DNA of 22,233 nt from Candidatus Coprovivens sp. (GTDB lineage: Bacteria > Bacillota_I > Bacilli_A > RF39 > UBA660), in the NCBI GenBank assembly GCA_051892935.1, contig JBJFGS010000016.1:1-22233 (forward strand). Reading direction: 5' to 3'. This document shows, piece by piece, positions 1 to 22,233 of this stretch. The number at the start of each line of letters is the position of its first letter. Position 1 is the stretch's first letter. The notes beneath the pieces were generated by a model. That model was not told the origin of the DNA. It searched no databases and saw only the letters and a list, made by a program, of their open reading frames with translations. Made by a program: the position numbers and the translations under genes.

Positions 1-76
1 TATGTGTCTTTTTTTATATCCTCTTCGGACACTTACTCTTGCTATTTATAGATTAAAGCATCTTCTTTAATAAAAC

Positions 77-105
77 TTGACAAATTAATTAAAATGAACT
101 AATAT
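77..105 (+). promoter_or_regulatory. putative sigma-A promoter of the first hypothetical gene
   Basis: TTGACA (77-82), 17 nt spacer, TAATAT (100-105); G-rich RBS before ATG 141. Confidence 0.55.
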
Positions 106-140
106 ACCTCTCTTAAAAACAAAAAAGGGGGATATTAGTC

Positions 141-719
141 ATGATGACGATAATGAATTCAGTTCCAAAAACTGAAATAAAAGATATATTTGGAATAGTA
201 TATTTATCAACAAATGATCCAATTACTTTAACTAATAATTATAATAGTATATTATCCCAAAGAGGTTATTTAATAAGTAAATTATATTATTTTTTAGATA
301 ATAGTGCCTTATCTTCAGTATATCCTCTAACAATATCTGATATAGACTTATTACTATTTAACTATACTAGTAATCCCCTTAATAAATGTCAATACAATCA
401 ATATTATAATTATGAAGAACTAAGTCTATTCAATTTATTTAAAAAGATTATAACTAATAAAAGTGAACTAACTAATGAAGACTATTATAAATTATATACA
501 TTTACTAAAAATAGAAAAAGAGCAGAAGATATAATAAATAATTCATCTTATAATAGATTATTACTAGATAAAAAAACAGTAGAACAACTATTATCTTTAA
601 CTACTAGAAGAACTCTTACTAATGGTCATATTATTAGATTATATGAAAATATATGTCATGACTTAAATCTTAATACTTACGATACATCTCGTAAACTAGA
701 ATATAAATATAACAATTAA
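141..719 (+). CDS. hypothetical protein (192 aa, Asn/Tyr/Leu-rich)
   Basis: ORF with RBS AAGGGGGG, upstream promoter and downstream hairpins; no recognised motif. Confidence 0.7.
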   Translation: MMTIMNSVPKTEIKDIFGIVYLSTNDPITLTNNYNSILSQRGYLISKLYYFLDNSALSSVYPLTISDIDLLLFNYTSNPLNKCQYNQYYNYEELSLFNLFKKIITNKSELTNEDYYKLYTFTKNRKRAEDIINNSSYNRLLLDKKTVEQLLSLTTRRTLTNGHIIRLYENICHDLNLNTYDTSRKLEYKYNN

Positions 720-751
720 AAAAGATAAAAATGTTTATCTGGTTGTATTAT

Positions 752-776
752 AAATAGAATATTATTCTATTTTTTT
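752..776 (+). terminator. putative intrinsic terminator
   Basis: AAATAGAAT-att-ATTCTATTT followed by a T run; AT-rich stem. Confidence 0.5.
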
Positions 777-786
777 ATTACCTTAT

Positions 787-815
787 TCAATATTTATTAA
801 CCTCAAGCATACATT
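787..815 (+). promoter_or_regulatory. putative sigma-E (mother-cell sporulation) promoter
   Basis: CATACATT at 808-815 fits the sigma-E -10 consensus CATACAHT; TCAATATT at 787-794 resembles the sigma-E -35; directly upstream of the cotE RBS. Confidence 0.55.
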
Positions 816-833
816 ATACTAGAGGTGATTATT

Positions 834-1352
834 ATGTCTAATTATAAAGAAATCCTGACTAAAACAGTAGTTGGTAAAGGTAGAAAAAACTTTAAATCAG
901 ATTATTCTTTAACACCAGAAAATACTCCTAACACAGTTTTAGGTTGTTGGGTAATAAATCATAACTTCAGTGGAACTAATACTAAAAATGATGTAAATGT
1001 AAATGGTAGCTTCGATGTAAACGTTTGGTACTCATATGATAATGATTCTAAAACAGCTGTTACCACAAGAAACTTTACCTATAATGAACTATTACGTTTA
1101 AGAGTTAAAGATATGGATGCTCTTTCTAATAATAATGAAATCATTGTTAGAAGTTTAAAACAACCAACAGTACAAGATGTTAAGATAAAAGGTAATGAAG
1201 TTCACTTAAGTATAGAAAAAGAATTAGGAGTTGAAATAGTAGGAGAAAGTAAAGTAAAAATAGCAACTTTAGAAGATGAATTACCATGGGATGAACTAGA
1301 TGACTCAAACGATGAAATAGATAGTATAAATGAAACATATATGGGAGAATAA
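834..1352 (+). CDS. cotE: outer spore coat morphogenetic protein CotE
   Basis: MSNYKEILTKTVVGKGRK, LGCWVINH and FDVNVWYSYDNDSKT match B. subtilis CotE (MSEYREIITKAVVAKGRK, ILGGWIINH, YDINVWYSY); acidic C-tail; ATG 834 after RBS AGAGGTG preferred over GTG 825. Confidence 0.92.
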   Translation: MSNYKEILTKTVVGKGRKNFKSDYSLTPENTPNTVLGCWVINHNFSGTNTKNDVNVNGSFDVNVWYSYDNDSKTAVTTRNFTYNELLRLRVKDMDALSNNNEIIVRSLKQPTVQDVKIKGNEVHLSIEKELGVEIVGESKVKIATLEDELPWDELDDSNDEIDSINETYMGE

Positions 1353-1379
1353 TCTTACAATTAATAGATTATTCTTTTT
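1346..1379 (+). terminator. intrinsic terminator overlapping the cotE stop
   Basis: AGAATAATCT / AGATTATTCT 10-bp stem followed by TTTT. Confidence 0.65.
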
Positions 1380-1434
1380 GTTTACAAAGATTTTTTTAAA
1401 TGTTAACATTATATTAGAATAATAGAGGTGTATT

Positions 1435-2412
1435 ATGAGTAAGGTTTTATATAAAATATTATTCTTTTTTCTACTATTATTGTTCTTTCCTAATGCAATA
1501 GTAATTGCTGATGATATTACTATTAATAAAGTAATTTTATATATGGAGGATAATAATCTTTTTGAAGATAAAGAATACTTTCAATTATTTGGTCGTATCT
1601 TAAATGGCGATAATGAATATGATATTGATAAATTTGAATACACAATATATAAAGAAGATGAACAAATTACATTTTATGTTAAATTAAACGATAAAAATAA
1701 TGGAATTATTGAACAAGAAACTACTATGACAGTTACAGATAACCAGATAACATATATAAACACCAATGATATAAAATCTTTAGAATCTAGAGTAGATACA
1801 ATTTTATTTATACAGATAATATATTCTATCGGTGGAGCACGAGGTTATAATAAATTATGCTTAGTAAATTGGATGAACCAAATAGACTTAGACAATTTAA
1901 CTATTGAATCTGGTATAGTTGGAGAAACAGAAAAATTAAAGTATAGCTATCAAGTAGATAATTCAACTTTTGATTATTATATTAATATTCCTAAACAATA
2001 TACAATTGATATTAATAAGATAACAGATAACATACCTGTATCCAATTATATTGTGATTAAAGAAGTAAAAAAGGAAGTTACAAGTATAACGCTAAGTGTT
2101 TATGCTGAAGAACATTTAGATGAACAATGTGAAATATATCGTTTAAATAATAATGAAGTCTATGAAAAAGTTGGAACTACTAGTTGTAATAATGGTGAGT
2201 TCACTGATAATAATTTAAAAGAAAATACTACCTATACATATCAAGCAACAATAAAAGATAAAATAACTTGTTCAGATACTAAAAAAATCACTACAGAAAA
2301 GGTACCATCAACAGGTTCAAATATTGCTCTATATTGCCTAGGTTTCCTGACAATTTTAAGTACAATACTATATACACTATATAAAAAATTTAATTTATTT
2401 AGGAAAGTATAA
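1435..2412 (+). CDS. secreted, cell-wall-anchored protein with C-terminal fibronectin type III-like domain and LPxTG-like (VPSTG) sorting signal
   Basis: N-terminal signal peptide; SITLSV..EIYR..FTDNNLKENTTYTYQ is an FN3 pattern; VPSTG followed by a hydrophobic helix and basic tail KKFNLFRKV. Confidence 0.75.
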   Translation: MSKVLYKILFFFLLLLFFPNAIVIADDITINKVILYMEDNNLFEDKEYFQLFGRILNGDNEYDIDKFEYTIYKEDEQITFYVKLNDKNNGIIEQETTMTVTDNQITYINTNDIKSLESRVDTILFIQIIYSIGGARGYNKLCLVNWMNQIDLDNLTIESGIVGETEKLKYSYQVDNSTFDYYINIPKQYTIDINKITDNIPVSNYIVIKEVKKEVTSITLSVYAEEHLDEQCEIYRLNNNEVYEKVGTTSCNNGEFTDNNLKENTTYTYQATIKDKITCSDTKKITTEKVPSTGSNIALYCLGFLTILSTILYTLYKKFNLFRKV

Positions 2413-2422
2413 AGTGATAACT

Positions 2423-4708
2423 ATGAAAAAAAGAACTATATTTTATTTAAATGTATTAGTAATAATATTTTTGATTGTAATTATATTTTCTGTAAATACT
2501 AAAACTAGTTTGATTAATAAAATTTCATTTAAAAATGATAAAGTAGTTGAAAACAATTACGAAATAGAACAAGTAAAATTATTTGCCATTACTTTAGAAG
2601 CTCAATCAGAATATATAGAAAATATAAAATCGACACCATTAACATGCAATATCAACGTTGAACGTATTACAAAAATTCTGTACATAGATGAAGATAAACA
2701 AATAGGTGAAAAAAGTATAATCTACAAAGAACCTGTCGGGAATTTAATGCAACCAATAAAAAAAGGTTATACATTTGAAATGTGGACAAATGAGAATCAA
2801 GAAACAATCAATGAGCAGTCTATTATTGATTCAACAACCGATTATAAAATATATGCTAATTGGAACATAGTTATTAGTAATTTAATAGTTAATCCAAATG
2901 GTGGTACATGGAATGAAAGTGTAGGAGAACAACTATTTAGCTTAGAATATAGTGAAACAAAGGAAATACCAGATCCAACACGAATAGGTTATACATTTGA
3001 TAATTGGGAGATAACAGGTGCTGACAGCGTTATAGAAAATAAAATTTTTAAAATGGGTACTGAAAATACAACTATTAAGGCAATATGGAATGTTGATGAA
3101 TACAAATTAACAATAAATCCAAATGGTGGGACATATAACAACTCCACCAATTTAACAGAAATGACTGTCGCTTATGACTCTAAAACAAAAATAAGCACCC
3201 CTACAAGAAAAGGATATACTTTTATAGGATGGACTATTAGTAATGGTATATTAAATGGTGATGAATTTACCATGAACTATACCGGGGATGTAATTATAAC
3301 AGCTAATTGGCAAGTAAATAATTATAAATACATAGTTTATCATAAACAGCAATCAATTGATGGTAGCTCCTATAATATTGTTGCTGATGACACGATAACG
3401 GGAATATTTGATTATGGAACAACAATTATTCCTAAAATAAACGATTATACTGGATTTATCAAACCCAATACTCAAAGTTTAACAATTGATGTAGACACAG
3501 ATCCACCTGTTAAAAATATTGTTAATTATAACTATAATCGTAGTCAGTTTATATTAACAATAAATCCAAATTCTGGTATATGGAATGGCTCGTCATCTAC
3601 ACAAAAATATAATTTGTTCTATCAACAATCTTACACTATAGTAAATCCAACTAGAACAGGCTATAATTTTATAGGGTGGAACAAAGATGATCCGTATAGT
3701 AATTTAGAAGATCAAATATTTACAATGAATCTAAATGATACTACTTTAACAGCTATCTGGGAGGCCAGGAAATATACATTAACATACTCTGTAAATGGTG
3801 GTAACGCTATAACTCCGACAAGTAAAACAATAACATACGATTCTCCATACGGAACATTGCCAACTCCAACTAGAAAAGGTTATAAATTTGAAGGTTGGTA
3901 TACATCAGCAACGAGTGGAAGCAAAGTTACAGAAGCGACTATTCATAAATCAGAAAGTAACGTTACTCTTTACGCACATTGGAGCAATACAGCTCCAACA
4001 ACGCCTGTAACTACAATAACATATTTAAATTCTGGAACAACAGAAAACGGAATATTGAAAAATGGAAAAGAAACCGCAACATTAGTAGCAAAATCAACCG
4101 ATTTAGAAGATATATCTCCTACAATTAGTATTAAATGTGTATCAGGTAAACTATGTAAATCATTATCTATTACTACAACCAGTGTATCTTCGGGACAATC
4201 AATATTCAAAATAAATTCTACTTCGATTGGAGTAGGAGTAATAGAAATAACTGCAACTGATAAGGCAGGTCTAAAAAGCTCAACACGTATTATAATCATC
4301 ATTTATTCAGAAGATAATGGAGAATTAGTAGAAGCTAAATACACTGTTACTACTTATGATAGTGGATGGCTAGATTATTTAGAAGGTTTCTATATTTCTA
4401 ACTTTACATTTGAAGTAAAATTTGCTAGTGGCCATAATAATTCAAGTAATACTGATACAATGGTTGTTTATGGAATGACAGAATCTGGAAAAGAAGTAGT
4501 ACTATATACTTGGACTGGTAACATGCAATCTACACTACACGAAAGTAATTTAAATGTTTTAAATAATCTAGGTGAAAAAATTAGGCAAATACGTTTCTAT
4601 ACATATTCACCACATGATAACTGTGCTAAATCAGCTACAATAAAATATTCAATCTATTATAAGTTTGATCCTGAATTAATGGAAAGTGCTTATGAACCTG
4701 TAACTTAA
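2423..4708 (+). CDS. InlB B-repeat (Listeria-Bacteroides repeat)-containing surface protein
   Basis: N-terminal basic + hydrophobic segment; five P-x-[RK]-x-GY-x-F-x-x-W repeats with NPNGG turns and A-x-W ends; one MucBP-like unit between repeats; alternative GTG start at 2414. Confidence 0.85.
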   Translation: MKKRTIFYLNVLVIIFLIVIIFSVNTKTSLINKISFKNDKVVENNYEIEQVKLFAITLEAQSEYIENIKSTPLTCNINVERITKILYIDEDKQIGEKSIIYKEPVGNLMQPIKKGYTFEMWTNENQETINEQSIIDSTTDYKIYANWNIVISNLIVNPNGGTWNESVGEQLFSLEYSETKEIPDPTRIGYTFDNWEITGADSVIENKIFKMGTENTTIKAIWNVDEYKLTINPNGGTYNNSTNLTEMTVAYDSKTKISTPTRKGYTFIGWTISNGILNGDEFTMNYTGDVIITANWQVNNYKYIVYHKQQSIDGSSYNIVADDTITGIFDYGTTIIPKINDYTGFIKPNTQSLTIDVDTDPPVKNIVNYNYNRSQFILTINPNSGIWNGSSSTQKYNLFYQQSYTIVNPTRTGYNFIGWNKDDPYSNLEDQIFTMNLNDTTLTAIWEARKYTLTYSVNGGNAITPTSKTITYDSPYGTLPTPTRKGYKFEGWYTSATSGSKVTEATIHKSESNVTLYAHWSNTAPTTPVTTITYLNSGTTENGILKNGKETATLVAKSTDLEDISPTISIKCVSGKLCKSLSITTTSVSSGQSIFKINSTSIGVGVIEITATDKAGLKSSTRIIIIIYSEDNGELVEAKYTVTTYDSGWLDYLEGFYISNFTFEVKFASGHNNSSNTDTMVVYGMTESGKEVVLYTWTGNMQSTLHESNLNVLNNLGEKIRQIRFYTYSPHDNCAKSATIKYSIYYKFDPELMESAYEPVT

Positions 4709-4727
4709 TGATGTTAACCAAAAAAGG

Positions 4728-4756
4728 TTGACAGCATTAAAATATTTTGTTATATT
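4728..4756 (+). promoter_or_regulatory. sigma-A promoter of rpsP-khpA
   Basis: TTGACA (4728-4733), 17 nt spacer, TG-n-TATATT (4751-4756). Confidence 0.75.
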
Positions 4757-4785
4757 AGTATCGCTAAACAAAGGAGGGAAATACT

Positions 4786-5061
4786 ATGGCAGTTAAATTA
4801 AGATTAAAAAGAGGCGGTTCTAAACAAAGACCTTTCTATAGAATAGTAGCAGCAGATGCTCGTAGTCCAAGAGATGGTAGATTTATCGATACAATCGGTA
4901 CTTATAATCCAATCCCAGCTGAATACGAAGTAAGCATTGATGAAGAAAAAGCAATGTATTGGTTAACAAATGGTGCTCAACCAACTGATACTGTTCGTAA
5001 CCTATTAAGCCAAAAAGGAATTATGGCTAAATATGCTGAATCTAAAAAAGAGGGTAAATAG
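4786..5061 (+). CDS. rpsP: 30S ribosomal protein S16
   Basis: [35 protein letters not shown]...[12 protein letters not shown]; RBS AAGGAGG. Confidence 0.99.
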
Positions 5062-5063
5062 TT

Positions 5064-5309
5064 ATGGATTTAAAAGAATTTACTGAATACTTAGTAAAAA
5101 GTATTGCTAAAGAACCTGATATGGTTAGTGTTCAACAATTTGGTGGTGAAGAAGATTCCACTATCTTAGAAATCATTGTTCATGAATCAGATATGGGAAC
5201 AGTAATTGGACGTAACGGAAAAATGGCTAGTGCTATTCGTACACTAGTACAAGCTCATGCATATATTTTAGGTTTAAAGAAAGTTAAAATAAATATAGAT
5301 TCATTTTAA
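5064..5309 (+). CDS. khpA: KH-domain RNA-binding protein KhpA (YlqC)
   Basis: DMGTVIGRNGKMASAIRTLV GxxG KH loop; conserved position directly after rpsP. Confidence 0.93.
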   Translation: MDLKEFTEYLVKSIAKEPDMVSVQQFGGEEDSTILEIIVHESDMGTVIGRNGKMASAIRTLVQAHAYILGLKKVKINIDSF

Positions 5310-5342
5310 AAGAAACATTTCCAAAATGTTTCTTTTATTTTT
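5307..5342. terminator. bidirectional intrinsic terminator between convergent khpA and AraC genes
   Basis: AAAAGAAACATTT-cca-AAATGTTTCTTTT 13-bp stem with A/T tracts on both sides. Confidence 0.75.
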
Positions 5343-5355
5343 ATAGTATAACAAA

Positions 5356-5817
5356 CTAAATAGATAATTTCTTAACCTTAACATCTCTAGGTTTAATATG
5401 TTTTTTATATTCATCTATATCTTTTTTTAAAGAATTTAATCTTATAATTGAATCAACAATTATATTAGCTTCTTCATCTTTCAACCTTCTATCATAGTTA
5501 ACAAACTTTTTATAAGTAATAGGACTAACACCTATCACTTTTCTAAATATTTCTGAGTAATACTCTAATGAATTAAAGCCACTATTAAGTGCAATCTTAG
5601 TTATAGAATCATCATATTTATAATACTTTAAACTATTATAAATTTTAAAATAATTTAAATAATTAATTATAGAAATACCAACTTCCTTCTTAAATCTTTT
5701 CATAATATAAAATTTATCAAAGCAAAAAATACTACTAATTAAATCAATAGTAATCTCAGAACACATATTCTTTTCGAGATAATTAAGAATATTACAAACT
5801 AATTCATTTGCATACAT
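5356..5817 (-). CDS. AraC-family transcriptional regulator (DNA-binding domain only)
   Basis: ILNYLEKN..ITIDLIS..FKKEVGISIINYLN and SITKIALNSGFNSLEYYSEIFRKVIGVSPITYKK AraC signature; RBS GGAGAG. Confidence 0.9.
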   Translation of the reverse strand: MYANELVCNILNYLEKNMCSEITIDLISSIFCFDKFYIMKRFKKEVGISIINYLNYFKIYNSLKYYKYDDSITKIALNSGFNSLEYYSEIFRKVIGVSPITYKKFVNYDRRLKDEEANIIVDSIIRLNSLKKDIDEYKKHIKPRDVKVKKLSI

Positions 5818-5918
5818 AGTATCTCTCCATTCGCAAATATCATAACATAAAAGCCATTATTGTTTAAATTTATCTAAAAAAATTATAATATAATTAACTT
5901 ATCAAAGGAGGAAAGAAT

Positions 5919-7286
5919 ATGAATTATGCACAATGGAAGAATATGTCAGAATTAAGAGAAGAACTAGATAAAATAGGTAAAGACTTTAAAATTGAAAAAT
6001 CTGGTATTCCACTAACATATGACGAAGAACACTTATATTTTGATAGAAAGGATCATCATACATTAGTAATAGGAACAACTGGTTCAGGTAAAACACAAAG
6101 TATTGTTTTGCCACAAATAAAACTAGCCATGCTAGCAGATGAATCGCTAGTAATAAAAGACAATAATGGTGAATTATATACTGCTATAGCAGGAAACTTA
6201 GAAGAAAATAATTATAAAGTATACACAATCAACTTTGATAATTCTAATTTAAGTAATAATTGGAACCCTTTAACATTGCCTTACCAATTATATAAAGAAG
6301 GTAATGTTGATGAAGCCCAAAAAATACTAGAAAACATAGGTTACTACTTATTTAAACAATTAGATACTAAAGATGTAGATAACTTTTGGTCAACATCTGC
6401 AACTCAATACTTTGTTGGAATATCTTTATACTTGTTTGAACATGGAAAAGAAGATGAAATAAACTTCAATAGTATTTACGATATTACATGTGTTGGTGAA
6501 GATAAAAAAGATGGCGAAACGTACTTCAAACATATCCTAAATAGTCTAGAAAGAACATCTCCAACTTATATAAATTTAGTTGGTACCCTAGATGCACCAA
6601 TCGAAACAAGAGGTGGTATACTTTCTGTTTTCAAACAAATAATACGTCTAATTGTAAGTAGACAAAATTTATCAAGCATGCTTTCTACAAGTGATTTCGA
6701 TTTACTAAACATTCAAAATGAAAAATTTGCAATATTTATGATAGGAGAAGTAAATCCTTATACTATAAGACTAGAACCTTTATTCATAAATCAACTATAT
6801 AATAGTGTATCTTTAAATAAAAAAAGCTTACGCCGTATTAACGTTATAATAGATGATTTTGAATCATTATGTCCACTAGATAACTTTAGTGCCTTACTAA
6901 ATTCATCTCGTGGCTTAAATTTAAAATTTACTATTATAATCAAAAGCCTACTAGATTTAGAACGTCAATATGGAAAAGAAGATAGTGAAATACTAAAATA
7001 CACAATGGGCTGTATTATCTACTTATTAGCAAATGACTTATATACTTGTGAAGAAATATGCAAACTATGTGGTAACAAAGCACCAGGAGTACCTTTAATT
7101 ACTCCAGAAGAATTAAAACTTCTTCAAGTATTTGAAGCTATAGTATTAATTCCAAGAAATTTACCAATAAAAACAAAACTATTACCAGATTATCGTATTC
7201 CATGGAATATTAACAATATAGAAAAAGAACTTCCTGAAAGAAAAATAATAAAACATAATGTGTTTGATATCAAAAAGTACATCTAG
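5919..7286 (+). CDS. VirD4/TraG-TraD-like type IV coupling protein family P-loop protein (atypical, no TM anchor)
   Basis: HTLVIGTTGSGKT Walker A, WNPL, DNFW, IIDDF Walker B-like and LITPEEL motifs in VirD4 order; RBS AAGGAGG. Confidence 0.85.
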   Translation: MNYAQWKNMSELREELDKIGKDFKIEKSGIPLTYDEEHLYFDRKDHHTLVIGTTGSGKTQSIVLPQIKLAMLADESLVIKDNNGELYTAIAGNLEENNYKVYTINFDNSNLSNNWNPLTLPYQLYKEGNVDEAQKILENIGYYLFKQLDTKDVDNFWSTSATQYFVGISLYLFEHGKEDEINFNSIYDITCVGEDKKDGETYFKHILNSLERTSPTYINLVGTLDAPIETRGGILSVFKQIIRLIVSRQNLSSMLSTSDFDLLNIQNEKFAIFMIGEVNPYTIRLEPLFINQLYNSVSLNKKSLRRINVIIDDFESLCPLDNFSALLNSSRGLNLKFTIIIKSLLDLERQYGKEDSEILKYTMGCIIYLLANDLYTCEEICKLCGNKAPGVPLITPEELKLLQVFEAIVLIPRNLPIKTKLLPDYRIPWNINNIEKELPERKIIKHNVFDIKKYI

Positions 7287-7298
7287 TGTACTTTTTTT
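7272..7298 (+). terminator. intrinsic terminator overlapping the stop of the VirD4-like gene
   Basis: AAAAAGTACA-tctag-TGTACTTTTT followed by T run. Confidence 0.75.
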
Positions 7299-7303
7299 CT
7301 TCC

Positions 7304-7332
7304 TTGCTATTAAAAGATTATGATAGTATAAT
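7304..7332 (+). promoter_or_regulatory. sigma-A promoter of uppS-cdsA-rseP
   Basis: TTGCTA (7304-7309), 17 nt spacer, TATAAT (7327-7332). Confidence 0.65.
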
Positions 7333-7354
7333 TTATTAAGAAGGATTGATGAAA

Positions 7355-8062
7355 ATGGAAAAAAATTATCCTGAACATGTTGCTATTATTCTAGATGGCA
7401 ACAGAAGATGGGCTAAAAGAAAAGGACTTCCTCAATTAAAAGGCCATCAAAAAGGATTTGATAATATAAAAGAACTAGCTCCATATATTATTAATAAAGG
7501 AGTAAAATATTTAAGTGTATTTGCTTTTTCTACTGAAAACTTTAAAAGAACAGAAGAAGAAGTAACATACCTAATGGATTTATTTACAAATCTATTTAAA
7601 AATGAATGTAATAAAATTCATAATGAAAATATAAAAATAGTTTTTTCAGGACGTAGAGACAATTTAAGAAAAGATGTTTTAGAAGCGATGGATTATATCG
7701 CTTCTAAAACAAAAAATAATACAAAAGGAGTTTTTAACATATGTTTAAATTATGGAGGTCAACAAGAAATAGCAGATGGAACAAAACGAATAGTTAAAGA
7801 TGTTCAAGATGGAAAAATATCTATTGAAGATATCGATGAAAAACTACTATACAAATATATGTACAATGAATTACCACCAATAGATTTACTAATTAGAACA
7901 AGTGGCGAAGAAAGAATTAGTAACTTCATGATTTATAACTTAAGTTATTCTGAAATGTATTTTCCTAAAATATGTTTCCCAGATTTCGATAAAGAAGAAT
8001 TTGAACGTGCTATTGATATATATAATAATCGTGATAGAAGATTTGGAGGTAATAAAAAATGA
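7355..8062 (+). CDS. uppS: undecaprenyl diphosphate synthase
   Basis: PEHVAIILDGNRRWA, FAFSTENFKR, LNYGG, DLLIRTSGEERISNF, RRFGG; start could be 7346, 7349 or 7355. Confidence 0.97.
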   Translation: MEKNYPEHVAIILDGNRRWAKRKGLPQLKGHQKGFDNIKELAPYIINKGVKYLSVFAFSTENFKRTEEEVTYLMDLFTNLFKNECNKIHNENIKIVFSGRRDNLRKDVLEAMDYIASKTKNNTKGVFNICLNYGGQQEIADGTKRIVKDVQDGKISIEDIDEKLLYKYMYNELPPIDLLIRTSGEERISNFMIYNLSYSEMYFPKICFPDFDKEEFERAIDIYNNRDRRFGGNKK

Positions 8063-8877
8063 AAAAAAGAGTAATATCAGCAGCTATAATGGTTGCTATC
8101 GTAATCGTATTATTTCTTCTACCATCAACAATAGCAAAATATGCAATTGCTGTTGCTGTAGGTATCCTAGGTGCTTTAGCATATAAAGAAACACTAGGTT
8201 TAACAAAAAGTCATAAAGAATATCCAAAAGCTATAATAGCTATAGGATTTATATCTATGGAATTAATGATATTTAACCGCCTTAACCCAATGTATCTTCA
8301 CTATGGCCCTTCCCTAGGTATAATAGGTATAATAATGTTATTAACTCTTATACCATCAATATTCTATAAAAAAGACAAGTACACTACAAAAGATGCTTTC
8401 TATTTATTAGGAACTATCCTTTTAATAGGTATATTCTTTAATGTCCTAATGCTACTATTTATTGAAAATAAATGGTTATTATTATACTTAGTACTAGTAG
8501 CAACAATGACTGACACATTTGCCATGTTAATAGGTTGCTTAATAGGAAAACACAAATTAATACCTGACGTATCTCCTAAAAAATCAGTAGAAGGCAGTAT
8601 CGCTGGTTTAATAGTTGCAACAGCAATATCAAGCATTTATTATGTTAATATATTAGATAGTGGAATAAACATAATACTATTAATATCTATGACTATTATT
8701 CTATCAATATTAGGTCAAATAGGTGACTTATTCTTTAGTAAAATGAAAAGAGAAAATGATATAAAAGATTTTTCTAATTTAATGCCAGGTCATGGCGGAA
8801 TACTAGATAGATTTGATAGTTTAGTATTTATTATTCTAGGCTATGTTATTATTTTCCATATATTGTTATTAATTTAA
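8059..8877 (+). CDS. cdsA: phosphatidate cytidylyltransferase
   Basis: multi-TM; TDTFA, SPKKSVEG, GDLFFSKMKR..IKDFSNLMPGHGGILDRFDS signature; overlaps uppS stop. Confidence 0.97.
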   Translation: MKKRVISAAIMVAIVIVLFLLPSTIAKYAIAVAVGILGALAYKETLGLTKSHKEYPKAIIAIGFISMELMIFNRLNPMYLHYGPSLGIIGIIMLLTLIPSIFYKKDKYTTKDAFYLLGTILLIGIFFNVLMLLFIENKWLLLYLVLVATMTDTFAMLIGCLIGKHKLIPDVSPKKSVEGSIAGLIVATAISSIYYVNILDSGINIILLISMTIILSILGQIGDLFFSKMKRENDIKDFSNLMPGHGGILDRFDSLVFIILGYVIIFHILLLI

Positions 8878-8890
8878 GAAAGGTGATCAG

Positions 8891-9970
8891 ATGGGAACAA
8901 TACTAAATATAATATTATTTATAATTATCTTAGGAATTTTAATATTCGTTCATGAATTAGGTCATTTCTTAACAGCTAAAAAAAGCGGAGTATTTATTCA
9001 CGAATTTTCTCTTGGTATGGGACCTGTTATAAAACAATTTAAAGGAAAAGATGGAATAAACTACTCTATAAGAGCTCTTCCTATAGGTGGATTTGTCCAA
9101 ATGGCTGGTGAAATATATGAAGACGATGAAACAAACACAGTTCCAAAAGAAAAATTCATGTGTAATAGACCATGGTACCAAAGATTAATTATTTTAGCAG
9201 CTGGAGTTTTCAATAACTTCCTTCTAGCTATTATTTTATTATTTGTAATAGCACTAATATGGGGAGCACCTTCACTAAAACCACAAGTATATAATGTTAC
9301 AGAAGAATCAGCTGCTGAACAAGCAGGTATGAAAGCTGGAGACATCATAACTTCCGTAAATGGTTCTAAAGTAAATACATGGGATAAAGCCCAATTATTA
9401 CTTTTATTAAAAGATAAAGATGGTATATACGAAATAACTGTTAAACACGAAGATGGTAAAACAGAAGAATTAAAAATAAAACCTAAAACAGAAAAAGATG
9501 AAGAAGGTAACGAACGTCAAGTCTTCGGTATTGAAATAAGAAGTGAAGTATTAAAAGGTGATAATGCCTTAGAAAGAGTAGGCATCTCAGCTAAATATGC
9601 TTTTCAAAAATTTGGTAGTACTCTAGAACAAATGTGGTTAACTGTAGTAAATTTATTTACAGGAAAAATATCTATAAATAGTTTATCTGGTCCAGTAGGA
9701 ATCTATACTGTTGTTGGTGAAACGAGAAAAGCCGGTATTGAAAATGTTATATTCTTAATTGCATACTTAAGTATTAACTTAGGTATTATGAATATTCTTC
9801 CAATTCCAGCTTTAGATGGTGGACATATTCTTTTCTTACTAATTGAATTAATTACTAAGAAAAAAGTAAATGAAAAAGTTGAAGCAATAACAACGACAAT
9901 TTTCTTTGCTTTACTAATGCTTCTTATGATATACATTACAATTCATGATATCATAACATTAATACTTTAA
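8891..9970 (+). CDS. rseP: RIP (site-2) metalloprotease RseP/RasP with PDZ domain
   Basis: HELGH, LPIGGFV, AAGVFNN, PDZ (SAAEQAGMKAGDII), NILPIPALDGG; follows cdsA. Confidence 0.96.
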   Translation: MGTILNIILFIIILGILIFVHELGHFLTAKKSGVFIHEFSLGMGPVIKQFKGKDGINYSIRALPIGGFVQMAGEIYEDDETNTVPKEKFMCNRPWYQRLIILAAGVFNNFLLAIILLFVIALIWGAPSLKPQVYNVTEESAAEQAGMKAGDIITSVNGSKVNTWDKAQLLLLLKDKDGIYEITVKHEDGKTEELKIKPKTEKDEEGNERQVFGIEIRSEVLKGDNALERVGISAKYAFQKFGSTLEQMWLTVVNLFTGKISINSLSGPVGIYTVVGETRKAGIENVIFLIAYLSINLGIMNILPIPALDGGHILFLLIELITKKKVNEKVEAITTTIFFALLMLLMIYITIHDIITLIL

Positions 9971-9989
9971 GAGCTATATAGCTCTTTTT
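9969..9989 (+). terminator. intrinsic terminator after rseP
   Basis: AAGAGC-tatata-GCTCTT followed by TTT. Confidence 0.65.
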
Positions 9990-9991
9990 AA

Positions 9992-10020
9992 TTGCTTACA
10001 GAATAATAATTTGTTAAAAT
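9992..10020 (+). promoter_or_regulatory. sigma-A promoter of the peptidase-GNAT pair
   Basis: TTGCTT (9992-9997), 17 nt spacer, TG-n-TAAAAT (10015-10020). Confidence 0.6.
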
Positions 10021-10044
10021 ACATAGAAATTAAGGGGGATATAC

Positions 10045-10962
10045 ATGACAGAAATAGAACACGCCACATACCAAGCAACTTGTTTTTATGAAGATGCCGA
10101 AAGATTTAAATATGATATAACATTTCCTGAGTTACAATTCAGTAAAGGAGATAGAAACTATAAACGAATTCTAAATAGATTAGAAAAAATAAATTTACCA
10201 GATCCACTATCATTTAAGTACACTAACTTAACTATAGAAGAATTAAAAACTTATCTAATAGAATTACTAAGTAAAATACTAGGTCCAGAATATAAAGAAG
10301 AAATAACCAAATACAATAGTATCCTAAAAGCAAGAAACATTACTAATCCATTTGATTCAGTAATTGAAACAAATCTAGATGGACCATCCCCAGTAATAGA
10401 AGGAATTATAATTAGTAATCAATTCTCATCTATTCAAATAGCAAGTACAGCTCATGAATATGTACATGGCTTATTAAATAAGTATAATAATAGTGATTAT
10501 AATAGAGTATTATCAAACATACACTACAAAGAATTAATAAGTATATTAATTGAATATATTATATGTTACGAATTAAGTGAACTATTTAAAGAAGATCAAT
10601 TACAAGAAAAACACAATATAATAAGATTACATAACAATCAAGCCCATGCCCAAGAACATGCATCATGTGAATTAATAGCAGTAAAAATAAAAAAAATGTT
10701 TCCGATAATAGCTCAAAGTTATAAACTTTATATTGCCTATGAAAACCATTCTTCATTTGGATATATCACATCTGATATTTACGCTACTCAATTATTTAAA
10801 TATTATCAAGATGATCCTAAAACACTATTATTATTTATAAAAAGAATAATAGATGGTGAAAAAAGTATCAAAGAACTATTGAGTCATTACAATGTAGCTC
10901 TTAATAATACAGATACATTTATAACTTACAATAAACGTTTAGATAATATTCCTAAACTATAG
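10045..10962 (+). CDS. hypothetical HEXXH zinc-metallopeptidase-like protein (compact M3/PepF-like)
   Basis: TAHEYVHG, then KELISILIE (third-ligand helix), then FGY..SDIYATQLF..YQDDP resembling the M3 C-terminal region. Confidence 0.65.
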   Translation: MTEIEHATYQATCFYEDAERFKYDITFPELQFSKGDRNYKRILNRLEKINLPDPLSFKYTNLTIEELKTYLIELLSKILGPEYKEEITKYNSILKARNITNPFDSVIETNLDGPSPVIEGIIISNQFSSIQIASTAHEYVHGLLNKYNNSDYNRVLSNIHYKELISILIEYIICYELSELFKEDQLQEKHNIIRLHNNQAHAQEHASCELIAVKIKKMFPIIAQSYKLYIAYENHSSFGYITSDIYATQLFKYYQDDPKTLLLFIKRIIDGEKSIKELLSHYNVALNNTDTFITYNKRLDNIPKL

Positions 10963-10971
10963 GAGGTAACC

Positions 10972-11607
10972 ATGATAAACTACTATTCACTAAGTAAATT
11001 AATATCTCAAGGTCACAATATAGAACCTATAATAAATGAAATATTATTAGTAACAATTGCATCTAAAACAACATATCCTGAATATACAGAATGGTTTATA
11101 AATAAACACATACCAGGTATCTATCTAGGTACTAGAGATACCATAATAGCAGTAGACAATAATAAAATAATAGGTGTATCTAATATAAAACGAGAAAAAG
11201 AAAACAAACTATGTACAGTTTATTTCGATCCTAAATATCGTAAACAAAAACTAGGTCTAACTTTGGTAGATAAATCTATTGAATTAATAGGAGATAGTAA
11301 ACCATTAATCACAATGCCATCATCATATCTTCCTCAATTTAAAAATATTATAAAAAGATATGACTGGCAACTAACAGATTGTATAGATAATTGCTATTTA
11401 GAAAATACAAGCGAACTCATTTTTAATGGTGAGCTAACTAGTTTAAATAGAAAATTATCTAATGAGGAAAGAATTATTCTTGCGTATAAACACACAAAGG
11501 ATAAAAATATTCTTAAATTACTATCATTTTCACCTCTAAAAGTATTATCTTTTATAATAAAACATCAAAATATCACAAAAAAATCAAAAAAAGTATTGTC
11601 AAATTAA
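10972..11607 (+). CDS. GNAT-family N-acetyltransferase
   Basis: IIAVDNNKIIGV, KLCTVYFDPKYRKQKLGLTLV (acetyl-CoA motif A), KPLIT; RBS AGGAGG. Confidence 0.8.
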   Translation: MINYYSLSKLISQGHNIEPIINEILLVTIASKTTYPEYTEWFINKHIPGIYLGTRDTIIAVDNNKIIGVSNIKREKENKLCTVYFDPKYRKQKLGLTLVDKSIELIGDSKPLITMPSSYLPQFKNIIKRYDWQLTDCIDNCYLENTSELIFNGELTSLNRKLSNEERIILAYKHTKDKNILKLLSFSPLKVLSFIIKHQNITKKSKKVLSN

Positions 11608-11624
11608 ATTAAAAGTGTTATATT
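11596..11624 (+). promoter_or_regulatory. sigma-A promoter of tRNA-Met
   Basis: TTGTCA (11596-11601), 17 nt spacer, TG-n-TATATT (11619-11624); -35 lies in the end of the GNAT gene. Confidence 0.65.
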
Positions 11625-11642
11625 TAATTTGCTTACTTTTAT

Positions 11643-11719
11643 GGCGCTGTAGCTCAGTTGGCTAGAGCATCCGGTTCATACCCGGCAGGTCGTGTGTTCG
11701 AATCACACCGGCGCTACCA
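11643..11719 (+). tRNA. tRNA-Met (CAT), elongator type
   Basis: 77-nt cloverleaf GGCGCTG...CGGCGCT-A-CCA; D arm GCTC/GAGC; anticodon loop TTCATAC; T arm GTGTG-TTCGAAT-CACAC; resembles the Bacillus elongator tRNA-Met. Confidence 0.96.
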
Positions 11720-11729
11720 AATTGTTTAT

Positions 11730-11755
11730 AACTAGATAGCAATATCTAGTTTTTT
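11730..11755 (+). terminator. intrinsic terminator after tRNA-Met
   Basis: AACTAGATA-GCAA-TATCTAGTT with GNRA loop and T run. Confidence 0.85.
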
Positions 11756-11942
11756 ATTTACTGAATAATTAAAACATTAAAACATTGAAAAATAATATGA
11801 TATTTTATATAACAACTTAAGTGATACCGAAATAGGTAAAATCTTACCATTAATATTTATTCATTTAACAAATGAATTTATGAAAAAAAAGTTATAAAAC
11901 AATTAATAAATACATGATTATCAAGGAAAAAGAAACTATTAT

Positions 11943-11985
11943 TTGTCATAATTTACATCAAATGCTATAATACCACTCGAGTGGT
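11943..11985 (+). promoter_or_regulatory. sigma-A promoter with adjacent perfect 14-bp palindrome (candidate operator)
   Basis: TTGTCA (11943-11948), 17 nt spacer, TG-c-TATAAT (11966-11971), then ACCACTCGAGTGGT (11972-11985). Confidence 0.7.
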
Positions 11986-11992
11986 GAAATAT

Positions 11993-12613
11993 ATGAGAAA
12001 AAAAGTAGAACACTACCAAGGAGAACAAATCAACTTTATAATTATTTCTAAACTATTTGCAATTAGTGCTGCACGAGATTTCAAAGTTGAAGGAATAATT
12101 CCATATTCAGACATAGATACACTTGAAGAATTATGTGAAGTATATGAATGTAATCCAGATGAATTTCATATCATATTAGGTGCTGACTGGTACCTAACAT
12201 ACATAACTAGACCGGAAAAAACAGAAATAATAGAATGGGTTAGTTTAGAAAATAGAAAAGACAAAATACATCAAACTTTAGAAATGATGAAATACTTAAT
12301 TCAAGTATTATTGCTATCAAAAGAAAAAAAAGTAACTTCAACAATGCGTCATTCAACCTCGTATAAATTTTATCAACTATTAATAAAAAATGGCTATATA
12401 AAAGAACAATACAATAATCCAGGAATGGATACTTCTATACCAGATGATATACAATCTGAATTAGACATAGCTATCGAAGATAATATTAATATCAAGTATT
12501 ATTTAGATAATCCAAACAGGAACACAGAATACGACGAATACTTCTATCATGATATCTCCTTCACATTAACGAATAAATTTCTAACTAGATATGATAAAAC
12601 AATAAAAAAATAA
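11993..12613 (+). CDS. hypothetical protein (possible divergent GNAT-like fold)
   Basis: ORF with strong promoter; ATG 11993 after GAGTGGTGA preferred over GTG 11981; no confident family. Confidence 0.8.
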   Translation: MRKKVEHYQGEQINFIIISKLFAISAARDFKVEGIIPYSDIDTLEELCEVYECNPDEFHIILGADWYLTYITRPEKTEIIEWVSLENRKDKIHQTLEMMKYLIQVLLLSKEKKVTSTMRHSTSYKFYQLLIKNGYIKEQYNNPGMDTSIPDDIQSELDIAIEDNINIKYYLDNPNRNTEYDEYFYHDISFTLTNKFLTRYDKTIKK

Positions 12614-12622
12614 AATATTATC

Positions 12623-12660
12623 AAGAACTCTATAAAATTTCTTTATAAAGCTCTTTTTTT
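12623..12660 (+). terminator. imperfect intrinsic terminator
   Basis: AAGAACTCTATAAA / TTTATAAAGCTCTT (2 mismatches) followed by T run. Confidence 0.5.
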
Positions 12661-12719
12661 GTATATTAAAAAAAATTACTGTGTTAAAATAAATATTATG
12701 CAATAAGTAGGGTGGTTTT

Positions 12720-13415
12720 ATGATAATAACAAGAAATAAAGGATCAGAATCAGGTTACGACTATTCATTTACAGAAGATAATAAAACACTTCACATAATG
12801 TTTTGTCGAAATCTTGATTTATATTGGAGTCTAGAAACAAATAAAGAATATGAAACATATGAAGAAATGATAAAAGAACTTTATGAAACGTTCATAATTA
12901 CAAAAGAAAACTATCAAATATATACTCTCTTTAAAACATTATTAGATGAAATAAAAGAAGCCCAAGTTTATACTCCATCTAAAGATTATATAACAGAAGA
13001 TGATGAATTAATAGAACTACCTCCAAGTCCTGAGGAAATAATTCAGACTGAACAAAGAAATAAAGAACTAAAAAATGAAACTGGTTATCAAAGAATAATA
13101 GATGGAGAATCAATTAATTGGCATAGTGATGATGAACCTTATGAAATAGCTGACGTACTAAGAATATCAGAAGAAGATGATAAAATTATTCTTGAATTTT
13201 ATCGTCCAGAGTTAAAAGGTGAAAAATTTTCGATGCGTCAACCAGATACAATAACTATTAGATTCCGTAATTCTGGCAGCTATTACCTACCATTTAATAT
13301 CGTATTTATGAGAATGTATCTTAAACTTCAAGAATTTGATCCAAAATTAGATCAAGAATATCATCAAATCCATATTGAAGAACTTCCATATCAATTAGAA
13401 AAGAGATTGTCATGA
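12720..13415 (+). CDS. hypothetical protein, paralog 1 of a tandem trio
   Basis: shares NxDxYW, WHSDD, LEFxR and IRFxxSGSxY motifs with the next two ORFs. Confidence 0.88.
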   Translation: MIITRNKGSESGYDYSFTEDNKTLHIMFCRNLDLYWSLETNKEYETYEEMIKELYETFIITKENYQIYTLFKTLLDEIKEAQVYTPSKDYITEDDELIELPPSPEEIIQTEQRNKELKNETGYQRIIDGESINWHSDDEPYEIADVLRISEEDDKIILEFYRPELKGEKFSMRQPDTITIRFRNSGSYYLPFNIVFMRMYLKLQEFDPKLDQEYHQIHIEELPYQLEKRLS

Positions 13416-14059
13416 AAATAACAAAAACTAAAAGCGAGATAGGTACATATGACATTCGTATAGAAGAAAATGAAGATAAACATTTAGATGTTATATTTGG
13501 TGGTAATGGAGATATTTACTGGATATATGATAATTTCGAAGTAGCTTATGCCGAAGAAGATTCAATGTATGAAGCGTTCACAATTCCTATTCAAGAAGAA
13601 GGTTTATATAATATATTCAATGAATTATATGAAGACTTAATAAATTGTCGTATCATGGTTCCAGAACCAAATGAATTCTATCCAGGTCAAAGAAAAGCTG
13701 ATGAAGAAAGATGTAATAAGTCAAATGAGGAATTAAAAAATGACAATCGTTATAAATCACTAGTTAAAGACGGCGTTATAACTTGGTATAGTGATGAAGA
13801 ATATCATAGTATTGCAGAAATAGTTCGCATAAGCAAAGTAGAAAATGGTATCTTATTAGAATTCCTAAGACAGTCTTTAAAAGATGATATGGGCTTTAAA
13901 AGAATGCCTGGCTGGTACTCAATAAGATTTAGAACATCAGGAAGTACTTACACACCATGTGACCTAGTCTTTTGGCGTAACTTTGATAATTTACAAAAAT
14001 ATCAAGAACAACCAAACAAAAAAGATAAACAAGAATTAAAATTAAAAAAAGGAGAATAA
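13412..14059 (+). CDS. hypothetical protein, paralog 2 of a tandem trio
   Basis: FGGNGDIYW, WYSDE, LEFLR, IRFRTSGSTY; ATGA overlap with upstream stop. Confidence 0.88.
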   Translation: MKITKTKSEIGTYDIRIEENEDKHLDVIFGGNGDIYWIYDNFEVAYAEEDSMYEAFTIPIQEEGLYNIFNELYEDLINCRIMVPEPNEFYPGQRKADEERCNKSNEELKNDNRYKSLVKDGVITWYSDEEYHSIAEIVRISKVENGILLEFLRQSLKDDMGFKRMPGWYSIRFRTSGSTYTPCDLVFWRNFDNLQKYQEQPNKKDKQELKLKKGE

Positions 14060-14062
14060 AAT

Positions 14063-14812
14063 ATGAATGTAAGAAAAGAACAACATGACTTTGGAGCAAC
14101 ATATTACTTAGAACAAGATGAAAAGTGTTTAAAAATAATATATGGTGGTAATCTAGATTTATACTGGCACTTCTTTAATAAAAAAGCTCGTCAAGAAAAT
14201 GTATCTCCATATCAAGACGTCTATGAAAGTATGCTAATAACAAAAGAAAATTACACCATATATAGTTTATTTGAAAGTTTAATAAGAGAAACTAAATCAG
14301 GACAAGTATTCTTGCCTGAAGAAGTAACATTAGAGCCAACTTTCTACGATGAATTTGATATCTGCGATATTTACGACATTGACCAATATTCTATAGATGA
14401 TGAAGATAGAGAATCATTAACTCAAACCTATCGAATAAGTCAAGCTGCCAAAACAAATGAAAAAATCAAAAAAAGCGACAGATATCAAGAACTAACTAAA
14501 GATAATGCAATAACATGGCATAGTGATGACGCTTCATTAGATACTGCTGATATTGTAAGAATAACAGAAGTAGAAGAAGGAATCTTACTTGAATTCACAA
14601 GACCAAACTTAGATCCGGAAACATCAGAACTACACTTTCCAGGAACACTAAGCATTCGTTTTTCTAACTCTGGTAGTAGATATGGAGACTTAGTAACACT
14701 ATTTATTAGAATGTACAATAGACTTAATGAATACGAACCAGATTATCATCAAGTACATCTCGAAGAAATAGCATATCAAAAAAAACTAACTTCACCTAAA
14801 AAAGACAACTAA
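14063..14812 (+). CDS. hypothetical protein, paralog 3 of a tandem trio
   Basis: YGGNLDLYW, WHSDD, LEFTR, IRFSNSGSRY; RBS AAGGAG inside the end of paralog 2. Confidence 0.88.
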   Translation: MNVRKEQHDFGATYYLEQDEKCLKIIYGGNLDLYWHFFNKKARQENVSPYQDVYESMLITKENYTIYSLFESLIRETKSGQVFLPEEVTLEPTFYDEFDICDIYDIDQYSIDDEDRESLTQTYRISQAAKTNEKIKKSDRYQELTKDNAITWHSDDASLDTADIVRITEVEEGILLEFTRPNLDPETSELHFPGTLSIRFSNSGSRYGDLVTLFIRMYNRLNEYEPDYHQVHLEEIAYQKKLTSPKKDN

Positions 14813-14825
14813 ATGTCTTTTTTTT
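14798..14825 (+). terminator. intrinsic terminator closing the paralog operon
   Basis: AAAAAAGACA-actaaa-TGTCTTTTTT followed by T run. Confidence 0.75.
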
Positions 14826-14936
14826 CTATTTTCTTTTTTTAATAGCTAAAATATGTTAAAATAATAAACAGTTTTGTAAAAAAACATAGAATTTTCACAT
14901 AATAGATATAATCTAAAAAAAGAAGGAGGACTTTAT

Positions 14937-16646
14937 ATGCAAAATAAAAAAACAACAATTATATTCCTTATAATAACCATAATTCTTATAATAACAAGTA
15001 TAGCAATTAATATAAATACAATATACCAAGCTAAAGAAAGAATAATAACCAATATTAATGAAACAACTACTAATATAGAAGAAACTAATAATGTTGAAAA
15101 TCAAGATAAATCAGAAGAAGAAATAGAAAAATCAACTACTATAATAGACACATCTAACAAATATACCAAAAAAGAACTAATTATTATAATAATAACTTCT
15201 ATAATTATAACAATCTGCTTATTAAATCTAATTGTTACTAAATTTGGAACAATATCTCTAAGCCAATCTTTAAATACCAGTAAAAAACTAATATATTATT
15301 CTATTATACTAGTAATTTTATCTACAACATCTACAATTTATACTATAACTACTACTGATAATAAAATTCTTAATGGAGATGACACTAAAAAAATTGATGA
15401 AAAATCAGTAGCTATAATAGAAATAACAGAAAACAAAACAGATAATTCTCTATCAAAAGAAAGTCAAATAGAAGATACCTCTGTTATTCAAATAACTAAT
15501 AGTGCTGAATATATAGGAAATAAACTAGAATTACTAAAATCTAAAGGAAATACAACTGATAAAGAAAGTAGTTTATATTATGGACTTAATTCAGCTTTCT
15601 TAGCCAAAGATAGTAGTGTAGTAGAACTTAATAATAGTTACATTGCAACTGGAGTTGATTACTCAGCAGCTTTATTTGCAAGCGGTCTTAATACCCAAGT
15701 AACATTAAATAATACACGTCTTACAACTTACGGAAATAACTCCCCAAGTATATCTGTATCAACAGCATCTATAATAGCATCAGATATTGAATTATCAACA
15801 TCAAAAGATAACTCCCCAGCAATCAATATACTTAATAACAATAGCAAAATACAAATAAAAGACTCATTGTTAAATACATATGGACAAAACTCTCCTATAA
15901 TATACAATAAAGGCCAAATAACAGCTGATAATATTACAGCGACAACTAGTAATAGTAATATTATCAATATGAATAGTACAAATAATTTAACTATCACCAA
16001 TAGCGAATTGAAAACTTTAAGAAAAAAAGAAGAACCTTCTTCTTCAGCAATATATTTATTTACTGAATTAAATAAATATGAACGAGTTAATTATACAAAT
16101 AGCTTTGTATCAATCGAAGATTCAACATTAATAATCGATAAAGAATCACCTTCATACAAAGAATTACCATTATTTTATATAACTAATATAGATGTAAATA
16201 TAAACCTATCTAATACTCAAATAAAATATGGAAGTAATATTCTATTTCAAATAACTGGAAATAATCAATATGGTGAAATAGGAGATAATGGTGGAAATGT
16301 AATATTTACAGCAACTGATCAAACTTTAAAAGGAAATATTCTATTAGATGAACAAAGTAGCATTGCAATATATCTAAATAACTCAAACTATAAAGGACAA
16401 ATAAATCCTGATAATAATTCTAAAAACGTTGATATTGTTTTAGATAAAACAACAAAGTGGGAATTAACAGGTGATTCTTATATAAGAACGTTAACGCTAC
16501 AAAATGGTCAAATAAGTAGATTGAAAAAACAAATAAAATCCAATAATCATAATATATACTATAATGCATATCAAAATGATTGGTTAGAAGGGAAAACAAT
16601 TAAACTAGATGGTGGTGGACGTTTAATTCCTATCTATGAAAGTTAG
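14937..16646 (+). CDS. membrane-anchored protein with extracellular right-handed beta-helix (pectin-lyase/autotransporter-passenger-like) domain
   Basis: three hydrophobic segments in the first ~140 aa; repeating I-x-T-x-G-x-N-S-P-x-I rungs; C-terminal WELTGDSYI cap; RBS AAGGAGG. Confidence 0.75.
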   Translation: MQNKKTTIIFLIITIILIITSIAININTIYQAKERIITNINETTTNIEETNNVENQDKSEEEIEKSTTIIDTSNKYTKKELIIIIITSIIITICLLNLIVTKFGTISLSQSLNTSKKLIYYSIILVILSTTSTIYTITTTDNKILNGDDTKKIDEKSVAIIEITENKTDNSLSKESQIEDTSVIQITNSAEYIGNKLELLKSKGNTTDKESSLYYGLNSAFLAKDSSVVELNNSYIATGVDYSAALFASGLNTQVTLNNTRLTTYGNNSPSISVSTASIIASDIELSTSKDNSPAINILNNNSKIQIKDSLLNTYGQNSPIIYNKGQITADNITATTSNSNIINMNSTNNLTITNSELKTLRKKEEPSSSAIYLFTELNKYERVNYTNSFVSIEDSTLIIDKESPSYKELPLFYITNIDVNINLSNTQIKYGSNILFQITGNNQYGEIGDNGGNVIFTATDQTLKGNILLDEQSSIAIYLNNSNYKGQINPDNNSKNVDIVLDKTTKWELTGDSYIRTLTLQNGQISRLKKQIKSNNHNIYYNAYQNDWLEGKTIKLDGGGRLIPIYES

Positions 16647-16692
16647 TATATACTTATTTTTAAAGTGTTATAATAATTAAGGAGGATTAAAA

Positions 16693-17922
16693 ATGAAAGA
16701 GAAATTAGAAAAATATGCTAAAACAATTTTAGTAACATGCTTAAAAATTGAAGAAAATCAACCATTATTTATTAGTGCAAATTACGAAAGAAAAGACTTT
16801 GTTAGAATACTAGCTAATGAAGCATATAAATTGGGAGTTAAAGACATATATTTTGACTTAACAGATGTTGAATTAAAACATGATGCTTTACTTAATTTAA
16901 AAGAAGAAGATTTAAAAAAGCTTCAATTTTGGAATAAAGAAAAATGGAATGAATATGCCAAAAATGGTGCAGCATTTATTATGCTTGCATCAGAAACACC
17001 AGGTTTAATGAAAGACATTGATTCTAAAAAAATAAGTGACCTAACAATTCATGCCTTTAATACTCGTAAAGAATTTGATGATTTAAGAGATAAATCAATG
17101 GTACCATGGTGTATAGCTGCAGTCCCAACAGAATTATGGGCAAAACAAGTTTTCCCAAATAGTAAAAACCCATTAAATGATTTATGGGAAAAAATATTTG
17201 AAATATGCCAAATTAATAAATCAAATCCCGAAGAAATATGGAATAACAATATTGACAAGCTAAGTAAACGTTCTGAGAAACTAACATCATATCAATTTAA
17301 AAAACTTAAATATAAAAATTCTTTAGGAACAGATTTTGAAATAGAACTACCTAAAAATCATTTGTGGTGCTCAGGTAAAAGTGTTCTAAAAAATGGTAAA
17401 GAAGTATTAGTAAATTATCCAACTGTTGAAGTATTCACCTCACCAACTAATGATTCAGCAAGTGGAATAGTATATTCTGCCAAACCATTAGCATATCAAG
17501 ATAATATAATAAATAACTTTTGGTTAAAGTTTTCAAAAGGAGTAGTCACTGATTGTGGAGCAAAAACAGGTGAAGAAACATTAAAAAATATAATTTCATC
17601 ATGTGAAGGTGCAAACAGATTGGGAGAAGTAGCTTTAGTTGAATACGATTCACCAATATCCAAAACAGATATTACCTTTTACGAAACATTATTTGATGAA
17701 AATGCATCTTGTCACTTAGCTCTTGGTGCATCATTCCCAGAATGTGTAATCGATGGCCCAGAAATGTCAAGAGAAAAATTAACAGAATTAAAACTAAATG
17801 ATTGTACTAACCATGTTGACTTTATGATTGGAACAAAAGATTTAACAATCATTGGAATAACTGAAAATAACGAAGAAATATCGATTTTTGAAAATGGAAA
17901 CTTCACAGAATTATTCAAATAA
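16693..17922 (+). CDS. aminopeptidase, family M29 (AmpS/PepS/AmpT type)
   Basis: LEKYAK, WCIAAVP..WA..VFP, NYPTVEVFTSP, LGEVALV, TLFDENASCHLALG, HVDFMIG. Confidence 0.95.
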   Translation: MKEKLEKYAKTILVTCLKIEENQPLFISANYERKDFVRILANEAYKLGVKDIYFDLTDVELKHDALLNLKEEDLKKLQFWNKEKWNEYAKNGAAFIMLASETPGLMKDIDSKKISDLTIHAFNTRKEFDDLRDKSMVPWCIAAVPTELWAKQVFPNSKNPLNDLWEKIFEICQINKSNPEEIWNNNIDKLSKRSEKLTSYQFKKLKYKNSLGTDFEIELPKNHLWCSGKSVLKNGKEVLVNYPTVEVFTSPTNDSASGIVYSAKPLAYQDNIINNFWLKFSKGVVTDCGAKTGEETLKNIISSCEGANRLGEVALVEYDSPISKTDITFYETLFDENASCHLALGASFPECVIDGPEMSREKLTELKLNDCTNHVDFMIGTKDLTIIGITENNEEISIFENGNFTELFK

Positions 17923-17982
17923 AAACAATGTAAACATAAAATGTTAATATACACTAAAAAAAGAGTCGAAAAATTAAGTGAT

Positions 17983-18011
17983 TTGACTTAGTATTAATAA
18001 TAAAGTAAAAT
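17983..18011 (+). promoter_or_regulatory. sigma-A promoter
   Basis: TTGACT (17983-17988), 17 nt spacer, TAAAAT (18006-18011). Confidence 0.65.
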
Positions 18012-18035
18012 TAAATCATACAAAGGAGAATTTGT

Positions 18036-18953
18036 ATGAATAAAAAAAGACATAAACTACGCCTTAGAAAACAAGTGGTAATATGCCTTCCGGTTCTATT
18101 AATAATTACTTTCATTACCCTTGGATTTGTTATAAATAAAATGGGTATTTTTTCAAACGAAATATCAAAATCTCAAATCTTAAAATCAAATACCTATGAA
18201 GGAAAAAAACTATCAGATTTAGAATATTTTAAAAACTTAAGCGAAATGATTGAAAAAAGACAAAAAGACAATACGGTCATTTACTATGCTCAAGCATTTA
18301 AATTAGATGTTGAAAAAACCTTGGATTTAGCACATAAATATACAAACAACTATGAAGATGTAGAGTTTAATAAAACCTTTGTTATAGGACCAAATAATAT
18401 AAAAAGCAAAGTCGGTTCACTTAAAAATTTTGAAGCTGGAGTTGTTTACTTTGTTAGAGACCTATATCGCTATCCTGAAAGATATGGCTCATCAATTGAA
18501 GAAATACGTACAGATGAAACTCCAACCCTTAAGATTAAATCAAGTGATGGTAATATATATATGGATAATGGCTTAACATTCGAACAATACATCGGTAAAA
18601 TATGTGACTTGTTCGAAGTTGATAAAACAACAGCTTTAGCAATTTCATATCAAGAATCCGGAATAAAAACTAGTAACCTTTTTAAAAATAGTAACAACAT
18701 TGGCGGTCATCGTGGATATGATGGATGGATGAAATATACAACCTTAGAAGCGGGCATAATTGCTCATATTATCTCAATTAAAGCTATGCAAGATAACTAT
18801 AACTTAGATTTATCTACCGAAGAAGGTTTACTATCACTTTCAGGAATATATGTTAATGGTAACATTTCCAAACCAAAATATACTTGGTTTGAAAAAGTAT
18901 CAATCTTTAAAAATAGAATAGAAGAAAAAGATTTATTCACAATAAAAGAATAA
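18036..18953 (+). CDS. membrane-anchored lysozyme-superfamily (glucosaminidase/GH73-like) protein with tandem duplicated domain
   Basis: basic N-terminus plus one TM helix; ALAISYQESG..LFKNSNNIGG..YTTLEAGI pattern. Confidence 0.7.
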   Translation: MNKKRHKLRLRKQVVICLPVLLIITFITLGFVINKMGIFSNEISKSQILKSNTYEGKKLSDLEYFKNLSEMIEKRQKDNTVIYYAQAFKLDVEKTLDLAHKYTNNYEDVEFNKTFVIGPNNIKSKVGSLKNFEAGVVYFVRDLYRYPERYGSSIEEIRTDETPTLKIKSSDGNIYMDNGLTFEQYIGKICDLFEVDKTTALAISYQESGIKTSNLFKNSNNIGGHRGYDGWMKYTTLEAGIIAHIISIKAMQDNYNLDLSTEEGLLSLSGIYVNGNISKPKYTWFEKVSIFKNRIEEKDLFTIKE

Positions 18954-18962
18954 GTCTTTTTT
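18925..18962 (+). terminator. intrinsic terminator overlapping the stop codon
   Basis: AAAAGATTTATTC / GAATAAGTCTTTT stem (one G-U) followed by T run. Confidence 0.6.
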
Positions 18963-18980
18963 AATTTTATAAATTAATTA

Positions 18981-19052
18981 TTGCATTTTTTAGTAAAAAT
19001 TAGTACAATAATACTCACATTTATTGACTTTATCAGTCAAAAATAATATAAT
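18981..19052 (+). promoter_or_regulatory. tandem sigma-A promoters upstream of rsmC-rpoB, the second with a palindrome over its -35
   Basis: TTGCAT-17-TACAAT (18981-19009) and TTGACT-17-TATAAT (19024-19052); TTGACT-N5-AGTCAA at 19024-19040. Confidence 0.65.
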
Positions 19053-19092
19053 TAAATATATTATGTCTTAAGAAAAAGGAACCGGTGATTCT

Positions 19093-19692
19093 TTGGAACA
19101 GTATTTTACAAACAATCCTAATTTAAAAAGTGAACTACGTACTATTGTCTACAAATACAAGGGGCTAACTATGTCCTTTTTTAGCGATAATGGTGTTTTT
19201 TCTAAAGACAAATTGGATTATGGAAGTACTTTGCTTCTAGAAACAGTATTTGATAAAGTTAATAAAGAAAATTTAAATATATTAGATGTTGGTTGTGGAT
19301 ATGGATTTTTAGGAATATCCCTAGCTAAAATAATGAATGCACAAGTAACAATGTGCGACGTTAACAAAAGAGCTCTACACTTAACAGAAAGAAATGCTAA
19401 AGAAAATGGCGTTGATGATTCTGTTAAAGTGATAGAAAGTAATATTTACCAGAATATTACTGATATATATGATTTAATCATAACAAATCCTCCAATAAGA
19501 GCAGGCAAAGAAGTTGTCTATGGAATATTGGATGGAGCAAGAGACCGTCTTAAAGCGAAGGGTGAGCTGTGGTTCGTTATACGAAAAGATCAAGGAGCTA
19601 AAAGTACTATAAAACACATGGAAGAAAACTATGATGTTGAAATAGTAACTAAAAGCAAAGGCTTTTATATAATAAAAGCCAAAAATCGTTGA
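19093..19692 (+). CDS. rsmC: class I SAM-dependent methyltransferase, RsmC/YbxB family
   Basis: MEQYF, GVFSKDKLDYGS, ILDVGCGYG, ITNPPIRAGK, KDQGAKS; conserved position before rpoB; TTG start. Confidence 0.92.
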   Translation: MEQYFTNNPNLKSELRTIVYKYKGLTMSFFSDNGVFSKDKLDYGSTLLLETVFDKVNKENLNILDVGCGYGFLGISLAKIMNAQVTMCDVNKRALHLTERNAKENGVDDSVKVIESNIYQNITDIYDLIITNPPIRAGKEVVYGILDGARDRLKAKGELWFVIRKDQGAKSTIKHMEENYDVEIVTKSKGFYIIKAKNR

Positions 19693-19717
19693 CAATGAAC
19701 TTTACATCACTTAGAAT
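19689..19717 (+). promoter_or_regulatory. sigma-A promoter of rpoB
   Basis: TTGACA (19689-19694, overlapping the rsmC TGA), 17 nt spacer, TAGAAT (19712-19717). Confidence 0.75.
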
Positions 19718-19723
19718 TAATCG

Positions 19724-19762
19724 TTAGTGACGTATTGTTTTTTCGGCGAAAAACAACACTAA
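19724..19762 (+). other. stem-loop in the rpoB 5' leader
   Basis: TTAGTG-(acgta bulge)-TTGTTTTTT-cggc-GAAAAACAA-CACTAA. Confidence 0.55.
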
Positions 19763-19787
19763 AAATAGGTATAGGGGTGAAACACAA

Positions 19788-22233
19788 ATGGCAAAAATGG
19801 CACAATTTGGAGACCACGCGCAAAGAAAAACATTCTCCAAAATCAAAAACACCTTAGAATTAACAGACTTATTAGAAATTCAAAAGAAATCATACCAAAG
19901 ATTTCTAGAAGAAGGAATCAAGGAAGTATTTGAAGAATTATTTCCTGTAGAAAGTTTCACTGGTAACATTTCACTTGAACTAGGAGATTACTATTTTGAA
20001 ACTCCTAGATACACAGTAAAAGAAGCTAAAGAACGTATGGTTAACTATGCAGCACCATTAAAAGTTCAAGCTCGTGTATTTATTCACGAAACAGGTGAAG
20101 TAAAAGAACAAGAAATATTCCTAGGCGATTTACCATTAATGACTGAAGCTGGTACATTCATTATCAATGGTGCTGAACGTGTTATCGTTTCTCAATTAGT
20201 AAGAAGTCCTTCAGTTTACTACAAAAAAGAAATTGATAAAAATGGAAGAAGAATAATTTCTGGTGAAATAATCCCTAACAAAGGTACTTGGTTAGAATAC
20301 GAATTAGATGCAAGAGACATCTATTACGTTCGTATCGACAGAACTCGTAAAGTAGTTATTACTGCTTTCTTAAGAGCTTTAGGTTTATCTTCTAATGAAG
20401 AAATATTAGAAGTATTTGGTGAAGACAAATACCTAATTAATACTTTAGAAAAAGATAATACTAAAAACTCAGATGAAGCATTAATCGAAATTTACGAAAA
20501 ATTAAGGCCTGGAGAACCTGCAACATTGGATTCTGCTAAGAACCAATTAATTACAAGATTCTTCGACAAATTCCGCTATGATTTACAAAAAGTAGGTCGT
20601 TACAAATTTAATAAAAAATTAAATGTATTAGACAGACTTTTAGGTCAAAAAATAGCTGAAGACATCAAAGATGGAAAAGAAGTAGTAGTTGCAGAAGGTA
20701 CTGTAATTACAAAAGAAATTCTTGAACAAATTCGTCCATTATTCGAAGCTGGTTATGGTGTAAAAGAAGTAACTATTAACGAAGAACTAGATGAATACAA
20801 TAAGATTCAAGAAATAAAAGTATATGATAAAGATGATGAAACTATTATTCACAAGATAATTGGTAACGATCAAACAATTGATTCACGTCGCCTAACAATT
20901 TCTGATATTTATGCATCAGTTTCATATTATTTAAATTTACAATATGGAATTGGTAATGATGATGAAATCGACCATTTAGGAAATAGACGTGTTCGTCAAG
21001 TTGGTGAATTGATTCAAACTCAATTCCGTGTTGGTATGTCTCGTATGGAAAGAGTTATTAGAGAAAGAATGACTACTCAAGAAATTGACACAGTTACTCC
21101 AAAAACTTTAATTAACATTCGTCCAGTAACAGCATGCCTAAAAGAATTCTTCGGTTCATCACAATTATCAAAATTCATGGATCAAATTAATCCAATTGCA
21201 GAATTAACAGATAAAAGACGTCTATCATGCTTAGGACCTGGAGGTCTATCTCGTGAAAGAGCTGGTATGGAAGTTCGTGACGTTAATCCAAGTCACTATG
21301 GACGTATCTGCCCAATCGAATCTCCAGAAGGTCAAAATATCGGTCTTATTACATCTTTAGCATCTTATGCTAAGATAAATGAATATGGATTCATAATGAC
21401 TCCATATAGAAAAGTAGTTAATTCAAAATTAACAGATGAAATAGTTTATTTAACTGCTGATGAAGAAGCAGACTATTATATTTCACAAGCTACATTACAT
21501 ATTAATGACGATAACGAAATTGTAGATGAAAAAGTTATTGCTCGTTTAAATGGTGATACAGTTATGGTGTCAAAAGATAAAGTTAATTTTGTCGATGTTG
21601 CACCAAACCAAATCGTATCTATAACAACAAGTTGTATTCCATTCCTAGAACACGACGATGCAACTCGTGCCCTAATGGGTGCCAACATGCAACGTCAAGC
21701 TGTTCCTTTATTAAAAGCAGAAGCTCCAATAGTAGGTACAGGTATGGAATATATCGCTGCTCGTGATTCAGGTTCAACAATCGTATGTAAAGCTGATGGA
21801 GTAGTTGAATACGCTGATGGTAAAAAGATACTTGTTAAAACAGCAGGTGGACAAGATACATATTATCTAGCTAATTTCGAAAGAAGTAATGATGCTTCTA
21901 ACATTAATCATCACCCACTTGTAAAAAAAGGTGATAAGGTTCATAAAGGTATGGTTATCGCTGATGGACCATCAACAGAAAATGGTGAATTAGCATTAGG
22001 TAAAAACATGACAATAGCTTTCATGACATGTAATGGATATAACTATGAAGATGCTGTTGTATTAAATGAAAGATTAGTTAAAGAAGATGTCTATACATCT
22101 CTACATATTGAACATTACGACATAGATTGCCGCGATACAAAATTAGGACCAGAAGAAATCACAAGAGACATTCCTAATGTTGGTGAAGAAGCTCGTAAAA
22201 ATCTTGATGCTAATGGTATCGTAAGAATTGGTA
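19788..22233 (+). CDS. rpoB: DNA-directed RNA polymerase subunit beta (partial, runs off the window end)
   Basis: not in the ORF track because it has no stop in the window; translated by hand: MAKMAQFGDHAQRKTFSKI..LLEIQKKSY, GTFIINGAERVIVSQLVRSP, DHLGNRR, LEHDDATRALMGANMQRQAVP, GYNYEDA, TKLGPEEITRDIPNV; RBS AGGGGTG. Confidence 0.99.
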   Translation, partial: MAKMAQFGDHAQRKTFSKIKNTLELTDLLEIQKKSYQRFLEEGIKEVFEELFPVESFTGNISLELGDYYFETPRYTVKEAKERMVNYAAPLKVQARVFIHETGEVKEQEIFLGDLPLMTEAGTFIINGAERVIVSQLVRSPSVYYKKEIDKNGRRIISGEIIPNKGTWLEYELDARDIYYVRIDRTRKVVITAFLRALGLSSNEEILEVFGEDKYLINTLEKDNTKNSDEALIEIYEKLRPGEPATLDSAKNQLITRFFDKFRYDLQKVGRYKFNKKLNVLDRLLGQKIAEDIKDGKEVVVAEGTVITKEILEQIRPLFEAGYGVKEVTINEELDEYNKIQEIKVYDKDDETIIHKIIGNDQTIDSRRLTISDIYASVSYYLNLQYGIGNDDEIDHLGNRRVRQVGELIQTQFRVGMSRMERVIRERMTTQEIDTVTPKTLINIRPVTACLKEFFGSSQLSKFMDQINPIAELTDKRRLSCLGPGGLSRERAGMEVRDVNPSHYGRICPIESPEGQNIGLITSLASYAKINEYGFIMTPYRKVVNSKLTDEIVYLTADEEADYYISQATLHINDDNEIVDEKVIARLNGDTVMVSKDKVNFVDVAPNQIVSITTSCIPFLEHDDATRALMGANMQRQAVPLLKAEAPIVGTGMEYIAARDSGSTIVCKADGVVEYADGKKILVKTAGGQDTYYLANFERSNDASNINHHPLVKKGDKVHKGMVIADGPSTENGELALGKNMTIAFMTCNGYNYEDAVVLNERLVKEDVYTSLHIEHYDIDCRDTKLGPEEITRDIPNVGEEARKNLDANGIVRIG

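Follow-up and report, generated by a model that had tools for sequence, protein, structure and literature searches.

Three diverged paralogues of an unnamed protein family form a predicted operon in a lineage of uncultured gut Bacilli

What do three adjacent, related genes without a recognisable family do in Candidatus Coprovivens sp., and are they parts of one system? The genes lie on a 22,233-nt stretch of DNA (hereafter the window), and an initial annotation, made from the sequence alone, had proposed that they encode a heteromeric complex or an array of specificity variants. To answer this question we compared the locus with its homologues, among them its two nearest counterparts, L001 and L002. 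The features of the array are as follows.

12,623–12,660, + strand: weak AT-rich hairpin and U-run, after the upstream 206/210-aa ORF
12,682–12,690, + strand: extended −10-like element TGTTAAAAT, read from the sequence, with counterparts in L001 and L002
12,708–12,715, + strand: ribosome-binding site of copy 1, TAGGGTGG; identical TAGGGTGGTTTTATG in L001
12,720–13,415, + strand: copy 1, 231 aa, clade A, type 1; 303 bits against the family HMM
13,412–14,059, + strand: copy 2, 215 aa, clade B; 296 bits against the family HMM
+ strand: ribosome-binding site of copy 3, AAAGGAGA, strong
14,063–14,812, + strand: copy 3, 249 aa, clade A, type 3; 287 bits against the family HMM
14,798–14,836, + strand: intrinsic-terminator-like hairpin followed by a U-rich run, with a 10-bp stem that takes in the stop codon region

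The tight coupling of the three reading frames was confirmed, together with their coordinates and lengths: the stop codon of copy 1 and the start codon of copy 2 overlap in an ATGA (13,412–13,415), and 3 nt separate copy 2 from copy 3 (TAA-aat-ATG, 14,057–14,065). An extended −10 element had also been noted upstream. The sequence is indeed present at 12,682–12,690 and its position is kept in the two closest loci, where counterparts lie at an equal distance, 24–29 nt before the ATG (TGATAAAAT in L001 and TGTTAAAAT in L002); however, a consensus scan revealed no −35 partner, and the motif class is equally common upstream of family genes (14 of 60) and control genes (129 of 652). From its sequence, TGTTAAAAT is likely the housekeeping-sigma promoter of the array. 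A sporulation-type promoter was discarded as a candidate, the upstream regions of the family carrying ordinary extended −10 elements at the frequency of control genes.

A terminator had been claimed on each side of the array, and the two sides fared differently. The downstream hairpin (14,798–14,823; −8.2 kcal/mol, z −4.05) was equalled by 0 of 200 shuffled sequences, and with its U-run it marks the predicted end of the operon, whereas the upstream hairpin (12,623–12,655; −4.8 kcal/mol, z −1.37) is weak, since 20 of 200 shuffles folded equally well; it may possibly be a terminator dividing the 206/210-aa ORF from the array. A terminator consensus scan demanding at least three G-C pairs found none at either end of the array, and it overlooked the downstream hairpin because that stem holds only two. 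Thus the genes share one strand, overlap or nearly abut, and have one candidate promoter and one candidate terminator, as co-transcribed genes would, and we regard the locus as a predicted three-gene operon in the order A1-B-A3.

The three products are clearly related. Copies 2 and 3 are 35% and 40% identical to copy 1, with 46 invariant columns, and the scores of 287–303 bits that each obtains against the family HMM place their homology far above chance. All the shared motifs listed in the initial annotation were recovered in the alignment. Copy 1 retains every motif of the family, ITKENY and the C-terminal YHQIHIEE among them; within the array, ITKENY and the C-terminal YHQxHxEE are confined to copies 1 and 3. 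In copy 2, IPIQEE replaces ITKENY and a Lys-rich tail replaces the C-terminal HQxHxEE, and copy 3 has the longest acidic insert of the array (about residues 85–125). The proteins are acidic (pI 4.6–4.8), and no transmembrane helix was found in any of them, in agreement with the earlier prediction (maximum 19-residue hydropathy 0.53–0.99).

The family had been described as unrecognised, and comparison with characterised families upheld this. Searches of Pfam, NCBIfam, PADLOC, PHROGs and PDB sequences gave no accepted match, the best PDB sequence profile match having an E value of only 0.29. AlphaFold2 produced confident models of copy 1 (pLDDT 91.3, pTM 0.87) and of P0137, a short member without the acidic insert (pLDDT 93). 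When both were compared by Foldseek with the PDB and BFVD, nothing was found at E≤0.001, and the top TM-scores were 0.25–0.31, with the matches of P0137 no better than those of copy 1. The top matches (adenovirus fibre knobs, SAS-6 and CCDC61 head domains, eIF4E/4EHP) resemble the models only in a generic way, as antiparallel beta-meanders backed by helices. In the ESM Atlas, copy 1 had no usable match, and the member P0117 was present letter for letter with neither model nor match. Alignment of the N-terminal half with the C-terminal half by hhalign gave a probability of 2.4%, that is, no detectable internal duplication. None of these searches pointed to a biochemical function, and in the libraries searched the family is unnamed, without known relatives or a known fold.

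The models do suggest where a function might reside. The near-invariant polar residues, D33 (in GGNxDxYW), K62 (in ITKENY), W134-x-S-D137, R181-F-R-N-S-G-S-x-Y189 and the C-terminal HQxHxEE, occupy beta-strand ends and the Gly/Ser-rich loops after them, according to DSSP assignments of the models. We infer that they form one putative functional site.

The initial annotation had left range, copy number and neighbours to an HMM search, which returned a large gut-Bacilli family, mostly in single copy and without a conserved partner. Clustering at 90% identity gave 1200 family clusters (E≤1e-3, from 5914 candidates), and a search at 50% identity gave 698 representatives, of which 130 reach E≤1e-30; members are soluble, acidic proteins of about 190–250 aa. 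The 62 genome loci found all come from MAGs or uncultured organisms. By record title, 33 are Bacilli, nine Tenericutes, Mollicutes or Mycoplasmatota, four Bacillales, three Bacillota or Firmicutes and three Clostridia or Clostridium, with four labelled Muribaculaceae and six others. The family is confined to uncultured gut Bacilli and 'Tenericutes'. Among 63 sources, 57 have a single copy, and intact arrays occur only in the window (three copies), L001 (three), L002 (two, at a contig start) and L042 (two). In L061 the family gene is interrupted by two DDE transposases, and L036 and L058 contain only fragments of it; the gene is therefore not essential everywhere. Fusions were also considered and set aside: the search for longer proteins gave only P0266, in which the last ~85 family residues are joined to a nucleotidase/nucleoside-hydrolase protein and which we attribute to chimerism or a deletion. 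P0262, where the partner is a DNA methylase, and P0133 likewise have the look of chimeras.

We then asked which genes accompany the family, comparing neighbours within four genes on either side in the 63 sources. These neighbours are either housekeeping genes or unrelated; in the window they comprise a GNAT protein, tRNA-Met, an ORFan, a beta-helix membrane protein and an M29 peptidase. The most frequent neighbour cluster was present in only 14 of the 63 sources. Recurring neighbours were the PCRF/RF-1 release factor, a class II tRNA synthetase, a LysR regulator, YitT and QueH, along with S16, SpoIIGA-sigma and an ABC transporter, and the synteny of housekeeping genes around the family gene is kept across about 11 species-level genomes. 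No toxin-like, LXG/WXG, secretion or defence gene recurred in this range. Two candidate partners were dismissed. A common neighbour protein of ~570 aa was ruled out by phmmer and all-against-all BLAST. The upstream 206/210-aa ORF forms seven clusters, all in close relatives, and had no match of note in Pfam, PDB or PHROGs; it is an ORFan with its own predicted promoter. As for mobile elements, tblastn of copy 1 gave 0 matches in 50,697 phage and 72,556 plasmid records, and PHROGs contained 0 families for five family members. Since no partner genes were found, the array represents one protein family amplified in one lineage and not a multi-component system, and the idea of an undescribed system is not supported.

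Phylogenetic analysis places each copy in a separate clade with orthologues in related genomes. Copy 1 belongs to an 18-row clade (support 100) and copy 3 to an 11-row clade (support 100, stem length 0.68), both within clade A, and copy 2 belongs to clade B (support 100). According to the tree, the triple array arose by two successive duplications in this lineage, of which the A/B split came first and A later gave rise to copies 1 and 3. The loss of ITKENY and HQxHxEE from copy 2 is common to 28 of 28 rows of its orthologue group; clade B members of two-copy genomes retain both motifs. Each orthologue group has its own group-specific invariants. With dN/dS values of 0.22 for copy 1 (against L001), 0.17 for copy 2 and 0.18 for copy 3, compared to 0.10 for the neighbouring M29 peptidase, all three copies are under purifying selection. 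The view that these are old duplicates kept by selection is thus well supported. That the array consists of chance ORFs or decaying pseudogenes has a negligible probability: all three frames are intact in both the window and L001, the dN/dS ratios lie near 0.2, and there are hundreds of homologues and confident fold predictions. Compared with its neighbours, the family changes much more quickly, mean identity within one syntenic clade being 77% for the family, 96% for the release factor, 95% for the tRNA synthetase and 90% for LysR. Such fast evolution is at least as compatible with a dispensable protein, or one involved in conflict, as with an enzyme.

These observations bear on the possibility that the locus is an orphan immunity array, each copy neutralising a different incoming or self toxin, such as a bacteriocin or an LXG/T7SS-type effector. 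The copies are tandem, diverged, small, acidic cytoplasmic paralogues, they outpace their neighbours, and the gene is dispensable in L061. When the three copies and 142 family members were scanned against Pfam and NCBIfam, no match came up to a named immunity family such as EsaG (Pfam DUF600), TsaI, SUKH or the Imm families. Tandem strings of non-identical immunity genes are reported from firmicutes (PMC9484751), and the array resembles these T7SS immunity arrays (esaG and tsaI strings) in consisting of non-identical small cytoplasmic Bacillota paralogues that outpace surrounding genes. In contrast to them, it has no match to a named immunity family and no LXG, EsaD-like or T7SS gene nearby, and most genomes with the family have a single copy in a housekeeping context.

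The one sequence match in this direction is to DUF6392 (PF19929), an uncharacterised family with a profile of ~151 positions and a gathering cut-off of 25.9 bits. Residues 111–164 of the distant member P0146 correspond to DUF6392 positions 5–58 with 25.9 bits, equal to the cut-off, residues 111–157 of L047 to positions 10–56 (E 0.032), and the C-terminal half of copy 3 to positions 14–57 (12.7 bits, E 0.1). The three matches share one register, aligning a helix and the 'I-x-W-x-S-D-[DE] ... LLEF' strands to about the first third of the profile. At E≤1, DUF6392 was matched by five of 142 family members. Copies 1 and 2 gave no match, nor did copy 3 when scanned whole, and no window copy attains 25.9 bits with the domain covered; by this whole-protein measure the copies fall outside DUF6392. 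A preprint reports a Klebsiella strain in which three DUF6392 genes adjoin an S-type pyocin gene (10.1101/2025.04.03.646950), and each family is thus known as a tandem triplet from one genome or more. They differ in that the matched part covers ~50 of 151 profile positions, that our family, at about 190–250 aa, has an extra N-terminal five-stranded half, and that no toxin gene adjoins the window array as the pyocin gene does in the Klebsiella locus as described there. The immunity role of DUF6392 has itself been suggested from gene order only. This in-register similarity is the only lead, and a weak one, towards immunity or defence.

On the whole, we consider an immunity function unlikely. Single copies predominate, no adjacent cognate toxin (LXG, EsaD-like, Rhs or pyocin) or secretion gene was found in the 63 sources, the housekeeping synteny is conserved, and the family stays within one clade, with no match in the phage and plasmid collections. 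Strong polar motifs are retained across the whole family. A single-gene anti-phage defence protein, amplified in the window lineage, would likewise account for the rapid evolution and local amplification, but seems highly improbable: there was no PADLOC match at E≤0.01 (PADLOC-DB 2.0 gave a single match, between copy 3 and PDC-M13B, with an E value of 0.035 and 0 stretches), defence-island neighbours are missing from a conserved housekeeping position, and domain searches revealed no effector domain of the nuclease, NTPase, TIR, SIR2 or a comparable type. The proposal of an array of orphan immunity, anti-phage or effector variants thus finds no support in copy number, synteny or neighbours.

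The other original proposal, a heteromeric complex, holds up somewhat better, yet it is doubtful too. Here an ancestral homo-oligomer would have given rise to A and B, and later to A1 and A3, as obligate partners, with copy 2 as a degenerate subunit. The ATGA overlap and 3-nt gap fit such a history, as does the finding of A and B side by side in two-copy L002 and of all three types in three-copy L001. Clusters of different types also have an equal longest contig: 5732 (P0007, P0021, P0057), 29491 (P0011, P0042) and 109680 (P0009, P0043). Moreover, copy 2 has lost two family motifs and stays under purifying selection, as degenerate subunits of hetero-oligomers are known to do. However, tandem retention and coupling also fit co-regulated independent variants, and L042 underwent an independent, recent duplication that yielded two sister copies, which shows that duplication in the family occurs without A/B division. 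A three-chain complex prediction, made with a separate alignment for each chain, copy 2 as partner and no controls, scored 0.00 in both runs and allows no verdict.

Our tentative preference is for an anciently duplicated family of stand-alone cytoplasmic binding proteins or enzymes, whose paralogues would have subfunctionalised in the three-gene operon. Most genomes have one stand-alone gene among housekeeping genes, preceded by a predicted promoter of its own and a strong ribosome-binding site. In the window lineage, one duplication produced clades A and B and a second, within A, copies 1 and 3, and purifying selection has kept all three. The protein would act alone in the cytoplasm, either binding a ligand or serving as an enzyme, through the single site formed by the near-invariant polar residues, and the paralogues would have divided or modified the ancestral function; copy 2, lacking two of the five motifs, may be a version with altered specificity or a degenerate partner. 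Obligate complex formation would be compatible with this preferred reading, which it would extend to quaternary structure.

A more far-reaching possibility, which we hold with considerable reserve, is that the family constitutes a new fold-level superfamily of RF39-type and related gut Bacilli, either with an undescribed activity or as a two-domain Gram-positive branch of an as yet unrecognised immunity superfamily that includes DUF6392, with a three-subunit or three-specificity module in the window lineage. An example of such an activity would be a nucleotide- or phosphate-ligand binder built on the two conserved Trp-containing strands and the R-x-R-N-S-G-S loop.

RF39-type and related Bacilli, uncultured and with small genomes, are common in the gut communities of animals and humans. 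The triple array is an ordinary tandem duplication, and it is the family, rather than a new multi-gene system, that is of interest. Kept by hundreds of lineages, with confident models that match no solved structure and with no family model in the libraries searched, the family offers a concrete structural and functional target for this clade. The window lineage is a natural experiment, with three selected paralogues, one of them short of two motifs, and could help to assign roles to these motifs.

The three paralogous genes of the array lie in tandem in an AT-rich window (22–35% G+C), and ORF calls together with reading of the sequence bore out the layout proposed in the initial annotation.

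Genes of the array and upstream element (window positions)
12682-12690, forward strand: TGTTAAAAT, extended −10-like element, read from the sequence
12720-13415, forward strand: copy 1, 231 aa
13412-14059, forward strand: copy 2, 215 aa
14063-14812, forward strand: copy 3, 249 aa

The copy 1 stop overlaps the copy 2 start in ATGA, and 3 nt separate the copy 2 stop from the start of copy 3, which is preceded by a AAAGGAGA ribosome-binding site. In a full-length alignment the other two copies show 35% and 40% identity to copy 1, with 46 invariant columns, and all motifs listed in the initial annotation are present. ITKENY and YHQxHxEE are common to copies 1 and 3 only, copy 2 having a Lys-rich tail. 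All three proteins are acidic (pI 4.57–4.84) and none contains a hydrophobic stretch, in agreement with the earlier claim that they lack a TM helix.

The signals flanking the array are ordinary. A consensus scan found neither a −35 partner for the element at 12682-12690 nor a G+C-rich terminator around the array. A terminator had been proposed on each side; folding supported the downstream one, an AT-rich hairpin with a U-run 3′ of copy 3 (−8.2 kcal/mol, z −4.05, 0/200 shuffles as good), but the hairpin 5′ of copy 1 was weak (−4.8 kcal/mol, z −1.37, 20/200 shuffles as good). Upstream regions of family genes usually carry a strong ribosome-binding site and frequently an extended −10 element, and TGNTANNNT is equally frequent upstream of family genes (24/60) and control genes (254/652).

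Immediate surroundings of the array (window positions)
11643-11719, forward strand: tRNA-Met (anticodon CAT), between a GNAT gene and the ORFan
11943-11971: promoter of the ORFan, TTGTCA-17-TATAAT with TG, the best sigma-70-like promoter of the region
11981-12613, forward strand: ORFan just upstream of the array, 210 aa from GTG or 206 aa from ATG
14937-16646, forward strand: 569-aa protein, with hydrophobic segments near the N-terminus and a repetitive stretch rich in Asn, Ser and Thr

Genomic islands often insert at tRNA genes; synteny of the array with an M29 peptidase gene in L001 and L002, two loci from other genomes, argues that the array is native. The ORFan has seven homologue clusters, all in close relatives, two of which share their longest-contig figure (8647, 4505) with family clusters, and it gave no noteworthy match in Pfam, PDB or PHROGs. 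The 569-aa protein shows a weak similarity to the beta-helical passenger of Vag8, a Bordetella autotransporter (E 1.4e-05); it is kept in L001 (62% identity), but L002 does not have it between array and M29 gene.

The three copies gave no accepted match in Pfam (best E 0.027, below cut-off), NCBIfam, PADLOC (best E 0.035) or PHROGs, nor did a profile built from them among PDB sequences, so the family is indeed unrecognised, as first proposed. Of 5914 candidates in a profile search of 90%-identity clusters, 1200 proteins passed E≤1e-3; among the 120 of these listed, none had a precomputed Pfam domain and the three named entries were all ‘hypothetical protein’. An exhaustive HMM search of 50%-identity representatives gave 698 members at E≤1e-3, of which 504 also passed E≤1e-10 and 130 passed E≤1e-30, and most of the 150 of the 698 listed were ~185–250 aa long, with a few shorter fragments and one of 302 aa. 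When 142 diverse members were searched singly, no Pfam family appeared in more than eight (I-set 8, MoaF_N 7, DUF6392 5) and no NCBIfam family in more than two; a broader PDB profile search reached only E 0.29. A search of proteins longer than the family yielded one chimera only. Three database entries join part of the family to a DNA methylase (P0262), a nucleotidase/nucleoside hydrolase (P0266) or an unrelated N-terminus (P0133), and are probably assembly or frameshift chimeras.

AlphaFold2 gave a confident model of copy 1 (123-row alignment; mean pLDDT 91.3, pTM 0.87), which runs from five N-terminal strands through one long helix, an acidic, variable insert (two short strands, two helices) and four further strands to three helices at the C-terminus. 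The elements follow in the same order in P0137, a 196-aa family protein without the insert (pLDDT 93.0, pTM 0.89). Foldseek returned nothing at E≤0.001 for either model, the best TM-scores being 0.25–0.30 against PDB and ≤0.31 against BFVD, and no repeat was detectable between the two protein halves. Residues at least 90% conserved across diverse members are D33, L34, Y35, I60, K62, F71, L74, W134, D137, I149, F160, R181, N184, S187, Y189 and F196. The polar ones lie at strand ends or in loops just after them, according to DSSP strings of the models, and the conserved residues may have a binding or catalytic role. By each measure applied (Pfam, NCBIfam, PADLOC, PHROGs, PDB, BFVD) the family is outside known kinds; since it has no name by which to search the literature, its absence from print cannot be asserted.

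All three genes are under purifying selection and are not decaying.

Window versus L001 (ratios rough, since dS is near saturation)
Copy 1: dN/dS 0.22, dS 1.24
Copy 2: dN/dS 0.17, dS 0.86
Copy 3: dN/dS 0.18, dS 1.34
Neighbouring M29 peptidase: dN/dS 0.10, dS 1.08

Each orthologue group also shows invariant residues peculiar to it. ITKENY and the C-terminal HQIHIEE have been lost from the group of copy 2 (28 rows), but both are kept in clade B of two-copy genomes (30 rows). That the copies are chance ORFs or pseudogenes is hardly credible. In a syntenic clade (L012, L013, L016, L017, L022, L026, L027, L031, L034, L035) mean pairwise identity of the family was 77%, compared with 96% for the adjacent release factor (36 pairs) and 95% for a tRNA synthetase, 92% for a further neighbour and 90% for LysR (21 pairs each). 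The family diverges there ~5x faster than the release factor and tRNA synthetase and >2x faster than LysR.

A quick maximum-likelihood tree (186 rows, LG+G4, SH-aLRT support, midpoint root) placed the single-copy proteins of other lineages outside a 129-row group made up of clade A (63 rows) and clade B (66 rows, support 100). Copy 2 groups in clade B, as does the gene that comes first in L002. Copies 1 and 3 fall in clade A as separate clades (18 and 11 rows, support 100) adjoining the A-type gene of two-copy genomes, and L001 has one gene of each type. This topology implies that one gene gave rise to A and B, and A then to A1 and A3, an order whose direction rests on the midpoint root. Clusters representing the three types have a longest-contig figure in common (e.g. 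5732 for P0007, P0021 and P0057), which suggests, short of proof, that other relatives carry the triple array as well. An independent, recent tandem duplication is seen in L042 (7305-8612; two sister copies, support 96). The fact that A and B have long been kept next to each other, the translational coupling of the array genes and the persistence under selection of a degenerate copy 2 would all suit a hetero-oligomer of paralogues, which we consider possible, if rather unlikely, and which is compatible with a stand-alone protein that has subfunctionalised.

Scanning one genome per GTDB species with two peptide patterns, and thus giving a lower bound, we found at least 62 loci, every one from a MAG or uncultured genome.

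Loci by taxon label
Bacilli: 33
Tenericutes / Mollicutes / Mycoplasmatota: 9
Bacillales: 4
Bacillota / Firmicutes: 3
Clostridia / Clostridium: 3
Muribaculaceae: 4
Other or unranked (Ca. Coprovivens, Ca. Onthousia among them): 6

Proteins labelled ‘uncultured Muribaculaceae’ (Bacteroidota; L014, L038, L042, L054) nest among those of Bacilli MAGs, which probably reflects mistakes in binning or naming and not transfer between phyla. Ca. Coprovivens itself is placed by one source in GTDB order RF39, family CAG-1000 (PMC8035907).

With the family HMM and six-frame ORFs, 57 of the 63 sources (62 loci plus the window) gave a single match. Intact arrays occur only in the window (3), L001 (3), L002 (2) and L042 (2); the L002 array lies right where its contig begins and may have lost a third copy to truncation there. 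L036 has a truncated copy, and L058 and L061 have fragments. In L061 (long-read MAG, ~4510-11229) the fragments, of 67, 98 and 98 aa, are separated by two DDE transposase genes (49% mutual identity); the gene is either dispensable there or recently inactivated. This IS-broken copy and the fast evolution of the family make a core enzyme somewhat less likely.

The family gene has no conserved neighbour: even the most frequent neighbouring cluster is found in just 14 of the 63 sources. Recurrent neighbours are a PCRF/RF-1 release factor, class II tRNA synthetase, LysR regulator, YitT, QueH, ribosomal protein S16, SpoIIGA with a sigma factor, a LytR-CpsA-Psr protein and an ABC transporter. In one clade of ~11 species-level genomes the gene lies between the LysR and release-factor genes. 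Proteins of ~570 aa near several loci proved unrelated to one another, and a common neighbour of that size was rejected.

An immunity-like array had been among the initial proposals. The one lead in its favor is DUF6392, which family protein P0146 matches at 25.9 bits, exactly at the cut-off (profile positions 5-58); L047 (E 0.032) and copy 3, in its C-terminal half (E 0.1), match the same region in the same register. In Klebsiella, three DUF6392 genes are described as adjoining an S-type pyocin gene (10.1101/2025.04.03.646950); beyond this case we found no DUF6392 description in the literature under that name. The match is, however, partial and weak, the gene is single in most sources and has no conserved neighbour, and tblastn of copy 1 found no match in phage or plasmid collections. 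The window proteins fall outside DUF6392, the named Pfam/NCBIfam immunity families, PADLOC systems and phage/plasmid genes. We regard an immunity role as unlikely and anti-phage defence as very improbable.

Elsewhere in the window several genes deserve mention.

Other features (window positions)
825-1352, forward strand: homologue of CotE, outer spore coat protein E (E 7.9e-48)
2414-4708, forward strand: 764-aa protein, probably a surface protein, with four Listeria-Bacteroides repeats and InlB B-repeat-like domains
5356-5817, reverse strand: AraC-type regulator adjoining the next gene
5919-7286, forward strand: lone VirD4/TraG-type coupling-protein homologue (T4SS-DNA_transf, E 5.5e-38)

The last two lie between rpsP/KH and uppS-cdsA-rseP, and no further conjugation genes were found within the window. 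SpoIIGA and a sigma factor adjoin the family gene in L047, L049 and L054; together with CotE, they make sporulation genes in small-genome uncultured Bacilli of possible interest.

Of the initial interpretation, an unrecognised family and selected duplicates stood; the genomic context spoke against an immunity or anti-phage array, and the novelty lies in a protein family rather than in a proven system of several genes. The gene is mostly single, keeps its place on the chromosome and has its own promoter and ribosome-binding site; it has neither a partner nor a link to mobile elements, is confined to one clade and encodes polar motifs that are strongly conserved. These traits fit a toxin-immunity or defence cassette less well than a stand-alone protein. 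We therefore tentatively favor a cellular protein that acts by itself in the cytoplasm and that one lineage has amplified and subfunctionalised.
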